Source of the DNA: Escherichia phage phiEco32
Sequence record: NC_010324.1
Strand: one strand, 5' to 3'
DNA: 64,000 nt
Shown here: one piece after another, positions 1-64,000 of the stretch
Position numbering within the stretch: position 1 is the stretch's first letter
Layout of the letters: each line of letters opens with the position of its first letter
Translations under genes and position numbers: made by a program
Notes under the pieces: model-generated
Database searches by the model: none
What the model was told of the DNA's origin: nothing
What the model saw: the letters and a program-made list of their open reading frames with translations, nothing else

Positions 1-60
1 AGCCTTTCTCTCACTCTTTAAAGGGGAACTAAATAAACGGGTAGCTAATGAATAGGATGG

Positions 61-105
61 TATACACGGGGAAATAATTACGGGGAGTAGGCACGGGGAA
101 AGGTG
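61..105. repeat. three direct copies of ACGGGGA spaced 13-15 bp in the left-end noncoding region
   Basis: Copies read at about 65-71, 80-86 and 93-99; no ORF across them. Confidence 0.4.
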
Positions 106-410
106 GAACGTTGAAAGGGAAGGTAAAGGCATTCCCATATGAGCTTTTTTAAATGAGGACTCCCCCTTTTTAGGAAACGCGCGGCGAGCGGCTAGGCACA
201 CTCGGTCAAATCAGAATTTTAAACTCTTATATATAAGGTTGAAAGAGAACTTATGTGGAAAATTAAGTTAATCATTAAGCAATTCAGATGTGATCATGAG
301 TACTATCGGATACGCAAAGCTTACGGGGATGAAAGAGTTCACACCCTTTATAAGTCCACTTGGAGATGTAGTAAATGTGGTAAGCTTAAACACAGCACAT
401 GGATGGATAG

Positions 411-466
411 GCCTTAACGTGACATGGCCTTTATGGGGGTGCCTTAATGTGAAGTCCCCTTTATGT
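411..466 (+). repeat. pair of ~26-bp direct repeats (consensus approx cTTAAyGTGAnnTnnCCTTTAyG), 30-bp spacing, copies A and B
   Basis: gccttaacgtgacatggcctttatgg / gccttaatgtgaagtcccctttatgt; second copy ends ~20 nt before the ATG at 489. Confidence 0.5.
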
Positions 467-488
467 CTTAACTTTATCAGAGGGATGT

Positions 489-629
489 ATGACTGAAGAT
501 GAATTAATGAACTTGATTAAAGTGTTCGGGTTTACATCAGAGGATACAGTGAACATGACAGAAGATGAATACGGTAGCTTCTCTGAAGAAGACTACGAAA
601 ATGAATACAGGTACTCTCACGGGTGTTAA
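489..629 (+). CDS. small acidic protein (46 aa), hypothetical
   Basis: ATG with upstream AGAGGGA; below the ORF-track size cutoff; very D/E-rich; sits just downstream of repeat pair A/B. Confidence 0.3.
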   Translation: MTEDELMNLIKVFGFTSEDTVNMTEDEYGSFSEEDYENEYRYSHGC

Positions 630-678
630 TGTGAGGTGGCCTTTACGGGTAGGTCTTATGATGTGCCCTTTATACTCT
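623..678 (+). repeat. second pair of the same ~26-bp direct repeat, copies C and D
   Basis: gtgttaatgtgaggtggcctttacgg / gtcttatgatgtgccctttatactc; ends ~20 nt before the ATG at 698; contains TATACT -10-like hexamer. Confidence 0.5.
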
Positions 679-697
679 TATTCAGAGGAGAAGAATT

Positions 698-952
698 ATG
701 AATTTAGTATTAGACTTTTTATCAGAGATGGTGCCTCGGTTTAGAACAGAGACATACGCTTTCGTAATCAACAGTGACTCTGAAGAAGGGATGGAAGCTA
801 CATGCTTAGGTCGACTTGTTGACTTAGATGATGAAACAGATTTCGATATTACTATTGATGTGAGTAGCTTAGGTTGGCTCTTCTTCAGAGCATTCCGCAC
901 TTACAAAGTAGAAACATACAAAGATTACAGCAAGGGAGAGACAGATGAATAA
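698..952 (+). CDS. acidic hypothetical protein (84 aa)
   Basis: ORF track; strong SD AGAGGAGAAG 5 nt upstream of ATG. Confidence 0.5.
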   Translation: MNLVLDFLSEMVPRFRTETYAFVINSDSEEGMEATCLGRLVDLDDETDFDITIDVSSLGWLFFRAFRTYKVETYKDYSKGETDE

Positions 953-1640
953 TCAAATAACCGCAGTGAATATGGAAGGTGTTTATGGAGGTAGCTTCCC
1001 TTCTGGCTCTCCTTTCCACACTAAAGCAATGGACCTTAATGATTATAATTCACAGCTGTGTCGTTCTGGTTGCAGCTTACAGCATTTAGAAACTATGGGA
1101 AATGTTTCAGGATTGGCTGTACAAGATTTATATAGTGGAAGTATTCTTAAACCAACTATTACGGAGAAGAAAGATATGATGAGTTTAGTAGAACAATACC
1201 GTGGACTTCAAGTCGATACTATTGGTGATAAATATGAGAACTACTACAAAGATCGCTCAAAAGTACTTGAAGAAGTTGCACGGGCTAAGCCTTCTACTCT
1301 GGAAGTAATTGAGTATGAATCTACTAAACATGATCACCTCCCTGAATATGCTCGTGCAATGATTGAGATGATTGAAGAAGCTGAATATGAAATGCTCCAT
1401 GATTACATTACCTCCAAAGATGAATGGCATCGTGATGTTCGAATCGAAGAAGATGGTACAGAAACTATTACGTGGATTCACAAGAGTGAGCTAGTAGACG
1501 ACGCACTGCGAGACTACGAAAAATTTTTGGTCGACGGCTCTATTCTTTTAGAGGAAGAGAAGGGTGCAGAACTTCCGTGGGAAGGTGAGACTATTGCTCT
1601 TGGTAAGATGTTTAACCTGTCCGTTGGTGATTGTAAGTAA
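945..1640 (+). CDS. acidic hypothetical protein (231 aa)
   Basis: ORF track; SD GGGAGAG upstream; 8-nt overlap with the preceding ORF. Confidence 0.6.
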   Translation: MNNQITAVNMEGVYGGSFPSGSPFHTKAMDLNDYNSQLCRSGCSLQHLETMGNVSGLAVQDLYSGSILKPTITEKKDMMSLVEQYRGLQVDTIGDKYENYYKDRSKVLEEVARAKPSTLEVIEYESTKHDHLPEYARAMIEMIEEAEYEMLHDYITSKDEWHRDVRIEEDGTETITWIHKSELVDDALRDYEKFLVDGSILLEEEKGAELPWEGETIALGKMFNLSVGDCK

Positions 1641-1645
1641 TGTTT

Positions 1646-1668
1646 GCCTCCGTTGGGAGGCTTTTTGT
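1646..1668 (+). terminator. hairpin gcctcc-gttg-ggaggc followed by TTTTT
   Basis: Perfect 6-bp GC stem plus U-run immediately after the stop of 945..1640. Confidence 0.55.
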
Positions 1669-1696
1669 GTTGTTGATAATGTAGAAGGAGTATAAA

Positions 1697-2170
1697 ATGT
1701 TTGGAGAAAACGGAGAACTCACGCCTGCACAGGTAGCTGAGGTTACAGGAAGATTACCCGGAGTAACGGAAGAACTTGAAAGCCGTGGTATGAACCCAAG
1801 CAATGGGAAGTTTCAAAAGGGAAATAAATTCGGACGACCCAAAGGTAGTAGAGGTAAACTGACACAATTAATGTTGGACCGTGTTGCTGCAAGTCATTTA
1901 TCTCCTGATGAAGTGTTAATTCAAATTTACGAAGATCCTAATATTCCACCCGATCTTAGATTCAAGGCTGCATCAAAAGTTGCAGATCTGGTATATCCTA
2001 AGGCGGCCTCTGTTGAAGTTAAGATTGAGGAAGAGAATGTAATCAACGAAGAATCATTGAATGCACAAATCAAGGACTTCTTGACTGGAGCACTTGGTAT
2101 TGACGTTATGCCTCCAGAAGAAGACAACTCTGAGGACGCTGAAAAGGGGGAGGAAGCGGACGAGAGTTAA
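1697..2170 (+). CDS. putative terminase small subunit
   Basis: Position immediately upstream of the large terminase; basic GRPKGSRGK segment, acidic C-terminus; SD GAAGGAG. Assignment by position only. Confidence 0.45.
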   Translation: MFGENGELTPAQVAEVTGRLPGVTEELESRGMNPSNGKFQKGNKFGRPKGSRGKLTQLMLDRVAASHLSPDEVLIQIYEDPNIPPDLRFKAASKVADLVYPKAASVEVKIEEENVINEESLNAQIKDFLTGALGIDVMPPEEDNSEDAEKGEEADES

Positions 2171-2200
2171 GTAAAGGAAAGAAGGGGAGGTTCTTTGACG

Positions 2201-2226
2201 AAGGGACTTTCCCTTTTCTATTTTTA
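2201..2226 (+). terminator. weak hairpin aaggg-acttt-ccctt followed by T-rich run
   Basis: 5-bp stem, followed by ttctattttt. Confidence 0.3.
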
Positions 2227-2239
2227 AACTGGAGGAAGT

Positions 2240-3781
2240 ATGTCATTAGATAAACAAATTTATGAAGCTCTAACTGGTAACAATCTTAGTGTAGATGAAA
2301 AGAAAGCACTATTGAATATGTTGAAAGAGCGTGACCAATGGAGGAAGTATAATAGGATTTTGTCTTTCAAGGCGTATGACTTCCAAAAGAAATTTTATGC
2401 AGCAGGATTGAAGCATCGCTTTAGATTCTTGTGTGCAGCGAACCGCGTTGGTAAATCTTACAGCGAGGCATACGAGTTTGCTTGTCATGTCACAGGTCGC
2501 TATCCAACTTGGTGGACAGGATATAAATTTAAAAGACCTATCTTAGCATGGGCAGTTGGTATTACAGGGGATTCCACAAGGAAGGTATTGCAAAAGGAAT
2601 TGTTTGGTACACCTATCGGAAAGGATACAAACTTATTAGGGACAGGTGTCATTCCTCGTGACGCTATCGTCATTGACACGATAGAGCGAGATGGTAACAA
2701 ACTTCAAATCGTACAAATCAAACATCAAAATGAAAGAGGAGAGTTTGACGGTTTAAGTACATTAGAATTCCGTTCAACCCAACAGGGTGAACACACATTG
2801 ATGGGTGCAACAGTTGACTACATTTGGTTAGACGAAGAAGATCCATACGAGTCTATGGCTATATTCGCACAGTGCGTCACACGTACACTCACAACTAAAG
2901 GTCTAGTTACAATTACAGCTACGCCAGAGAACGGTTTAACTGAACTGGTAGATAAATTTATGAAAGGTGAAGGAGATGAGAGCACAGGTTCTCTATATTT
3001 CCAGAATGCTTCTTGGTGGGATGCTCATGTAGACCTAGGTGGACACATCACTGACCAAGATATAAAAGATATGACTGAAGGTATTCCAGCGTGGCAGTTA
3101 GAGATGCGTTCAAAAGGTATGCCATTGTTAGGAAGTGGTTTGATATATGATGTATCGGATGACACAATTAAATGTGAACCATTCGAAATTCCTGATACGT
3201 GGAAACGTGTCTGTGCAATTGATATTGGTATTGATCACCCAACTGCTGCTGTTTGGACAGCTTACGACGCAAACACGGATACTATCTATGTTTACGACTC
3301 ATATAAAGAAGGTGGCTTTACTCCAGTGTATCATGCTCCAGCTATTAATGGTCGTGGTCAGTGGATTCCTGTCATCCTACCGCATGATGCGGACAATACT
3401 GAGAAGGGTAGTGGTTCATCTGTTGCTCAATTCTATAAGAATGCAGGAGTTAACGTACAGAGTGAGACCTTCTACAACAAAATTGGAATGGATGGTAAAA
3501 AGAACTTCTTTGTAGAACCGGGAATCACAGATATCCGAGAAAGAATGATGAGTGGACGCTTTAAAGTCTTTAACACAGCCGCTAACGCTAAGCTATTCGA
3601 AGAGAAAGCTAGATATCACCGTAAGGTTGGTAAGATTATTAAAGAACATGATGACTTAATGGATGCAATGCGCTATTCAGCGTGCTCTGTTACACATCGT
3701 GGTCGCTCTAAGCATGATGTTAGCTACGGAAGCGCTTCTTTGTATGAGGCAAACGTAAGCAGATGGAATCAGAGCTACTAA
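2240..3781 (+). CDS. terL: terminase large subunit
   Basis: Walker A-like CAANRVGKS, Walker B-like IWLDEED, C-terminal nuclease-like acidic motifs (DIGIDHPTAAVW); SD GGAGGAAG. Confidence 0.9.
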   Translation: MSLDKQIYEALTGNNLSVDEKKALLNMLKERDQWRKYNRILSFKAYDFQKKFYAAGLKHRFRFLCAANRVGKSYSEAYEFACHVTGRYPTWWTGYKFKRPILAWAVGITGDSTRKVLQKELFGTPIGKDTNLLGTGVIPRDAIVIDTIERDGNKLQIVQIKHQNERGEFDGLSTLEFRSTQQGEHTLMGATVDYIWLDEEDPYESMAIFAQCVTRTLTTKGLVTITATPENGLTELVDKFMKGEGDESTGSLYFQNASWWDAHVDLGGHITDQDIKDMTEGIPAWQLEMRSKGMPLLGSGLIYDVSDDTIKCEPFEIPDTWKRVCAIDIGIDHPTAAVWTAYDANTDTIYVYDSYKEGGFTPVYHAPAINGRGQWIPVILPHDADNTEKGSGSSVAQFYKNAGVNVQSETFYNKIGMDGKKNFFVEPGITDIRERMMSGRFKVFNTAANAKLFEEKARYHRKVGKIIKEHDDLMDAMRYSACSVTHRGRSKHDVSYGSASLYEANVSRWNQSY

Positions 3782-3786
3782 AGTAA

Positions 3787-3816
3787 GGGGGAGGTTTGTC
3801 CTCCCTTCTTTTATTT
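3787..3816 (+). terminator. hairpin gggagg-tttgt-cctccc followed by ttcttttattt
   Basis: GC stem plus U-run between terminase and portal genes. Confidence 0.45.
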
Positions 3817-3842
3817 AAGCTATCAACCGAGGGAGAGAATAG

Positions 3843-6086
3843 ATGGCTAAGCAAAAATATAGTGAAGAGGTGTTGGACGAGTTACGTGTTGACCTTCAAC
3901 GTCGTTTTAATTACGCTCAAGGTTACGTTGACATGGCTGTTAAGGGCTATGCTCGTGAAGCTTGGGAATATTTCTATGGTAACTTACCTGCACCAGTAAC
4001 TGCTGGCAGCTCTAGTTGGGTAGATCGTACTGTTTGGGAATCTGTTAACGGTACATTGCAAGATATTATTAACGTATTCTGTTCTGGTGATGAAGCAGTT
4101 ACTTTCGTAGCTGACAACCAACAGGACTCTGATGCTGCTGATGTAGCAACTAAACTAGTTAACCAAATTCTTCTGCGTGACAATCCGGGATACAATATTA
4201 TCTCTTCTGCTGCACAAGAATGTCTGGTTACTCGTAACTCTTTTATCAAATACTATTGGGATGAGCACACTTCTACTCAAACTGAAGAAGCTGAAGGTGT
4301 ACCACCGGAAGCATTGGCTGCATATGTTCAGGGATTAGAGGCTGGTGGACTCAAGAATCTGGAAATCTTCACTGAAGAAAACGAAGATGGTACAGTAGAT
4401 GTTAAAGTTACTTATGAACAAACTGTTAAACGTGTGAAAGTTGAATATGTTCCTTCAGAGCAAATCTTTGTTGACGAACATGCTACCTCTTTTGCAGATG
4501 CACAATACTTCTGTCATCGTGTACGTCGTTCTAAAGAAGATCTGGTTGCTATGGGCTTCCCTAAAGATGAGATTGAAGCATTCAACGACTGGACAGATAC
4601 GATGGATACTACTCAATCTACAGTTGCTTGGTCTCGTACTGACTGGCGTCAGGATATTGATGCTGATATTGGTACAGATACCGAAGACATTGCTTCTATG
4701 GTTTGGGTTTATGAGCACTATATTCGTACTGGTGTTCTAGATAAGAATAAAGAGTCTAAACTCTATCAGGTTATTCAAGCTGGTGAGCATATCCTTCACA
4801 CTGAAGAAGTAACTCACATTCCGTTTGTAACCTTCTGCCCGTATCCGATTCCGGGTTCCTTCTATGGTCAATCGGTCTATGACATTACGAAAGATATTCA
4901 AGATTTACGTACCGCGCTAGTTCGTGGTTATATTGATAACGTCAACAATGCTAACTATGGTCGATACAAAGCACTCGTTGGTGCATACGATCGTCGATCT
5001 CTGCTTGATAACCGTCCCGGTGGAGTGGTTGAAATGGAACGTCAGGACGCTATTGACCTGTTCCCATACCATAACCTACCTCAAGGTATTGACGGCCTCC
5101 TAGGCATGTCTGAGGAGCTTAAAGAGACACGTACAGGTGTAACTAAACTTGGCATGGGTATCAACCCTGATGTGTTTAAGAACGATAACGCTTATGCAAC
5201 CGTAGGCTTGATGATGAATGCTGCACAGAACCGTCTCCGTATGGTATGTCGTAACATTGCTCATAATGGTATGGTTGAATTGATGCGTGGTATTTACAGC
5301 CTTATCAGAGAGAATGGTGAAGTTCCTATTGAGGTACAAACCCCTCGTGGTATGGTTCAGGTAAATCCGAAACAATTGCCAGCTCGTCATAATCTTCAAG
5401 TTGTTGTAGCTATCTCTCCTAATGAGAAAGCAGAACGTGCACAGAAACTGATTAGCTTGAAACAGCTGATTGCAGCAGATGCACAGTTAGCACCTCTCTT
5501 CGGTTTGGAGCAAGACCGCTACATGACTGCACAGATCTTTGAGTTGATGGGTATTAAGGACACTCATAAATACCTTCTGCCTCTGGAACAGTATCAGCCT
5601 CCTGAGCCGTCTCCAATGGAAATCCTCCAGCTCGAGATGACTAAAGCACAGGTTGAGAACGTACAGGCTTCTTCTCAGAAGATGATTGCTGATGCATTCG
5701 ACCAACGTGAACGTACTACATTCGAACAGCAGAAAGCTGCGGATGAGCTAAGTCTGCGTCAGGAAGAGTTGCAGTTCAAGCAAGAAAATGCAGCAGATGC
5801 TATGACTCTGGAAAACCGTAAAGAGGATAACAATGCAACTCTGGAACAAGCTAAGCACAAGCTAGCTCTTATGCAACAGCAGGTCCGTCAGTATGAGTCT
5901 GTACTGAAAGAATTGCAGATGGTTATGGAGCATCAGGTAGACCAAGAGAAGATTGTTCAGCAATCTCGTGTTCAGGATAAAACTTTGGAACTCCAAAAGA
6001 AAGAAGCTAATGTAACTAAGAAAGAGCAACAAACTTCTCTCAAAGATTCACGGATTCCAGGCAAACGTCTTGGAAGTAAAAAGTAA
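3843..6086 (+). CDS. portal protein with long C-terminal coiled-coil / charged tail
   Basis: 747 aa directly after terL; SD GGGAGAG; C-terminal ~180 aa Q/E/K-rich heptad-like sequence. Confidence 0.75.
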   Translation: MAKQKYSEEVLDELRVDLQRRFNYAQGYVDMAVKGYAREAWEYFYGNLPAPVTAGSSSWVDRTVWESVNGTLQDIINVFCSGDEAVTFVADNQQDSDAADVATKLVNQILLRDNPGYNIISSAAQECLVTRNSFIKYYWDEHTSTQTEEAEGVPPEALAAYVQGLEAGGLKNLEIFTEENEDGTVDVKVTYEQTVKRVKVEYVPSEQIFVDEHATSFADAQYFCHRVRRSKEDLVAMGFPKDEIEAFNDWTDTMDTTQSTVAWSRTDWRQDIDADIGTDTEDIASMVWVYEHYIRTGVLDKNKESKLYQVIQAGEHILHTEEVTHIPFVTFCPYPIPGSFYGQSVYDITKDIQDLRTALVRGYIDNVNNANYGRYKALVGAYDRRSLLDNRPGGVVEMERQDAIDLFPYHNLPQGIDGLLGMSEELKETRTGVTKLGMGINPDVFKNDNAYATVGLMMNAAQNRLRMVCRNIAHNGMVELMRGIYSLIRENGEVPIEVQTPRGMVQVNPKQLPARHNLQVVVAISPNEKAERAQKLISLKQLIAADAQLAPLFGLEQDRYMTAQIFELMGIKDTHKYLLPLEQYQPPEPSPMEILQLEMTKAQVENVQASSQKMIADAFDQRERTTFEQQKAADELSLRQEELQFKQENAADAMTLENRKEDNNATLEQAKHKLALMQQQVRQYESVLKELQMVMEHQVDQEKIVQQSRVQDKTLELQKKEANVTKKEQQTSLKDSRIPGKRLGSKK

Positions 6087-6095
6087 GGACGTCGA

Positions 6096-6332
6096 ATGAA
6101 CATTAGGCATCAATTCAATAAAGAGCACGCCGCCGCTTTGGCGGCTCTCAATCTTAACGGCAGTCTTGACGCAGCATTAGAGGCATTGAAAGAAAGACTC
6201 ATGACAGAGATAGTTCAAACTGAACCTCATGAGAATAAGAAACGCGAAGATTGTTATCAAAAGTATAAAATGGTGGGTAGCTTAAAAGAGGTCATAAAAG
6301 CTGCTATCAATAGTGCAGGAGATGTTTCATAA
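6096..6332 (+). CDS. hypothetical protein (78 aa)
   Basis: ORF track; SD AAGGA upstream; between portal and scaffold. Confidence 0.45.
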   Translation: MNIRHQFNKEHAAALAALNLNGSLDAALEALKERLMTEIVQTEPHENKKREDCYQKYKMVGSLKEVIKAAINSAGDVS

Positions 6333-7417
6333 TGCCACAAGATAATTATATTGACCCGAATGATTTTAAATCTTTCCTCCAACTGGATGACCTGAAAGGT
6401 TCTTTCAAAGAAGAACTTGGTCGATTAGAATCTGAACAAGAACCAGAAGTGGACATTGACGATGAGTTCCCGGAAGATACCGGTGACAACTTCGACTTTG
6501 ATACCGACCTTCTCGGTGAAAGCGATGAGCTTAAGTTCGAAGATGAAGATGGTTGGGAAGATCATGATGAGGAAGGCGAAGTCGAAGAAGATGGGGATGA
6601 CTCTGATGAAGGTGATGAAAACACTGAAGCAGAAGAGGAAGACTCAAGCGATGCAGGATATGAAGATGATTCTGCTGACGGTGATGGTGAAGTCTTTGAT
6701 GTAGACTACGAAACCGTTATCACCCTTCCTGATGGACGTGAGATGACTATTGAAGAACTCTCCAATGGCTATCTTACTGGTGCTGACATGACTGAACGAG
6801 AGTCAACTCTTCAGCGTCACATGGAAGCATTTGAGGAACGTGTAGTAGGTTTGAAGGATGTATTAGAATTAGCGTCTTTAGAAGCAGACCGAGTAATTGA
6901 AGATTACAACGGATTTGATTGGGACAAGCTTGCAGTAGAAGATCCTCAAGCATATGTTGAAAACAAACGTTTCCTAGAGAAGTACACAGCTCGTCGTAAC
7001 CAGCTTGAACAGGCTCAGGTCCGTATTAAGCAGGAAGCAGCAGCTAAAGAGCAGGAAGCTTTCCAAGCCAAGAGTGTTGAATGTGTTAATATTCTGAAAC
7101 GTGAGATTCCAAATTGGGATGAAAACTTATATCAAAACTTAATGCAATACGCAATTGACTTAGGTGCTACTGAAGAAGAAGTATTGAAGGAAAACCGTCC
7201 GTCTATTTTCCTAGCTCTCCACAAAGCATACCAATTTGATAAAGGTAAGCAGCAGGTGATGGCTAAGATTAAACGTCCCGGTGCTCCACGCAAGGTTGTG
7301 AAGTCTGATGCTGCAAAGTCTCGTACTTCCAATAAGCCAGACAACGCTAAGGTTGCCAAGGCATTCGCAGAGGGTCGCGTTAGTCACGAAGACGCATTCA
7401 AATTCCTCGTAGATTAA
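6332..7417 (+). CDS. putative scaffolding protein
   Basis: Highly acidic N-terminal half, coiled-coil-like middle, located between portal and capsid; SD AGGAG. Confidence 0.6.
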   Translation: MPQDNYIDPNDFKSFLQLDDLKGSFKEELGRLESEQEPEVDIDDEFPEDTGDNFDFDTDLLGESDELKFEDEDGWEDHDEEGEVEEDGDDSDEGDENTEAEEEDSSDAGYEDDSADGDGEVFDVDYETVITLPDGREMTIEELSNGYLTGADMTERESTLQRHMEAFEERVVGLKDVLELASLEADRVIEDYNGFDWDKLAVEDPQAYVENKRFLEKYTARRNQLEQAQVRIKQEAAAKEQEAFQAKSVECVNILKREIPNWDENLYQNLMQYAIDLGATEEEVLKENRPSIFLALHKAYQFDKGKQQVMAKIKRPGAPRKVVKSDAAKSRTSNKPDNAKVAKAFAEGRVSHEDAFKFLVD

Positions 7418-7458
7418 TCGACAAATTAATTATTTAATAGTATAGGAGCTAACATAAC

Positions 7459-8517
7459 ATGGCTAATCCAACTTTATTTGTATCGTATGACCAGAATGGT
7501 AAAAAACTTTCTTTTGCTAACTGGATTTCTGTTCTGTCCCCTCAGGATACCCCGTTCGTATCTATGACCGGTAAAGAGTCTATCAACCAGACTATCTTTA
7601 GCTGGCAGACCGATGCACTGGCAAGCGTTGACGGTAATAACGCACACGTCGAAGGCTCTCGTGCTGAAGACGGCGAAATGAAACCGACTGTTATCAAATC
7701 TAACGTTACTCAGATTCTGCGTAAGGTTGTTCGTGTTTCTGATACTGCTAACACCACCGCTAACTACGGTCGTGGTCGTGAACTGATGTATCAGCTGGAG
7801 AAGAAAGGTAAAGAGATCAAGCGTGACCTCGAGAAAATCCTTCTGTCCGGTCAGGCTCGTACCGACGTTCTGGCTGACCAGTATCTGACTAACTCGGCAA
7901 CTGATCCTGCTGTTGTTGGTCTGAATGACACCCATGCAGCTCGTAAGACTGGTGCATTCCAGTTCCTGTGTGCTCACGGTGGTCTGGCTGGTGGCGTTGT
8001 TGACAAGACCAAGAATGGTCCTGCTGACCCGGATACTGGTGCAGTAACTGTTAAAGTTGCACAGAATGCTTCTAACCCGACCACTAACATTGGTTTCGAC
8101 GAAGCTGATATCTTTGATATGACTCTGCAACTGTACACCGCTGGCTCTGAAGCAGATATCATCATGATTAACCCGGCTCATGCTAAGATCTTCGCTGGTC
8201 TGCAAGAAAATACTCAGGGTTCACGTAAGCGTATCTTTGAGAACACCAAGCAGTTCATCTACGAAGTTAACAGCATCACTGACCCGCTGGGCCAGAGCTA
8301 CAAAATCATCGTTAACCGTTGGATGCCTACCGATGCAGTTTACTTCTTCCGTAGCGCTGACTGGACTCAGATGGTTCTGCGTGCTCCGAAACGTACTGAA
8401 CTGGCTAAAGATGGTTCTTACGAGAAGTGGATGATTGAAATGGAAGTTGGTCTGCGTCACCGCAACCCGTATGCTTCCGGCGTTCTGTTCACTGCTGCGG
8501 GAAAGGTGGCGGCGTAA
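7459..8517 (+). CDS. major capsid protein
   Basis: 352 aa, position after scaffold, SD AGGAGC, codon usage typical of the window. Confidence 0.8.
   Translation: MANPTLFVSYDQNGKKLSFANWISVLSPQDTPFVSMTGKESINQTIFSWQTDALASVDGNNAHVEGSRAEDGEMKPTVIKSNVTQILRKVVRVSDTANTTANYGRGRELMYQLEKKGKEIKRDLEKILLSGQARTDVLADQYLTNSATDPAVVGLNDTHAARKTGAFQFLCAHGGLAGGVVDKTKNGPADPDTGAVTVKVAQNASNPTTNIGFDEADIFDMTLQLYTAGSEADIIMINPAHAKIFAGLQENTQGSRKRIFENTKQFIYEVNSITDPLGQSYKIIVNRWMPTDAVYFFRSADWTQMVLRAPKRTELAKDGSYEKWMIEMEVGLRHRNPYASGVLFTAAGKVAA
8499..8505 (+). other. candidate -1 programmed ribosomal frameshift heptamer G_GGA_AAG
   Basis: X_XXY_YYZ heptamer in the capsid frame 10 nt before the capsid stop; the -1 frame is open from 8409 through 9041; hairpin aacagt...actgtt about 10 nt downstream. 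Confidence 0.5.
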
Positions 8518-8528
8518 CAGTAGACAGT

Positions 8529-9041
8529 GTGACTGTTAGCCCTGCGTCTTTAGCAAGTCTAGAGACAGGGGCTACTCGGCAGTTCACTGCAAGCGCGGAG
8601 AAAAGTGATGGTTCTACCGAAACAACTGGCTTTACTTGGTCAGTGACAGGAGGTGGTTCTATCACTCAGTCTGGTTTGTATACTGCTCCGAGTGCGTCTC
8701 AATCCACTGATGTATCCATTACTGCAACTTTAGAAGGTGTTTCTGGTACAGCAATCATTTCTGAAATTGTTGCTCCTGCTCCTACTATTGTAGCTAAGGG
8801 TCCAATTACGGGTAAAACTGGTGGTTCTTCCACTAACTTCACTACCATGTTTACTGTAACTAATTCTACTGCTGCGGATTACACGTTTGTTGTAACCCCT
8901 ACAGAAGCTGGTACAGTAAGCGCCGCTGGTGCGTTAACCTTAGATGCTGCTGCAAGTGGCGAAGTTACTGTTCAAGCTAGTTTGACAGCCACTCCGTCTA
9001 TCAGTGCAACATGCACTTTTACTGGTGTAACACCTGCTTAA
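8529..9041 (+). CDS. Ig-like (Big_2-type) domain ORF, probably expressed as a C-terminal extension of the capsid protein via -1 frameshift
   Basis: No ATG and no SD; the track start is a GTG; the frame is continuous with the slippery site; sequence VTVSPASLASLETGATRQFTA... is typical of Big_2 domains. Confidence 0.5.
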   Translation: MTVSPASLASLETGATRQFTASAEKSDGSTETTGFTWSVTGGGSITQSGLYTAPSASQSTDVSITATLEGVSGTAIISEIVAPAPTIVAKGPITGKTGGSSTNFTTMFTVTNSTAADYTFVVTPTEAGTVSAAGALTLDAAASGEVTVQASLTATPSISATCTFTGVTPA

Positions 9042-9047
9042 AATTAG

Positions 9048-9076
9048 ACCCTGCCTTCGGGCGGGGTTTTTTCGTT
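9048..9076 (+). terminator. hairpin ccctgcc-ttcg-ggcgggg followed by tttttcgtttt
   Basis: GC stem, UUCG tetraloop, U-run; after the Ig-like ORF. Confidence 0.6.
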
Positions 9077-9100
9077 TTAAGACCTATACAAGCCAGTGTG

Positions 9101-9109
9101 TAATGTATA
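9101..9109 (+). promoter_or_regulatory. TAATGTATA motif (candidate phage-sigma-dependent promoter element)
   Basis: Exact 9-mer 33 nt upstream of the ATG at 9143, directly after a terminator; the same 9-mer recurs upstream of other genes. Confidence 0.45.
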
Positions 9110-9142
9110 TTCTTTGTCTACATATAACAAGGAGGACAACCT

Positions 9143-9895
9143 ATGGCAATGCCAGATGTTCAATACCCCATCAATACCTATGGGTGGCTAAAGAAGGCCG
9201 TGGCCCTCTGGGCAGATAGGGACGATGACGAATTTGTTAATCAAATTCCAAACTTTATTAACTTTGCAGAGAAAGAGATTTATCGTAACTTACGTATTCC
9301 TCCTCTGGAAAAAGAAGTGTATTTAGATATCAAAGATGGAGTGGCTTATATTCCTCCTGATTACTTAGAAGCTCAGTGGATGATGAGAGCCAAAGATGGT
9401 ACAATCTTCCAAGTAACCTCTCCTGAGGAGATTAGCTATCGTAGACAGCACGGAACAATTAACCCATCTCACTGGAACAACCAACCTGTTAACTTTGCTC
9501 GTTTCGGGAGTCGTTTCATTTTCTATCCTAGTATTGAAGCAGATACTCCATACTATCCTGATGATGGAAGCCCTTTGATTCCAGCAGAAAACTCAGTGAT
9601 TCTTAGCTATTATGCAGACCCACCGGAATTCCACGAAGATACAGATACGAGTGCTATTCTTACTATCGCACCAGAGCTTCTTCTGTATTTCACCCTACGT
9701 CATGCTTGTCTGTTTGTTCAAGATGATAATGGAGTTCAGAAATGGTCAGCATTAGGAAAAGCTATCCTTGATGAAATAGTAGAGCAGAATAAGAAACAAG
9801 AGTACTCAGGTTCACCTATCGCAATTCCGAATAACATGACTCGACTTCAGAGCAGCTTGCCTGATATTTATGGTATTCGTACTTCTCGTGTATAA
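9143..9895 (+). CDS. virion structural protein (possibly head-tail adaptor)
   Basis: ORF track; SD AAGGAGG; position between capsid module and tail fibers. Confidence 0.5.
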   Translation: MAMPDVQYPINTYGWLKKAVALWADRDDDEFVNQIPNFINFAEKEIYRNLRIPPLEKEVYLDIKDGVAYIPPDYLEAQWMMRAKDGTIFQVTSPEEISYRRQHGTINPSHWNNQPVNFARFGSRFIFYPSIEADTPYYPDDGSPLIPAENSVILSYYADPPEFHEDTDTSAILTIAPELLLYFTLRHACLFVQDDNGVQKWSALGKAILDEIVEQNKKQEYSGSPIAIPNNMTRLQSSLPDIYGIRTSRV

Positions 9896-9904
9896 GGAGA
9901 TAAT

Positions 9905-12547
9905 ATGATCGTTTATAATAACCAAGCACCCGATGCAGTGAATAATGTTGGGCAGTTTGGTGCTACTGAAGGCTCTATTGGAGCTTATAAGCAAGCCGCA
10001 GAATATGCAGCTGACTCTAAATATTGGGCACTGCTAGCAGAATCTAAGTTTGGTACAATTGACGACTTGATTGCTGAAGTAGAACGTCTGTATCAACAGG
10101 GTGTTCTGATGAAGCAAGATATCGAAGATCTTAAGCAGGACTTTAAAGATCAAGATGCTCGTCTGATGGGTTTGGTTGCTCAAACTAACGCAGCAGTTGC
10201 TGATGCGAATAATGCTGTAGCTCTTATTAACCAGAAACTTATTGAAGTCCAGAATCAGCTTGACGTTCTGTTAGGAATGTCCGTTGATGTAACCACACTT
10301 CCTCCGGGAACCCCAGCTACTGGCTCTTTTAATCCGAATACTGGTGTAATTTCTTTAGGTATCCCAGAGGGTGATCCCGGAAAAGACGGTTCTGTTAAAG
10401 ACTTGGATACAGCACCTACTGGTGTTCCAGAGCTAGGTGATTTAGGTTTCTATGTTGATAAAGATGACAACACTGTTCACAAAACTACTCTAGATAACAT
10501 TGCTAACTTAATCCCATCTGTTCGTTCTGTCTCTATTAACGGCGGTCCAGCTCTTGATGGAGAGGTTGCTCTAACACTTAACAAAGAGACGGTAGGTTTA
10601 GGAAATGTTCTGAACGTCGCTCAGTACAGTCGTCAAGAGATTAATGACAAATTTGACAAGACTACCAAGACATACCAATCAAAAGCAGAAGCTGATGCTG
10701 ATGCTCAGTATCGTCAAGTAGGTGAGAAAGTTTTAGTTTGGGAAGCTACTAAGTATGAATTCTATACTGTTGCTGCTAACAAAACACTGACTCCTGTTAA
10801 AACTGAAGGTAGAATTCTTACCGTTAACTCTCGCTCTCCAGACTCAAGCGGTAATATCGATATCACGATTCCAACAGGTAACCCGTCTTTGTATCTTGGT
10901 GAAATGGTAATGTTCCCTTACGACCCATCTAAGAATATCTCCTACCCAGGAGTTCTTCCTGCTGATGGTCGTCTAGTATCAAAAGAATCTGCTTCAGATT
11001 TAGGCCCATCCCTTGTCAGCGGACAGCTCCCTGTTGTTTCAGAAACTGAATGGCAAGCGGGGGCTAAACAGTACTTCTCTTGGGGTAAGTTAGCAGACGG
11101 TATTACCGATGCGGATTCTACTAATTTTATCAACATTCGACTCCCTGATTGGACTGGAGGGGAGGCAATAAGAGCACCAGATTCTGATAAAGACTCTCAG
11201 TACAATGGGTCTGTACAGGCTCAGAAACCTTATGTTGTTACTGTAAATAACCAAGCTCCTGATGAGATTACTGGTAATGTGAACATCTCCAGATCTATCT
11301 TGGGAGCAGCTTCTTCTGGTGCAAACTCTGATATAACATCCCTGACAGGACTCACTACAGCTCTCTCTATCGCTCAAGGCGGTACAGGAGGGAAAACTCC
11401 ATCTGAAGCTAGGGCAAACCTGAATCTTGAAAGATTTCAACAAGACAATTCGCAGACTTTGATATATTCTCCTGATTATGCCCGTCGTGTTTATGTTGAC
11501 AACACTGGTGGTTCTTGGGGGTGCCAGAACGTAACAGATGGCGGTTTTATTGCTCTTGGTATTCCTCAAGGGGGTACGGGAGCTAAGGATGCTGCTGGTG
11601 CACGAAGCAATCTCGGTTTGGGTTCAGTGTCCACGCTAAACAATATACCCGTAGCTAATGGAGGTACTGGAGCAACTACTGCTGCTGGTGCTCGTTCCAA
11701 CTTAGGTCTCGGGAGTGTTTCTACTCTAGATAACGTCCCTATTGCTAGCGGTGGGACAGGTGCTGGGGATGCTGCTGGTGCAAGGTTTAACCTAGGGTTG
11801 GGGAGTTCAGCTACTCTAAACACTGGAACTACCAGCGGTAATGTTCTTAAGGTTGGTGATTTTGGAATTGGAAGACCTGATGGTGCTCTTGTTTTTGATA
11901 CTACTTCACAAGACCAACTTCTTGCTGGACTTGACACTTATGGGCTGTGTGTGTTTAGGAATAACCAACAAATAGCAGCACCTTGGGATATATGGAACTA
12001 CTCCTCAAACCTCTTCTTTAGGGCAGGAGACACATACAGTATGATAAGTATTCCGTTTGAGTCTGCCGGTAAGATAAAAGTTTTTGGTGGTGCAGCAGGC
12101 AGTGGGTGGAAAACCTCAAGGACGGTATATGATACCGTAAATACAACTGTTGACGTCAATGGCTTTATCAAAGCAGCGTCACCGATAGTTAAGGTATTCC
12201 ATGACGGAAGTTTTGAAACAAACGAACAATCTGATGGAGTTAGTGTTAAGAAAATCTCCACCGGGGTTTATTTAATTTCAGGGTGTCTTGGTCTTAATTC
12301 TGATGCAGGATGGGGTGGTGTAGATGGAGGTTTTGAAATCCCAATAGACCGAAACAAACAACCTAGAGTTTGGCTTGACTATGAGGTTAAAGAGGATGGT
12401 TCTCTTTTAATTAAAACTTATCATAGAACCCATTCAACATCCCCAGCTTTTGCTAGAAACGAGTTGGAAGGTTTTTCTGACGGAGACCCTGTTGACATTC
12501 CTAAGGATGCGTTCATTTCGGTTCGTGTTGAAATGCCTTCTAAGTAA
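9905..12547 (+). CDS. tail fiber protein with internal tandem repeats
   Basis: 880 aa; three 30-aa GGTGAxxAAGARSNLGLGSVSTL repeats typical of phage fiber repeats; SD AAGGAGA. Confidence 0.7.
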   Translation: MIVYNNQAPDAVNNVGQFGATEGSIGAYKQAAEYAADSKYWALLAESKFGTIDDLIAEVERLYQQGVLMKQDIEDLKQDFKDQDARLMGLVAQTNAAVADANNAVALINQKLIEVQNQLDVLLGMSVDVTTLPPGTPATGSFNPNTGVISLGIPEGDPGKDGSVKDLDTAPTGVPELGDLGFYVDKDDNTVHKTTLDNIANLIPSVRSVSINGGPALDGEVALTLNKETVGLGNVLNVAQYSRQEINDKFDKTTKTYQSKAEADADAQYRQVGEKVLVWEATKYEFYTVAANKTLTPVKTEGRILTVNSRSPDSSGNIDITIPTGNPSLYLGEMVMFPYDPSKNISYPGVLPADGRLVSKESASDLGPSLVSGQLPVVSETEWQAGAKQYFSWGKLADGITDADSTNFINIRLPDWTGGEAIRAPDSDKDSQYNGSVQAQKPYVVTVNNQAPDEITGNVNISRSILGAASSGANSDITSLTGLTTALSIAQGGTGGKTPSEARANLNLERFQQDNSQTLIYSPDYARRVYVDNTGGSWGCQNVTDGGFIALGIPQGGTGAKDAAGARSNLGLGSVSTLNNIPVANGGTGATTAAGARSNLGLGSVSTLDNVPIASGGTGAGDAAGARFNLGLGSSATLNTGTTSGNVLKVGDFGIGRPDGALVFDTTSQDQLLAGLDTYGLCVFRNNQQIAAPWDIWNYSSNLFFRAGDTYSMISIPFESAGKIKVFGGAAGSGWKTSRTVYDTVNTTVDVNGFIKAASPIVKVFHDGSFETNEQSDGVSVKKISTGVYLISGCLGLNSDAGWGGVDGGFEIPIDRNKQPRVWLDYEVKEDGSLLIKTYHRTHSTSPAFARNELEGFSDGDPVDIPKDAFISVRVEMPSK
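11569..11838 (+). repeat. intragenic 3 x 90-bp tandem repeat inside tail fiber gene
   Basis: Protein-level repeat GGTGA(K/T/G)..AAGAR(S/F)NLGLGS(V/S)STL x3; a degenerate fourth copy lies upstream. Confidence 0.6.
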
Positions 12548-12556
12548 ATTAACAAT

Positions 12557-12572
12557 GCTCCCTTCGGGGAGC
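12557..12572 (+). terminator. hairpin gctccc-ttcg-gggagc (UUCG tetraloop), weak U-run
   Basis: Perfect 6-bp stem between tail fiber genes; only TTT follows, so may act as stabiliser or attenuator. Confidence 0.35.
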
Positions 12573-12587
12573 TTTAAGGAGATTTAA

Positions 12588-14756
12588 ATGGCTAGAGAAT
12601 TAATGCCCAAATCTGGTATAATGATGCCTCATGTGGTTGTAACCAGAGATGCGGCTGTTGTTGGTGTTTCTACCGTAGATGGACAGGCAGGGGCTATTGA
12701 CCTCACTGGAAAGTATCTACAGAAAACTGACGCAGCTGCTACCTACCAGACTAAAACAGAAGGCGCATCTAAAGATTTTGTGCTGGATTCAATTCAACCT
12801 ATTATGTCTGGTGCTTTGTTCCGAGAAGATCCTTGGGTTGTGAACGACACACCTTTCCGCTCTACTGGAGCTAACGGAGTAGAGTCAGTGGATATGATGA
12901 AGGTCACTCCTGATAACTCAATTAAGATTGGCAGCTATGCTTCCTCGGTTCAAGGCGTAGAAATTCATTCTGCTGGTCGTCTTCAGGTTGTTGACCAGAA
13001 TGACAGTGGTGTAGAAACTAAGTATCCAGTTTATTCTAAACGTTATCGTCCCGAGATTGAGGATTTACCTTTCGCTGCGATTGGCTCTTATGTTAAAGAC
13101 TCCAAGGGCCGTACTATAGGTGTTAATCGTACAGGGATTAACTCTGATATCAAACAACTTACCCAGAAGGTAACTTTCACTCAACCAGTAACTGTCCCTG
13201 ATGCAGTTGGTGATTATGATGCCGTCACTTTGAGGCAACTTCGTAACAGTGGTGGTGGTTCTGGCGGTCCTACGATGAGTGGTATCTCTAACTTTGGTAT
13301 TGGTGATTTCCATTTACGTGACAGTCGAGCTTTCATCCCAGCTTTTGAAGTAGTGTCTGACGGACAGCTTTTGAACCGTGCGGATTATCCCGACCTGTGG
13401 GCATATGCTCAGTTGTTGTCACCTATAGAAGACTCTGAATGGGTGAGTAATGTTTATCAAAGAGGTAAGTATTCTAAGGGAAATGGCACAACTACTTTCC
13501 GTGTCCCTGACAGAAACGGTGTACAATCTGGTTCTATTCAAGGTCTTTTCGGGAGAGGTGATGCTGGTTCTTCTGGTAGCAATGGGGTTGTATCAGATTC
13601 TGGTGCACCAAATATCACATACTCATCTCCTCATACAATGGTAACACTCGCCTCTGCTTCGGGGCAGGTGGCAACTAATGGAGCAATCCAATCAATCACA
13701 TCTACAGACGATGTGGCTCCAGTAGGGACTGGAGGTAAATATATATCCACAAACTTTGACGCATCGCGTTCCAGCGCTGTTTACGGTCGTTCTCTTTCTG
13801 AGGTAGTTCCTCGCAACTTTATTGGTGTTTGGACTATCCGTGCTCATGGAGGGTTTACTGCTGCTAACACTTCTTGGTCTGTTATTAATAGTGATGCTTC
13901 AGAACAACCTACAGGTACACCAATTACTGGTGGGTTGGTTTCCTCTAAATATGTAGTTGGAGGTGTTGATAAATACCGGTCCTCTATCCAGTTGCTAGGG
14001 TCTAATGAAGTTGATCTATCAACTAGAATTACCACCATAAATGATAGATATGCTATTGGGGCTGCAACTTGGGATTTTAAATTAGACGGTAAACTTCTTT
14101 TCAACAAGAGCCTGACTCCTAAGGGGACAGGGGAATCTCCGGGAAATACTTATTTAACACTAGCTAACACTTGGATGAGTGCTGCATACAGTGGATACAT
14201 AGGGTTTGTTGGTGGTGGGGTTGGGGTTTCTAATGGTGGTTGGAGAAACTTTATTTCTTTAGGCTCTCTAATCTTCCCAGACTCCAGTCACCCAACTGCT
14301 GTTATTTCTCAGGTTTATGACTATGACCTTTCTACAGGAAGCCAACCTAATGGAGACATTGTCAGAAATACCTATTTCAGTGCTGAGAGCTACGATATTA
14401 CCTTCGGGAACAACAGTGGGACTACTAATTACATCTTCAGTAAATCTCCAGTCTCTGACGAACGACTCAAACATAGCATTAAGGAAGAAGGGACAGCCAC
14501 AGCTCTTTCTAACCTAAATAAGATGGAGTATAAAACCTTTATCTATAATTATGATGAGAAAGCAACTGTAAGGCGTGGGTTTATTGCCCAACAACTTGAA
14601 GCTATTGACCCTCAATATGTTAGGAAGTATAAAACCTTCAAAGGTACTGATACCCTAGCTTTAGATGAGAATGTGTTGCTTTTAGATGCAATTGCTGCTA
14701 TTCAAGAGCTTACCAAAAAGGTTGAGGTTTTAGAAGCAAAATTGGCAGAGAAGTAA
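12588..14756 (+). CDS. tail fiber / tailspike with C-terminal intramolecular-chaperone (peptidase S74-like) domain
   Basis: C-terminal ~100 aa SDERLKHSI...RRGFIAQQLEAIDPQYV...LLLDAIAAIQELTKKVEVLEAKL matches the auto-cleaving chaperone domain of endosialidase-type fibers; SD AAGGAG. Confidence 0.7.
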   Translation: MARELMPKSGIMMPHVVVTRDAAVVGVSTVDGQAGAIDLTGKYLQKTDAAATYQTKTEGASKDFVLDSIQPIMSGALFREDPWVVNDTPFRSTGANGVESVDMMKVTPDNSIKIGSYASSVQGVEIHSAGRLQVVDQNDSGVETKYPVYSKRYRPEIEDLPFAAIGSYVKDSKGRTIGVNRTGINSDIKQLTQKVTFTQPVTVPDAVGDYDAVTLRQLRNSGGGSGGPTMSGISNFGIGDFHLRDSRAFIPAFEVVSDGQLLNRADYPDLWAYAQLLSPIEDSEWVSNVYQRGKYSKGNGTTTFRVPDRNGVQSGSIQGLFGRGDAGSSGSNGVVSDSGAPNITYSSPHTMVTLASASGQVATNGAIQSITSTDDVAPVGTGGKYISTNFDASRSSAVYGRSLSEVVPRNFIGVWTIRAHGGFTAANTSWSVINSDASEQPTGTPITGGLVSSKYVVGGVDKYRSSIQLLGSNEVDLSTRITTINDRYAIGAATWDFKLDGKLLFNKSLTPKGTGESPGNTYLTLANTWMSAAYSGYIGFVGGGVGVSNGGWRNFISLGSLIFPDSSHPTAVISQVYDYDLSTGSQPNGDIVRNTYFSAESYDITFGNNSGTTNYIFSKSPVSDERLKHSIKEEGTATALSNLNKMEYKTFIYNYDEKATVRRGFIAQQLEAIDPQYVRKYKTFKGTDTLALDENVLLLDAIAAIQELTKKVEVLEAKLAEK

Positions 14757-14760
14757 TATA

Positions 14761-14776
14761 AGCCCCTTCGGGGGCT
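14761..14776 (+). terminator. hairpin agcccc-ttcg-ggggct (UUCG tetraloop)
   Basis: Perfect 6-bp stem right after the stop; weak T-run. Confidence 0.35.
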
Positions 14777-14848
14777 TTAGTAGTAAGTACCCTTAGTAAG
14801 TAATGAAACTAATATATCCCAAGAGGTTAATATATAGGAGACACTCAA

Positions 14849-15067
14849 ATGAAAATGATGAAACAAGCTGCATACGGTTTAATATGTTTAGGTGCAGGCG
14901 TTGTGGTATCAACCGCAGTCCCTGTAGGCGCAGTTCATCCATTAGTAACTGTCCCTGCTCCAGTAGAGAAGCTCAGCTCTCAATGCAAGCAGAGAACAAT
15001 TCAAAATAACCTAGTTGTTATTTGTCCTGATGCTGAATCTAACGCTCTGAGAAAGATACTACCTTAA
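14849..15067 (+). CDS. small membrane protein, candidate holin
   Basis: 72 aa; N-terminal hydrophobic segment AAYGLICLGAGVVVSTAVPVGAV; immediately upstream of the endolysin; SD AGGAGA. Confidence 0.35.
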   Translation: MKMMKQAAYGLICLGAGVVVSTAVPVGAVHPLVTVPAPVEKLSSQCKQRTIQNNLVVICPDAESNALRKILP

Positions 15068-15096
15068 TTTAAAGGGACTACAAAAGGAGGTTAGAA

Positions 15097-15588
15097 ATGG
15101 ATAACGTCGCATTGCCACCTGTACAACTAAACTTAAGCCCAGCTGGAATGGAATTCATCATGAAGCATGAGGGTATGAGAACAAAGGCTTATAAAGATTC
15201 CGCAGGTATCTGGACTATATGTGTAGGGGCTACGCGCGATATGAATGGTTATCCGGTTAGACAAGGATTAACGTATTCTATAGAGGATTGTCTAGCTCTG
15301 CTAGATAGAGACACACAAGACTCTGTTCGTGCTACTCAGAAGAACATAAAGGTTCCTTTACTAGTTCATGAGTTTGATGCACTCACTTCTTTCAACTTCA
15401 ATGTTGGCAGTGGGGCTTTGAGCACATCTAAGTTAAGGAAGGTTATCAATGGAGAAGTGAAAGGTGATGTATATTCCGAATTTCTTCGTTGGGATAAAAT
15501 AACGGTCAAGGGAGAGAAGCAGAGAAGTCAGGGTCTTCATAATAGAAGGGTTGCAGAAGCTGATCTTTACACCGAAGGTAAATATTAA
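15097..15588 (+). CDS. endolysin, T4-lysozyme-like (GH24) muramidase
   Basis: Catalytic pattern E-8aa-D-5aa-T in MKHEGMRTKAYKDSAGIWTICVGAT; no signal sequence; SD AAGGAGG. Confidence 0.85.
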   Translation: MDNVALPPVQLNLSPAGMEFIMKHEGMRTKAYKDSAGIWTICVGATRDMNGYPVRQGLTYSIEDCLALLDRDTQDSVRATQKNIKVPLLVHEFDALTSFNFNVGSGALSTSKLRKVINGEVKGDVYSEFLRWDKITVKGEKQRSQGLHNRRVAEADLYTEGKY

Positions 15589-15600
15589 TGGAGGTGCCTT

Positions 15601-16404
15601 TTGGCTATCGAAACTAATGCGGTAGTTATTACCGACTTAAACCCACTCTATCCTAGAGACAGGGATTACATCTACGAAGGGGCGGCTCAAATCCGCCTCA
15701 TTAAGCAAACGTTACAGAACACATTCCCCAATGTTACAGAACCGGTTGATATAGATTCTGACACCTTTAAGATTATGTCAGAGAAGCTCAAGTTTACTGG
15801 TGATGCAATGGATGTTGGTGGTCTTATGATCAAGAACGTTACTCCGGGAACTGGTGACAAGGATGTTGTTACTAAAGGTCAGATGGAAGCGTTCATGAAG
15901 AACTGGATGGAGAATAAGCTCTATCGAATTGGTTCTTACTACATCACTGAAGAAGACATTAACCCCGGTGATTCAATCTCCTTAGGGTTTGGTTCTTGGG
16001 CTAAAGTGACTGGTGTCATTATGGGTACTGGTGTAGTAAACCCTGATGGCTCTGTTCCTAATGCTCAGAGAGTTGAGTTCCAAGCAGGTGGTACTGGTGG
16101 TCGTGTCTTCAATACTATTCGAACTGAGAACGTACCTTTGATGACTGTTAATGGCTCCAGCTTCTCTCTATCTAGTAATACTCACAGTCACAATATGGTA
16201 TTTGGTCGTGGAGATGCTAGTGGTCATAACAGCTCACCAAACTGGTATAGTCCGGGTGGTGGTTACAGCCAGAGAACTGATAATGACACACATACTCATA
16301 CAATCTCTGGTAGTGTAAGTCTTGGTCGTGATGATATCTCTCGTCAACCTATTAACACTTTGCCACCATTCAGAGCAGCTCACATTTGGAGACGTATTAG
16401 CTAA
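15601..16404 (+). CDS. tail fiber protein with tail-collar-like C-terminal domain
   Basis: TTG start with SD GGAGGTG 4 nt upstream; His/Gly/Ser-rich C-terminus resembling phage tail collar domain. Confidence 0.5.
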   Translation: MAIETNAVVITDLNPLYPRDRDYIYEGAAQIRLIKQTLQNTFPNVTEPVDIDSDTFKIMSEKLKFTGDAMDVGGLMIKNVTPGTGDKDVVTKGQMEAFMKNWMENKLYRIGSYYITEEDINPGDSISLGFGSWAKVTGVIMGTGVVNPDGSVPNAQRVEFQAGGTGGRVFNTIRTENVPLMTVNGSSFSLSSNTHSHNMVFGRGDASGHNSSPNWYSPGGGYSQRTDNDTHTHTISGSVSLGRDDISRQPINTLPPFRAAHIWRRIS

Positions 16405-16413
16405 GGAGGAATT

Positions 16414-19400
16414 ATGGCGCTGTATCCAATAAAGTCATTAGGTGCTGTAGGCGTTATCGCTGATCAGGCTCCGACAGACTTAGCTCCTAATGCTTTCACT
16501 AATGCTATAAATGCTCGATTTGTGGAGCAGAGAGTATTTAAGACGGGGGGCAATGCCCCTCTTTCTTATGTAGATGAAGATAAGGATTTAACCCCTCTGT
16601 CTTTCATTTCTATGCCTTTCGATTATTATAGCGCAGGTAATAGCTTTCTTGTTGTAGGTACGGATAAGAAGTTATATAAACTGACAGATGAAAGCTTGAC
16701 TGATATTAGCCGTAAGGTTGCTACAGTCACTAAAAAGGCTTCTGCCTCAATTAAGATTTATCCGGTTGTTTCTCAGATTGTTCCTAAAGAATCAACCATC
16801 TCAATGAACTTCAATCAGACCAAGAATCTAGAGGTTTCTCTTCTTCCTGCTGATGCCAACAATACCGATCTTGTTTGGGAGGTTAGTAACTCATCTTATG
16901 GAAGTATTACAGTAGACCCTAGTGACTCTAAACTTGCTACTCTAACATCTTTTGAGAAAGAGGGTAATCTTGTAGTAACTATCTCTACTGCCAATGAATC
17001 CGTAGTGGCTCAGATTGCTGTTAATATCATAGATGGTGATTCAGGCATCTTCTTGAGTCAAGATACTGTTACAATTCGTAAGGGAGGGACTACTACTCTC
17101 ACGGCTGTTACTGGCAAGACTCCTGTAACTTGGTCCAGCAGTAACGCTTCTATTGTATCCGTAACCCCTAACGCCAACTCTTTAACTGCTGTCATTACAG
17201 CGAATGGAGAAGGTAATGTAACAATCACTGCTGATAACGGGACTAAGACTGCTTCTTGTGAGATTGTTTCTATCCCTCAGATTGATAGTATCTCTTTAAG
17301 CCAGTCAGATGTTACTGTGAGTAGAGGTTCTCAGTACATCTTAACTGCTACCCTTTCTCCTGCTAACGCCCCTAATCAAAATATTACTTGGACCTCTTCT
17401 AATCCAAATATTGCAACAGTATCAGGGACTAGCACACAAGGGACGATCAACGCTCTACTTGCTGGTTTTACTGAGATTACAGCTACCACTGAAGAAGGCA
17501 ACAGGATTGCTGTCTGTACTGTACGTGTAGATTTAGCTGGGAGGACAATGAGAACAAGTGCTATGGCATTTGCCGCTCCTGTGTCAGAGTCAGTAGAAAC
17601 TCAAGAGGAAGAAGTAGTAACTCCTCCTGAAAGTGAAGAGACGGTTTATTTTGCTGAGCCTACATCTGGTATTGATACATCAGGGATGTACGAAGGTAAT
17701 AACTTCTACGATTACTCTAACGTGAATGACATTGAAGGTTTTGCAAGAGCTTCTTTACTGGCAACCCCTCTGTCATCTGTAACCTTAGATATTGTCAGCG
17801 CTTCTCTTGATGTTGGTGAAGAGATTGTCATTACAGCCACAGCTTCTCCAGAAGGTGAGTACTCTTATCAGTGGTCTGTTGATAAAACTGGTTATGTTTC
17901 TACAACCTCAGTTACTGGTAAATCTATCAAACTGGTTGCTCTTCGTAAAGGAGAGATTAACGTAACATGTACTGTCAGTCAGATGACTCAGAAGGATTAC
18001 GATGCTTTTGATGACTACCCTTGGTATCACGCTGTTATCTCTAACTGTGCAGTTGCTACAACTCACTATGAAACTCCTCAGGTAAAAGAATTCGAATCAG
18101 AATACTTTGTAGACCTTCCGGGGTGGGGTGAGCAAACAGTTGTTGATAATGATGGAAACCCTTCAGTCAAGAAGTTTAACTGGAAATGTGAGAGAGTAAG
18201 ATCTTTTAACAACCGTCTTTTTGCTCTGAATATGAGAGAGGCTAACGCTTCTGGTGTTACCACTAACTACCCTCTTCGTCTTCGTTGGTCTAACTTTGCC
18301 AACGAGAACAAGGCTCCTACACTGTGGGATGACTTTGCCTATGATCGAGTTGTGTCTTCGGACTTAGCTTCTAACATCGTAGGGCAGACTCAGGCTCTAG
18401 AGAATGGGTATGCTGGTTACATCGACTTAGCAGATTCTAATGGTAGCTTGATTGATATCCTACCTCTTAAAGATTACTTGTTCGTTTATACAGAGTTTGA
18501 AACGTATATTGGTTCTCCGACTAATAACACGTACCAACCTCTAATGTTCAAGAAGCTCTTTAACGACTCTGGTATCCTTGCTCCCGAGTGTGTGGTTGAA
18601 GTAGAAGGTAGTCATTTCGTAGTTACTCAGAACGATGTAATCTTACACAACGGTGCAACCAAGAAGTCAATTGCATCTAACCGTGTTAAGAATATGTTGA
18701 TTAATGAGGTGTGTCTGGTTAATCCTCTAGCAACTCGAGTACACTTGCATCAGGATAAGAAAGAAGTTTGGGTTCTCTATGTAGGACCGGGGGAGCCAAA
18801 AGAAAGCTTCGCTTGTACTAAAGCTGCTGTATGGAACTACGAGTTTGATACTTGGTCTTTCCGTACTATCCCATATGCTCAGTGTATTGGTCTGGTTGAT
18901 CCTCCTGTTTTAGAAAGAGGTCCAATCTGGTCTGACTTCCAAGAAATCACTTGGGATGACCCATCTATTAAAGAACTCGTTTGGAGAAAGGATGCAACAA
19001 ACTTTAGACAGAGGGTTACGATAGTAGGTTCATTCTTGAAGGGATTCTATCAAGTGGATGTAGGTGCTCTTGATTATTTCTATGACAGGCTAAATGATGT
19101 TGTTATAGAGAAGCCTCTGGAAATGAGGTTGGAGAGGACTGGTATAGATTTTGATAATGTGACTAATGAGTGGAATCAGAAGCATATTAACAGGTTCCGG
19201 CCTCAGACAACCGGTTCAGGTACTTACATATTTGAAGCTGGTGGTAGTCAATTCTCAAATGAATACGGACACCCACACACATCTAAGACATATACGATCG
19301 GTGTTGACAGGCACGTCTCGGTGAGACTGAACCATCCATACCTTTTCTATAATGTTATAGATAATGATGTTAACAGTAATGCTGCTATCAATGGTTTAAC

Positions 19401-19431
19401 GATAGAGTTTGCTGTTGGCGGGCGGAGATAA
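16414..19431 (+). CDS. large tail protein with multiple Big_2 Ig-like domains
   Basis: 1005 aa; repeated WSSSN..V..VT..G..TA...G.VTITA..G motifs typical of Big_2 domains; SD AAGGAGG. Confidence 0.65.
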   Translation: MALYPIKSLGAVGVIADQAPTDLAPNAFTNAINARFVEQRVFKTGGNAPLSYVDEDKDLTPLSFISMPFDYYSAGNSFLVVGTDKKLYKLTDESLTDISRKVATVTKKASASIKIYPVVSQIVPKESTISMNFNQTKNLEVSLLPADANNTDLVWEVSNSSYGSITVDPSDSKLATLTSFEKEGNLVVTISTANESVVAQIAVNIIDGDSGIFLSQDTVTIRKGGTTTLTAVTGKTPVTWSSSNASIVSVTPNANSLTAVITANGEGNVTITADNGTKTASCEIVSIPQIDSISLSQSDVTVSRGSQYILTATLSPANAPNQNITWTSSNPNIATVSGTSTQGTINALLAGFTEITATTEEGNRIAVCTVRVDLAGRTMRTSAMAFAAPVSESVETQEEEVVTPPESEETVYFAEPTSGIDTSGMYEGNNFYDYSNVNDIEGFARASLLATPLSSVTLDIVSASLDVGEEIVITATASPEGEYSYQWSVDKTGYVSTTSVTGKSIKLVALRKGEINVTCTVSQMTQKDYDAFDDYPWYHAVISNCAVATTHYETPQVKEFESEYFVDLPGWGEQTVVDNDGNPSVKKFNWKCERVRSFNNRLFALNMREANASGVTTNYPLRLRWSNFANENKAPTLWDDFAYDRVVSSDLASNIVGQTQALENGYAGYIDLADSNGSLIDILPLKDYLFVYTEFETYIGSPTNNTYQPLMFKKLFNDSGILAPECVVEVEGSHFVVTQNDVILHNGATKKSIASNRVKNMLINEVCLVNPLATRVHLHQDKKEVWVLYVGPGEPKESFACTKAAVWNYEFDTWSFRTIPYAQCIGLVDPPVLERGPIWSDFQEITWDDPSIKELVWRKDATNFRQRVTIVGSFLKGFYQVDVGALDYFYDRLNDVVIEKPLEMRLERTGIDFDNVTNEWNQKHINRFRPQTTGSGTYIFEAGGSQFSNEYGHPHTSKTYTIGVDRHVSVRLNHPYLFYNVIDNDVNSNAAINGLTIEFAVGGRR

Positions 19432-19435
19432 CAAC

Positions 19436-19462
19436 AAGGGGCTTCGTGCCCCTTTTATTGTT
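19436..19462 (+). terminator. hairpin ggggc-ttcgt-gcccc followed by ttttattgtttt
   Basis: GC stem plus U-run right after the stop at 19431. Confidence 0.55.
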
Positions 19463-19474
19463 TTGGAGGAACTT

Positions 19475-20443
19475 ATGGGTGCAGGTGGTTTTCGTAAGAA
19501 CACTGGTCGCAACAACACCACACTCCCGTACAACGTTGGGTTTCTCAATAATGTACAGGACACAGAAACATATAACGTAGCCGTGTATGATGAATTACAA
19601 AAAGTTAGCACAGCTACTAACCAAATGTTCCAAGCTATAGATGAAATTCACGAAGAGATTGATGTTCGTATTAAAGCTCTTAATGCAATGAATCTACAAT
19701 TTGATGAGCTTGAGAATAGAATTACTACAGAGATAGAAACAGCTATTGCAGATATCCAAACCCAGATGGGGAACCTGTCCACTGAGGACATTTGGGATAA
19801 CTCTGTTCAACCTCCTGTGAAGCTGGAAAGCACTGTATCTGGTTTTAAGACTAGCATCGAAGGTAACACAACTAAGATTCAGACAGTAGAAGGTATTGTT
19901 AACGATCAAGGTCAAGAGATTGCTCTTGTTCAGACAGAACTGCAAAATATCAACGGAAGCCTTTCTCAGTATATGAAACTCTCTGAGTATGAAGCTACGT
20001 GGGGTGTTAACTCTACAGTCAACGGAAGATATGCTGGGGTCAAGTTAACTAACAACGGAACAAACAGTCAATTTCAAGTAACAGCTAACAAATTTATTGT
20101 TGGTGATGGCAGCTCTGGGAATACTCCATTCGTATTTGAGGGTGGGCGAGCTAGGATGGAATTCGCTGATATAAAGAACGTCAATATCACAACAGCTCAG
20201 ATTGCTAACGCTAGAATCCAATGGGCACAGATTGATAACGTATCTATCTCCAATGCTCAGATTCAGAACTTATCAGCGGATAAGATTACTGCTGGTTCTA
20301 TGTGGGGTTCTAACTGGAGACTTACTGTTGGTGGTGATTTTGTTATGGGAGGCACAGGTGGGGCACAATTGTGGATGAATGGTAACAGAATAGACTTCTA
20401 CGATGGAAGTGGTGCTCTAAGAATCAGGATAGGGAGTTGGTAA
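19475..20443 (+). CDS. tail fiber / structural protein (coiled-coil N-terminus)
   Basis: Track ORF starts at 19409 but that start lies inside the terminator; ATG at 19475 has SD GGAGGAA. Confidence 0.5.
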   Translation: MGAGGFRKNTGRNNTTLPYNVGFLNNVQDTETYNVAVYDELQKVSTATNQMFQAIDEIHEEIDVRIKALNAMNLQFDELENRITTEIETAIADIQTQMGNLSTEDIWDNSVQPPVKLESTVSGFKTSIEGNTTKIQTVEGIVNDQGQEIALVQTELQNINGSLSQYMKLSEYEATWGVNSTVNGRYAGVKLTNNGTNSQFQVTANKFIVGDGSSGNTPFVFEGGRARMEFADIKNVNITTAQIANARIQWAQIDNVSISNAQIQNLSADKITAGSMWGSNWRLTVGGDFVMGGTGGAQLWMNGNRIDFYDGSGALRIRIGSW

Positions 20444-20444
20444 T

Positions 20445-21476
20445 ATGGCATATGGAATATGGACACAACCAGTAGGGCCGGGGCCAGCAACCCCCGCTCC
20501 TTTATTTATTGATAGTGGGAGTACTTTCCCTCAGTTCAAGAATAGTATAAGAGGGAGTTTTAACTTTAATGGAGCTGGGAGATCTTTCCCTATCAGTGGA
20601 TGGGATGGCAGTGGTCAGATAGTTATTGTTCCTACTGGTTCTTTATGCTGGCAATGGGAAGTCCCTCCTAACTTAGTTCCTGATGTTTATTGTGTGAATA
20701 ATATCTACGTAGAAAACAACTCCTCTTTTAGGGTTACTTTGAATCAGAACCCCGGTAGTAATCCACTATTCGACTGTGGGTTCAACGTATACCAAATATG
20801 GCCTAGAGCAGATAGGAATTATGGAATTACCTTTTCCAATACAGCAGACTACTTCTCAATATCTGATAGTGGGGTCGTCGGTCAGTGTATTTGGGCTTGG
20901 CAGGGAACTATAGGTAATTCTCTTCAAATACCAAATATTGGTGGTTTTAATATGGCTAATGCTGTTGTGTTTGCTAACTGGTCTGACGGAGGGATTGGCT
21001 TATCTTACACATCTGATGACAGAATTATTCGCGTCTATCAGAACAGGCCTTATGTCAACGGAAATACTAATGAAGGAGGGTCTGTCTTTGCTAGGGTTGC
21101 CGTATTCTGTAACGGAGCCGGTGTTCCTGAGCATAATGGAGGTTTGAACATTTACTCTCCGGGTACCACACAATGTGTCTTCTCTACTAACAGAACACCT
21201 TTCACTGTGGATACTTTTATAGGCTCAGGAGGTGGTAACACGGGAATGTCATACCCTATGATACCTCTTACCTCTGGAATAGGTGCAATAAAAGGCCAAG
21301 GTAGTGGATGGAGATATCAGCAAATGAGATCTCACACCATGAGTGGTTCTACTATAGGAACTGGCTATGGGAGGTATTTGTTTCAGTGGGATCAAAATTA
21401 TGACCTAGGAGCTGATACTGTAGTTAATTTATCAGTTCCTGTAATAAATGCAGCTAAGGTTTTTGCTGGACTATAA
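20445..21476 (+). CDS. virion structural protein
   Basis: ORF track; SD GGGAG; Gly/Asn/Ser-rich. Confidence 0.5.
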   Translation: MAYGIWTQPVGPGPATPAPLFIDSGSTFPQFKNSIRGSFNFNGAGRSFPISGWDGSGQIVIVPTGSLCWQWEVPPNLVPDVYCVNNIYVENNSSFRVTLNQNPGSNPLFDCGFNVYQIWPRADRNYGITFSNTADYFSISDSGVVGQCIWAWQGTIGNSLQIPNIGGFNMANAVVFANWSDGGIGLSYTSDDRIIRVYQNRPYVNGNTNEGGSVFARVAVFCNGAGVPEHNGGLNIYSPGTTQCVFSTNRTPFTVDTFIGSGGGNTGMSYPMIPLTSGIGAIKGQGSGWRYQQMRSHTMSGSTIGTGYGRYLFQWDQNYDLGADTVVNLSVPVINAAKVFAGL

Positions 21477-21488
21477 CAAGGAGATATT

Positions 21489-22271
21489 ATGGCAATTAAG
21501 ATGGGTATTGAAGAATTAGACCCAATGGTTCAACAGGCTTCAAAGAAGTACGGGATTCCTGCTGCTTTGATTCATGCTGTAATCCAAAGAGAGTCTAGTG
21601 GTCGTCCTACAGTGGCCTCTGGGACTGGTCCTGTAGGTTTAATGCAGATCAGTAAAGGGTTGGCTAAAGACTATGGTTACAAACTAGAAGACAGGCTTGA
21701 CCCAGCAAAGAATATCGATATGGGTGCTCGTTATATTCGAGATAACTTAAAAGCTTTTAATGGTGATGTTAAGAAAGCAATGGTTGGTTACTCGGAAGGT
21801 ATAGGCGGTGCTAAGCAGATGTTCGCTGGTAAAAGAGGGTTTACTCCTCAAGCCCTTGACTCAATGAATAACAAACACTTTCTCCCTTTCTATGGTGATG
21901 CAGCTTCTCAGATTGCTAATCCAATTGGGGCTTTACAAGCTGTTCAACCAGTCAACCAGTTTAATCCAGACAATTTAGACAGAGAGAAGGCTGCACAAGC
22001 TCCAACTCAGGCAGAGATTGCTGCTTCTAAGACTGGTGCTTTAGGTGGCAATCCAGTAGAGTTTTACTCTGATGAAGCGCAAGAAGGTGAAGACCAGAAG
22101 CCTCAACAGAACTTCGGTAATGCAGTATTAGGGGTAGCTGCTATGCTTGCTGGTAAACCTCCTACTTCTCAAACAGTTCAGAGGGCAAGTGCACCACATG
22201 CAGCAGGTTCTCAGTACAGTCCACAAACACAAGCAGTGCTCAGACGTTTAGCTAGCATTGGTGTAAAGTAA
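21489..22271 (+). CDS. internal virion protein with lytic transglycosylase (SLT) domain
   Basis: Motif QRESSGRPTVASGTGPVGLMQI (catalytic Glu plus GLMQ); SD AAGGAGA. Confidence 0.75.
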   Translation: MAIKMGIEELDPMVQQASKKYGIPAALIHAVIQRESSGRPTVASGTGPVGLMQISKGLAKDYGYKLEDRLDPAKNIDMGARYIRDNLKAFNGDVKKAMVGYSEGIGGAKQMFAGKRGFTPQALDSMNNKHFLPFYGDAASQIANPIGALQAVQPVNQFNPDNLDREKAAQAPTQAEIAASKTGALGGNPVEFYSDEAQEGEDQKPQQNFGNAVLGVAAMLAGKPPTSQTVQRASAPHAAGSQYSPQTQAVLRRLASIGVK

Positions 22272-22290
22272 TAATCTTTAAGGAGGACTT

Positions 22291-23343
22291 ATGTCTTTAT
22301 TTGGAAAATCAGCTTCTAGCAAAACCACAGTGGCTCCTTCCTCTCAGGTTGATGCCCTGCTGAAGCAGATTGTTGCTAATGCTCAGAATATGCAGAACAA
22401 CGATCCGGGATTCATCTCCCAACAGCTGGCTGGGTTTAATGGCAACCAACAGGGTGCTCTGAATAACTTAGCAGCTTCTACGACTCAGAAGAAGTTAGCT
22501 GATATGTACACACCTCGTACACAGCAAGGGTTGGACCAACTAAACTCTCTTGCCCAGCAGTATCAGAATATTGTCAATGGTGGCGGTCTAACTGCTGATG
22601 GTGTTAATAACTTCAGTAAAGGATTGAATAACTCAGCTCTTGCTCAAGCGACTAGTAAGGCAGCTTCCAATGTATCTCTCGGAAATGGTTCTGATTCAGG
22701 TTCTCTCCGTAGAGCTGCTGCTCAAGGTGCTGCTCTGAACAGTGCTAATACAAACTTAGCTCGTACTATCAGTGGCAAGAATATGGGAATCAGTGCTCTT
22801 CAACAAGACCAAAACTTCCAGAGGGGCTTACTTGGTGCTCAGTCAGGATTGGCTGGACAGAATCTCAATCTTGGTGCTCAAGGTGTTCAGGCAACTCAAC
22901 AAGCTATCCAGAATCAACTCATGGCTGGTAACCTACAACAGCAACAAGCCCAAGCTCAAGCTGATATTAATTGGCAGAACGCTATTGGCTCTCAACAGTA
23001 TGGGTGGAATCAGCTTAACAACCAACTTAATGTATTAAATAGTGTAAGCCCAATGGCTGGGTACACGATTAAGAATGCTGCTCCGGGGGTTAATACTGGA
23101 CAACAGCTCCTAGGTGCTGGTATCACTGGATTAGGTATTGCAGGTCGTATGGGTGCTTTCTCTCCTAATCAACAGACTCAGAATGCTTGGAGTTCCTATA
23201 ACAACTCAGGTGGGCAATCTGGAATGGCTGGTCCTATGATTGGTGGTTCTAATCTTTCTCAACAGAAAGGTCAGTCTAACTGGTTATCCACAGCAGGTAG
23301 TAATATCTTAGGTGGTGTCTTAGGGGCATTTGGAGCAAACTAA
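22291..23343 (+). CDS. Q/N/G-rich low-complexity virion protein
   Basis: ORF track; SD AAGGAGG; Gly-rich hydrophobic C-terminus. Confidence 0.5.
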   Translation: MSLFGKSASSKTTVAPSSQVDALLKQIVANAQNMQNNDPGFISQQLAGFNGNQQGALNNLAASTTQKKLADMYTPRTQQGLDQLNSLAQQYQNIVNGGGLTADGVNNFSKGLNNSALAQATSKAASNVSLGNGSDSGSLRRAAAQGAALNSANTNLARTISGKNMGISALQQDQNFQRGLLGAQSGLAGQNLNLGAQGVQATQQAIQNQLMAGNLQQQQAQAQADINWQNAIGSQQYGWNQLNNQLNVLNSVSPMAGYTIKNAAPGVNTGQQLLGAGITGLGIAGRMGAFSPNQQTQNAWSSYNNSGGQSGMAGPMIGGSNLSQQKGQSNWLSTAGSNILGGVLGAFGAN

Positions 23344-23355
23344 AGGAGATTTGAT

Positions 23356-24324
23356 ATGGGACTTTTCGGAGGCGGGGGTAGTAAAACTACTTCCCAAATG
23401 ATTCGCCCTGAATACATTCAACAGTATATTGACCAGCTTAACCAGCAGATCGGTAATACTAGTTCAGGGGATTATGTTTATCGAGATAATGTAGGGTTTA
23501 ATAATAATCAGACAGAGGCACTTAACAACCTAGCACAATCTGGCGCTTTGGGCACTCTCTCACAGCAATACATGGATGCAGCAGGTCAAGGCTTGGGTTA
23601 TCTAGATAATGCCTATAAAGGCTATCAGAGCCTCTCTGGACAAGGTGGGATTACTGGAGAACAGATTGGTGCTCTCGCTGGTCAACTGTATGATGATGAC
23701 GCTGTGCAAGCAGCCATTACAGCTAATAATGAACAGGTTCAACAGAACTTGGCACGTAACGCTCTTCCTCAGTTAGCTCAACAGTTTGCTGGTCAACAAG
23801 GTTCAGGTGCTCGTATGGCTAAATCTTTTGCCCAAGGTGATGCTCTGAATCAGATGCAAGGCCAAGCAACAGATATTACCAATAGTGCCTATAACTCGGC
23901 TATTAGCCAAGCTGAAAGCATCCTCTCTGGTAATCGACAGAATCAGGCAGCTGCTCTCTCTGGTCTTTCTAATATTGGTTCTAACCTTTCTAACCTAGGT
24001 CAGCAGGGTGCTAATTTGTCTCAACAGCAAATAATGAATCAATGGAATGCAGGGTTGCAGCAACAACAGCAACAACAGAATGAATATGATAATGCCTACC
24101 AGAATGCTCAGAACGCAGCTAATTGGGGATGGCAAGATATCAACAACCAACTCGGTGCAGCAGGTGTACTTAACGGTGCTCTCGGACAAACTACAACTAC
24201 AAAACAATCTGGTGGTAGTGGTGGCTTCTTAGGTGGAGCTATGAGTGGTGCAGCAGCAGGCTCTGCATTTGGGCCTTGGGGTGCATTAGCTGGGGGTGTA
24301 ATCGGTGGGTTGGCTAGTACTTAA
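23356..24324 (+). CDS. Q/N/G-rich low-complexity virion protein (paralog-like of the preceding gene)
   Basis: ORF track; SD AAGGAGA; similar composition and Gly-rich C-terminus. Confidence 0.5.
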   Translation: MGLFGGGGSKTTSQMIRPEYIQQYIDQLNQQIGNTSSGDYVYRDNVGFNNNQTEALNNLAQSGALGTLSQQYMDAAGQGLGYLDNAYKGYQSLSGQGGITGEQIGALAGQLYDDDAVQAAITANNEQVQQNLARNALPQLAQQFAGQQGSGARMAKSFAQGDALNQMQGQATDITNSAYNSAISQAESILSGNRQNQAAALSGLSNIGSNLSNLGQQGANLSQQQIMNQWNAGLQQQQQQQNEYDNAYQNAQNAANWGWQDINNQLGAAGVLNGALGQTTTTKQSGGSGGFLGGAMSGAAAGSAFGPWGALAGGVIGGLAST

Positions 24325-24337
24325 TTAGGAGATAAAT

Positions 24338-25993
24338 ATGCAACAGACAACTTACGCTCAGGTCAGAAGTCGTGACCCGAGAAATACTTTCTATGGTGTT
24401 AATCCGGGAGCGGCTTCGGCCTCTCCTTATATGGCTAGACCAACTCAGACAGCAGATATTTCTATGTACCAACGTCCTGCCGTACCTTCATCTCTTGCGG
24501 GTCTTGTCTCTCAGGCAGAAGAAGATCAGAATGCTATGGTTAATCCGGGATTTCAGCAGCGTCTTATGGAACAACAGAATCAAGGAACTCCTACCAGTCT
24601 TCAGGGTATTGATATTGGAGCACCGGCTCCTGTAGCGGCTAACCCCAATCTCTCCACTGATCAGGGTTTACAGGATGCTGGGCTTATGCCTAGTGACCCT
24701 CTTCCGGTAACACCTCCTCCTAAACCACTAGAAGCTGGTCCTATGGAGTTTACTCCTTCTCAGGTGGAACAGGCACAAGGTGTGATTAACACTCTTGCTC
24801 AAGGACAAGACACCGGTGATGGGATGACTGCTGCTACTCGTGCTAAAGATCAGGAACGTGTTAACAATGATATCTTGCAAGTTGCGAAAGCTAAAGATCC
24901 TTCAGAAGCTTGGAACAAACTACAGAAAGAACCATTCTATCAGAACTCTAGTTTCTACACAGGGTTGATGGGTGTAGGTCTTTCCATTATGTCAGGTAAG
25001 TCTCCTATCGAAGCTTTCCAGATTGGTCAGGGAATGGCTAATCAAGATGAGACTAAGAAGCAACTGGAAGCTAACCGTGATGCTCTGATTGAACAAGGTT
25101 TCTCTCAAGACTCAATCGCAGCTGCTATTGCTAACGGAGACCCATCTCTTCTGAAGATGAAAGCTGTAGACCCTGCTCAGAAAGAAGCTCTGTATGCTGC
25201 TCGTGAAGAACGTCAGAATGCTGAATGGGATAGACGTCAACAGATTCAAGAGCAGGCTATGCGTGAACGTGCCGAGGAAACTCGTCGTGCTGCTGAAAAA
25301 AGAACTGATATGAACTTTGAACGTCAGAAAGAGTTGATTGGCTATCGTGATAAAGTTAAGGCTGAACGTGCTGAACAGGTTGCTCAAAGTTTCAACTTCC
25401 CCACGAAAGAAATTCGTAACGCTCAGAATACAGCTGAAGGTACTATCGCTAAGCAGTGGGCAGAGAAAGGTGGCCTGTTTAATCAGTCTAATAAAGACTT
25501 GGACTTGGCTGATAAAGCTGTTAAGGACAAAGACTATCAGACGGCCCGTTCTGCTTACATGCAGGCTATCATGAACTCCGCAAGGGCTGAAATTGGTTCT
25601 ACTCGTTCTCTCACTGAAGAAGATTTGGGGCATTTTGCAGAAGACCCATCAATCTTTATCCGTGTAGGTAACAAGTTTGCTCTGAAGTCTGGATGGCGTC
25701 CTACTGATGCTGCTCTTGCTTATGCTCGTAAACAGGCTAACGTCGGTCACACCTCTGCTATGAAAGGTGTTGCTGATGCTAAGAGAGATACTATCAACGC
25801 TTATATTGGTTCTGGTATGGATAAGAAGAGAGCTACTGCATTGGTTAACCGTGCAATCCCTTCTGGTGGTTTCTATGACCCTCTTGGTGCTTTCTCTGAA
25901 GAAGCAGAGGAGGCAGTTGGTGGTGCAGCAACTAATCCTAAACTGAACGGTGCTTTATCGGCTGTCGAAGACACTAGCTGGTTCACGCAATAA
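24338..25993 (+). CDS. internal virion protein, hypothetical
   Basis: ORF track; SD AGGAGA. Confidence 0.5.
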   Translation: MQQTTYAQVRSRDPRNTFYGVNPGAASASPYMARPTQTADISMYQRPAVPSSLAGLVSQAEEDQNAMVNPGFQQRLMEQQNQGTPTSLQGIDIGAPAPVAANPNLSTDQGLQDAGLMPSDPLPVTPPPKPLEAGPMEFTPSQVEQAQGVINTLAQGQDTGDGMTAATRAKDQERVNNDILQVAKAKDPSEAWNKLQKEPFYQNSSFYTGLMGVGLSIMSGKSPIEAFQIGQGMANQDETKKQLEANRDALIEQGFSQDSIAAAIANGDPSLLKMKAVDPAQKEALYAAREERQNAEWDRRQQIQEQAMRERAEETRRAAEKRTDMNFERQKELIGYRDKVKAERAEQVAQSFNFPTKEIRNAQNTAEGTIAKQWAEKGGLFNQSNKDLDLADKAVKDKDYQTARSAYMQAIMNSARAEIGSTRSLTEEDLGHFAEDPSIFIRVGNKFALKSGWRPTDAALAYARKQANVGHTSAMKGVADAKRDTINAYIGSGMDKKRATALVNRAIPSGGFYDPLGAFSEEAEEAVGGAATNPKLNGALSAVEDTSWFTQ

Positions 25994-26013
25994 GACCTAA
26001 GTCCTGCCTTCTA

Positions 26014-26022
26014 TAATGTATA
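26014..26022 (+). promoter_or_regulatory. TAATGTATA motif (candidate phage-sigma-dependent promoter element)
   Basis: Exact 9-mer 38 nt upstream of the ATG at 26061. Confidence 0.45.
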
Positions 26023-26060
26023 TAGGGGGTAGGACATTTTTATTTATAAAAGGAGACGTT

Positions 26061-29000
26061 ATGGCTAACATTAAACCGTGGGAAGAAGCTTCCAAAGCTC
26101 CTGCGTATCTGAATGCCTCTCCGGAGCAACAAGCTCAAATGAGAGAACAATATAAGGCAGCAGGTGGCTCTATTCCTGAGGAACAACCAGTAGCACAACC
26201 ACAACAAGAAGAACGTGGTGCTATAGGCGAGTTTGCTCAAGGTGTGTCAAATGCTCTTCAATCTGGTGGTGCAAATATTGCAGCTAGTGCTGCTAAAGGT
26301 ATTGGTGGTTTAGTTGAGATCGGTGAGAATCTAGCTGGAGCACAGACTAGTTATGGTAAGCGTATCCAAGAGAACTCTCAGAACCTTCTGAAAGAACGTA
26401 TGGATAAGATTGAGGATGGGATTGGCAAAACTGTTGGTCAGTATGCTGGCGTTGCTGGTGATATTGGTATGACTGTTGCTAACCCATTGGCTGCTGCTGC
26501 TATCATCGCAGGTCGTGAGACAGGTCGTGCATATGCAGACCAAACCCCTGAAGAGGGAGAAGATAAGTCTATTCTAGATGCAGCCTTAGTTGGTGGTGCT
26601 AACTATGCGGCCCAGAGAATCCTTCCGGGTGCTGTCGGTACAGCTGAGTCCACACTTGGACGTATTGGTCAGAACGTTGCCAGTAACGCAGTGGCTGGTG
26701 CTAAAGGTGGTGCTCTTGTTGGTGCTGCTGAAGTTCAGAACAAGTATGGGGATGACAATGATCTAGCTAAGACATTGGAAGGTGTTATCGAAGAGGGGGC
26801 TATGGGTGCTGCATTTGGTGGCGCAGTTGGTGGGGTTCATGGTTTGATTAGCCGTCCGGATTCTGTTGTTTTCAAGAATACTCCAGAGTATGCGAAGACT
26901 GATATTGCTGCTGATGACGAACTGATTCGTAGTGCTAAGAATGTTGATGAACTGAAAGAGGCTTACTCTAAAGCTGAAACTGCTAACGCTGCTTCTGCTC
27001 TGAACCTTCTCGATGAGAATGGGTTCCGTATTACAGATGCTGTTGCTGTAGATTCTCCTGCTGCTCAGCGTATTCTTAACACTGACCAAGCTCGTGCTGA
27101 GAAAGCTGCTTCTGTTCAGAAAGAACACTCCAACATTCCGGGCCTTAATCCTTTAGCTTCTCCTGCTAAGACTCGTGGTAAAGCTTTCGCTGATAATGAG
27201 CACAACCAGAAACAGGCTGTTGCTATGAAGGATGCGATGGCTGACTATACCAAGGATAACACTAAAGCTCTTACAGATGTTTTAGATAACCTAGATCGTG
27301 AATTAACCTCTCTCCGAGCTTCTGGTGATTTTACTGGTAGTCCGATTGATATTAAGAATCGCACACAAGCTGACCGTGACTTCATTGATGCTTACAAGAC
27401 TTTCTACAATGAAGCAAATCGATTCAAAGCTCGTGAAGGTGAAGACTTCAATAACTTTGTAGAGAAAGCTGCTGAACTACAGAAGATGGCTGATAATGTT
27501 TCTCCAGAGATGAAGAAAGCTATTGGTGGTCTGAAGAAACTGAAGGGTATGCCTGAAGGTTTTAATCCTATTCAAGATGCTTACACTCTGAACAATACAG
27601 CTAAGTTCATGAGCAACCAAGATCGTGGTTGGACTTCCCTGACTGATGATGGGTTCCGTGAGGCCTCTTCTCCTAGTCTGGTAATGAACACTCTCGGTGC
27701 TGCTAAATATGCTCTGAATCGCTTCTCTTCTCAGCGTGCCCGTTCTCAACGTGTTAAGCAACAAGAGTCTAATAGTGAAGCTATCCGCTCTCTGGCTCGT
27801 GGTGATTTGGAAGTTGCTCGTGCTAAATCTACTGCTGATGAAGCTCGTGCTAAAATGGAAGAAGAACCAGTTGTTGATGACATTAAATTTAAGACGCAAA
27901 ATGACGTGGAAACCGAACCGGTTCGGGAGCCTTCTTCTAGTACTGTGACGGAAGAAAATCTTCCTTCTTCTGCTCCTCAAGAATCTCCTCTTACAGCTCG
28001 TGATTTAGTTGCGCAAAGACGTGCTATCCGTCAGGCTGAACAGCGTCGCGCTGAAGAAGAGGCAGCTGCTGCTCAAGAAGCTCCGGTTGAACAGGCTCCT
28101 CAGGCTGAACCTCTCCCTGCTCGTAATCCTCTAGAGGAACGTCGTGCAATGGAACAGCAACGTGCTCAAGAAGAGGCTACACAGGCTCCAGAACCAACCG
28201 TAGAGGAACCAACAGTCAAAGCTGAGCCATTACCTGCTCGTGCTCCTAAAGCTCCTAAGGAAGCTGTACAGGACGTTAAACCGGCAAGTGGTGTAGAACG
28301 TTTAGCTGCTATGTCTAGTGCTGCTCGTCAGGCTACCAAAGATCGTGCAGAACGTTTTGCTCGTTCTCTGTACTCTAAGGCTGCTAAAGCTAAAGCCACT
28401 GCTGAAAACTTCTTGGCTTATAAAGGTGATCCTAAGGAATTGATGCGTCGTATTCGTCAGGAAGATAATGCTATCAACACTGAACGTCATGAAGAAATGG
28501 CTCGTAACCAGCTGGCTTCTCAGCAAGGTATTGCTACTGCTAAGAACAACACTGTACGAACTAATTTTGCTGAATGGGTTAAGGAACGTGGTCTGCCAGA
28601 AGACATTGCTACTAAGGCATTACGTGCTGAAGAGAAAGGTTTAGGTGGGAACGTAACTAACTTGGATAGTCTGAAACGTCGTGCTGAAAGGTTGTATCAG
28701 AAGCAGCGTGAGGATGAGTTTGATAGATTATATCAACAAGCTCTAGAAGAGAACAAAGCTTTCGATAAGAAAGATGCTCCTAAACTGGTTGACCAGAAGA
28801 AAGAGCTTCAGTCTGAGATTGATGCTTTGATTGATTCAGAACCTTTACGTCCTGCTCAGAAAGATGCTATGCGTAAGCTGATGAATGACTTTGTAGATGG
28901 GAAGTTTAAATCTTCAGAGAAGGCTGGTAGGGAAGAGGCTTTGGAAGTTGGTCAGATGAAGGATATTTGGGATGGGTTTATTAACACCTACAACAGAGAA

Positions 29001-30482
29001 GTGAATGCCTTCAACAAAGCTAACAAGAACTCTCAGTACGAAGCTGCTGCTAAGCACTTACAGGCTCGTGAAGAACGTCTTGCTACCCTCAGGAAAAAGG
29101 CTCAGGCTCGTTCAGATGCTAAGGCTGCTGTTGAGAATGAACGTAAAACTCTAGAGGCTATTGCAGCTCAGAAGAGTGAGATTGAGAAGATGATGGAAGG
29201 TTTACCTAAACCTGTCCGTGAGGCTCAGGAATCTCGTACATTGAAACAGTTAGCTGCTCACCATGACAAGAACTCTCCAGTTCCTCCAGAGAAGTTCCGT
29301 AGTTATATCGAACGTATCCATAACGCCGAGTCAGATTACCTTGATCGTCAGCGTCGTTTAACTGATGCAGAGGAAGATGCTCGTCAGGCCAAGTGGAACA
29401 AGATGTATGAGCAAGCGGAAGAGATGAACCGTAAGTTTGATGTGGACAAGAGAGTTAAGCGCAGTGAAGAGCTTAAAGCGGCCCAAGAGCGTGAGAATGA
29501 CCTTATGGCAGTACAACGTCAACGTGATGACATTCATCGCCGCCTGATGCGTACTATGGAAGATAAGGGCATATCTAGAGAGGATGCTGAAGCATTTGCT
29601 GGTTCCTATATGGATAACCGTTATGCACTTCTTGAGAAGCCTATGACTCCTACTGAACATCAGAATGCTCGTTCTCGTATCGAAGCTGATGTTGAGAAGT
29701 TTGCTAAGAAATACGAATCAATGACTCCTATCGAGAAAGAGATTGTTAAGGTTACTGGAGATACTGAAGGTAAGCTTGATAACTTGGATGCGGATACTAG
29801 GAAGGCTATTGAGGAGGCTCAGAAGGTTGACTCTGATATCAAGAAACTGCAAGAGGAAGAGTTGGAGATGGAGAAGATTCGTTCTGCTCTGCCTGATGAT
29901 GAAAAATCTCAAGCAAATTCTGATATCTTGGAAAGCATTAAACAACAGGAAGAAGTCTTTGCTGATAAAGTAGAGAAAGCTTTCTTGAGTGGGAAAAGCT
30001 TGGATGAGTTGGCTAGTGTGGCTGAAGTTTTAGACAGGGTTCATGGTGCAGATAAGGCTGGTAACAACCGTCGCTTTGTACGTGCATTGCAGACTGCTGC
30101 TGAAAACAAGAAGAAGTATGGTGATAATCCAGTAGCTTGGTTTAGTGCTGATGATTACTCTGCCATTGCTAAACTTGGTGCTTCTTCCGCAGGTGGTAAC
30201 AAATCCAGAGCACTGGAGAAGATCTTTGGTTCTACAGCTGAACAGGCTAAGAGTAAGTTGCTTGGTAGGGATGATGTAGCGAAGATGAGACGTGTGATTG
30301 AAGAGAACCCTGATATCAAGATTCCTTCTTACAAGACAACAAATCGTACTGAGTACTTGCAGTTCTTGGAGAAGTTTAATGACGAAGGGAAGCCTAAGAT
30401 TAAACGTGGCTCATTGTCAGAGAAGCTTGAACGCAGTAAGCGTCAATCGAGACTCCGTGTAAGAGTTCGACCTAAGGAGTGA
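26061..30482 (+). CDS. large internal virion / ejection protein (1474 aa), coiled-coil rich
   Basis: Track ORF starts at 26016 inside the promoter motif; ATG at 26061 has SD AAGGAGA; Ala/Glu/Arg/Lys-rich with long helical segments. Confidence 0.6.
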   Translation: MANIKPWEEASKAPAYLNASPEQQAQMREQYKAAGGSIPEEQPVAQPQQEERGAIGEFAQGVSNALQSGGANIAASAAKGIGGLVEIGENLAGAQTSYGKRIQENSQNLLKERMDKIEDGIGKTVGQYAGVAGDIGMTVANPLAAAAIIAGRETGRAYADQTPEEGEDKSILDAALVGGANYAAQRILPGAVGTAESTLGRIGQNVASNAVAGAKGGALVGAAEVQNKYGDDNDLAKTLEGVIEEGAMGAAFGGAVGGVHGLISRPDSVVFKNTPEYAKTDIAADDELIRSAKNVDELKEAYSKAETANAASALNLLDENGFRITDAVAVDSPAAQRILNTDQARAEKAASVQKEHSNIPGLNPLASPAKTRGKAFADNEHNQKQAVAMKDAMADYTKDNTKALTDVLDNLDRELTSLRASGDFTGSPIDIKNRTQADRDFIDAYKTFYNEANRFKAREGEDFNNFVEKAAELQKMADNVSPEMKKAIGGLKKLKGMPEGFNPIQDAYTLNNTAKFMSNQDRGWTSLTDDGFREASSPSLVMNTLGAAKYALNRFSSQRARSQRVKQQESNSEAIRSLARGDLEVARAKSTADEARAKMEEEPVVDDIKFKTQNDVETEPVREPSSSTVTEENLPSSAPQESPLTARDLVAQRRAIRQAEQRRAEEEAAAAQEAPVEQAPQAEPLPARNPLEERRAMEQQRAQEEATQAPEPTVEEPTVKAEPLPARAPKAPKEAVQDVKPASGVERLAAMSSAARQATKDRAERFARSLYSKAAKAKATAENFLAYKGDPKELMRRIRQEDNAINTERHEEMARNQLASQQGIATAKNNTVRTNFAEWVKERGLPEDIATKALRAEEKGLGGNVTNLDSLKRRAERLYQKQREDEFDRLYQQALEENKAFDKKDAPKLVDQKKELQSEIDALIDSEPLRPAQKDAMRKLMNDFVDGKFKSSEKAGREEALEVGQMKDIWDGFINTYNREVNAFNKANKNSQYEAAAKHLQAREERLATLRKKAQARSDAKAAVENERKTLEAIAAQKSEIEKMMEGLPKPVREAQESRTLKQLAAHHDKNSPVPPEKFRSYIERIHNAESDYLDRQRRLTDAEEDARQAKWNKMYEQAEEMNRKFDVDKRVKRSEELKAAQERENDLMAVQRQRDDIHRRLMRTMEDKGISREDAEAFAGSYMDNRYALLEKPMTPTEHQNARSRIEADVEKFAKKYESMTPIEKEIVKVTGDTEGKLDNLDADTRKAIEEAQKVDSDIKKLQEEELEMEKIRSALPDDEKSQANSDILESIKQQEEVFADKVEKAFLSGKSLDELASVAEVLDRVHGADKAGNNRRFVRALQTAAENKKKYGDNPVAWFSADDYSAIAKLGASSAGGNKSRALEKIFGSTAEQAKSKLLGRDDVAKMRRVIEENPDIKIPSYKTTNRTEYLQFLEKFNDEGKPKIKRGSLSEKLERSKRQSRLRVRVRPKE

Positions 30483-30490
30483 TAAAAGAA

Positions 30491-30525
30491 AAGCCCCAAC
30501 CGAAAGGAAGGGGCTTTATTTGTTT
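30491..30525. terminator. bidirectional rho-independent terminator at the convergence of the plus and minus modules
   Basis: Stem gcccc/ggggc flanked by an A-run on one side and a T-run on the other, so it is followed by U-runs on both strands. Confidence 0.6.
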
Positions 30526-30841
30526 CTAAGTTTTAAAAACCATCAAATTCGTCATACATCCCAATTCTCTTCAGAAGTCTGGATGTTCATCTTCAAAGCA
30601 TCCTGAGATGCCTCCATAGAACCAATCCGATTTACTTCCAAGGATAACAACTTCTTCATTCATATACCCTCCTAGATTGTGTTTATAAAATTAGTAAGTT
30701 TCTCTTCACTTTCATCAAAATCTTTTCCAGCTGCTTCCATCTCCCAAGTATCGGCATTGTCAATAAAGCTCTGAGCTTCTAATAGATCGTGGATTAAGTC
30801 GAAGAGTTTATTTTTATCTGCTTGTGTGATCATGTCAGTTC

Positions 30842-31099
30842 CTAGATTAAATCGTAATACTGAATAATGTCAGAGAGTTTGAACTCTCGAATCTCATCTT
30901 TCTCTATATCTATCGCTGTCATAATCCAACAAGGTTTGCCACCGTTATGAAAACGGGAGCTAGCAACGGAGGTTCGGAGTGGAATAACGGACCGGTCAGC
31001 AACCTCGCCTCTCCAATTGCGATAGCGAAAGCGAAGCACTTGTTGCGTAGATTTTTGATCATCACTCATTTCCTTTTTTGAATTGTTTTCTTGCATCAT
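30842..31099 (-). CDS. hypothetical protein
   Basis: ORF track; true start may be the internal Met (about 31069). Confidence 0.4.
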   Translation of the reverse strand: MMQENNSKKEMSDDQKSTQQVLRFRYRNWRGEVADRSVIPLRTSVASSRFHNGGKPCWIMTAIDIEKDEIREFKLSDIIQYYDLI

Positions 31100-31466
31100 T
31101 TTCCATCTTAGTTTTTAGTTTATGACAAGGGTCTTTACACAGAACCTGAAAACCTTCTTTCTCACACAGAGCACGAGAGATGATTTCGTCCCAAGTTGCT
31201 TCATGATCAAGAGGAACTATAGGATCTATGTGGTCAATAGCCATATCCTTTACAGGGTGGTCAGAACCACACATGGCACACTTAAAGTGCATTGCCAGTC
31301 TGCCTGTCTTTGGATTAATCTTCTGCTCTGTCTTGGCGTCTGCTAGTGCATCGAACATGGGCTTCCACTTTCTAGTCAGAGAACGAATCCCTGACTTGAT
31401 GAAAGAGTTATAACGAGCTTCAGTCCACTGATTACTGCATCTTGTTTTATTAGCCTTCATTTGCAT
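31062..31466 (-). CDS. HNH endonuclease (zinc-finger type)
   Basis: Motif CAMCGSDHPVKDMAIDHIDPIVPL...LCKDPCHKLK; track ORF extends to 31586 but the likely start is the Met at 31466 or 31460. Confidence 0.6.
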   Translation of the reverse strand: MQMKANKTRCSNQWTEARYNSFIKSGIRSLTRKWKPMFDALADAKTEQKINPKTGRLAMHFKCAMCGSDHPVKDMAIDHIDPIVPLDHEATWDEIISRALCEKEGFQVLCKDPCHKLKTKMENDARKQFKKGNE

Positions 31467-31902
31467 ACTCTCCGTGAAGCTTCTGTCTTTCTTCTCTAAG
31501 AGCTTCTGCGGCAGACTCCAGTGAGTCAAAAACTCCCAGTGAGTACCTCCTTTTATTAGCAGAAATTCTTGCTCTCCATTTACCATTAGGCTCTTGGGTT
31601 ATTCCTTTATATCCGGAAGTGTTATTGTTGTTAATTTTTCTATTGTAGGCATTTTCTAAAGGTGTTACTAGCCTGAGATTATCCCGTCTATTGTTTTGTC
31701 TATCGCAATCTATGTGATCTACAATCTTTCCAGAAATATCCAAACCTTCCATTAGAAAAACCAATCTATGCAACAGGTACTTCTTCCTGTCGATAAAAGC
31801 AAAAAGATACCCATCTCGGTCTACCTTAACTCTAAGTCCAGTAAATTCTCCTGTACTTGGGTCATACTCAAAAGAGCATCTAGTCTTCTCAGACTTCGCC
31901 AT
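31450..31902 (-). CDS. HNH homing endonuclease with AP2 DNA-binding domain
   Basis: GYLFAFIDRKKYLLHRLV...VDHIDCDRQNNRRDNLRLVTPLEN plus C-terminal GYKGITQEPNGKWRARISANKRRYSLGVFDSLESAAEA. Confidence 0.7.
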   Translation of the reverse strand: MAKSEKTRCSFEYDPSTGEFTGLRVKVDRDGYLFAFIDRKKYLLHRLVFLMEGLDISGKIVDHIDCDRQNNRRDNLRLVTPLENAYNRKINNNNTSGYKGITQEPNGKWRARISANKRRYSLGVFDSLESAAEALREERQKLHGEYANEG

Positions 31903-32081
31903 AATCAGCTTCTTCCCAAACTCGTTTGTTTACACGATGACTCACTTTACCCTCACGAGGAATACGACCAGTTCGCTGATCAAACAGTTGATGTTTAATC
32001 TTTTGGTCTTTACGAGATTCACGATTGGAGGAGTTTTCATCATATGAACGATAATCAAATTTACCCATTATAATATCCTTA

Positions 32082-32900
32082 TTACCAAGATTTATCTAAC
32101 CATGTCCAGTCGAACAGGTCTTCCGGAGTCTGACCAACAAAGAGAAGCCGAGCATTCTCAAGCATCTTCTCTTCATCTTCAGTATCGAACTTCTTATAAT
32201 ATTCCATTCGTACTATATGATACATGGTCCACTTGTCTGTAACACCAGCCAACAACTTAGCTGCTGCTTTCTTCCCTATTCCTTGACGTCGAAGCTGAAG
32301 CTTACCTCCCCACATAACTTCTTTACGTTCTCCACATCCGGGGATATTATCTGTACCATCTCCAACCAGCATCTGATAGAAGAAATTTTGCCATGAAACT
32401 AAATCAGACACGTAGTGAGGAGGAACCTCTTTCTGTCTTTCTCCACAAGCCCAACGATAATGCCATCCGGGAGTTATCAACAAATCTTTGTCTCTAGTAC
32501 AGATGATAGTATTCTTATCTCTGCGTTGCCTTTCGGCTAGTGCATCATCAGCCTCTCTCCCAAATACGTCTATGTATTCATATTTACCTTTAATGTAATC
32601 ACCAACATTTTGCCAGTGAAAAGGTCTTTCTCCGGGAGGTCTATTTGCTTTGTAGTCTTGCTGTTTAGCAACATCAAAACGGAAGTTACCACCTTCGCTG
32701 AAGTAGAACACAACCTTGCTACAACCTGATCGAGCTATGATTGTATCAATCTTATACTGAAGTCGTTCAATCATGAAATTGTAATCAACTGGAACACGTC
32801 CTGTGTCAAGGAAGGGATGCTCCTGAGTAAGAGCACCCACTTCATACCGAAGAACGTCAGCGTCCACTATAGCAACTTCAGGGAGCTTAACTTCTTCCAT
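32082..32900 (-). CDS. 5'-3' exonuclease / flap endonuclease
   Basis: GREADDALAE...ICTRDKDL and H3TH-like LVGDGTDNIPG; start probably an internal Met near 32900 (track start 32924). Confidence 0.75.
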   Translation of the reverse strand: MEEVKLPEVAIVDADVLRYEVGALTQEHPFLDTGRVPVDYNFMIERLQYKIDTIIARSGCSKVVFYFSEGGNFRFDVAKQQDYKANRPPGERPFHWQNVGDYIKGKYEYIDVFGREADDALAERQRRDKNTIICTRDKDLLITPGWHYRWACGERQKEVPPHYVSDLVSWQNFFYQMLVGDGTDNIPGCGERKEVMWGGKLQLRRQGIGKKAAAKLLAGVTDKWTMYHIVRMEYYKKFDTEDEEKMLENARLLFVGQTPEDLFDWTWLDKSW

Positions 32901-33776
32901 AAATATCATCCTGAGCTTGAGCAATAATCCAATCTAGATCTGATACTGCTGATTCAATAGTTGAGTCATTAAACAGTAGATATGTTTTTCTCTGTTCGCC
33001 TTCAATATATGAGCGAGAGTCTCCATCAAAAGAGCAACCATCTCTAAGAACTTGGACAACTTGGACATGGAAATTCTTTTCTAGTTCTCGTACCTCTGCA
33101 TCAAAACCTCCGTCAGTAAACACGACAATATCATCCTGACCTAGCCCTTCTTGTTTGATACTTTTTACAGCAAGATTCCCCATATGATTGTTTCCAAACA
33201 TAGGTTTTAAGAAGTCTTCACTTGTAGAAATCATCAAATCTCTTACAGACTTCCCTCCCCATTCTGGTCTAGGTTTTTCTTTCCATTCACGATCTTCATA
33301 GCGTGCTAGAAAGTTTTCTAGAGGTATTCCTAGTGCAGCAGCAGCTACTCTGTACATTGGCTCCTTGAAGGATTTGGTTGAATATCCATGGTGGTATGAA
33401 TGGGCATTGACCCAAGCATTGGCTATCGTATCTTTACCACAACCCGGAGGCCCATTAAGAATTACTACTAAAGGCTTATAGTGGGAACCTCCCACCATAT
33501 TGGTCAGTGCTGGATTGCCTTGAGATTCCATTTCTAATTGCTCCGTGTGGTCATGTGAGTAGTCTATTGGAGAAGTTTTGTTACCAGTAACTTTAGGTAA
33601 AATCGCTCTAGTTGTTTCTACGTATTTACCGCCATCAATATTGATTTGAAACTCTACAAGCTCATTCTGTAACTCATATCCTGATAAGTTGGATAGCTCC
33701 TCCAACTCATCTCTGACGAAATTTAAATGTTTGATTTTAATTGCAAGAGCTTTCTTTAAAGCTTTTACCTCTTCAT

Positions 33777-33786
<10 letters not shown>
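32887..33786 (-). CDS. P-loop nucleotide kinase (dNMP-kinase-like) with ~110-aa N-terminal coiled-coil extension
   Basis: Walker A VVILNGPPGCGKDT; substrate not inferable from sequence. Confidence 0.6.
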
Positions 33787-35272
<1,486 letters not shown>

Positions 35273-35273
<1 letters not shown>

Positions 35274-35533
35274 TATTCTATTCCACGTTCTTTCAGAGCT
35301 TCTAGCAATCCATTGTGATTGGCAGCACATTCTGTGTACTGGTCCTGATACCACTCCAACGTAGTGGCTAGTGCTTTTCCTTGAGCACTTTCTAAAAGAG
35401 GCAGGTCAACCCTACATTCAGCTTTTAGGTTTGTTGGTAAGGGCATTGATTGCCTGCTGTTGTCGCTCATTGAACAAGCTGACATACTCATCACTAGCGC
35501 AGACATTATAAAAAACTGGTTTAGTTTTCTCAT
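35273..35533 (-). CDS. o-spanin (Rz1-like outer-membrane lipoprotein)
   Basis: Signal peptide with lipobox MSAC, Pro-rich mature part; start at Met 34 of the track ORF; partly embedded in the i-spanin gene in another frame. Confidence 0.55.
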
Positions 35534-35792
35534 AATGCATCTCTTTATAAACGGTTTCCGTGTTCTTCTTCCAGTTAGATAAACCGGTAAGAACCCTCTG
35601 AGCAACTTCATCAGCTGCTCTATTTCTTTCAATCTCTAACTCTTGTTGATGTTTCTCTTTATCCAGATTACTGCTGTCTGTTTGATATTCGTTAAACTTC
35701 ATACCACCAAAGAATACAAGAGCTGAGAAAACGATAAACCCTAAGTTATCACTTAACGTGTTTTGCATGTTGTCTCCAACGAAAAAAGCCAC
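35418..35792 (-). CDS. i-spanin (Rz-like inner-membrane spanin)
   Basis: N-terminal TM LGFIVFSALVFFGGM followed by charged helical periplasmic domain; overlapping architecture with the o-spanin. Confidence 0.6.
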   Translation of the reverse strand: MAFFVGDNMQNTLSDNLGFIVFSALVFFGGMKFNEYQTDSSNLDKEKHQQELEIERNRAADEVAQRVLTGLSNWKKNTETVYKEMHYEKTKPVFYNVCASDEYVSLFNERQQQAINALTNKPKS

Positions 35793-35825
35793 CCGGAGGT
35801 GGCTAAGCTATAACAAGGAGAGTTA

Positions 35826-36572
35826 TTAGAATGGGCTATCGTTGTCGTCTTCGTAAGTAGAAGCAGGCTCTTTATCAATCGTAGGGATTGAAGGAGTAGC
35901 TTCTTTCTGCTCTGTTTCAGAAGCACGAGTAATTTCACGACCAGCCAGAGGCATGTTCTTAGCGTCATTAGCTTGAGTAAGCAGGTTGCGCTGGAACGGG
36001 AACATCAGTTGATATGATGCTACGTTCTCATCGGTTTCAGCATACGGTTCGAAGAATACCAGAGGACTACGAGCTTCACCAACTGCTGCACGATATTTGG
36101 TTGGGATTGGAGAAATGGTCTTGATGGAGTTTTTAACTTCACCAGCTTTGTTAGTGTAAGAGTTAACCAGAATGTTAACAGGCTGGCCTAACAGAACATC
36201 CTTGAACCAAGACAGATCGCCTTTCAGTGCTTGAATACTTGGGTCAATCATCTTGCAAAGATCAAGAATACCAGAGTTCTTAGCTCGTGGGTTTACATCA
36301 TAGCTCTTGAACTGGCAAGCCGGACGTGGTTCTAATGCCTTACCATCGGAATCTTTACCAGTAGCATCAACACCAATCAGCTCGAAAGCCAAATCCATAC
36401 GGAAAGCCGGATTCTTAGGAGTCACTGCTTTGGTCTTCGGGTCAATCCAAGGGTCACGATTGTGAACACCCAAACCTACTACACGAACGATACGTGCTTC
36501 GTACTCACCATCAGGGATTACATCGTAGTTGGATTTACGGGAAGCAGTTGCGATAGTTGGAATCATAGACAT
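35826..36572 (-). CDS. putative ssDNA-binding protein (T7 gp2.5-like)
   Basis: 248 aa with acidic C-terminal tail ending ...YEDDNDSPF (terminal Phe as in gp2.5-type SSBs); position in the replication module. Confidence 0.45.
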   Translation of the reverse strand: MSMIPTIATASRKSNYDVIPDGEYEARIVRVVGLGVHNRDPWIDPKTKAVTPKNPAFRMDLAFELIGVDATGKDSDGKALEPRPACQFKSYDVNPRAKNSGILDLCKMIDPSIQALKGDLSWFKDVLLGQPVNILVNSYTNKAGEVKNSIKTISPIPTKYRAAVGEARSPLVFFEPYAETDENVASYQLMFPFQRNLLTQANDAKNMPLAGREITRASETEQKEATPSIPTIDKEPASTYEDDNDSPF

Positions 36573-36631
36573 ATTTTAATTTCCTTATTTAATTTGAAAG
36601 ATTGTTGCTCTCTTTGAGCGGTTATGTATAG

Positions 36632-36640
36632 TATACATTA
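36632..36640 (-). promoter_or_regulatory. TAATGTATA motif (minus orientation) upstream of the SSB gene
   Basis: Plus-strand tatacatta; ~60 nt upstream of the start at 36572; part of a near-palindrome with a plus-oriented TTATGTATA at 36622-36630. Confidence 0.4.
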
Positions 36641-36703
36641 CGCTTATACCGATAAGAGTACTATATAATATAAGTATCTTTGGTAGTAGATATATCACAC
36701 TAG

Positions 36704-36712
36704 TAATGTATA
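36704..36712 (+). promoter_or_regulatory. TAATGTATA motif in plus orientation inside the 416-bp AT-rich intergenic region
   Basis: Exact 9-mer; the only downstream genes are on the opposite strand, so a promoter here would make antisense or noncoding RNA. Confidence 0.3.
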
Positions 36713-36988
36713 TATTGTATAGCTGATAAAGTTATTGCAGGCTTGTATATTGGGCAATTCATAGAATCCCTTGCAAGTACCGAAGGGCAGGAGCCACCTG
36801 CGAGATAAAAATAGAGAATTAAGGAATCCTTGATTTAGGTTGTAGGGACTCCTAGGGACTTTGATTCTCTATTTAAAAGAATAATAATTACTTATTACCT
36901 AAATAATTAACTAACTTACTTAAACCAAATTCAATTAGAATAGATAAAAAGATTATTCCTAAGAAAGCTAAGAAGTAAATAATATAAG

Positions 36989-37288
36989 TTACCATTCAAG
37001 TAAACCTTTAAAGTTAGTTTGTTCTACTATCCTCTGATAACGAAGATTAGAATCAGCTTGTTTCTTTAACATCTCATTATATTGATCTCTGATAGAGTCT
37101 TTATAAACTACAGGTTCTTTAAATACTGAGATCTTCTTTTTCTCAGAGTTAGATAGTACATCCATCACAGGTAAGATCTCCGAGAAGGGACAGTGATAAC
37201 AAACGAGACTGCTCATCGCTATACAGTTGATCAATCTCTTCTTTAAGTTTTGCCAACTCAATGAAATTGATAAGTTGACCATGTTCAA
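36989..37288 (-). CDS. hypothetical protein (start probably an internal Met near 37165)
   Basis: ORF track; overlaps the upstream ORF in a different frame. Confidence 0.4.
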   Translation of the reverse strand: MNMVNLSISLSWQNLKKRLINCIAMSSLVCYHCPFSEILPVMDVLSNSEKKKISVFKEPVVYKDSIRDQYNEMLKKQADSNLRYQRIVEQTNFKGLLEW

Positions 37289-37364
37289 GACAGTCTGTTT
37301 TTAGTATAAATAAAACTTCAGCGTCTGTTGAATCTTCACTTGAATATTTATCAATGTATTCCAT
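37149..37364 (-). CDS. hypothetical acidic protein (71 aa)
   Basis: ORF track. Confidence 0.45.
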   Translation of the reverse strand: MEYIDKYSSEDSTDAEVLFILKTDCLEHGQLINFIELAKLKEEIDQLYSDEQSRLLSLSLLGDLTCDGCTI

Positions 37365-37379
37365 TTTTACTCCTATTAA

Positions 37380-37523
37380 TTATGACCAAGATTTAACTTT
37401 TACTTCGACGTATGTTTTAACTTCACCTTTCAAGACTTCCTGAGAAGCATTTGCACTTTCCTCAGAGTGATGTACAACGGTGATCTCTTTCTTTCCAATC
37501 TTATAAGTGTGAATCCAAATCAT
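37380..37523 (-). CDS. small hypothetical protein (47 aa)
   Basis: Not in the ORF track (<60 aa); ATG overlaps the upstream stop as ATGA; SD GAGGAAG 5 nt upstream. Confidence 0.4.
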   Translation of the reverse strand: MIWIHTYKIGKKEITVVHHSEESANASQEVLKGEVKTYVEVKVKSWS

Positions 37524-37720
37524 ACTTCTTCCTCATATTCCCAATTTCTTTCATAATACCCAGAGTTGTAGTTTAGGGCGCACTTCTCGGCCTCTTCTAT
37601 GTCGTCAGTGTTTAGGATATTTACCCATCCTCCAACTTCATCAAAACCTTCTTCTACTTCGTTAAACCATACACTATACTTTTTCATCGAGAAGTTCTTC
37701 CCCAATCTTTTACATAGCAT
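37520..37720 (-). CDS. hypothetical acidic protein (66 aa)
   Basis: ORF track. Confidence 0.45.
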   Translation of the reverse strand: MLCKRLGKNFSMKKYSVWFNEVEEGFDEVGGWVNILNTDDIEEAEKCALNYNSGYYERNWEYEEEV

Positions 37721-37856
37721 CGACCGTTAACCCACTTTGTCTCTGACTTAAATTCCTGAGACAATCTCACTTCACAGTCTTCTCTACTGGCATCTCCTCC
37801 GATATCAATCAGATACAGGAATAGAGCTATACCTAAAGCCCAAAGAATTATCTTCT

Positions 37857-38249
37857 TCATCGAATCACCAAAGGCTCTTCAGAGTACACAGGAGCGGCTA
37901 TTTCTACAGGAGGTGCTGCCCTAAGGTCATTAAGTCTTACGCCCTTCAGCATACCGTCTAGGTGGTCCTTTTTGGGGATTCCAACAGGGAAGTCGTCAAT
38001 CCAAATATCGACGAAGAAACCTAGCTGTCGACAGACCTCATCCTTCTGCACACCATTACAAAAGATAATAGGAATCTGCAAACACTCTGCATCAATCTTA
38101 ATGTCGTGATTATCGTACCCATTAGGCTCTGCAAAGCGATAAGTTACAAAGCGTACATCGTAGCCCTTTTCTTGCATTAATGCCACCACAGAGCGCCACA
38201 GCTTTTTATCTGAGGTGTAAGTGTCATCGTAATCTAAGCCAATATTCAT
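37857..38249 (-). CDS. HAD-superfamily phosphatase-like protein (possible nucleotidase)
   Basis: N-terminal GLDYDDTYT matches the HAD motif I DxDxT. Confidence 0.5.
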   Translation of the reverse strand: MNIGLDYDDTYTSDKKLWRSVVALMQEKGYDVRFVTYRFAEPNGYDNHDIKIDAECLQIPIIFCNGVQKDEVCRQLGFFVDIWIDDFPVGIPKKDHLDGMLKGVRLNDLRAAPPVEIAAPVYSEEPLVIR

Positions 38250-38383
38250 TCCCCTAGCTCCTCATGTTCGTGACCACAAATAGGGCATTTATATAAATGG
38301 ACAGGTGTTTCGAAGATCTCTGACCATTGCGTATCTATCCTTTTGGATACCGAGCCACATTTATCACATTCAGATTCTAACAT
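38246..38383 (-). CDS. small zinc-ribbon protein (45 aa)
   Basis: Not in the ORF track; CDKCG...CPICG two CxxC pairs; stop overlaps the downstream ATG (ATGA). Confidence 0.4.
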   Translation of the reverse strand: MLESECDKCGSVSKRIDTQWSEIFETPVHLYKCPICGHEHEELGE

Positions 38384-38400
38384 TTCTAAATCCTTTAGAC

Positions 38401-38425
38401 AAGAAAAGCCGCCCGAAGGCAGCTT
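38401..38425 (-). terminator. rho-independent terminator (minus strand): aagcugcc-uucg-ggcggcuu followed by U-run
   Basis: 8-bp stem (one G-U pair on the minus transcript), UUCG tetraloop, U-rich tail. Confidence 0.5.
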
Positions 38426-38430
38426 CTTAT

Positions 38431-38607
38431 TTAACCGTTCACTTTAGCTTCAAGTGTTTCATTTTCAATACTCAAGTCAATCACTACACCAGTAAGCTCA
38501 ACGACTGCTTGGCGAAGGGCATCTTTACCCATAGAGTGTACTTGAGATAAGAAGAAAGCTTTACCTTCTTCAGTGGATAGGGTTTCTTTTAATTCAGAAG
38601 CAGTCAT
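38431..38607 (-). CDS. small hypothetical protein (58 aa)
   Basis: Not in the ORF track; SD AAGGAA 6 nt upstream of ATG; followed by the terminator above. Confidence 0.45.
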   Translation of the reverse strand: MTASELKETLSTEEGKAFFLSQVHSMGKDALRQAVVELTGVVIDLSIENETLEAKVNG

Positions 38608-38616
38608 TGATATTCC

Positions 38617-38784
38617 TTATGTTATGTTATAAATTCGCATGATTGTACCACCATTGGCTTCAATAGCAGCAACCATTTGGTTTCGTTCTTCATCCGTGTA
38701 AACTAACACACTTCTAAACTCACCTGTTGCATCAGTATAAAGGATGTTATATTTTGGAGGCGGTTTACGGTAAATACCTTCCAT
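38617..38784 (-). CDS. hypothetical protein (55 aa from ATG)
   Basis: Track ORF starts at a GTG (38811); the internal ATG has SD GAGGAG 8 nt upstream. Confidence 0.45.
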   Translation of the reverse strand: MEGIYRKPPPKYNILYTDATGEFRSVLVYTDEERNQMVAAIEANGGTIMRIYNIT

Positions 38785-38967
38785 CACTCTTTCTCCTCTC
38801 GTTCTTTCCACAGTTCGGCTAGCTCTAGATAGAACTCAGCCTCATCAGGACGACCTTGTTCATTACAGATGGCGCTCTGACGATAACACCAATCCGATGG
38901 CATCTCTTCCACTTCAATCTCCTTGTTACGAACCAATCAATAAGAATAGTTCATTCGTCTTATTTAT

Positions 38968-39162
38968 TCACTCTACCAATGCAGGTACTTCTATCCTTTT
39001 AACTGTGAATGTCTTGTTTGGAAACTTTCGAACTAGCTCTGCTGCTTTGGTTATTGCTAAGTTCTCTGTCTCAAAGATACACAGTTGACCATTTAATGCT
39101 ACGAGAGTGGAGCCACCGCTGAAGACGGCCCAAGATTCATAATAACCACGAACACTCATCAC
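38968..39162 (-). CDS. hypothetical protein (64 aa)
   Basis: ORF track; start overlaps the upstream stop. Confidence 0.45.
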   Translation of the reverse strand: MMSVRGYYESWAVFSGGSTLVALNGQLCIFETENLAITKAAELVRKFPNKTFTVKRIEVPALVE

Positions 39163-39527
39163 TCAACCTCAATACTGTATAGAGTTTTCAGTGTATCTTT
39201 AATCCAAGCCCGTCGTTTTGGATTCTTATGATGTGCCCCGTTTTCCCTATCTCTAAAATATTGATCACATCCGAATGGGTATGTTGGGTCCAAAAACTTT
39301 TCTTGATTAAACATATTCTTCATGTCGTCAATATCTAAATGCTTTGTGAAATAGTAATACCTCTTATAACAGCGAAAGTTGAAGCATAATCCGTGATCTT
39401 CACTAAACCATTTTGGATAAATTCCAGTCTTAGTTATTTCATAATATTGGAGGAGGAAATCCTCCATCCCCCTCTCTTTAGCTAAACATCTCAATGTTCT
39501 GTAGATGATATTGGTTTCTTTCATCAC
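39159..39527 (-). CDS. hypothetical protein (122 aa)
   Basis: ORF track. Confidence 0.5.
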   Translation of the reverse strand: MMKETNIIYRTLRCLAKERGMEDFLLQYYEITKTGIYPKWFSEDHGLCFNFRCYKRYYYFTKHLDIDDMKNMFNQEKFLDPTYPFGCDQYFRDRENGAHHKNPKRRAWIKDTLKTLYSIEVE

Positions 39528-39532
39528 TCACC

Positions 39533-41377
39533 TTAGTGTGTATGCATCCAGTTAAGTCCAATCTGACAATCAGATGCCAGAGGACATTCCATGTTCAGAT
39601 ACTCGCCAGCTTTCTTAACACAAAGCTCAGTGTGCTCTTTGAGTTTCTGTACATCATTACGGTTTACTGAGAATTGACCTTCATCGTGCATATCAATTAC
39701 CTTAGCACAACGAACCTTATCTTTCTCAATCCACTTGTTAAGGAACATCATAGCATATTTCATAACAACAGCACCAGCACATTGCAGGAGTGTGTTAAGG
39801 GCTTTATGAACCATAACCTTACCAGTGGCATCCCGTCTCATTGTAATCTTACGACCATCAACTCCAATCAAGTATCCTTGAGCAGCTTTCTCTGTCATAC
39901 GATCGATGAGGATTGCAATACATGGGTTCTCTGCTAAGAAACGTGCTCGCATCACTGAACCTTCGTCAGCCCCACCACCTACAATTGAACCAAGCTTAGC
40001 ATCGCCAGCACCGTAGTTGAATGCATAGATAAATGTCTTAGCGTTGTCACGAGTAGGAAGACCAGCAAGTTTCTGGTTGTGGGAGTGGATATCACCTTCA
40101 AGGAGAATATCACGATACATAATAGCAGAAGCTAAACCACGTTCTGCCAGAGCTTTCTTAGCTGGGTTGTTCTCTTCAATTGCCTCAGCAAGCATATCCC
40201 TACACTCTTTAATGAGGTAGTGAGCGAGCATACGAAGTTCCAGTCCAGAACCATCATACCCTAAGAATACTTCTTTACCAGCGGGTATGTAATATTTGTA
40301 AGCGCCTACAGGTTTGTCTTTCTTCCCCGGCTTACCTTTCTCGTAAATTACGTTAGTACCTTTTCGTATATAACAACCATCAGGAACAACGTTAGTAATA
40401 ACGAAAGGACGAGAGTGATCACTGTCTGAGTTATAGTCAGACTCAAACAGACTGCGACACTCGTGACCAAACAAACCACGGGAGGGAATATTAACCACGA
40501 TACGATGTTTGAATCGAAAAGTTGGCGTAGCGCAGCTGTTAGCTTCTGCCGAAAGTTTACCATCTTCGCGTTCCTTTGCTATGAGTCCACTGATAAGACC
40601 TAGCCTGTGAGCCGCTACAACGCGTCTCTTAAGCAAACTTCCAACACTCCCTAGTTCACCCCCTAGCCCTTCTTCAAGAGTCTCCTCGAGGTTTGTAGGA
40701 GCTGTAGGCCACTTGTTTGATGTGGCTAATGCTTTCTTAATCTCATCAAACGTTACAGGATTACGGCGATTAGGGTTCAATCCCAAACCAAACACGTAAG
40801 CTTTCATGTAGTTCTTAGTTTTAAACCTGAAGTGCTTTTCTAAGAACTTCTTAATATCAGCGTCAACCATCTCGGCTGTCTGCTTTTGCTTAGCATTGCC
40901 TCGCATCCAAGCAGTATACCATGCTTGGTATGTTCCATACTTTCTCATATCTTTCTTAATTTCGAAAGTATTCCAAGGCTTCTTAGATACGTTAAACTCT
41001 GGAGGAAGAAAGCCCTCATCCATAAGAGCTTCTTTAACTCGTGCATCCTTCGATGGGTCAAAGTCTACATATTCGACACAGGTGAAAGCTCCACCAATGT
41101 CTTCTCTCTTCAGTCCAACCCTATCACAATAAGCTTGAGGCCACTTCTGCAAAGCCCCTGACTTCTTAAATGGCTTCATGTAAGTAGAGCCATCTAATCT
41201 CATCTTAGGTAAGAGAGGAATCAACTCTCTGTCAATATTAACAATAATCTCTTTAAGGAGGTGAACATACCACCGAGCATTTCTTCGGTTGAAACTCACT
41301 CCGTGCTTTGCTTGCTTAGAGATTATATCAGCGACAGTCATCTCTGTCAAAAATGGAAGAGCGTCCGGGTTGCTCAC
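39533..41377 (-). CDS. family A DNA polymerase, polymerase domain only
   Basis: Motif A LGYDGSGLELRMLAHY, motif B RDNAKTFIYAFNYGAG, motif C IDMHDEGQF; no 3'-5' exonuclease motifs in this ORF. Confidence 0.85.
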   Translation of the reverse strand: MSNPDALPFLTEMTVADIISKQAKHGVSFNRRNARWYVHLLKEIIVNIDRELIPLLPKMRLDGSTYMKPFKKSGALQKWPQAYCDRVGLKREDIGGAFTCVEYVDFDPSKDARVKEALMDEGFLPPEFNVSKKPWNTFEIKKDMRKYGTYQAWYTAWMRGNAKQKQTAEMVDADIKKFLEKHFRFKTKNYMKAYVFGLGLNPNRRNPVTFDEIKKALATSNKWPTAPTNLEETLEEGLGGELGSVGSLLKRRVVAAHRLGLISGLIAKEREDGKLSAEANSCATPTFRFKHRIVVNIPSRGLFGHECRSLFESDYNSDSDHSRPFVITNVVPDGCYIRKGTNVIYEKGKPGKKDKPVGAYKYYIPAGKEVFLGYDGSGLELRMLAHYLIKECRDMLAEAIEENNPAKKALAERGLASAIMYRDILLEGDIHSHNQKLAGLPTRDNAKTFIYAFNYGAGDAKLGSIVGGGADEGSVMRARFLAENPCIAILIDRMTEKAAQGYLIGVDGRKITMRRDATGKVMVHKALNTLLQCAGAVVMKYAMMFLNKWIEKDKVRCAKVIDMHDEGQFSVNRNDVQKLKEHTELCVKKAGEYLNMECPLASDCQIGLNWMHTH

Positions 41378-41393
41378 TTTATACTCCTTTAAA

Positions 41394-41807
41394 TTATTGG
41401 TAAAGTAAATCTGTAAATGCTTGGTTATCTTCTACTACATCCAAGGATGTGGAATCAACAGCATATGTTCTCATTGCTGCATTTGTTTGTGCCCAAGTAG
41501 GTGGAGAATAAGAAGACCTAACCTCACGAGGCTGCTCTCTGACTAGATGGGCCACAACTCTCTGATTAGCAACTTCTTCTCTTTCTCTAATAGCTCTCTG
41601 GATATAGGCCAGCTTCATGCCCCAAGCTTCTTCAAACTCTTGAGGATGCTTATCACTGATAACCACATACTGACGTTCAGGAATACCAGAGCGAATCTCT
41701 GATAATAATTCATGGAACAAATCTAGTTCATGTTCAGTGAGATTCATTTCAATATCATCCCACTTGAGAACTAAGAAACGGTTTTGGTGTCTAGCTGGTA
41801 ATGGCAT
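41394..41807 (-). CDS. hypothetical protein (137 aa)
   Basis: ORF track. Confidence 0.5.
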   Translation of the reverse strand: MPLPARHQNRFLVLKWDDIEMNLTEHELDLFHELLSEIRSGIPERQYVVISDKHPQEFEEAWGMKLAYIQRAIREREEVANQRVVAHLVREQPREVRSSYSPPTWAQTNAAMRTYAVDSTSLDVVEDNQAFTDLLYQ

Positions 41808-41808
41808 C

Positions 41809-41967
41809 CTACTCCACCTCTACTTCAATGTAAGTTCTCTCGCCAACATCGTCTTTTAAGACCCATGACTTGGCATCTTCTTCCGACTTAAAAGCTTTCA
41901 CAACGCTGTATCCGCCTTCCCATTCATCACCGAACCAGCGCTGTCCTACGTAAATGTATTCTTTCAT
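41809..41967 (-). CDS. small hypothetical protein (52 aa)
   Basis: Not in the ORF track; fills the gap between two track ORFs. Confidence 0.35.
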   Translation of the reverse strand: MKEYIYVGQRWFGDEWEGGYSVVKAFKSEEDAKSWVLKDDVGERTYIEVEVE

Positions 41968-41970
41968 CAC

Positions 41971-42255
41971 TCAACCTTTCGGGAATGGCATTAAAAACTC
42001 TACAGCAGATTTGATTTCGTTATTGATTCGTGAATCACGGTAAGAGATAAACTTACCTTTGCTGTCACGTAACATCACATGGGTTCTGGCTGTTTTGTGA
42101 GGAAGCAAAGTGATACTGGTTGGTATAGTATCAATTCCTACAGAGCATGAATTAATAGTCTTACTCTCTACTAGCAGATAAGACCAAGTACGCGGTTTCT
42201 GCTCCGGACGGTTGGGGTATGTGTCTCGAATCTGTACCATAGCTAACTTATTCAT
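41971..42255 (-). CDS. hypothetical protein, paralog B of a tandem pair (C-terminus ...PFPKG)
   Basis: Shares ...KTARTxxxLRxxxGKFISY...E..A.E.L.PFPKG with the adjacent gene. Confidence 0.5.
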   Translation of the reverse strand: MNKLAMVQIRDTYPNRPEQKPRTWSYLLVESKTINSCSVGIDTIPTSITLLPHKTARTHVMLRDSKGKFISYRDSRINNEIKSAVEFLMPFPKG

Positions 42256-42256
42256 A

Positions 42257-42514
42257 TTAAACTCCTTTAGGGAATGGGATGAGGTTTTCTACTGCAACAC
42301 GATATTCTTTCTCTACATCTTTATTCTTATAAGAAATGAATTTCCCATCAGCTCCACGGAGGATTATATTAGTACGAGCTGTTTTTGCATTATGACCAAT
42401 CTGGTTTGCAATTAGGCTGATGTTGTGTTTGACATCATGGTTATTAGTGAATTTCCACTTAGCCAGACGGTTAGTCCAAACATCGATGATAGTTACGGTT
42501 TTTACAATAGACAT
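42257..42514 (-). CDS. hypothetical protein, paralog A of a tandem pair
   Basis: See paralog B. Confidence 0.5.
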   Translation of the reverse strand: MSIVKTVTIIDVWTNRLAKWKFTNNHDVKHNISLIANQIGHNAKTARTNIILRGADGKFISYKNKDVEKEYRVAVENLIPFPKGV

Positions 42515-42547
42515 AGTTATTACCTAAGAAGTTTAATTTGGTTTATA

Positions 42548-42577
42548 TAAAAGAAAAGGCCACCCTATTGGGTAGCC
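42548..42577 (-). terminator. rho-independent terminator (minus strand) after the basic-protein gene
   Basis: Stem ggcuaccc/gggtggcc with 4-nt loop, followed by UUUUCUUUU on the minus transcript. Confidence 0.5.
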
Positions 42578-42582
42578 TCATG

Positions 42583-42900
42583 TTACGATGAGCTTAAAGC
42601 TCCTTTGCGTGCTCCAGCTGCTTTTCCAGCTCGATCACCACTTTTGCCGCCGTTTGAACGGTTTGAGCTGACTGACTCAACACGTAAGTTGCTTGACGCA
42701 TTAGAGCCTCCAGACTTGACAGCTCGTTTGTGTCCAACGTCTTTACCTCTGACAGCAGCTTTTCCATCGCGCTTTTCAACGATGCGACGTGCACGGTGGC
42801 GCTGAGCATCTCCGCTCTTGCTCCCAACGCCTGTTTCACCACGGGCAATTGCGGTACGTCTTTCTTGTGCATAATCCCTCTTTCCTACATGGTCTGCCAT
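42583..42900 (-). CDS. small highly basic Gly/Ser/Arg/Lys-rich low-complexity protein (105 aa)
   Basis: Strong SD AAGGAG 7 nt upstream; A/T-rich third codon positions like the rest of the phage, unlike the competing frames; own promoter motif and terminator. Confidence 0.5.
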   Translation of the reverse strand: MADHVGKRDYAQERRTAIARGETGVGSKSGDAQRHRARRIVEKRDGKAAVRGKDVGHKRAVKSGGSNASSNLRVESVSSNRSNGGKSGDRAGKAAGARKGALSSS

Positions 42901-42936
42901 TTAGAACTCCTTAATATATCAGTGTACACTAAGGAG

Positions 42937-42945
42937 TATACATTA
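42937..42945 (-). promoter_or_regulatory. TAATGTATA motif (minus orientation) upstream of the basic-protein gene
   Basis: Plus-strand tatacatta; 36 nt upstream of the ATG at 42900; followed by palindrome AGTGTACACT. Confidence 0.45.
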
Positions 42946-42954
42946 TGGATACTA

Positions 42955-43122
42955 TTAAAACTCTGCTAAGTATTTAATATCAGAGGCATATACCTCATCA
43001 AAGGAAATAGGCTCTCCGTTGTAGAGGAGTTCTATTTTCAGTATACCAGAGCATTTGGTGTCTTTGGAATCAACCCTGATAGAGAGTTTGTCAACTATCT
43101 GAGCTTTAATCTCTTCTATCAT
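42955..43122 (-). CDS. hypothetical protein (55 aa from internal ATG)
   Basis: Track ORF 42955..43293 overlaps the upstream gene; Met at 43122 has SD AAGAG. Confidence 0.35.
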   Translation of the reverse strand: MIEEIKAQIVDKLSIRVDSKDTKCSGILKIELLYNGEPISFDEVYASDIKYLAEF

Positions 43123-43135
43123 TAACTCTTGAATA

Positions 43136-43321
43136 TTACTCACTCCACCCTCCCGGTGGTACAAAATCATCATGAACGTCAATGATAGTAGGTTCTCCAT
43201 CATACATGCAGGTGTCTTCATTGAACTCTTCACACTCAAAACATGCTCGTTCGATATTTTTGTAGAAGTCAATGGTTGCTGAACCATCACCACAATCTCG
43301 AATAACTAAAGCGACTTTCAT
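43136..43321 (-). CDS. small Cys-rich acidic protein (61 aa)
   Basis: ORF track; CGDG...CFEC...C pattern. Confidence 0.45.
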   Translation of the reverse strand: MKVALVIRDCGDGSATIDFYKNIERACFECEEFNEDTCMYDGEPTIIDVHDDFVPPGGWSE

Positions 43322-44061
43322 TTATCTTGTTCCTTTTCCATAGCTTTAACAATAGCTTTACAGAAACCAGAACGAACAATGTCATCCGATTCGCCGTCTA
43401 CAATCTCAGCGAACTCATACAGATCATGTTCATCAATAAAGTTAGTAGCCCAAGTAAGACCACTCTCACGACCACGCATATCATGCTGGTTTGTATCACC
43501 CATACAGAACAATTGAGAGGTTTCTCCCAATCGAGTCATGATGGAGAAGGCTTCATCTTTAGTGGTGTTCTGGAACTCATCCACGATAACAATGGCATCA
43601 TTGAAGGAACGACCACGGAGATATTCCAGAGGTACGAATTCGATGTTACCGTTTCCGATTTGGCATTCATAGAACCCTTTACCATATCGCTGAGTAATAA
43701 CATCAATGATAGGCATCAGGTAAGGTTCAAACTTCTCGCGCATTCCTCCCGGAAGTAACCCAAGGGAATTGCCCATGCCAACCGAAGGGCGACTCAGAAT
43801 GATCTTCTGAATCTTACCGCTTTTCAGTGCATCAATAACTGTGGAAGTGATTACAAAGGTCTTACCACAGCCCGCAGGAGCGTCTGTGAACACAACTTGT
43901 TTAGTCTTAATAGCATTGAGTAGCTCAGACTGAAACTGGTTCTGAGGGACTACAGGCTTTGCTAAAACCACCTCTTCATACTCTCGCTTACCTTTACGAG
44001 TAACAAGTGCTTCCCGACGAAGGTCTTTCCGTGATTCTTTCCGTGATTGACGACGACTCAT
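43318..44061 (-). CDS. PhoH-like ATPase
   Basis: Walker A FTDAPAGCGKTF, Walker B IVIVDEFQN, PhoH-like C-terminal region. Confidence 0.8.
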   Translation of the reverse strand: MSRRQSRKESRKDLRREALVTRKGKREYEEVVLAKPVVPQNQFQSELLNAIKTKQVVFTDAPAGCGKTFVITSTVIDALKSGKIQKIILSRPSVGMGNSLGLLPGGMREKFEPYLMPIIDVITQRYGKGFYECQIGNGNIEFVPLEYLRGRSFNDAIVIVDEFQNTTKDEAFSIMTRLGETSQLFCMGDTNQHDMRGRESGLTWATNFIDEHDLYEFAEIVDGESDDIVRSGFCKAIVKAMEKEQDK

Positions 44062-44243
44062 TTACGCTCTCCAATTTCTTCGTAATGACACTCAGTAGTT
44101 AAGCAATCTTTACAGATTGCTGTATAAACCCTGACGTTAGTAAATCGTTTGTTCTTCCCTTTGGTTGGAGAGCCTTTAGCAAGCTCTCTGATAACCTTGT
44201 TACTTAAATGAAGGTTTGTTCCTTCACATCTAGAGCACTTCAT
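44058..44243 (-). CDS. small zinc-ribbon protein (61 aa)
   Basis: CSRC...CKDC pattern; ORF track. Confidence 0.45.
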   Translation of the reverse strand: MKCSRCEGTNLHLSNKVIRELAKGSPTKGKNKRFTNVRVYTAICKDCLTTECHYEEIGERK

Positions 44244-44559
44244 GGTTCATATCTTTATGAATCCTGTAAACAGCTGTCGCCATACAAGCAACAGCCTCAT
44301 TATGTGGGAGGTGCATTCCTGTAGAACCATCCCAATCTTTGAACTCAGCGTCAAAGACTCCGGTAGGCTCTGGATACAGAGCTTGCAGCTCCACTAGATC
44401 ATTAGCAACTTGTTGCCATTTATCATCAGACCAGATAGGGTCATCCAACCAGTAATACAAATAGGAATGGATGATCAATTGCCTTCTATGCCGATTGATT
44501 ACTTCAGCGGGACTTATCTCACTTCCATTTGAAGTCCTAAATGTATTACTGTCAATCAT
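44230..44559 (-). CDS. hypothetical protein (109 aa)
   Basis: ORF track. Confidence 0.45.
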   Translation of the reverse strand: MIDSNTFRTSNGSEISPAEVINRHRRQLIIHSYLYYWLDDPIWSDDKWQQVANDLVELQALYPEPTGVFDAEFKDWDGSTGMHLPHNEAVACMATAVYRIHKDMNHEVL

Positions 44560-44774
44560 TTCACAACCTTAAATTTGAATGTTGTTGGGTGATAATAGTG
44601 CAACCTGTTAATGGTGTGCTTTGTTTCAAGGTATATCCTGCAAGAGTGACACATGACATGAGTCAAACCGGTTACAGGATTAAACTTAAAGTTGGCGATA
44701 GGCTTCTCTTTCTTACAGAAGCTGCACACTTTATGTGTCATTAGTTCTCCAAAGTTTTCTTCAGAGCTGCCCAT
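44556..44774 (-). CDS. small Cys/His-rich protein (72 aa)
   Basis: CSFC...CHSC pattern; ORF track. Confidence 0.45.
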   Translation of the reverse strand: MGSSEENFGELMTHKVCSFCKKEKPIANFKFNPVTGLTHVMCHSCRIYLETKHTINRLHYYHPTTFKFKVVK

Positions 44775-45397
44775 GAGATTGGGTAGAGTTTAGCCATCTC
44801 TTCATCCAGAGATTTAGCAAACACTCGAACTTCGTATTGAGCGTGAGAGGAGAGTCGCTGACGACACAACTCAAACCAGCCATACAAAGAACCGGTCCAC
44901 ACCCACTCAGTGATCATCCCCTGAGGAAGAACAAATCGAGCTTGCTCTGGTGCAATAAACTCAATCAACTTGTCATATGCTGCTAGAGAAGCTTCATATG
45001 CATCGTTAATCAGTATTAATGCTTCAGCTCGCTCTCCGTCGATGAGTTGAATCCCTGAACCTGCATGGAGGTCCGAAGGTCTCGCAAAAATCTCTTTAGG
45101 GATGAAGACTTCAACTGCTCCATCTTTATACCGCCGGGACATTTCGTTCCACGAGAATCCAACCTGATGCTTGCCCAACTGTCTCGCAATTGCAATAGGT
45201 GCTTTGCATCGGAAACTGACTTGCGGGTGTCGGAATGGGGTAACATGCTTCTCTCTTGCGAGGAAGTTGATGAGACGTTCATCACGTTCATTTAAATCAC
45301 CTTCACGGGTTACGCCAAAGGAAACTCGAGCTGCGTTTACTACGCTACGATCGCTTCCCATAGCTTCGATTAATGTTGCTTGTAGTTGTTCATTCAT
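44741..45397 (-). CDS. thyX: flavin-dependent thymidylate synthase (ThyX)-like protein with divergent signature
   Basis: ThyX-like TPFRH...SFR...QLGKHQVGFSWNEMSRRY; the canonical RHR-x7-S motif reads KHQ here. Confidence 0.65.
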   Translation of the reverse strand: MNEQLQATLIEAMGSDRSVVNAARVSFGVTREGDLNERDERLINFLAREKHVTPFRHPQVSFRCKAPIAIARQLGKHQVGFSWNEMSRRYKDGAVEVFIPKEIFARPSDLHAGSGIQLIDGERAEALILINDAYEASLAAYDKLIEFIAPEQARFVLPQGMITEWVWTGSLYGWFELCRQRLSSHAQYEVRVFAKSLDEEMAKLYPISWAALKKTLEN

Positions 45398-45412
45398 CCG
45401 TGAATATCCTTA

Positions 45413-45688
45413 TTACTTATTGCTCAGGGCTGTGTCCAAAAATGCTTTCAGGTTTGCTTCAGTCTGCATACCAGAGAGGCTGTAGTGTGCACCACTGTTA
45501 CGGTCAGGCACAACGAAAGCAGGGATGCTTCGTACACCATACTTAACAGCTTGTTCACGACCATCACCTTCAAGGATGTTAATCTCTTCCACTTCTACAT
45601 CAAACTCCTTAACAACCTTCTCAAAGGTAGGAGCCATTGCTTTACATGGAGCACACTGATCACTATAAAACTTAATTACTTTAGACAT
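45413..45688 (-). CDS. thioredoxin-like protein (CAPC active site)
   Basis: YSDQCAPCKAMAPTFE matches the thioredoxin WCxPC...AP pattern; SD AAGGA. Confidence 0.75.
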   Translation of the reverse strand: MSKVIKFYSDQCAPCKAMAPTFEKVVKEFDVEVEEINILEGDGREQAVKYGVRSIPAFVVPDRNSGAHYSLSGMQTEANLKAFLDTALSNK

Positions 45689-45696
45689 GTAAATCC

Positions 45697-45876
45697 TTAT
45701 GCAGTCAGGAGGTGAAGCAGGAATGGGATAACAACAGCTACGATAACCATGATAGTTGATGCTGTTTGAATCTCACCTTTCTTATCAGGAGTTTCTTCGA
45801 TAAGCTTACCAGAAGCCCAATAAATACCGCCACCAATAAAGATAGCCCAAATACCCCATACGATTGCTGATAACAT
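45697..45876 (-). CDS. small two-TM membrane protein (59 aa)
   Basis: Not in the ORF track; MLSAIVWGIWAIFIGGGIYWA...TIMVIVAVVIPFLLHLL; SD AAGGA. Confidence 0.4.
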   Translation of the reverse strand: MLSAIVWGIWAIFIGGGIYWASGKLIEETPDKKGEIQTASTIMVIVAVVIPFLLHLLTA

Positions 45877-45936
45877 ATATCTATATCCTTATAAATAAGT
45901 TCGCCCCACCTCGGGTTAGGAGACAGGGCGGAGGTT

Positions 45937-46500
45937 TTAGTAAGACACGTCACCACTTGAATGGGACATGTTGCTCTTGACGAAGTAGCAATACTTGCCA
46001 AGACCTTCATTAATTTCTTGAAGCATACTCTGATCGACTGGGTAAGTGGCTAAATCACCATCAAACTCATCCATCTTCTCAATAATACACATCAAGGTCA
46101 TGCACATATCAGAGAGCATACCGTCCATGTCTAGATCAGCATTACCCTCTGAGAACCAAGCATGAGAGAGATAGTTAGCTGCTGTAGCATCCACTTTAAC
46201 GCAGTGGTAACGCATACGTTCAGCAATACGATCTCCTACCTGTCGTGCGTAATCTTCCAGCTCATCAAACATACCATGAACACCCTGAAATCCTGCACCA
46301 GAGACGTTCCAGTGGTAGTTTTTAGCTTTGATATGCAAGAGTTCCATGTTAGCTTGTAAGCAGCTCAGGATGTGTTCTAGGCTGTTTCCACTAATCATAC
46401 CCTGCATTGTTTCAAGGCGAGAGATTGATAGGTCGGACCGGTCTAACATGCTATAGCTGTCACGACCAATCTCAGGTAAATCAAAAACATTCTTATGCAT
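45937..46500 (-). CDS. Dps / ferritin-like protein
   Basis: NYHWNVSGAGFQGVHGMFDELEDYARQVGDRIAERM aligns with Dps ferroxidase-centre region (HWN, VH.M, D...E); start taken at the Met with SD GGAG (track start 46548 overlaps upstream gene). Confidence 0.65.
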   Translation of the reverse strand: MHKNVFDLPEIGRDSYSMLDRSDLSISRLETMQGMISGNSLEHILSCLQANMELLHIKAKNYHWNVSGAGFQGVHGMFDELEDYARQVGDRIAERMRYHCVKVDATAANYLSHAWFSEGNADLDMDGMLSDMCMTLMCIIEKMDEFDGDLATYPVDQSMLQEINEGLGKYCYFVKSNMSHSSGDVSY

Positions 46501-46822
46501 TTGGGTTTTCTCCATCAAGTTCAACTGAGTTAGCAACGTTACGTGCAATATTATCCATTACCTGCTGGGTAATTACGATGCAGTTCTGTGGGTCTACTGA
46601 CTTAGAACGACCCATTTCAGGGTCATACACCTTAACTCGCTTAGCAGTTGAACCTGTAACCTGAAGAACCTTCAACAGATATCCCTGATTACCAATAGAC
46701 CAAGCAACAACATCACGATTCTTGATAAAGCGACCAAGCATATCACGATGATAAAACTGTTGCATCACCTTGGATTTTGTAATCTCTTCAGTGGGCGGGG
46801 CCACTTTACTCAAATCTAACAT
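46493..46822 (-). CDS. hypothetical protein (109 aa)
   Basis: ORF track; promoter-like motif ~40 nt upstream. Confidence 0.5.
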   Translation of the reverse strand: MLDLSKVAPPTEEITKSKVMQQFYHRDMLGRFIKNRDVVAWSIGNQGYLLKVLQVTGSTAKRVKVYDPEMGRSKSVDPQNCIVITQQVMDNIARNVANSVELDGENPNA

Positions 46823-46861
46823 AACTCTCTCCTGTAAAATACAAATTCTTATTGTACTCTA

Positions 46862-46870
46862 TATACATTT
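46862..46870 (-). promoter_or_regulatory. AAATGTATA (one mismatch to TAATGTATA), minus orientation
   Basis: Plus-strand tatacattt; 40 nt upstream of the start at 46822, the same spacing as the exact motifs. Confidence 0.35.
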
Positions 46871-46894
46871 GAGAGTTATCATATCTACTACCAA

Positions 46895-47104
46895 TCAGTA
46901 GTAAATTACTTTAGACATAAAAGAACCAGTGTTAGGGTCTTCATACCAGCGATGTATGTCAGCGCTTTTTACTATTGTGCCCAGAGTCTTCAACTGTTTC
47001 TTAGCAATACGAGCCTCTTTGCGAGTGTCAAACAATTTGATGTTATCTTTTCTCATGTGTTGCTCAAGATTCCAAACAACATGAATAGCCCACATCTTTT
47101 TCAT
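46895..47104 (-). CDS. small basic protein, member 3 of a tandem three-paralog array
   Basis: 69 aa; shares R/K-rich pattern and C-terminal ...(K/S)(V/I)(I/H)YY with the two neighbours. Confidence 0.5.
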   Translation of the reverse strand: MKKMWAIHVVWNLEQHMRKDNIKLFDTRKEARIAKKQLKTLGTIVKSADIHRWYEDPNTGSFMSKVIYY

Positions 47105-47313
47105 TAGTAATGTACCTTTCCGCTAATATAAACACGACCAGAGGAATACTCTCTGGCCTTATGAATGCTGATGCTCTTGATCATATCCATATTAAACATA
47201 GATTTTTTAAAATCTCGAGCCTGTTGACGAGTGGGTAGTGCAGTCATAGTCATACCACCTGATGCCCACTTAATCTTCGCTAACCAGAACTGTCTCATGG
47301 TGATTGGTCTCAT
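47104..47313 (-). CDS. small basic protein, member 2 of the tandem array
   Basis: 69 aa; stop and start overlap with neighbours. Confidence 0.5.
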   Translation of the reverse strand: MRPITMRQFWLAKIKWASGGMTMTALPTRQQARDFKKSMFNMDMIKSISIHKAREYSSGRVYISGKVHY

Positions 47314-47510
47314 TAATAATAAATCTTACTGTTGGCAATAAAAGAACCTTCGCTATTCACCATAGCTCTTCCTAATGTAACCTTGTTAAGTCTAAAAGTA
47401 GATTTGTATTGATTTTTGACCCTACGTGCGTGCTCTCGAGTCTTAACAAAATCTACAGCTACTAACTCTCCAGTCGTGTTGTCATGTACACGAACAATCC
47501 ACTTTTTCAT
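47313..47510 (-). CDS. small basic protein, member 1 of the tandem array
   Basis: 65 aa; ...FIANSKIYY C-terminus. Confidence 0.5.
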   Translation of the reverse strand: MKKWIVRVHDNTTGELVAVDFVKTREHARRVKNQYKSTFRLNKVTLGRAMVNSEGSFIANSKIYY

Positions 47511-48044
47511 TTACACACCTTTAGATGCAACCACACCTTCAGAGTTATTATAACGACCCTTCACTGCATAGGAGTGTTCCCCTGCATGAGAGTGCTCAAA
47601 CATGACCATCTGACCAACACGCATACCAGCACGAACTCGTAAGCTATGGTGCTTGGTTACGTTGTGGAATTCAAATGTCAGCTTACTACTATTAAACCCT
47701 GCATCAGCCCATCCAGCGTGGAGATGGTTCAGACCACAACGAGCCATAGATGAACGAAGAACAAACAGACTTGAGATGTTATCTGGAAGGTTAAACTCCT
47801 CCATAGAGTGAGCCAAGAAGAACTGACCCGGAGTGATAACCAAACCCTCTTCAGGAATCTTTACTTCCTTCCACTGAAGATTCTCTTTCGCATCAATATC
47901 AACGATGCCATCAGCCTGTTCTTCAACAAGGATAGTATCACCAATACGGATATCCACACTAGCAGCGTTAACATACTTATGCTCCGCATCCAGATAGCCA
48001 TTGTCAATTACATTGTGCAGTTCAATACTTCCTAGTAAACCCAT
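47511..48044 (-). CDS. dCTP deaminase / dUTPase-superfamily protein
   Basis: ASVDIRIGD and VLRSSMARCG motifs typical of dCTP deaminase family. Confidence 0.65.
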   Translation of the reverse strand: MGLLGSIELHNVIDNGYLDAEHKYVNAASVDIRIGDTILVEEQADGIVDIDAKENLQWKEVKIPEEGLVITPGQFFLAHSMEEFNLPDNISSLFVLRSSMARCGLNHLHAGWADAGFNSSKLTFEFHNVTKHHSLRVRAGMRVGQMVMFEHSHAGEHSYAVKGRYNNSEGVVASKGV

Positions 48045-48053
48045 TCTTATTCC

Positions 48054-49367
48054 TTAGTTATTTTCGTCTATTTCAAAAGAGATTCCACGACCCGCTTCAT
48101 CGGCAAACCGAACTGTACGGGTTTGAGGTTCTAATACTTCAGGGTTGTTGGCAATAAAGCGATCAGCGAGATTATCTACCACATCTTGGGCCACACCTTC
48201 ATCAGTCCACACAGCCCTAACAGGTGCGTTGATATCACCAACAGCAAAACCCTGACCAGAGAACTGGTGACGGCTAACAGTCAAACCGTTTGGTCGACCA
48301 CGAGAAGGACTAGCCATCCATCGCTCCATAGAATCACTTGTAATACCCCAAGCTTCTTCAAAAGATGTTCTACGAGTAGGGCTTACTCTTCGTGACTCTT
48401 GTGCTCTACGCATTGCAGGGGCTACAAACACCCCTTCAATTGCATTATGTCGGTTAGGTTCCTCTTCTCGACCAAGCAGATCACCACCCGTGTTAGTTGT
48501 TAAATTTGTCAACCCTTCAGACCAATACGCATGAATCTGACCAGAACCGTGAAGACTAGACATAATCTGAATCTCTTCATAAGGGATTCCAAAGAATCGA
48601 CTCATGTCTCGGTCAACACAATACGAGGGACTTGTCGTATCCTCAGCATAAGTAACCTGACCCCGTTCATCAACCAGATGATTAATCGGTTGAGGTGTAG
48701 GGAGGTACCGAGAGTGGGCCATATATTGGAGCGCAGCGGATGTAGAGGAGAATCTCAACACCTGTGAATTAGGCCACTTCTTATGAACATACTTAATTTC
48801 ACGAGCAGAGACAACTACTGGACAAGGAGAAGTCATAGACAGATATCCATGAGGGGTCATAAATAGATTGTCAAGAGTCATCGCACCACGGCACATCATA
48901 GGAAAATTATCCATAACCTCTTCAATAGAAGTAGGATAATTAAACATGAATTGGATTCGAACCCCATTCCACTGAAATTCAATAATATCAGTGAATGTTA
49001 ACAAAGAGCCTTCAGCGTAGGCTTCATTTGTGGCTTCAGCCAGAAGGGAAGAGTACTCAATATCTTGAGACTCAAGCCACTCTTTCACGTTACTTTCAAC
49101 CTCTCGTCCGAGATCTTGCCACTGGTCATGGCGGATAAAGGTATCTCGAGTTCTTGGTGCCTGTCCTCTGACAATAAAGATATCAATGTCATGAGGTGCT
49201 CTATTATTAAGAACAGCATCACGAACAGCCCCACCAGTGATGATGGGACAAATACAGTCTGGAATCAAGTTGTTGTTAATCAACTGTTCAATGAAGTGAC
49301 GACCAACAGTGATATCAGGTTGTTGAGCAACCTTATCTTCAATTCGGTTAATCGGGATAACAATCAT
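48054..49367 (-). CDS. nucleotidyltransferase (pol-beta superfamily, CCA-adding / poly(A) polymerase-like head)
   Basis: IITGGAVRDAVLNN...PHDIDIFI matches the GGAVRD plus DxD head-domain signature; start at Met 20 of the track ORF, just after the exonuclease stop. Confidence 0.55.
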   Translation of the reverse strand: MIVIPINRIEDKVAQQPDITVGRHFIEQLINNNLIPDCICPIITGGAVRDAVLNNRAPHDIDIFIVRGQAPRTRDTFIRHDQWQDLGREVESNVKEWLESQDIEYSSLLAEATNEAYAEGSLLTFTDIIEFQWNGVRIQFMFNYPTSIEEVMDNFPMMCRGAMTLDNLFMTPHGYLSMTSPCPVVVSAREIKYVHKKWPNSQVLRFSSTSAALQYMAHSRYLPTPQPINHLVDERGQVTYAEDTTSPSYCVDRDMSRFFGIPYEEIQIMSSLHGSGQIHAYWSEGLTNLTTNTGGDLLGREEEPNRHNAIEGVFVAPAMRRAQESRRVSPTRRTSFEEAWGITSDSMERWMASPSRGRPNGLTVSRHQFSGQGFAVGDINAPVRAVWTDEGVAQDVVDNLADRFIANNPEVLEPQTRTVRFADEAGRGISFEIDENN

Positions 49368-49368
49368 T

Positions 49369-60110: not shown

Positions 60111-61310
60111 TTATTTTCCTAAAAATAATCCGCTCATAATACCATCCCACTCAGAGGACGGAATCACTGAATACTCCGAACTTTGGTCCAGAGTTCCGCT
60201 ACTGAATCGCTGAACAATATTATAAATATTGAACATATCTTTAGTCTCAGCGCGATAAGCGTAGACTAATCTGTCAGCTGTTCTTTCATCTTTAGATACC
60301 CGACGAGCAAAGGTAACCAGAAGGTTGTCACCTTTGAGTATTTCTGACTCATCTTTTACTAGATCAGGGTGCATAACCGGCAAGAACATTGAGTTGTTCA
60401 CTCGTAACTCTGCTGTTTCATCATTCTCATAATGAATCCACTTAAAGTCTTCATCACGGAAATGACCACACCCATCTCTATATGACTGTTGACGCCAAGG
60501 AACTTGAAATGCTTCAGCGTATTTATCAGCCATGCCGACTGTAAATAGTGACGCTGGGAAAATACAAGCATCCCAATCATTACCAACCAGAGTTGCTTTC
60601 GTTTCCCCTAAGAGGTTAGTGTAAGTGCTAACCATTCGTGAGTAAACATAAGCCTGAAGGATTGTCCAGCCCTCAACCAACCATTTATGAAGGAAGGTTT
60701 CAACTTGACTCTCCTCATCTTCACAATAGAAGGTTCGGTCTAACATTAAATAGAACAGACAACGATCAGCAGGAATGTTCTCAGTTGCTACCCCCATAAA
60801 ACCTTTATCGTGCCAGCGTAAACAGGAGGGACGACCTTTGTCCACAAATGCTTCCATAGCTTCCAGTACAGCACGAGGTGTGGTTCGATGTTCAGGGTTT
60901 TTGTCGTTCCAACGTTCAATGTTATTCTTGGGAGGTGTGTCTTCATCTTCATACGAACACCAACTTAAAGCTTCAGCTACATGCTTTTCATCACGCCAAC
61001 GTCTAAAACCTAACATCTTCATATGAGTTCCAGAGTTCCAGATATGCTTGATTTTACACATATCCATCTCTCGGCTTAACCGGAACTCTTCTCCATCAGC
61101 ACTACGAACGTTAGCTTCTTCATGCCACACTCGAACGTGCATATTCCACCCATGAGTTGCCTCATAAGTGTTAGGTTCAAAATATTCATCATACTCTTCA
61201 TCGTCTTCATCAACGCCGCCATTATAGTTGCGAAGTTGAAGGAATCCATAACAAGGAGGACTAACCGTTAAAACATTACCTTCAGTATCTTCTAATGTTA
61301 CTGGAAACAT
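60111..61310 (-). CDS. hypothetical protein in amidoligase cluster (399 aa)
   Basis: ORF track. Confidence 0.5.
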   Translation of the reverse strand: MFPVTLEDTEGNVLTVSPPCYGFLQLRNYNGGVDEDDEEYDEYFEPNTYEATHGWNMHVRVWHEEANVRSADGEEFRLSREMDMCKIKHIWNSGTHMKMLGFRRWRDEKHVAEALSWCSYEDEDTPPKNNIERWNDKNPEHRTTPRAVLEAMEAFVDKGRPSCLRWHDKGFMGVATENIPADRCLFYLMLDRTFYCEDEESQVETFLHKWLVEGWTILQAYVYSRMVSTYTNLLGETKATLVGNDWDACIFPASLFTVGMADKYAEAFQVPWRQQSYRDGCGHFRDEDFKWIHYENDETAELRVNNSMFLPVMHPDLVKDESEILKGDNLLVTFARRVSKDERTADRLVYAYRAETKDMFNIYNIVQRFSSGTLDQSSEYSVIPSSEWDGIMSGLFLGK

Positions 61311-61321
61311 TATACCAACCT

Positions 61322-61684
61322 CTATTGGTTTTTAATCAACTCAATCGATTTACGGATATAAAGAATATCTCGGAAGTTTCGATAGTTGTTCATAAATTGA
61401 TGCTTCTGGAACTCAGCTTCTTCCAGAGCTTTCTTTGCTTCTGCGTAGTTTTTACGGGCAAGATGTACAACCCGCTCTGGTAACACGTTTGCACGATGGA
61501 TTAGATACTTATGAGCTTTCATGTTACTTTGCTCACGAGCAATCTTACCTTTAGCAACCTTGATACCATTTGCAATCCAAGCAAGTTCTTGCTCAAGCTC
61601 ATCGTTGGACATTCCACCGAGGTTTGATGCAACCTTGTTCAGAGTTTCAATATTAACGTTGCCCTTGATGGGACGTGTATTCAT
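61322..61684 (-). CDS. hypothetical protein (120 aa)
   Basis: ORF track. Confidence 0.5.
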   Translation of the reverse strand: MNTRPIKGNVNIETLNKVASNLGGMSNDELEQELAWIANGIKVAKGKIAREQSNMKAHKYLIHRANVLPERVVHLARKNYAEAKKALEEAEFQKHQFMNNYRNFRDILYIRKSIELIKNQ

Positions 61685-61686
61685 AC

Positions 61687-61839
61687 TTACTCCTGTTGTT
61701 TACACTCGTCAATAACCCACTGATAAGTGGATTGCCCAGAAAAGAAACACTGAATAAATCCAGATGTTCTCTGCGTTACCAGTGCTAGTGCACAAATCAC
61801 TACCGCTGCTGCTAGCAGTTTTAAATCTAATTTAGACAT
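61687..61839 (-). CDS. small protein with hydrophobic N-terminus (50 aa)
   Basis: Not in the ORF track; MSKLDLKLLAAAVVICALALV...; SD AGAGGAA. Confidence 0.35.
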   Translation of the reverse strand: MSKLDLKLLAAAVVICALALVTQRTSGFIQCFFSGQSTYQWVIDECKQQE

Positions 61840-61858
61840 ATTTCCTCTCGTTGGATTT

Positions 61859-61883
61859 AAAAAAGGACTCTCCGAAAAGAGTC
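61859..61883 (-). terminator. rho-independent terminator (minus strand): gacucu-6nt loop-agaguc followed by UUUUUU
   Basis: Perfect 6-bp stem; A-run on the plus strand gives a U-run on the minus transcript. Confidence 0.45.
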
Positions 61884-61917
61884 AAGCTTTAAATACAAAA
61901 AGATATTACCCAATATC

Positions 61918-61926
61918 TGTGGATAA
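61918..61926. promoter_or_regulatory. DnaA-box-like 9-mer TGTGGATAA next to inverted repeat GATATT..AATATC
   Basis: Exact reverse complement of the TTATCCACA consensus in a 235-bp intergenic region. Confidence 0.3.
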
Positions 61927-62074
61927 CCTGCTCTTAAAATATCTATCCGACGGATGTTCGAGGAGTGTTCCTCTCCCTAGCATCGGCCCCATACGGGAAA
62001 TATATTAAGATTAGGTTAGTTGAGTCAGAATAACTCACATAGCCCTCCGAAGAAGGCTATAGGCGTTACTACAA

Positions 62075-62290
62075 CTAAAAATCACTTGATTTTACAAAAT
62101 CATCACTAAGGATTTCGTCAATTTCTTTGTTAGTCAAATCTTTCCTGAACCAACAACAAGGTACATCCACCCATTGACCAGAGTTATTTTCTACAGAGCA
62201 TCTATTGCCTGTCTTACTCTTGCACTTATAGGTCTTACCTTTGTCTAGACGATAGTGTATTCTATAAACGATCGACACAAGTGTTATCAT
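62075..62290 (-). CDS. small Cys-rich protein (71 aa)
   Basis: ORF track. Confidence 0.45.
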   Translation of the reverse strand: MITLVSIVYRIHYRLDKGKTYKCKSKTGNRCSVENNSGQWVDVPCCWFRKDLTNKEIDEILSDDFVKSSDF

Positions 62291-62754
62291 TACTCTACCC
62301 TAACTGAAGGACAGTATTTCTCTTTCTTGCTACGATACATCACAACAATCCAGTTTGAATCACGACGCTCTTTCTTACGTCGTTTCTTTTCAGCACGAGT
62401 TTCATATGTGCTAGTTCGGTGGTCACGGTATATTCCACGAAGTTCATAAAATGCCCAACCACCACCAAACACTACACCAGCCAAAGCAGCCAAAGATAAG
62501 GCACCAAGAGCAGGGGCAGTGAACCATGTCCACCAATTGAATGACAAAAAATTCTCATGTCCAAGGAAAGAGCCACCAATCATGGACAGTGCAGCGTATA
62601 CAACCCCTAACAGCAGCGTCAGTGCAATGAAGTGCATCACTGTACGCCAGAAGTATTCGCAAAAGTTAGTCATATTATCCCAATGAGAGTTGGGTAAACC
62701 TGACATGGTTTTGTTGAACTTATGCAACCATCCGTTCTTGTTAATCTTGATCAT
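62290..62754 (-). CDS. membrane protein (2-3 TM) with highly basic C-terminal tail
   Basis: Hydrophobic helices FIALTLLLGVVYAALSMIGG and APALGALSLAALAGVVFGGGWAF, then KKRRKKERR. Confidence 0.5.
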   Translation of the reverse strand: MIKINKNGWLHKFNKTMSGLPNSHWDNMTNFCEYFWRTVMHFIALTLLLGVVYAALSMIGGSFLGHENFLSFNWWTWFTAPALGALSLAALAGVVFGGGWAFYELRGIYRDHRTSTYETRAEKKRRKKERRDSNWIVVMYRSKKEKYCPSVRVE

Positions 62755-62987
62755 TACTCACCTTTCTTGGCACGATCTTTGGCAGTTTTGCCAGTGCGGA
62801 TGCGATGAGAAACGTTAACCAGAGTGCCACCATCAACTACGGTAACGCTCTTGTTTTTAGCCAGATCGAACACAGTTTTCTCCGTGCCACCCAAGCGAAT
62901 TTGCTTAGGTTCGCTGAAGGTTTGGGTTGATTTAGATTGGAACTGAAACGGTTGACGGATTGCATCAATTGCACTTACTTTAGACAT
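62754..62987 (-). CDS. hypothetical protein (77 aa)
   Basis: ORF track. Confidence 0.45.
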   Translation of the reverse strand: MSKVSAIDAIRQPFQFQSKSTQTFSEPKQIRLGGTEKTVFDLAKNKSVTVVDGGTLVNVSHRIRTGKTAKDRAKKGE

Positions 62988-63015
62988 AGTGGAAATTCCT
63001 TAAAAAGTTATGGCT

Positions 63016-63037
63016 GCGTAGAGGGAATTCCCTACGC
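63016..63037. repeat. near-perfect palindrome gcgtag(a)ggg-AATT-ccctacgc
   Basis: Centred on GGGAATTCCC; in a 231-bp intergenic region downstream (minus sense) of the three-paralog array. Confidence 0.45.
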
Positions 63038-63218
63038 AAATTGGGCCGCCTAAAAAGAGGCGTCATAGTACTAAAAGGAGGAGAGAAGAGGGCTTATTTA
63101 GCTACCTTTTTCTGTCCGTTTACGAACCAGATAATTGAACCATCAGGCTGTCGTTGACCGAAGCCTTTCTGGTTAATCATATCGTCATAAGAATATGCTT
63201 TACGTCTCATTTGTTTTC

Positions 63219-63473
63219 CTACGAAGTTAAGATGATTTCAGCCTTAATAAACTTCTCACCAACAACCATATCACCAGAGATGACACGTAGTTCTCCAGTG
63301 CCTAGGTTAACAGCTCCAGCAGGTTGACAACCCCTGCTTTTAGCTGTCATCATATAAACCTTTTGATTCTGGCACTCTTGGAGAGTGAACACATCTGACA
63401 TATTTAGATCTCTGACACGGAGGATTTTTTCCTCTTTGTCTTTAACTTTAATGTTAATAATGCTCATATGCAC
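63219..63473 (-). CDS. small protein, member 3 of a second tandem three-paralog array
   Basis: 84 aa; shares N-terminal MK(I)..KK.. and a V(N)L.TG.L central motif with the two neighbours. Confidence 0.5.
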   Translation of the reverse strand: MHMSIINIKVKDKEEKILRVRDLNMSDVFTLQECQNQKVYMMTAKSRGCQPAGAVNLGTGELRVISGDMVVGEKFIKAEIILTS

Positions 63474-63718
63474 TACTCCTGAACCACTGACATACGAATC
63501 ATTTCTACCTGATCGTCAAGACCTTTAACAGATAACATACCTGTGGAAAGGTTTACCACAGGAACCCAACCACTGGCTATACGGATGTTACCAGAAGCAT
63601 TTTCAACCCTCATGTAATATTGAGGAGAAGCACTTCCGTTCTGAACCACGAAAGGATTTCCAGGAATAATTGTTTCCAACTTTACCGTATTATCCTTTTT
63701 CTTTGGGATGATTTTCAT
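63473..63718 (-). CDS. small protein, member 2 of the second tandem array
   Basis: 81 aa; one-nucleotide start/stop overlaps with neighbours. Confidence 0.5.
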   Translation of the reverse strand: MKIIPKKKDNTVKLETIIPGNPFVVQNGSASPQYYMRVENASGNIRIASGWVPVVNLSTGMLSVKGLDDQVEMIRMSVVQE

Positions 63719-63966
63719 TATGTGTTATCCACCAAAAGTTCTGCCGACACAGGAATAACTCGACAATAAATAGAAGGTGCTGTTACATTGCCATCAGACA
63801 GACGAAGAGTGATTGATCTGTCAGAGTTGATAGTAACGTTTGGACTTGCAGACACAGACCCTTTGACATACAGGGTTGCATTGTCAGGAAACTTAAACAC
63901 AGCTCCGCTGGGAAGTGAGTTGAGATCAACTGTAGTCACTTCTTCTTTCTTGTGAGTAATCTTCAT
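63718..63966 (-). CDS. small protein, member 1 of the second tandem array
   Basis: 82 aa. Confidence 0.5.
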   Translation of the reverse strand: MKITHKKEEVTTVDLNSLPSGAVFKFPDNATLYVKGSVSASPNVTINSDRSITLRLSDGNVTAPSIYCRVIPVSAELLVDNT

Positions 63967-64000
63967 ATTATTTACCCTGAATAATAAGTTTAGATTCGAA

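Follow-up and report, generated by a model that had tools for sequence, protein, structure and literature searches.

A tandem family of small basic proteins in phiEco32-like phages: signature, natural variation and candidate functions

Three short open reading frames (ORFs) lie head to tail in the stretch of phage DNA analysed here (64,000 nucleotides; the window) and raise two questions: do they belong to one protein family, and what might such a family do for the phage? A first-pass annotation had described three consecutive ORFs of 65-69 aa with one-nucleotide overlaps, encoding basic proteins with a similarly spaced pattern and an aromatic C-terminus, and had proposed that they are tandemly duplicated early proteins with host-takeover or anti-defence functions under diversifying selection. 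The descriptive part of this account holds. The coordinates of the ORFs and their overlaps are exact, with all three on the minus strand, and the predicted proteins, which we call copies A, B and C in the order in which they follow the dCTP deaminase gene, have isoelectric points of 9.9-10.8 and net charges of +7 to +10. Each carries a tryptophan near its N-terminus, then T-R-x-x-A-R-x-x-K and finally a C-terminal tyrosine, within a terminal YY in A and C and HY in B.

Gene array and genomic setting

The array is bounded upstream by the dCTP deaminase gene and downstream by a gene for a 109-aa protein (Table 1). Both internal junctions read TAATG, with a single A shared between the stop codon and the following start, and the TAA of the dCTP deaminase gene abuts the ATG of copy A without a gap (TAAATG). 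Both overlaps are preceded by conserved terminal codons, and because these tyrosine codons are conserved and the next start is coupled, each such cassette ends in ...TA(C/T) TA(C/T) TAATG. The TAATG junction recurs in three related loci (L011, L018 and L017). The overlaps are translational-coupling junctions and also provide in-register microhomology between cassettes; the three ORFs are genuine genes, coupled in translation. If copy B used an alternative start, Met6, its N-terminus would line up with those of the other copies, which begin MKKxW.

Table 1. Features in and around the array, with positions in the window
Feature	Positions	Strand	Details
dCTP deaminase (DCD)	47511..48044	minus	Pfam DCD E 4e-34, PHROG 1663; upstream array boundary
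Copy A (subfamily S3)	47313..47510	minus	65 aa, pI 10.3, C-terminal IYY; ORF list and PHROG 4939 E 1.7e-26
Copy B (subfamily S1)	47104..47313	minus	69 aa, pI 10.8, C-terminal VHY; ORF list and PHROG 4939 E 6e-28
Copy C (subfamily S2)	46895..47104	minus	69 aa, pI 9.9, C-terminal IYY; ORF list and PHROG 4939 E 1e-28
Two TAATG stop/start overlaps	47100..47317; A/B at 47313, B/C at 47104	minus	Sequence
AAATGTATATA, putative middle/late promoter motif	46860..46870	minus	10/11 match to phiEco32 gp36-type tAATGTATAtA
109-aa gene, PHROG 10984	46493..46822	minus	Downstream array boundary, first gene past the promoter motif

The 2.5-kb region around the array is ~96% identical to phages CHD5UKE1, TH38 and SU10, and the window comes from a Kuravirus-type (phiEco32/SU10-like, Gordonclarkvirinae) Escherichia coli podophage. 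Copies A, B and C are the orthologs of SU10 CDS71, CDS70 and CDS69, respectively, copy B is also orthologous to the phage LAMP gene that bears the label gp70, and the orthologs of copy A in related phages share 50-95% identity with it. The order dCTP deaminase, array, 109-aa gene is kept in >20 related loci. The 109-aa gene is 91-100% identical across loci, and a ferritin/Dps-like gene follows it.

To what temporal class does the array belong? The motif AAATGTATATA sits downstream of copy C, in a 72-nt spacer (46823-46894); in all relatives examined it is conserved at this place, as in LAMP, SU7 and L011, and the exact form TAATGTATATA is found in L013. We take it to mark where the transcription unit containing the array ends. 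The SU10 genes were assigned to temporal classes through their homology to the macroarray classes of phiEco32, CDS69-125 being early and CDS25-68 middle. The first middle promoter, with tAATGTATAtA, was placed upstream of CDS68, and no terminator was reported where the early genes end (PMC4281155). Proteomics of SU10 detected 34 of 125 proteins, with CDS69-71 not among them; CDS68, the 109-aa gene, is a middle gene whose product was seen by mass spectrometry (PMC4281155). A second paper loosely terms the nucleotide-metabolism cluster 'middle' (PMC8948821). The 'early' label given in the first-pass annotation agrees with the SU10 classes, the sole published assignment that resolves this position (PMC4281155), and the view that A, B and C are the last three genes of the published early cluster is thereby supported, as a class transferred by homology on which the two papers are inconsistent. 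The array lies >17 kb downstream of the right-hand end of the window, and the early promoters are further away still.

We then asked how widely the family occurs. Searching 1.84 billion representative proteins with a family profile returned 28 clusters, and a second search, of 5.8 billion proteins, returned 88 clusters at 90% identity. Members from both searches are 64-87 aa long and all stand alone, with no Pfam domain and no fusions. All genomic contexts that were fetched are phiEco32-like phages or phage contigs, a single-protein search for related loci gave only two IMG/VR loci, and about 75 Kuravirus-type GenBank records carry orthologs, annotated only as hypothetical proteins. On these data the family is restricted to phiEco32-like phages. 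Within them it occupies two sites only, one between the dCTP deaminase gene and the 109-aa gene and one between the genes for thioredoxin and ThyX. The latter reaches a Salmonella 7-11-like phage of Grimontviridae, and in the window it holds no family copy. Both sites also take HNH endonucleases and unrelated small ORFs in relatives. An extra ORF between the dCTP deaminase gene and copy A in SU10 and Paul, considered as a fourth paralog, is unrelated, and small ORFs near the dCTP deaminase gene of LAh_8 and Cronobacter 009 that were flagged by BFVD are without the family motif.

Paralogy, signature and predicted fold

The first-pass annotation had called the three proteins paralogs, a claim that would fall if alignments showed no significant similarity among them. 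Direct comparison is marginal: BLASTP between the copies gave pairwise E values of 9e-4, 3e-4 and 0.09, and shuffle z-scores were 6.8 for A-B, 6.4 for B-C and 2.4 for A-C. By contrast with these pairwise scores, the HMM of PHROG 4939 was matched over its full length by each copy (profile positions 1-67 of 67, E 1e-26 to 1e-28), although this profile probably holds all three copy types already, and the independent test is an HMM trained only on one copy's orthologs. Such single-copy HMMs detected the other two copies at E 1e-8 to 1e-10 among 1249 ORFs, with the best decoy ORF at E >= 0.2, and hhalign between subfamily profiles gave probabilities of 96.5-98.5%. Significant similarity is therefore present at the profile level, and these data show that A, B and C are true paralogs of one small-protein family, PHROG 4939.

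Tandem duplication was the second element of the claim, and here the outcome was mixed. The paralogs do stand in tandem, but they are only 20-30% identical to one another and their order, A-B-C, is constant and shared across genera, which speaks against a recent expansion. Because of this constant order and low identity, the duplication that gave A, B and C must predate the genera and is ancient.

The same family is represented in PHROG 4939, in SU10 CDS69-71 and, in phiEco32 numbering, in gp69-71, all 'hypothetical proteins', and the PHROG entry is a catalogue entry without a functional, structural or evolutionary description. What was already known is thus the cataloguing of the family as a PHROG and its hypothetical-protein annotation in about 75 GenBank phages. 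New here are at least 12 subfamilies, the two genomic hot-spots, a range of one to four copies (plus up to two at the second site), the sequence signature and a predicted fold.

The signature was read from 44 aligned members, with redundancy removed at 80% identity. W5, T27, R28 and R32 are each present in 44/44 members, as is I, M or L at position 50. A31 is found in 41/44, K35 in 42/44, K or R at position 36 in 40/44, H51 in 30/44, K or R at position 52 in 42/44, G59 in 34/44 and the last residue, Y69, in 40/44, so that the aromatic C-terminus first seen in three proteins extends to the family. A, B and C all carry the tryptophan, TR..AR..K and the terminal tyrosine; position 36 is lysine in B and C and asparagine in A. 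Variability is highest in the 12-20 hairpin loop, which also has indels, and at positions 40-46 and 54-58.

An AlphaFold2 model of copy C, built on an 18-sequence alignment, has a pLDDT of 85.5 and a pTM of 0.68, and consists of a strand at 2-11, a strand at 21-25, a helix at 28-39, a strand at 45-56 and a strand at 60-63. The same beta-beta-alpha-beta-beta (E-E-H-E-E) layout is seen for A, B and C in an AlphaFold model in which the three were fused. The confident prediction for the family is thus a sheet of four strands plus one helix. In the model, the invariant T-R-x-x-A-R-x-x-K-K caps and runs along this sole helix and, as judged from helix and strand periodicity alone, A31 would face the sheet while R28, R32 and K36 would form an exposed stripe. 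The best structural neighbour of the model is the core domain of PsaD from photosystem I, which shares the predicted beta-beta-alpha-beta-beta arrangement. PsaD, too, is basic, and it docks an acidic partner, ferredoxin.

Copy number, allele reassortment and rate of evolution

A comparison of copy number across related phages, suggested in the first-pass annotation, gave one to four copies after the dCTP deaminase gene, to which the thioredoxin-ThyX site adds zero to two. A single copy is found in phage LAMP (copy B only) and in the metagenomic locus L013, and in Bas92 one copy is deduced from the span and the feature count. EK010, SU7, ES17, SR02 and ECBP2 have B and C, and L009 also has two copies; most Kuravirus phages have three (A-B-C), as do KBNP1711 and EP335 of Nieuwekanaalvirus; and four are found in L011 (A-B-D-C) and L028. 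The B-type is present in all GenBank arrays sampled, and copy A is the one most often absent.

The identities of the copies to those of the window vary from one phage to the next. In SU10 they are 64% for A, 100% for B and 97% for C; in KBNP1711, 50%, 53% and 97%; in EP335, 88%, 49% and 57%; and in L011, 81%, 100% and 65%. This mosaic pattern shows that A, B and C alleles have been reassorted independently between phages. In LAMP the only copy, B, terminates in the junction otherwise seen after copy C, as in the window. We infer that cassettes may be gained, lost and swapped by recombination at the repeated ...TAY TAY TAATG junctions.

How fast do the genes evolve? On a common set of nine genomes, Nei-Gojobori estimates of dN/dS, which are pooled, pairwise and crude and ignore recombination, were 0.27 for copy A, 0.24 for copy B and 0.23 for copy C, compared with 0.03 for the dCTP deaminase gene, 0.05 for the 109-aa gene and 0.07 for the Dps-like gene. 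A, B and C thus evolve about five times faster than their neighbours. When the positions were divided by structure, loops had values of 0.46-0.67 and the core 0.19-0.24. The scaffold is under purifying selection, and the loops are much looser or may be partly diversifying. As to the proposed diversifying selection, fast evolution and reassorted alleles are in its favour, but dN/dS is <1 everywhere, in whole genes and loops alike; selection of this kind on A, B and C is plausible.

Candidate functions

Searches for known relatives gave few leads. Pfam had no match for copies A and B and only a sub-threshold L13e match for copy C (E 0.1), with nothing consistent across the 18 family members scanned. 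NCBIfam gave no match for the three proteins, and PADLOC, a library of defence-system rather than anti-defence proteins, gave none at E <= 1. Sequence-profile searches of the PDB returned nothing significant, only uL22 and bL17, both from the ribosome, with E about 0.5, and structure searches of the PDB and BFVD gave no informative fold match, BFVD returning only uncharacterised phiEco32-like phage proteins. A literature search on the gene names and the PHROG found none for A, B and C.

We tentatively predict that the proteins bind polyanions, most likely nucleic acid. The Arg/Lys/His stripe, the invariant tryptophan and the terminal tyrosine would together form the binding surface, its exposure being deduced from periodicity only, and the variable loops would tune the recognition of each paralog. 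We favour this reading, at somewhat less than even odds, because of the extreme positive charge, the Arg/Lys stripe together with the His/Lys of strand 3, the invariant tryptophan, the terminal tyrosine and presumed early expression among replication and nucleotide genes. The non-significant uL22 and bL17 leads are consistent with an RNA- or DNA-binding composition. The proteins would then be accessory factors, dispensable in part and made early in infection, that bind host or phage DNA or RNA and so aid takeover, or shield or handle phage nucleic acid. Small basic phage nucleoid and DNA-binding proteins, such as TF1 of SPO1, a member of the HU family, are likewise small, very basic and expressed before late genes. 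By analogy, the A/B/C family may share with TF1 not only its small size, strong basicity, phage coding and pre-late expression but also the proposed nucleic-acid binding. However, the HU fold has DNA-embracing arms and the predicted A/B/C fold differs from it, and Pfam and PDB searches found no sequence or profile similarity between the two.

A bolder form of this idea is a long shot. The family would represent a new nucleic-acid-binding fold peculiar to the phiEco32 lineage, and at an early stage of infection its paralogs would either cover or tag phage DNA or tie up nucleic acids of the host or of defence systems. Such activity would explain the broad resistance of Gordonclarkvirinae to restriction-modification (RM) and other defences, and shuffling at TAY-TAY-TAATG would swap specificities.

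The high positive charge also fits docking on an acidic protein surface. A, B and C might be inhibitors or modulators that target proteins, with the loops of each paralog binding a different host protein and the basic face docking on its acidic surface. This reading, which we rate as possible but on the unlikely side, is as compatible with the evolutionary pattern as polyanion binding. Consistent with it are the position in the published early cluster, the lineage-restricted and always stand-alone nature of this orphan family, the variable copy number with reassorted alleles, and a raised dN/dS concentrated in loops. Short, lineage-restricted ORFs that vary in presence among close relatives and evolve faster than core genes are also typical of the multi-copy takeover and anti-defence ORFs in the early regions of T4, T5, T7 and SPO1. 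Unlike those families, the A/B/C copies are ancient, with a fixed order, and their array lies among replication and nucleotide-metabolism genes rather than promoter-proximal in the early region. Moreover, searches of Pfam, NCBIfam, the PDB and BFVD found no similarity to characterised anti-defence or takeover proteins, dN/dS never exceeds 1, and the best-conserved features make up a generic basic stripe, not a shaped pocket.

The reported unusual resistance of Gordonclarkvirinae to tested defence and RM systems, with no known inhibitor (PMC11990801), would also suit inhibitors of host proteins. Yet LAMP has copy B only, and Bas92, apparently with a single cassette, belongs to the Bas86-93 group, which is reported as RM-resistant (PMC11990801). 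Copies A and C are therefore probably not needed for RM resistance, which is a weak inference.

If the three proteins do not act singly, they might be subunits of a hetero-oligomer, with translational coupling fixing their ratio, or small subunits that assist or regulate the neighbouring enzymes dCTP deaminase or ThyX. Consistent with this idea, the coupling extends to the stop codon of the dCTP deaminase gene, both hot-spots adjoin enzymes of the dTMP pathway (after the dCTP deaminase gene and between thioredoxin and ThyX), and the copies keep the order A-B-C. The hot-spots also host HNH genes and unrelated ORFs, however, so this adjacency may reflect permissive intergenic sites. Copy number ranges from one to four and single-copy phages are viable, and the independent reassortment of alleles argues against co-evolving subunits. 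The model of A, B and C fused by a linker had a pTM of 0.31 and a pLDDT of 51.7 and showed no confident assembly, a weak test with 10 paired sequences and an artificial linker. Because of the variable copy set, the independent reassortment and the low pTM of the fused model, a fixed A+B+C hetero-complex is unlikely, and we regard the subunit role as a whole as improbable.

HNH genes at both hot-spots in relatives also bear on the idea that the proteins are degenerate AP2/integrase-type DNA-binding modules, left by homing endonucleases or mobile with them at the same two sites. There is a superficial strand-strand-helix likeness to the AP2/integrase-type domain (PF00847 and relatives), with F-x-T-x-x-E-A at the start of the helix. 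The W-x-V strand, the second strand and the F-x-T-R-x-E-A-R helix start of the family resemble W-x-A-x-I ... L-G-T-F-x-T-x-E-E-A-A of AP2, and these are exactly the segments that hhalign aligned. It did so at a probability of only 1.3%, no Pfam AP2 match was found even at E <= 10 in 18 members, the predicted A/B/C topology has an extra C-terminal hairpin, and no member is fused to a nuclease. We consider this origin very improbable and rejected AP2 homology. Finally, that the ORFs are chance or decaying frames without protein function, as their purely hypothetical annotation and the absence of CDS69-71 from SU10 proteomics might suggest, deserves almost no credence given their conservation in about 75 GenBank phages and 88 protein clusters, the confident predicted fold, the conserved coupling junctions, the invariant residues and dN/dS values of 0.23-0.27, which argue for purifying selection on the protein.

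With polyanion binding as the favoured, still tentative reading, the family is a reasonable candidate for a predicted role in host manipulation or nucleic-acid binding. Kuravirus phages and their relatives are E. coli phages that are abundant, have a broad host range and are of interest for therapy. They are reported to withstand most of the defence and restriction systems tested, without a known modification or inhibitor (PMC11990801). Few other gene sets in their early region are at once multi-copy, fast-evolving and lineage-specific, which makes the family a sensible place to seek the biology of defence resistance. If the proteins prove to be ordinary accessory DNA-binding factors, the result would be a modest one. 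A, B and C are of an ordinary kind, early phage accessory genes that are small and evolve fast, but their signature is clean and their natural variants are useful. What had been three 'hypothetical proteins' is now a defined family with a signature, a confident fold model, residues to mutate and natural variants carrying one to four copies, several of them in phages able to plate on E. coli K-12 (BASEL Bas89-92).

Promoter-like sites and an intragenic hairpin

Five exact TAATGTATA sites were found in the window, at 9101(+), 26014(+), 36704(+), 36632(-) and 42937(-), with 36632(-) and 36704(+) forming a close, divergent pair. In the minus-strand cluster the motif lies at three positions, 46862 (one mismatch), 42937 and 36632, in agreement with the set of three middle promoters that SU10 and phiEco32 are described as having. 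Upstream of the array of three small basic paralogs (copies A to C), the early cluster also contains two strong sigma-70-like promoter matches. Both are candidate internal early promoters that could shorten the distance from promoter to array. Within copy B we found a terminator-like hairpin (GGCCAGAGA-GTATTCC-TCTGGTC, then GTGTTTATAT), which could reflect chance or an RNA structure acting on coupling or readthrough into copy C. Two genes upstream of the array, the window encodes a CCA-adding-enzyme-like nucleotidyltransferase, yet ARAGORN detected neither tRNA nor tmRNA genes in the 64 kb.

Coordinates of features in and around the array (window positions unless a related locus is named)
Feature	Position	Strand	Remark
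Sigma-70-like promoter match	53861-53889	-	TTGTCA-17-TATAAT, 11/12
Sigma-70-like promoter match	49639-49667	-	TTGACA-17-TATCTT, 10/12
CCA-adding-enzyme-like nucleotidyltransferase	48054-49424		two genes upstream of array
dCTP deaminase (DCD)	47511-48044	-	
68-aa ORF	L002 3008-3214; L006 2298-2504		no counterpart in window at 47510/47511
Terminator-like hairpin	47136-47158	-	3' part of copy B coding sequence
109-aa gene	46493-46822	-	PHROG 10984
Dps/ferritin-like gene	45937-46548	-	ferritin-like domain (Pfam)
Thioredoxin	45413-45688		
ThyX-thioredoxin gap	45398-45412		
ThyX	44741-45397		

Genes downstream of the array

The 109-aa gene is remarkably well conserved (identity 91-100%, dN/dS 0.05) and its homologs are recognisable as far as Grimontviridae (Cronobacter 009, Salmonella PKM.Hi.22.6); it had no match in Pfam or NCBIfam. 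The 109-aa gene and the beginning of the Dps/ferritin-like gene overlap. Several entries in GenBank and RefSeq, including those of CHD5UKE1 and ES17, label the latter gene "integrase". Because Pfam gives a ferritin-like domain only, the label is a propagated misannotation. Between thioredoxin and ThyX, many related phages carry one or two extra members of the array family, or an HNH endonuclease (compare loci L003, L004, L006, L007, L019, L023 and L027). The corresponding gap in the window is only ~15 nt, indicating that this phage lacks a dispersed family copy.

Insertions and alleles at the DCD/array junction

In SU10, Paul, NJ01 and others, an unrelated 68-aa ORF (MNKEEFQELK...) lies between DCD and copy A; at this position in KBNP1711 and ECBP2 there is another ORF, of 63 aa, that probably encodes a membrane protein. 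The junction is an insertion hot-spot of a general kind. DCD itself occurs as two allele types with ~57% identity between them (window and related loci L005, L008, L021 and L022). The phages that carry them are close relatives in the rest of this region, with 98-99% identity of the Dps-like gene in L008, L021 and L022. The divergent, slightly longer allele is found in Bas89, ES17 and SR02, which have an insert between DCD and the array, immediately downstream of DCD: either an HNH endonuclease or an ORF of the same size (510 nt). The allele split and its adjoining insertion look like homing-endonuclease-associated gene replacement.

Follow-up and report, generated by a model that had tools for sequence, protein, structure and literature searches.

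What does a protein with the nucleotide-binding signature of tRNA 3'-end enzymes do in the replication module of a podophage? The question is raised by a nucleotidyltransferase (NTase) gene in Escherichia phage phiEco32 (NC_010324.1), of which a stretch of 64,000 nt, hereafter the window, was analysed. PhiEco32 belongs to the genus Kuravirus in the Gordonclarkvirinae, a group of E. coli podophages, and orthologues of the gene are found in 68-96 Kuravirus-type genomes. From the sequence alone, the product had been proposed to be a CCA-adding enzyme or a poly(A) polymerase-like enzyme; this original prediction overlooked that the gene is fixed in the replication module and that it is already annotated in GenBank, where records of Kuravirus (phiEco32/SU10-like) phages call it "nucleotidyltransferase" and some call it "CCA-adding enzyme". 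The PHROG 12715 profile matches the protein over its entire length (E 1.5e-246; aa 1-437 on profile positions 1-457). The gene and its two neighbours are arranged as follows:

49369..49926, minus strand: 3'-5' exonuclease subunit of a split family A DNA polymerase, upstream of the NTase gene (PF01612, E 6e-9)
48054..49367, minus strand: NTase gene, 437 codons plus stop (PHROG 12715)
47511..48044, minus strand: dCTP deaminase (DCD), downstream, its ATG 9 nt past the NTase stop (PF22769, E 4e-34)

In an ORF scan the frame is open over 48054..49424 from an upstream GTG. The true start is nevertheless the ATG at 49367 and not the GTG at 49424, because the TAA of the upstream exonuclease subunit ends 1 nt before it, the MIVIP N-terminus is common to the relatives, and the operon is tightly packed, with the downstream gene beginning 9 nt past the NTase stop. 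In phage SU10, one peptide of the orthologue was detected by mass spectrometry of a phage preparation, and the orthologue was placed among the early gene products, which is the sole basis for its expression class (PMC4281155).

[quoted passage not shown]

48513..49367, minus strand: folded catalytic unit, aa 1-285, with N-terminal helices, a class-II-like head and a helical region
48057..48500, minus strand: disordered C-terminal tail, aa 290-437 (pLDDT 29-52)
49218..49235, minus strand: motif A part 1, G45-G46-A-V-R49-D50, which aligns with the GGAVRD of solved CCA-adding enzymes
49182..49190, minus strand: motif A part 2, catalytic D60-I-D62 within HDIDIF (aa 59-64), invariant in 27/27 family members

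Both elements named in the original prediction, GGAVRD and HDIDIF, are thus present, at aa 45-50 and aa 59-64, and D60-I-D62 aligns with the class II DxD as well as with that of the phage proteins Gad2 and phiAS7 gp03, which are considered below. When conservation was scored over 27 homologues, reaching ~20% identity, 13 positions were invariant in all 27 (G45, G46, R49, D50, D60, D62, F64, Y117, I128, Q139, P156, Y193 and K197). Since G45, G46, R49, D50, D60 and D62 are retained down to this level of divergence, the GGAVRD and DxD motifs are not a chance resemblance. The structural model of the NTase has the class II head-domain fold, and the structures that match it best are those of bacterial poly(A) polymerase and of CCA-adding enzymes. 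Together with motif A and sub-threshold Pfam matches, this fold bears out the assignment to a class-II-type NTase head, and as modelled the NTase is a diverged, stand-alone head of the class II type within the polymerase-beta superfamily. The ~330 residues beyond the motif had been left unassigned; this description has to be revised, as the folded unit runs through aa 1-285 and aa 290-437 are predicted to be disordered. The tail is unalignable between genera and is missing from the short family members, which are 274-320 aa long.

While motif A and the fold place the protein near the class II enzymes (PF01743), with which it shares the GGxVRD...DxD pattern, their sequence similarity extends little further. 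The PolyA_pol head profile of Pfam, PF01743, matches aa 43-108 with 18.8 bits, under the gathering cutoff of 23 bits, and it matches 18 of the 27 family members, every one below threshold. A family profile compared with solved CCA-adding enzymes gave E 0.006 over only ~26 residues of motif A. No significant match was returned by NCBIfam, the cca and pcnB models included, and when the NTase sequence by itself was searched against the PDB, only noise was returned. The motifs by which class II enzymes select their substrates are also missing: the conserved RRD of motif B, which serves in ribose recognition (PMC2910056), is absent from the first 300 residues of all 27 members, and the conserved EDxxR of motif D, whose D and R have been shown to be irreplaceable in selections for CCA addition (PMC11784652), is absent from every core. 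A scan with the relaxed pattern [EDG]DxxR gave two isolated matches, both outside the core, in two of the 27 members. No BxA-type motif was found after the catalytic strand when the NTase sequence was read for it, and structure prediction shows a disordered region in place of the tRNA-binding body and tail domains.

Compared with the class II enzymes, the NTase differs at several points of the active site and in its architecture, with F-Pro in place of RRD, Gln in place of the third carboxylate, no EDxxR, an insertion of ~40 aa forming a helix and a loop after DxD, and a 150-aa disordered tail instead of the body and tail domains. Given that RRD and EDxxR are lacking and the C-terminal third is disordered, the NTase falls, by family criteria applied to sequence and model, outside the CCA-adding enzymes and poly(A) polymerases, contrary to what had been proposed, and the "CCA-adding" label in GenBank overstates what motif A and the fold can justify. 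Acidity was also considered as an argument against nucleic-acid binding and was rejected, as the head and neck of E. coli Cca are equally acidic (pI 5.1-5.3). The core of the NTase family has a pI of 4.5-5.4 in nearly all members and of 7.0 in one, and the tails are neither consistently basic nor consistently acidic.

In place of the missing motifs, the family conserves residues of its own:

48951..48953, minus strand: Q139, an invariant Gln (27/27) at the position of the third catalytic carboxylate
48900..48905, minus strand: F155-P156, in place of the R-D of motif B (RRD), with P156 invariant
48771..48803, minus strand: family-specific signature helix R189-[DE]-x-x-Y193-x-x-[KR]-K197-x-P199

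The original prediction had made conservation of the catalytic carboxylates its critical point, and the outcome is divided, with the DxD pair invariant and the third position occupied by an equally invariant Gln. Judged from the alignment, Q139 would be equivalent to the class II Glu; the same column holds Asp in the proteins of PHROG 1614 (VQVDVLM, CEVDVLF, VDVDLLF) and the invariant Q88 in Gad2. Of the 27 members, 19 have F and 8 have M at position 155, and the F155-P156 pair aligns with FD in the PHROG 1614 group and with FDFT in Gad2. In the signature helix, which is modelled as a helix over residues 188-197, two residues, Y193 and K197, never vary, an acidic residue (D or E) occupies position 190 throughout the 27 members, and R189 and P199 are kept in 22 and 24 of them. 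By comparison with the E. coli Cca sequence, this helix would lie at approximately the spacing of motif D.

The position of the gene is conserved as well. The operon runs from a primase-helicase (DnaB_C) through the PF01612 exonuclease subunit and the NTase to the dCTP deaminase, with thioredoxin, a ferritin-like protein and ThyX encoded further downstream, and the polymerase subunit of the family A enzyme lies 8 kb from the NTase gene. The spacing between the exonuclease, NTase and deaminase genes indicates translational coupling. Their order is kept in all longer contexts examined, down to ~24% identity, in six loci besides the window (L004, L005, L007, L009, L015 and L016), which comprise Bas89 and SU7 (29-34% identity), metagenomic phages (23-30%) and the closest ENA contig. 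As the order of podophage replication modules is conserved anyway, this adjacency is weak evidence of shared function. A scan for promoters and terminators over 46.5-53 kb gave counts equal to the shuffled expectation.

A second group of phage proteins shows a similar association. The nearest outside relatives of the NTase family are the proteins of PHROG 1614 (hmmscan E 3e-7; hhalign E 3.6e-4), and Foldseek retrieved members of this group from Providencia phage PS3 and Aeromonas phage phiAS7 with E 1e-6. By tblastn, the PHROG 1614 type is present in 177 phage records, mostly of Autographiviridae, and in phiAS7, phi80-18 and a Drulisvirus its gene directly adjoins that for the family A DNA polymerase. 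These proteins (phiAS7 gp03, phi80-18 g27 and the Drulisvirus protein) are likewise phage-specific, class-II-like heads without body and tail domains. They differ from the NTase in being 180-255 aa long, in having no disordered tail, in not lying beside a dCTP deaminase, and in keeping the third-carboxylate Asp together with an FD..IN sequence that resembles motif B. From the positions of the NTase family and of PHROG 1614, it follows that two podophage lineages keep a head-only NTase by their DNA polymerase.

Searches of large protein collections show that the NTase family itself is small and isolated. With aa 1-285 as the query, phmmer against 1.84 billion representatives recovered 30 clusters, in all of which the match lies at the N-terminal end of the target or close to it, and the conserved core is ~215 aa. 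When 5.8 billion proteins were searched with the family profile, members scored at least 238 bits, and the next best proteins, of the PolyA_pol type, scored at most 32 bits. Selection on the gene was assessed by comparison with Bas91, SU10 and one ENA contig, in which dN/dS came to 0.17-0.21 for the gene in full; aa 1-220 alone gave 0.11-0.12, and the tail 0.31-0.46. Purifying selection acts along the full length of the NTase gene, less strongly on the tail, which is nevertheless genuine coding sequence.

The gene nonetheless changes faster than its neighbours. At non-synonymous sites it has diverged by 0.036-0.059, which exceeds the value for the exonuclease gene beside it by a factor of 5-10; for the deaminase the factor is likewise 5-10 against Bas91 and SU10, and about two against the ENA contig. 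Against Bas91 and SU10, dS is also higher in the NTase core (~0.5) than in the flanks (0.1-0.2), which indicates mosaicism. The DNA identities fit this as well, the NTase gene alone being at most 90% identical to any database phage while the surrounding 4 kb is 94% identical to CHD5UKE1, Bas91 and SU10. Such fast non-synonymous evolution fits a role in host interaction better than a housekeeping role in replication.

Taken together, the explanation that we put forward, tentatively and with somewhat less than even confidence, is that the protein is an active NTase of the replication module which uses a non-tRNA acceptor, has an altered choice of nucleotide and employs its tail as a tether. In this scheme, motif A would bind a nucleoside triphosphate and Mg2+, and the nucleotidyl group would be transferred to a hydroxyl of a non-tRNA acceptor. 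With neither RRD to sense the ribose nor EDxxR to template the base, the choice of nucleotide would be expected to differ from that of CCA-adding enzymes and could include dNTPs. Since both the NTase family and its Autographiviridae relatives adjoin a family A DNA polymerase, the acceptor would most likely come from phage DNA replication, for example a replication protein or the 3' end of a DNA or primer, and the variable disordered tail may tether the NTase to a partner. The invariant Q139 could point to a different chemistry or to lowered activity. It may also be observed that the best structural matches of the model are RNA enzymes and not DNA enzymes, which counts against an acceptor from replication.

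One alternative, which is possible though somewhat unlikely, is an anti-defence role like that of Gad2, in which a nucleotide-containing molecule made or modified by the NTase, or a DNA end, would blind a host nuclease system such as Gabija or restriction enzymes. Gad2, by which phage SPbetaL7 counters Gabija, is itself a predicted NTase (10.1101/2023.05.01.538930). Precomputed matches to the Gad2 family of Pfam, PF26128, are weak and occur in 29 of 44 close homologues of the NTase and in one relative of 26% identity. By hhalign, the family matches Gad2 with a probability of 69% (E 4e-5), and a 25-sequence Gad2 alignment with 62% (E 7.5e-5, 112 columns), as opposed to 12% (E 2.5e-3) for the same family profile against E. 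coli Cca. Gad2, which is carried by SPbeta-like Bacillus phages, shares with the NTase the GGA...DxD head, an N-terminal helix and the invariant Gln of the catalytic strand, where PHROG 1614 has Asp. No other gene of the locus evolves as fast as the NTase gene or is as mosaic, and the Gordonclarkvirinae have been described as unusually resistant to restriction-modification with no known cause (PMC11990801), although restriction sites are present in the window.

Other features separate the two proteins. Gad2 has GGAIT and not GGAVRD, keeps FDFT and a QRILKF helix, and comes from an anti-defence locus. The NTase gene lies in the replication module and, in contrast to the accessory genes by which phages typically counter host defence, is core and fixed in position. 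A beta-rich C-terminal domain is confidently modelled in Gad2 (aa 250-400) and has no counterpart in the NTase. In the reciprocal structure search, with the Gad2 model against BFVD by Foldseek, the Kuravirus homologue A0A858HY55, although present there, was outside the best 50, and among the matches at E <= 10 in the search of 5.8e9 proteins with the family profile there was none from the Gad2 family. Membership in the Gad2 family was rejected, as neither the reciprocal Foldseek search nor the domain architecture nor the family profile search favours a specific kinship. The mechanism of Gad2 was itself still undescribed in 2026 (PMC12904381).

As Gad2 and the NTase each match PHROG 1614 weakly, we conclude that the NTase family, PHROG 1614 and Gad2 are diverged branches of phage head-type NTases. 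[quoted passage not shown] These enzymes are of another clade, with GS-x-AY..SDxD and a minimal NTase fold, and no sequence relation between them and the NTase was detected. A search with the PADLOC defence models likewise gave no match.

A role at RNA 3' ends, either in CCA repair of tRNA or in adding poly(A)-like tails to RNAs of the host or the phage, had been suggested in the original prediction next to the making of a nucleotide signal, and we consider it unlikely. It would agree with the class II motif A and with the structural matches to poly(A) polymerase and CCA-adding enzymes, and the phage lineage does carry a tRNA gene, tRNA-Arg(UCU), which has been reported in all Kuravirus-like phages (PMC9965538). 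Within the 64-kb window no tRNA is nearby, as had been noted by eye, since ARAGORN found 0 genes and Rfam 0 families at gathering thresholds. In the complete genome of SU10, the one tRNA-Arg(UCU) lies at 66656-66731, ~2 kb beyond the reach of the window, and CCA is encoded in the gene. Because the tRNA gene itself encodes CCA and the E. coli host has its own Cca, the phage has no evident need for a CCA-adding activity. The loss of motifs B and D from all 27 cores, the missing body and tail domains, the lack of a BxA-type motif and a sequence similarity to class II enzymes of only ~26 residues also argue against this role.

A broader proposal, which we regard as speculative and improbable, is that the NTase family and PHROG 1614 together constitute unrecognised replisome-associated NTases that would protect phage DNA from nucleases of the host while it is being replicated. 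Here a nucleotide, possibly a deoxynucleotide, would be added to DNA ends or replication intermediates, or a nucleotide product would be made, and either activity would account for the restriction resistance of the Gordonclarkvirinae.

The same resistance has been connected with covalent modification of the DNA. In the BASEL study it was speculated that the dCTP deaminase and the NTase together modify the phage DNA, "most simply" by replacing T with dU (PMC11990801). The two genes are adjacent in every context examined, the RRD motif has been lost, and resistance is reported despite 12 EcoRI, 35 EcoRV, 9 EcoKI and 104 EcoP1 sites in the window; as these sites are retained, site loss does not explain it. 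A modification pathway with the adjacent dCTP deaminase is nevertheless decidedly improbable. ThyX and dCTP deaminase make up an ordinary route to dTTP, which is against a replacement of T by dU, and we know of no DNA hypermodification pathway that uses a class II-type NTase. GATC, CCWGG and 6-bp palindromes are strongly avoided (666 palindromes observed against ~950 expected), which suggests past exposure of the DNA to type II restriction, and the termini of phiEco32 were mapped by restriction profiling and subcloning, so that its DNA can be cut and cloned (PMC9965538).

That the protein is an inactive scaffold or adaptor which retains only the NTase fold is highly improbable, for while the Gln at the third carboxylate, the loss of motifs B and D and a long disordered tail of the kind typical of adaptor proteins would be compatible with it, the invariance of G45, G46, R49, D50, D60 and D62 is hard to explain without the binding of both nucleotide and metal, and the invariant polar residues Q139, Y193 and K197 also suggest an active site.

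The NTase is a core gene of a common and therapeutically used group of E. coli phages. Should it prove to be a relaxed RNA-tailing enzyme, it would represent an ordinary variant. The remote likeness to Gad2 means that solving the mechanism of either protein could inform that of the other. If the NTase has DNA as its substrate, or a protective nucleotide as its product, it would represent a new anti-defence or replication activity, and a function would thereby be given to the hundreds of related small NTase genes that lie by the DNA polymerases of T7-like phages.

The nucleotidyltransferase gene of phiEco32 (48054-49367, minus strand) has diverged further than any other part of its locus when compared with window positions 47000-51000: its DNA identity to any database phage is at most 90.3%, whereas the 4 kb around it reach 94%. 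In the N-terminal half of the gene, dS is about 0.5, as opposed to 0.1-0.2 in the flanking genes, which points to recombinational mosaicism.

Beside the nucleotidyltransferase gene lies one part of a family A DNA polymerase that is split into two minus-strand genes about 8 kb apart:

49369-49926, minus strand, 3'-5' exonuclease subunit (PF01612)
39533-41377, minus strand, polymerase subunit (PF00476)

Two further kinds of small ORF are found in this region:

46895-47510, minus strand, tandem array of three short ORFs that are paralogues of one another (69, 69 and 65 aa), directly downstream of the dCTP deaminase gene
44230-44559, minus strand, 109-aa ORF, labelled 'DNA ligase' in relatives

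Common to the three tandem ORFs are W5, a C-terminal Tyr and the motif TR..AR..K. The related phage SU10 has four genes of this kind. The 109-aa ORF is below the length of a complete ligase; its counterpart in a close contig gave only a weak match, to the NAD-ligase Ia subdomain (PF22745).

The sole phage tRNA of the lineage is a tRNA-Arg(UCU) located outside the window, at SU10 66656-66731 (26656-26731 of L003, a stretch of the SU10 record), and its 3' CCA is encoded in the gene. In Bacillus phage SPbetaL7, the anti-Gabija protein Gad2 (L011, a stretch of that phage, 1064-2266) has a beta-rich C-terminal domain (aa 250-400) that is confident in the predicted model. Among the Foldseek matches of this model are proteins that carry the names RIIB, 'lysis inhibitor' or DUF7666, and Gad2 also weakly matched the PADLOC candidate-defence model PDC-S19 (E 3e-4).

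Across the window (1-64000), strong avoidance was seen for CCWGG (3 observed, about 104 expected), GATC (135 and about 296) and 6-bp palindromes taken together (666 and about 950), 15 of which, including the BamHI and PstI sites, have zero copies in the window. Sites for EcoRI (12), EcoRV (35), EcoKI (9) and EcoP1 (104) are still present. The minus strand also carries a cluster of predicted peptide/amide-bond enzymes at 51930-59136:

51930-52349, minus strand, predicted GGACT gamma-glutamyl cyclotransferase
52856-54049, minus strand, protein annotated as ATP-grasp, for which Pfam gave no match
54493-56184, minus strand, predicted glutamine amidotransferase
56603-57706, minus strand, predicted Amidoligase_2
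58330-59136, minus strand, predicted phiEco32-type COOH-NH2 ligase

The product of these enzymes could also have a bearing on the restriction resistance reported for the Gordonclarkvirinae (PMC11990801).

Follow-up and report, generated by a model that had tools for sequence, protein, structure and literature searches.

A deeply conserved folded RNA element with a predicted terminator and a candidate double DnaA site in the early operon of phiEco32-like phages

The nut sites of lambda and the put elements of HK022 are folded RNA elements in early operons read by host RNA polymerase. They occur as two paralogous copies with a common core, and nutR is placed between a gene and a terminator (cro-nutR-tR1). 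The put RNA comprises ~70 nt with two stems and is located near the promoters; it acts by binding the zinc-binding domain of the RNA polymerase beta' subunit, and needs no protein factors to suppress termination. For Salmonella phage 7-11, early transcripts were reported to start at two right-end promoters and to span almost half of the genome; antitermination is expected there, by a strategy that in the words of the study 'remains to be defined' (PMC8948821). Elements with DnaA boxes form a second group of described systems. DnaA prefers in vivo box pairs 2-3 bp apart, perfect single boxes are bound in E. coli in 13 of 32 cases, and roadblock termination by DnaA has been cited (PMC11317965). 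A site upstream of nrdD, tTTAAGAACAggTTATCCACAg, is a DnaA ChIP-seq peak described as a double DnaA box (Stringer, Fitzgerald & Wade 2024, PMC11317965). The injection-stop region of the virulent coliphage T5 has eight conserved DnaA boxes, clustered in non-coding, repeat-rich DNA at the edge of the first-expressed part of the genome; their role is a hypothesis only (Davison preprint, doi 10.1101/866236). Finally, ordinary intrinsic terminators, leaders and attenuators present a stem-loop and U-tract before a ribosome-binding site, with structured untranslated RNA upstream. The kinds of component described below, a terminator, a structured leader and a DnaA box in a phage, are known. The RNA family itself, and its association with a double DnaA box of host type, seem not to have been described in the literature and databases searched, and the literature searched yielded no mention of the spacer, or of DnaA, in phiEco32- or 7-11-like phages.

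The window analysed, 64,000 nucleotides in length, derives from a phiEco32-like podovirus that infects E. coli, a Kuravirus. Within it, a spacer of 235 nt (positions 61840-62074) is non-coding, with the minus strand as mRNA sense. Judged by its sequence and by comparison with relatives, the spacer is a deeply conserved folded RNA element ending in a predicted transcription terminator. All genes surrounding it are on the minus strand. They are part of the early cluster, whose leftward transcription starts at promoters at the right genome end and relies on host sigma70 RNA polymerase. The upstream gene (62075-62290, minus strand) codes for a 71-aa homologue of phi32_91 and ends with the stop codon TAG at 62077-62075; the gene at this place varies among relatives. 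Downstream, the ribosome-binding site GAGAGGAAA and a gene for a 50-aa homologue of phi32_90 with one hydrophobic stretch occupy 61687-61849 (minus strand, ATG at 61839). The genes directly flanking the spacer are not the same across clades, the downstream one coding for the 50-aa protein in one clade and for an endolysin in another. The module downstream is conserved and comprises a COOH-NH2 ligase, a GlmS-like amidotransferase and an ATP-grasp enzyme.

A search with the spacer alone retrieved 102 phage records. Salmonella phages 7-11, SE131, SeKF_80 and pSal-SNUABM-01, of which 7-11 and SE131 are classified as Moazamivirus, matched the spacer at 69-74 % identity in the corresponding gene neighbourhood, and the position between genes was strictly syntenic. 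Local blastn of the window from 45 to 64 kb against 45 kb of 7-11 aligned pieces of the conserved enzymes and the spacer, nothing else; the spacer was the sole non-coding match to 7-11 within these last 19 kb, which hold the early and part of the middle genes. A neighbouring membrane protein shares 34-53 % identity between the phiEco32 group and the 7-11 group. Searches for more distant family members in viral contigs, metagenomes and 100,044 genomes returned the same phage clades together with GC-rich or unrelated chance matches.

The predicted RNA domain of ~155 nt consists, in 5' to 3' order, of hairpins H1 and H2, a long, interrupted helix P1 closing a three-way junction, the small hairpin Pa within it and a long arm in which P2 and P3 are separated by a 7x7 internal loop of invariant sequence; 3' of the junction come a weak hairpin rich in A+T and the terminator. 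All elements are on the minus strand. At the stop codon of the upstream gene lies a conserved AGUAAC box (62063-62070), always with a stop triplet (UAA or UGA). H1 (62038-62061; UAUAGCCUUC-UUCG-GAGGGCUAUG, with the repeat ATAGCC..GGCTAT) folds with -13.9 kcal/mol and a z-score of -3.9; it is one of two hairpins pointed out in the earlier note, and both were recovered, the other being the terminator stem at 61866-61883. The lower stem of H1 is invariant in both paralogues of the element, the upper stem and loop differ in length and sequence. H2 (62021-62037; UGAGUUA-UUC-UGACUCA) is retained in relatives by exchanges of U-A for C-G or G-C, with compensatory changes as well as insertions and deletions in the loop. 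The AGUAAC box can also pair with 62036-62029, the 5' arm of H2, which gives an extended H1 and excludes H2. Of the seven pairs of this interaction three vary one-sidedly yet stay paired, and only the outermost ever breaks.

The 5' strand of P1 (61999-62018) is divided into three segments, 62018-62013, 62010-62005 and 62003-61999; its 3' strand (61924-61943) closes the junction. Pa (61988-61997; CCC-GUAU-GGG) has a C-G pair that is swapped to G-C in other clades. The P2-P3 arm (61947-61986) is built from P2 (CCGAUG/CGUCGG), the loop strands CUAGGGA and GAACAUC and P3 (GAGGA-NNNN-UCCUC), the tetraloop of which is free to vary and differs even between nearly identical phages. The internal loop is invariant save for the pair adjacent to P3, which is A..G in 22 sequences, C..A in 12 and A..A in one, that is, A..G or C..A in 34 of 35. 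An exchange of A..G for C..A fits a non-Watson-Crick pair of the sheared type. To our knowledge, the 7x7 loop does not fit the K-turn, loop E or sarcin-ricin motifs. Invariant unpaired blocks of the domain include CUAGGGA, GAACAUC and GUAU.

The evidence for this fold is comparative. The window and 7-11 sequences, folded independently, gave one architecture with z-scores of -3.5 and -3.9. Among 28 distinct sequences, 92 % of cells were paired, compared with 39-46 % when the partners were slid by 1-3 columns, and two-sided changes occurred in 13 pairs. The covariation score was 0.246 versus at most 0.078, and none of 500 shuffles reached 0.246. RNAalifold found H1, Pa, P2 and P3 unaided, with eight compensatory pairs; the full-length set added P1 and the terminator, and over the runs 8-11 pairs carried compensatory changes. 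Many pairs are G-U, which would be A-C mismatches on the opposite strand, and the fold was therefore assigned to the mRNA-sense minus strand. The inverted repeats are not of a DnaA or origin type; they form the stems of the folded RNA, which is specific to one strand, and those of the predicted terminators, and this counts against an origin-like reading. The existence of a conserved structured RNA is far more secure than the composite model of its function developed below. Rfam 15 with its 4227 families held no match at gathering score; the best match at E ≤ 10 was a chance one, with 12.8 bits where the cut-off is 219. The search for tRNA and tmRNA was likewise negative. A small open reading frame (ATG at 61992, 28 codons) was rejected because clades differ by 2 nt in the length of P3 and their changes preserve pairing.

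A paralogue of the element, copy B, was located by nhmmer and a hairpin pattern search ~5-6.6 kb upstream of the spacer copy (copy A) in ECBP2, NJ01 and ES17. It is present in 97 records and would fall past the end of the window. Copy B has H1, H2, Pa, P2, the internal loop and P3; its 3' end reads AAUUUUCGAA in place of the DnaA box, and no terminator is adjacent. Since copy B does without either, the job of the RNA core is separable from both the DnaA box and the terminator. A covariance model built from both copies scored the window copy with 169.5 bits and the B copies with 95-105 bits. The model gave no further match in the window, in the remainder of the early region of ES17 or in 45 kb of 7-11, and none in Aeromonas phage APT65 or in HK022. 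The 7-11 clade has copy A alone.

With nut and put the element would share the presence of a folded RNA in an early operon read by host RNA polymerase, the two paralogous copies with a common core and, as in cro-nutR-tR1, the position between a gene and a terminator; a function of this type would meet the antitermination need stated for these phages. Copies A and B each precede a terminator, although that of copy B is not adjacent, and both are far from promoters with other terminators upstream. Unlike put, with its ~70 nt and two stems near the promoters, the phage element is ~155 nt long, is organised around a three-way junction and is separated from the early promoters by more than 10 kb. 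Membership in the put family was dismissed, as the architecture differs and the covariance model finds no match in HK022. Membership in the lambda-type nut family was likewise dismissed: positions 61840-62074 hold neither a boxA (CGCUCUUA-like) nor a boxB hairpin.

The 3' part of the spacer carries two further hairpins. The first (61897-61917, minus strand; GAUAUU-GGGU-AAUAUC, followed by U5) is weak with -3.7 kcal/mol and absent in the 7-11 clade. On the plus strand it corresponds to GATATT (61902-61907) and AATATC (61912-61917), two repeats correctly noticed before to adjoin the DnaA box; they form a weak hairpin with a 4-nt loop. The second has the sequence features of an intrinsic terminator (61859-61893, minus strand): the A-tract UUUAAAG, the stem GACUCUU-UUCG-GAGAGUC at 61883-61866, a C and six U (61864-61859). 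A terminator scan scored this hairpin (GACTCT..AGAGTC, then C and T6 on the minus strand) as intrinsic terminator, and its folding energy is -9.7 kcal/mol including the extension by A-tract and U-tract. Stem and T-run were retained in 24 of 24 sequences, with a shorter T-run in pSal-SNUABM-01 (CTCTTTT); exchanges in the stem were A-U to G-U and U-G to C-G or G-C. The stem-loop sits directly before the ribosome-binding site of the next gene. In the scanned 45-kb leftward region of 7-11 it was the only hairpin followed by C and U6, the other minus-strand candidates having interrupted T-runs. The early operon of ES17 crosses several terminator-like hairpins, and those upstream at locus positions 25143 and 23730 are without such an RNA element.

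The conserved terminator, the long early transcripts of 7-11 and the terminator-like hairpins of ES17 together lead us to read the spacer, with a confidence that falls a little short of even, as a composite module that would act as a boundary or checkpoint of transcription in the long leftward early operon. Host RNA polymerase coming from the early promoters at the right end would meet this checkpoint at the spacer. The terminator would end or attenuate the transcription of the variable host-takeover genes just before the conserved amidoligase/replication block. The invariant loop of the folded RNA might bind a factor, be it RNA polymerase, a Nus factor or a phage protein, and so set the read-through; alternatively, the folded RNA might stabilise the 3' end. 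On the DNA, the double box would be occupied by host DnaA, which would serve as a roadblock or as a regulator of passage. The spacer is in this sense a candidate control point for early phage transcription. Several observations count against this reading: copy B has neither a DnaA box nor an adjacent terminator, no conserved antiterminator pairing was found, terminator-like hairpins of ES17 occur upstream unaccompanied by the element, the distance to the promoters exceeds 10 kb, DnaA boxes are at chance level, and the weak box is poorly preserved in the 7-11 clade and, like the first 3 nt of the strong box, overlaps P1. For the antitermination question raised for 7-11 (PMC8948821) it offers a precise, mutable target, as it is common to 7-11 and the phiEco32 group and placed on the clearest terminator of the operon. 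The structured RNA in itself adds a well-supported family without an Rfam counterpart.

The similarity to ordinary terminators and attenuators is confined to the stem-loop and U-tract ahead of the ribosome-binding site and to a structured untranslated RNA upstream; unlike in those systems, size and conservation of the structure upstream go far beyond the needs of a terminator, there is no Rfam family, and an alternative antiterminator pairing was not found. Inspection detected no conserved antiterminator pairing between the RNA domain and the terminator; the 3' strand of P1 and the 5' arm of the terminator have only 4-6 bp of complementarity, unconserved across clades. Equally, no conserved pseudoknot was seen on inspection for the tail UCCACAG. 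These observations bear on a riboswitch-type attenuator, in which the three-way junction would bind a small molecule tied to the amidoligase/amidotransferase module and switch the terminator. A conserved, aptamer-like multi-stem junction with invariant unpaired bases, directly upstream of a terminator and followed by a conserved enzyme module, invites such a reading. We nevertheless regard it as very improbable, considering that no match among the 4227 Rfam families and no conserved antiterminator was found, and considering the adjacent downstream gene that is inconsistent between clades, and a copy B without adjacent terminator.

Promoters in and around the spacer were also considered. The published promoter and terminator lists of SU10 have no entry at the spacer, and the phage gp36 promoter tAATGTAtA is absent here according to published lists. 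A sigma70 match within the spacer (62028-61999, 9 of 12 positions) is weak, lies inside H2 and P1 and is lost in other clades; it was rejected since it is weak and unconserved. Upstream of the structured part no conserved promoter was found, the sequence there being coding and variable among relatives. The absence of a conserved promoter speaks against a stable small RNA acting in trans, which would arise as a 3' piece of ~215 nt by termination and 5' processing and would act on a host or phage target, for instance via its invariant UCCACAG tail, or sequester a protein on the internal loop. Such an RNA would be expected to have a terminator hairpin with U-tract at its 3' end, a compact and stable body and conserved single-stranded segments, all of which are predicted here, and two paralogues are present. 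No target was found, and the strict synteny between genes is that of a cis element, so we consider a trans-acting RNA improbable.

The checkpoint reading includes a role for DnaA, which originates in the 9-mer TGTGGATAA on the plus strand at 61918-61926. As the earlier note had stated, it is an exact DnaA-box complement: the minus strand reads TTATCCACA (61926-61918). By sequence the 9-mer is a perfect DnaA box, and its invariance points to purifying selection. Counts of boxes are at the level of chance. The 64-kb window has two perfect boxes versus 0.66 expected, and 15 of 100 shuffles give two or more; the relaxed consensus TTWTNCACA occurs seven times versus 7.03 expected. DnaA boxes are not enriched in the window. 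The suspicion that a single box in AT-rich DNA may be fortuitous thus holds for the count, but not for the spacer copy: it is invariant in 24 of 24 distinct homologues, covering three genera of E. coli phages and the Salmonella-phage genus Moazamivirus, is half of a double box and resembles the nrdD site. The other perfect box (23284-23292) lies inside an ejection-protein gene and has the same flanks, GG..G; it is mutated in relatives from Suseptimavirus and Nieuwekanaalvirus. The double box tTTAAGAGCAggTTATCCACAg (61918-61937, minus strand) consists of a weak box TTAAGAGCA at 61937-61929, the spacer GG at 61928-61927 and the strong box TTATCCACA. In the 7-11 clade, preservation of the weak box is poor.

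A comparison of the 218-nt element to all complete E. coli genomes yielded a single chromosomal place, upstream of nrdD. The match comprises 42 nt including the flanks with 36 of 42 identical (86 %), the phage sequence ATATTTT-AAGAGCAGGTTATCCACAGATATTGGGTAATA facing ATATTTTTAAGAACAGGTTATCCACAGAAATTGGGAAAGA of the host; in the double box itself 20 of 21 nt are identical to the nrdD site and one differs. The E-value is 5e-3 over 28 Gb of redundant E. coli genomes, or ~1e-6 when scaled to one genome. One Moazamivirus-like contig has a 19-nt exact match with the nrdD site. On this basis the spacer box is, as a sequence prediction, the strong half of a candidate double DnaA site that is nearly identical to a chromosomal site occupied by DnaA. 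Both sites present a weak 9-mer, a 2-bp spacer GG, a perfect box and then G, and both apparently lie inside a transcribed untranslated region. The host site differs in having a second perfect box 78 bp away, in its position in a 5' leader and in a box oriented opposite to transcription, whereas the phage has one intercistronic site, which overlaps an RNA helix and has terminators downstream of it. A parallel of 'DnaA box plus terminator' at nrdD was dropped, as the scan calls no terminator there. With T5 the locus has in common that a virulent coliphage keeps conserved DnaA boxes in non-coding, repeat-rich DNA at the edge of the first-expressed part, but one double box stands here against the eight clustered boxes of T5 (doi 10.1101/866236).

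The box is part of the RNA as well. Helix P1 takes in almost the whole weak box as well as three bases, the first ones, of the strong box, and the remaining UCCACA is an unpaired, invariant RNA tail; constraints on the RNA could thus explain part of the conservation of the box. Taken to its end, this gives a structured RNA with a terminator and a cis-regulatory, processing or stabilising role, in which the box would have no DnaA role and would be conserved as P1 and as a functional single-stranded tail; the likeness to nrdD would be a relic of sequence exchange or a coincidence. The strong covariation of the fold agrees with it, the GGUUA of the box pairs with an invariant UAACC, the other unpaired blocks (CUAGGGA, GAACAUC, GUAU) are equally invariant, copy B does without the box, and DnaA boxes occur at chance frequency. 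Pairing leaves unexplained, however, why the unpaired tail should be an exact consensus box with favoured flanks, nor does it account for 36 of 42 nt of host match that take in both flanks and also the weak box where it departs from the consensus. We therefore judge an RNA without DnaA involvement to be unlikely on balance, though of appreciable weight. The decay of the box at 23284, while the spacer box never changes, and the nrdD match make the DnaA reading more than a coincidence.

A double box of high-affinity type, as predicted from the sequence, might also serve replication, as an origin or as a site of DnaA-dependent loading of helicase or primosome. It would open the adjacent AT-rich stretch, the 34 nt after the box having 76 % A+T, perhaps with the help of transcription or an R-loop, as in ColE1, where RNA II is accompanied by a nearby DnaA box. 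The origin region of pBR322 likewise has GGTTATCCACAGA. Transcription passes through the spacer region, and the primase/helicase gene follows ~10 kb downstream. However, there is one site and no cluster of boxes, no repeated 13-mers were found in the AT-rich stretch, and the orientation of the T-rich strand is opposite to the R1-DUE arrangement of oriC. The cumulative GC skew turns at ~30 kb together with the flip in gene orientation, not at the spacer; the phage has its own primase-helicase gene, and an intrinsic terminator would release the transcript. A role in replication initiation is accordingly distinctly unlikely.

Returning to the transcriptional checkpoint, a more far-reaching version can be put forward, which we hold for rather unlikely. 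Copies A and B would represent a new family of nascent-RNA elements that modifies host RNA polymerase as put or nut does. At copy A, DnaA on a captured, host-type double box would gate passage, possibly also RNA-polymerase-driven genome entry or the start of replication, at ~20 % from the leading end. Delayed-early expression would so be coupled to the DnaA state of the host, and this would be the missing read-through control of phiEco32- and 7-11-like phages. If DnaA binds, a virulent phage would be maintaining what is almost a copy of a DnaA regulatory site of the chromosome, and its early development would be tied to the replication initiator of the host. Kuraviruses are widely used as therapeutic candidates, and an insertion of payload or a deletion at the boundary of the element could be polar. 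In WFI101126, SU10 and 7-11 the element is found at ~19-21 % from the right end. Existing annotation covers the terminator alone, in the records of SU7 and 7-11.

The element, that is the spacer at 61840-62074 (minus strand) with its conserved folded RNA, double DnaA box and intrinsic terminator, was located at positions 61343-61578 of 77307 in NC_070991, 62637-62862 of 77327 in NC_027395 and 70647-70892 of 89916 in NC_015938. In these genomes, its distance to the right genome end, where early transcription starts, was 19-21 % of the genome length, a fraction similar in the phiEco32-like and the 7-11-like phages. The host-polymerase terminator TE of phage T7 is located at about 19 %, a position resembling that of the element. 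Within the early operon of the relative ES17, several more spacers of 200-350 nt with terminators were present, and the strong early promoters were surrounded by 1.8 kb without annotated genes (locus L041, 26066-27851), an unusual length for so compact a genome.

Close relatives differed in the genes just upstream of the spacer (window 62290-62754 and neighbours): a gene for a 154-aa membrane protein and a 71-aa gene were each present or absent, and SR02 had an additional gene of 267 nt. Despite this variability, the spacer itself was constant. Much of the difference among the otherwise near-identical Kuravirus copies resided in the tetraloop of P3, a GAGGA-NNNN-UCCUC helix in one arm of the three-way junction (window 61960-61973, minus strand), with ten forms among the sequences compared: ACAA, ACAC, ACAG, ACAU, AUAA, AUAC, AUAU, GUAA, GUAU and GUGU. 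Copy B, the paralogue of this RNA, lay outside the window on the minus strand, in a 358-nt spacer of ES17 (locus L041, 21460-21817) and in the corresponding region of NJ01 (locus L009, 11190-11500). The copy B spacer also contained hairpins with UAGGGG(UA) in their loops, the (C)UAGGG motif occurring four times over about 215 nt; in some phages, this spacer had a 59-nt insertion. A 46-aa ORF and a terminator followed downstream of copy B.

A second perfect DnaA box was present in the window at 23284-23292 (plus strand), with the same flanks as the box of the spacer (GGTTATCCACAG). It is situated inside the gene of a 350-aa ejection protein and was not conserved in the Suseptimavirus and Nieuwekanaalvirus relatives, thus its occurrence is probably due to chance. 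Upstream of E. coli nrdD, two perfect boxes were found 78 bp apart (locus L075, 2514-2522 and 2592-2600); on our reading of the sequence, both follow a TATAAT element and would be part of the transcribed leader.

Downstream of the element, a conserved module common to 7-11 (window 52000-61310, minus strand) codes for a COOH-NH2 ligase (PF14395) and a GlmS-like amidotransferase, together with an ATP-grasp enzyme and a gamma-glutamyl cyclotransferase according to the annotation of relatives. The apparent gap of 418 nt without genes at 56185-56602 was mostly coding: the amidotransferase extends beyond the upstream end of the listed ORF (54493-56184) as far as an ATT codon (56523-56521). This codon is directly followed by cysteine (ICGIV; the 7-11 protein has MCGIV), and a Shine-Dalgarno sequence, AGGTGGA, lies ahead of it. 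The amidotransferase gene therefore probably has a rare AUU start, and its annotation in relatives such as ES17 is probably too short.

Follow-up and report, generated by a model that had tools for sequence, protein, structure and literature searches.

A tandem array of small, diverged paralogs in the early region of a phiEco32-like phage belongs to a large phage family with a predicted SH3-like fold

The DNA analysed here is a stretch of 64,000 nucleotides, called the window below, from a Kuravirus (phiEco32-like, Gordonclarkvirinae), a podophage of E. coli; it is 86-98% identical to Kuravirus genomes. Close to the end of the window, three small genes follow one another on the minus strand. 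w1 (63718-63966, 82 aa) is assigned to phrog_7832, w2 (63473-63718, 81 aa) to phrog_7431, and w3 (63219-63467 when counted from an ATG codon, 82 aa) to phrog_12612. A 2-kb query over this array matched 93 phage records, nearly all of them Escherichia or Shigella Kuravirus phages, and the closest relatives were SR02, PGN6866, and MN03, with 95-98% identity. In annotated relatives, the array sits within a long run of small leftward genes labeled "hypothetical protein."

A sequence-only reading of this DNA had described three ORFs of 81-84 aa in a row, with overlapping stop and start codons, lysine-rich N-termini, and a central V(N)L.TG.L motif. The three co-oriented ORFs are indeed present at 63219-63966 (minus strand), and lysine occupies 3-5 of the first 15 residues of each product. 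The overlap holds at one junction: the stop codon of w1 and the start codon of w2 share 1 nt (TAATG), whereas w2 and w3 overlap only if w3 starts at a GTG codon. The ORF of w3 as called mechanically does begin at this GTG (63219-63473, 84 aa, GTG at 63473). Judging from the sequence context, however, the ATG at 63467 is the more likely start, because a GGAG lies 9 nt upstream of it and the MN03 ortholog is annotated from the same ATG. With this start, a 5-nt spacer separates w2 from w3; the spacer between w3 and the next gene, of 38 codons, is 8 nt long. As for the motif, it reads VNLSTGML in w2, VNLGTGEL in w3, and LRLSDGNV in w1, so that a V/L-x-L-x-x-G pattern is common to all three.

The number three is an undercount. 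At 63968-64000 (minus strand), the window carries the 3' end of a fourth paralog, 10 codons encoding FESKLIIQGK followed by TAA, the remainder being cut off by the window edge. The same ten residues end a 76-aa MN03 protein (locus L002, 5505-5735) that is encoded directly upstream of the w1 ortholog and scores as a family member. The lineage thus has four members at this place. In MN03 the leftward module runs on for about 6 kb beyond the array, and the placement of the array at the upstream end of a minus-strand module was an artefact of the window edge. Directly upstream of the array, just past the end of the window, the MN03 locus (L002, 5744-6055) carries a 103-aa gene with two HTH repeats (Sigma70_r4_2, E 1.6e-7), named a transcriptional regulator in some annotations.

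On the downstream side, the array is flanked by the conserved 38-aa gene (63094-63210, minus strand; phrog_14557), which is identical in WFI101126 and MN03 and has no match to the family HMM; it is not a member. It is followed by a conserved 77-aa gene (62754-62987, minus strand; phrog_6662), used below as a conserved-flank control. Farther on, a 154-aa membrane protein gene of the "moron/host takeover" category (62290-62754, minus strand; phrog_944) is found in SR02 and SU10 and is absent from MN03. The DNA search returned classes of 76-89% coverage because this gene is present in some relatives only.

The palindrome said to follow the array exists, but the 38-codon gene lies in between. It is a hairpin at 63014-63039 (minus strand), UUGCGUAGGG-AAUUCC-CUCUACGCAG, with 10 base pairs, two of them G-U, around the core GGGAATTCCC, and a small upstream hairpin stands beside it. 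The structure is invariant in WFI101126, MN03, and the relative at locus L003, and it is unique in the window. The 116-nt intergenic region that contains it (62985-63100, minus strand) folds at -27.1 kcal/mol, with a z-score of -2.56. An Rfam search gave no match for the hairpin. Nor is it a canonical intrinsic terminator: the terminator scan does not call it, since the U-run starts about 9 nt after the stem. Possible roles are in transcript stabilisation or processing, as a weak terminator, or in sequestering the ribosome-binding site of the next gene. In this respect, the hairpin segment GGAATTCCC (63024-63032) is repeated as GGAAATTCC (62991-62999), where it covers the next gene's Shine-Dalgarno region, and in the minimum free energy fold of 62985-63100 (minus strand) an upstream CCUCC stretch pairs with the AAGGA region of this Shine-Dalgarno sequence. 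Repeat and pairing together could make up a putative translational control element, in a modeled fold whose z-score is only -2.56.

Are the three genes related to one another? Pairwise comparison gives a poor answer. BLASTP among w1-w3 returned E-values of 0.013 and 0.02 and no match between w1 and w3, and hhalign, run on subfamily alignments of 3-4 sequences only, gave P = 0.0012, 0.0036, and 0.065. Such values would be compatible with a chance or compositional similarity between ORFs that are not related genes. Since BLASTP and hhalign on such tiny alignments are too weak to decide, controlled profile tests were used instead. Profiles built without a gene's own subfamily scored w1-w3 at 19-33 bits; among 4,469 controls, drawn from real ORFs and shuffled sequences, the highest scores were 13-17 bits. 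A profile built only from 35 metagenomic relatives outside Kuravirus, none of which has a pairwise phmmer match at E < 1e-5 to any Kuravirus member, scored w1-w3 at 40-46 bits (42.7 for w1 and 40.5 for w3; E about 1e-12), the next ORF of the window having an E-value of 0.45. Starting from a six-sequence seed, an HMM was iterated across every ORF in the window and in the loci of relatives, and it settled on 48 ORFs. Each of these is on the coding strand within the early region, and the rest of the 64-kb window contains none.

The PHROG assignments agree with these results. Each gene matches its own profile over the whole profile length (w1 with 7832, E 1.5e-29; w2 with 7431, E 3.6e-31; w3 with 12612, E 5.4e-42), yet the three cross-match one another's profiles as well as the common ones 6570 and 8365. 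Further, dN/dS values of the orthologs are 0.08-0.32 overall (0.08-0.19 for w1 and 0.15-0.32 for w3), which corresponds to purifying selection and therefore to real genes. The predicted folds of w1 and w2, described below, are the same. On formal alignment, similarity among the three is thus detectable above controls at the level of profiles. The leave-one-subfamily-out and non-Kuravirus-only tests effectively refute chance similarity, which we regard as hardly credible, and the idea of a tandem array of small paralogs is borne out. Sequence comparison identifies w1-w3 as real, old, and very diverged paralogs.

The family extends well beyond the array. In MN03, about 97% identical to the window, the early block has 11 members, of which four make up the array and seven lie farther upstream. 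With about 124 CDS in this genome, about 9% of the genes belong to one family, all of them in the early block. SU10 has nine members (SU10_096, 097, 098, 0102, 0107, and 0111-0114). The early takeover block of phiEco32-like phages, inside which the array lies, is described as made of small genes of unknown function with the highest diversity between related phages; in the published descriptions consulted, there is no word of a single paralogous family accounting for about 9% of the genes. More generally, literature searches on phiEco32, Kuravirus, and N4 gp21 yielded neither paralogs nor a function specific to the family. N4 gp21 (74 aa; EF056009 9155-9379, locus L011) is a member, with an E-value of 3e-15 for the non-Kuravirus profile and of 1.7e-5 for the six-sequence Kuravirus seed, and it is also retrieved by structure in BFVD. 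It differs from the Kuravirus copies in being a single copy in the 25 kb examined, among middle-region genes of a member of the Schitoviridae. By BLAST, gp21 is limited to 16 close relatives of N4.

Profile searching was extended exhaustively to 1.84 billion cluster representatives, of which 1,829 were returned at E <= 1e-3. The top 150 of these are overwhelmingly single-domain proteins of 68-90 aa, and the family consensus can be written MKI..K...v.f.dL..GDVF....yYMKt....naVNL.tG.l..f..d..V.pv.aeL.i. In at least 14 of these 150, two domains are fused and each half is significant by itself; some relatives hold 5-7 copies in one chain, and several proteins of 1.9-3.2 kaa contain 1-3 clear copies. 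Two large proteins were discarded as false positives, the RCC1-like P0064 and the NHL propeller P0088; repeats drive their scores, and neither has a domain that is significant individually. Of three unrelated phage-like contigs that were inspected, two contain tandem pairs of members. In a chromosomal protein from a Tenacibaculum MAG (P0057; L014, 3583-5019), a SprT-like protease is joined to five basic copies, and in one of the phage contigs with a tandem pair (L012, 10001-11559) the two family copies lie directly upstream of a SprT-like gene. In Kuravirus, a SprT-like partner was looked for among ORFs of 90 aa or more, and neither the window nor the early region of MN03 has one with an HExxH motif.

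In the PHROGs collection, this superfamily is split into at least 10 unrelated-looking families, all annotated as "unknown function." Besides 7832, 7431, and 12612, which w1-w3 match end to end as their own families, the linked ones are 6570, 8365, 16423, 9955, and 10911. Among 131 superfamily members, 116 match phrog_6570 and 106 match phrog_7832. Searches of Pfam, NCBIfam, PADLOC, and PDB sequences with the 131 members gave no match: Pfam, which includes several anti-defence families, recognised neither w1-w3 nor any of the 131, NCBIfam returned scattered single chance matches only, PADLOC returned none, and the best E-value of PDB profile searches was no lower than 0.24. By homology, these searches tied the family to no target or phenotype.

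Structure prediction gives w1 and w2 a common shape. The AlphaFold2 model of w1, from the 131-sequence alignment, is an all-beta, SH3-like barrel (pLDDT 88.7, pTM 0.75), and that of w2, from a 26-sequence family alignment, is all-beta as well (pLDDT 81.2, pTM 0.68). The models have 5-6 strands and superpose on known SH3-like barrels, and both proteins are predicted to adopt the same SH3-like small beta-barrel fold. In BFVD, Foldseek retrieves uncharacterised proteins of the same size from many phages, including N4 gp21 and PaP3 ORF65, with TM scores of 0.6-0.8. The relation to ribosomal protein L2 (C-terminal domain) and EF-P (domain I), and to the translation-protein, KOW, Tudor, and PWWP classes in general, is at the level of the fold only. 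Known SH3-like barrels share 5-18% sequence identity with the family, and the GDVF, YMK, and VNL.TG motifs are the family's own. All told, a single SH3-like domain family takes in at least 10 PHROGs of the "unknown" kind together with N4 gp21 and some 1,800 metagenomic clusters, and it is far larger than annotations suggest; the link between the PHROGs is newly made here.

The conserved columns (M1, K2, I3, L18, G21, D22, V23, F24, Y33, M34, K35, V54, L56, G59, V70, A75, and L77) contain no enzyme signature. The positions kept are those of core hydrophobics and turn glycines only, and the loops are variable, most of all between the YMK strand and the VNL strand. Conservation of the core together with variation of the loops suggests that the proteins are most likely non-enzymatic binding modules. 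What they bind may be a nucleic acid, and this is the main rival to a protein-binding reading. Like KOW, Tudor, or L2 domains, the barrels would then have DNA or RNA, of the host or of the phage, or else the ribosome as their target. Such a role fits the resemblance to barrels of translation proteins, and the SprT-like fusion and the SprT-like neighbor, as seen in the sequences, hint at DNA-linked roles. There is also a precedent in T4 MotB, an early, non-specific DNA binder that interacts with H-NS, has a predicted translation-protein SH3-like domain, and is without homologs of known function (PMC7827196). The likeness of the family to the N-terminal KOW-like domain of MotB is by description and fold class, MotB itself having two domains, KOW and OB.

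The charge of the family does not point the same way. The family does not have the charge that suggests strong DNA binding: the mean net charge is -2.6, 64% of the members are negative, and 4% are at +3 or more. The N-terminal strand of the family is mildly basic. w1 has a net charge of 0, w2 and w3 of +2, and the fourth paralog of MN03 of 0; neither w1-w3 nor the family shows the strongly basic character expected of nucleic-acid binders resembling Sso7d/Cren7 or MotB. Moreover, the family has no conserved basic or aromatic surface positions, and neither w1-w3 nor any of the 131 members matches Pfam KOW, Tudor, or PWWP at E up to 0.01-1. On balance, we consider nucleic-acid binding unlikely and favor the binding of proteins.

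The time at which the genes act is suggested by orthology. The early expression class is taken from the literature and is known for the block in phiEco32 and SU10. In SU10, the early class comprises CDS 69-125, and its sigma-70 promoters lie in two places, one upstream of CDS125 and the other in the interval from CDS120 to CDS121 (PMC4281155). The orthologs of the array are SU10 CDS 096-098, within this range, and synteny in MN03 and WFI101126 agrees. By orthology and location, w1-w3 would thus belong to the early genes. The SU10 early promoters are about 8-10 kb upstream of the array, at a distance that falls outside the window. No promoter matching TAATGTATA, the published consensus for the phiEco32 phage sigma factor gp36, occurs near the array. 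Elsewhere in the window there are five perfect matches to it, at 9101, 26014, and 36704 on the plus strand and at 36632 and 42937 on the minus strand; when one mismatch is allowed, the count in the window is no higher than expected by chance.

Work on phages 7-11 and phiEco32 describes the phiEco32 early cluster as the genome's most diverse part, made up of likely host-takeover genes (PMC8948821). A role inside the phage, in the virion, in assembly, or as an accessory to replication, has in its favor that N4 gp21 is found among middle and replication-region genes and not among the earliest ones. We nonetheless hold it to be quite improbable for the Kuravirus genes. In Kuravirus, every copy belongs to the early block, a long way from the structural genes, and none of the nine SU10 members (CDS 96-98, 102, 107, and 111-114) is among the 34 proteins detected in a phage preparation by lysate proteomics, a non-detection that is uninformative about expression. 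Presence and absence from strain to strain also argue against a core role, and manipulation of the host remains our preferred reading of these genes.

This variation is marked. Within the phage collection, identity of at least 90% is found in only 16 records for w1, 42 for w2, and 16 for w3, which otherwise show discrete classes of lower identity, and only 24 records have the fourth member at full length. In contrast, tblastn finds the 77-aa downstream gene with 90% identity or more in 93 phage records, and the upstream double-HTH regulator is at least 95% identical in 66. These counts come from the phage collection, a scan of viral contigs with the regulator having yielded 3 loci only. Across strains, the array has 2-4 members, with a truncated copy and swapped members. 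In WFI101126, the w1 ortholog (L001, 6013-6183) is shortened to 56 aa and is apparently a decaying copy within the array, a different member replaces the fourth paralog, and an unrelated 70-aa ORF is inserted. Given the conserved flanks, the array is thus a hypervariable island, and genome comparison marks it as a hotspot of strain-to-strain variation.

The same variation bears on whether adjacent paralogs work together, as a hetero-oligomer or multivalent complex, the array being in effect a multi-barrel protein split into genes. The two-domain fusions among the top relatives and the chains of 5-7 copies are what such an arrangement would look like within one polypeptide. The 1-nt overlap and the 5-nt and 8-nt spacers are tight enough for translational coupling, and tandem pairs recur in unrelated phages. 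N4, on the other hand, has a single copy, and an obligate complex is hard to reconcile with an array whose composition varies between strains. We therefore rate a complex of this kind as rather improbable and return to proteins that act one by one.

Gene structure, homology, fold class, purifying selection, hypervariability relative to the flanks, and fused forms elsewhere were all computed here; the binding function and the targets are what we infer. Location, fold, the lack of catalytic residues, charge, and turnover lead us to protein binding and counter-defence: the genes would be co-transcribed early accessory genes encoding non-enzymatic SH3-like binding modules for host takeover or counter-defence, a reading to which we give an even chance. 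Tandem duplication, together with deep divergence, inside a multigene family would have given rise to the array. Each gene would yield a soluble single-domain protein of about 75-85 aa, with the predicted SH3-like small beta-barrel. The tightly packed genes would be co-transcribed in the first minutes of infection from the host sigma-70 early promoters, and the partner of each paralog may be a host macromolecule of its own, most probably a protein, in the service of takeover or counter-defence. From one phage strain to another, the repertoire would then be tuned through duplication, allelic replacement, and the loss of genes.

A wider proposal can be made, though we think it unlikely. The family might be a widespread, unnamed phage "binder scaffold" with variable loops, diversified through tandem duplication, allelic swapping, and domain fusion, that supplies repertoires of inhibitors aimed at defence or housekeeping proteins of the host. 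Kuraviruses reportedly show a remarkable resistance to restriction-modification systems without known restriction inhibitors (PMC11990801), and the arrays might help to explain the reported broad resistance to host immunity. Kuraviruses are also in use for phage-therapy work. The array itself is an ordinary tandem set of hypothetical phage genes, and the finding alone reveals no new mechanism; its added value is the large uncurated domain family. Once recognised, this family provides a defined set of targets for work on function and a candidate for a new curated domain entry, and the membership of N4 gp21 gives a handle on it in a model phage.

The window also has other neighboring paralogs. 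At 41971-42255 and 42257-42514 (minus strand), two tandem small paralogs of 94 and 85 aa (phmmer E 5e-12) have the common motif KTARTxxxLRxxxGKFISY...AVExLxPFPKG and are unrelated to the w1-w3 family; this pair is probably the "first" array to which the sequence-only reading counted w1-w3 as the second. On the plus strand, the adjacent ORFs at 22291-23343 and 23356-24324, of 350 and 322 aa, are also paralogs of each other (phmmer E 2e-13).
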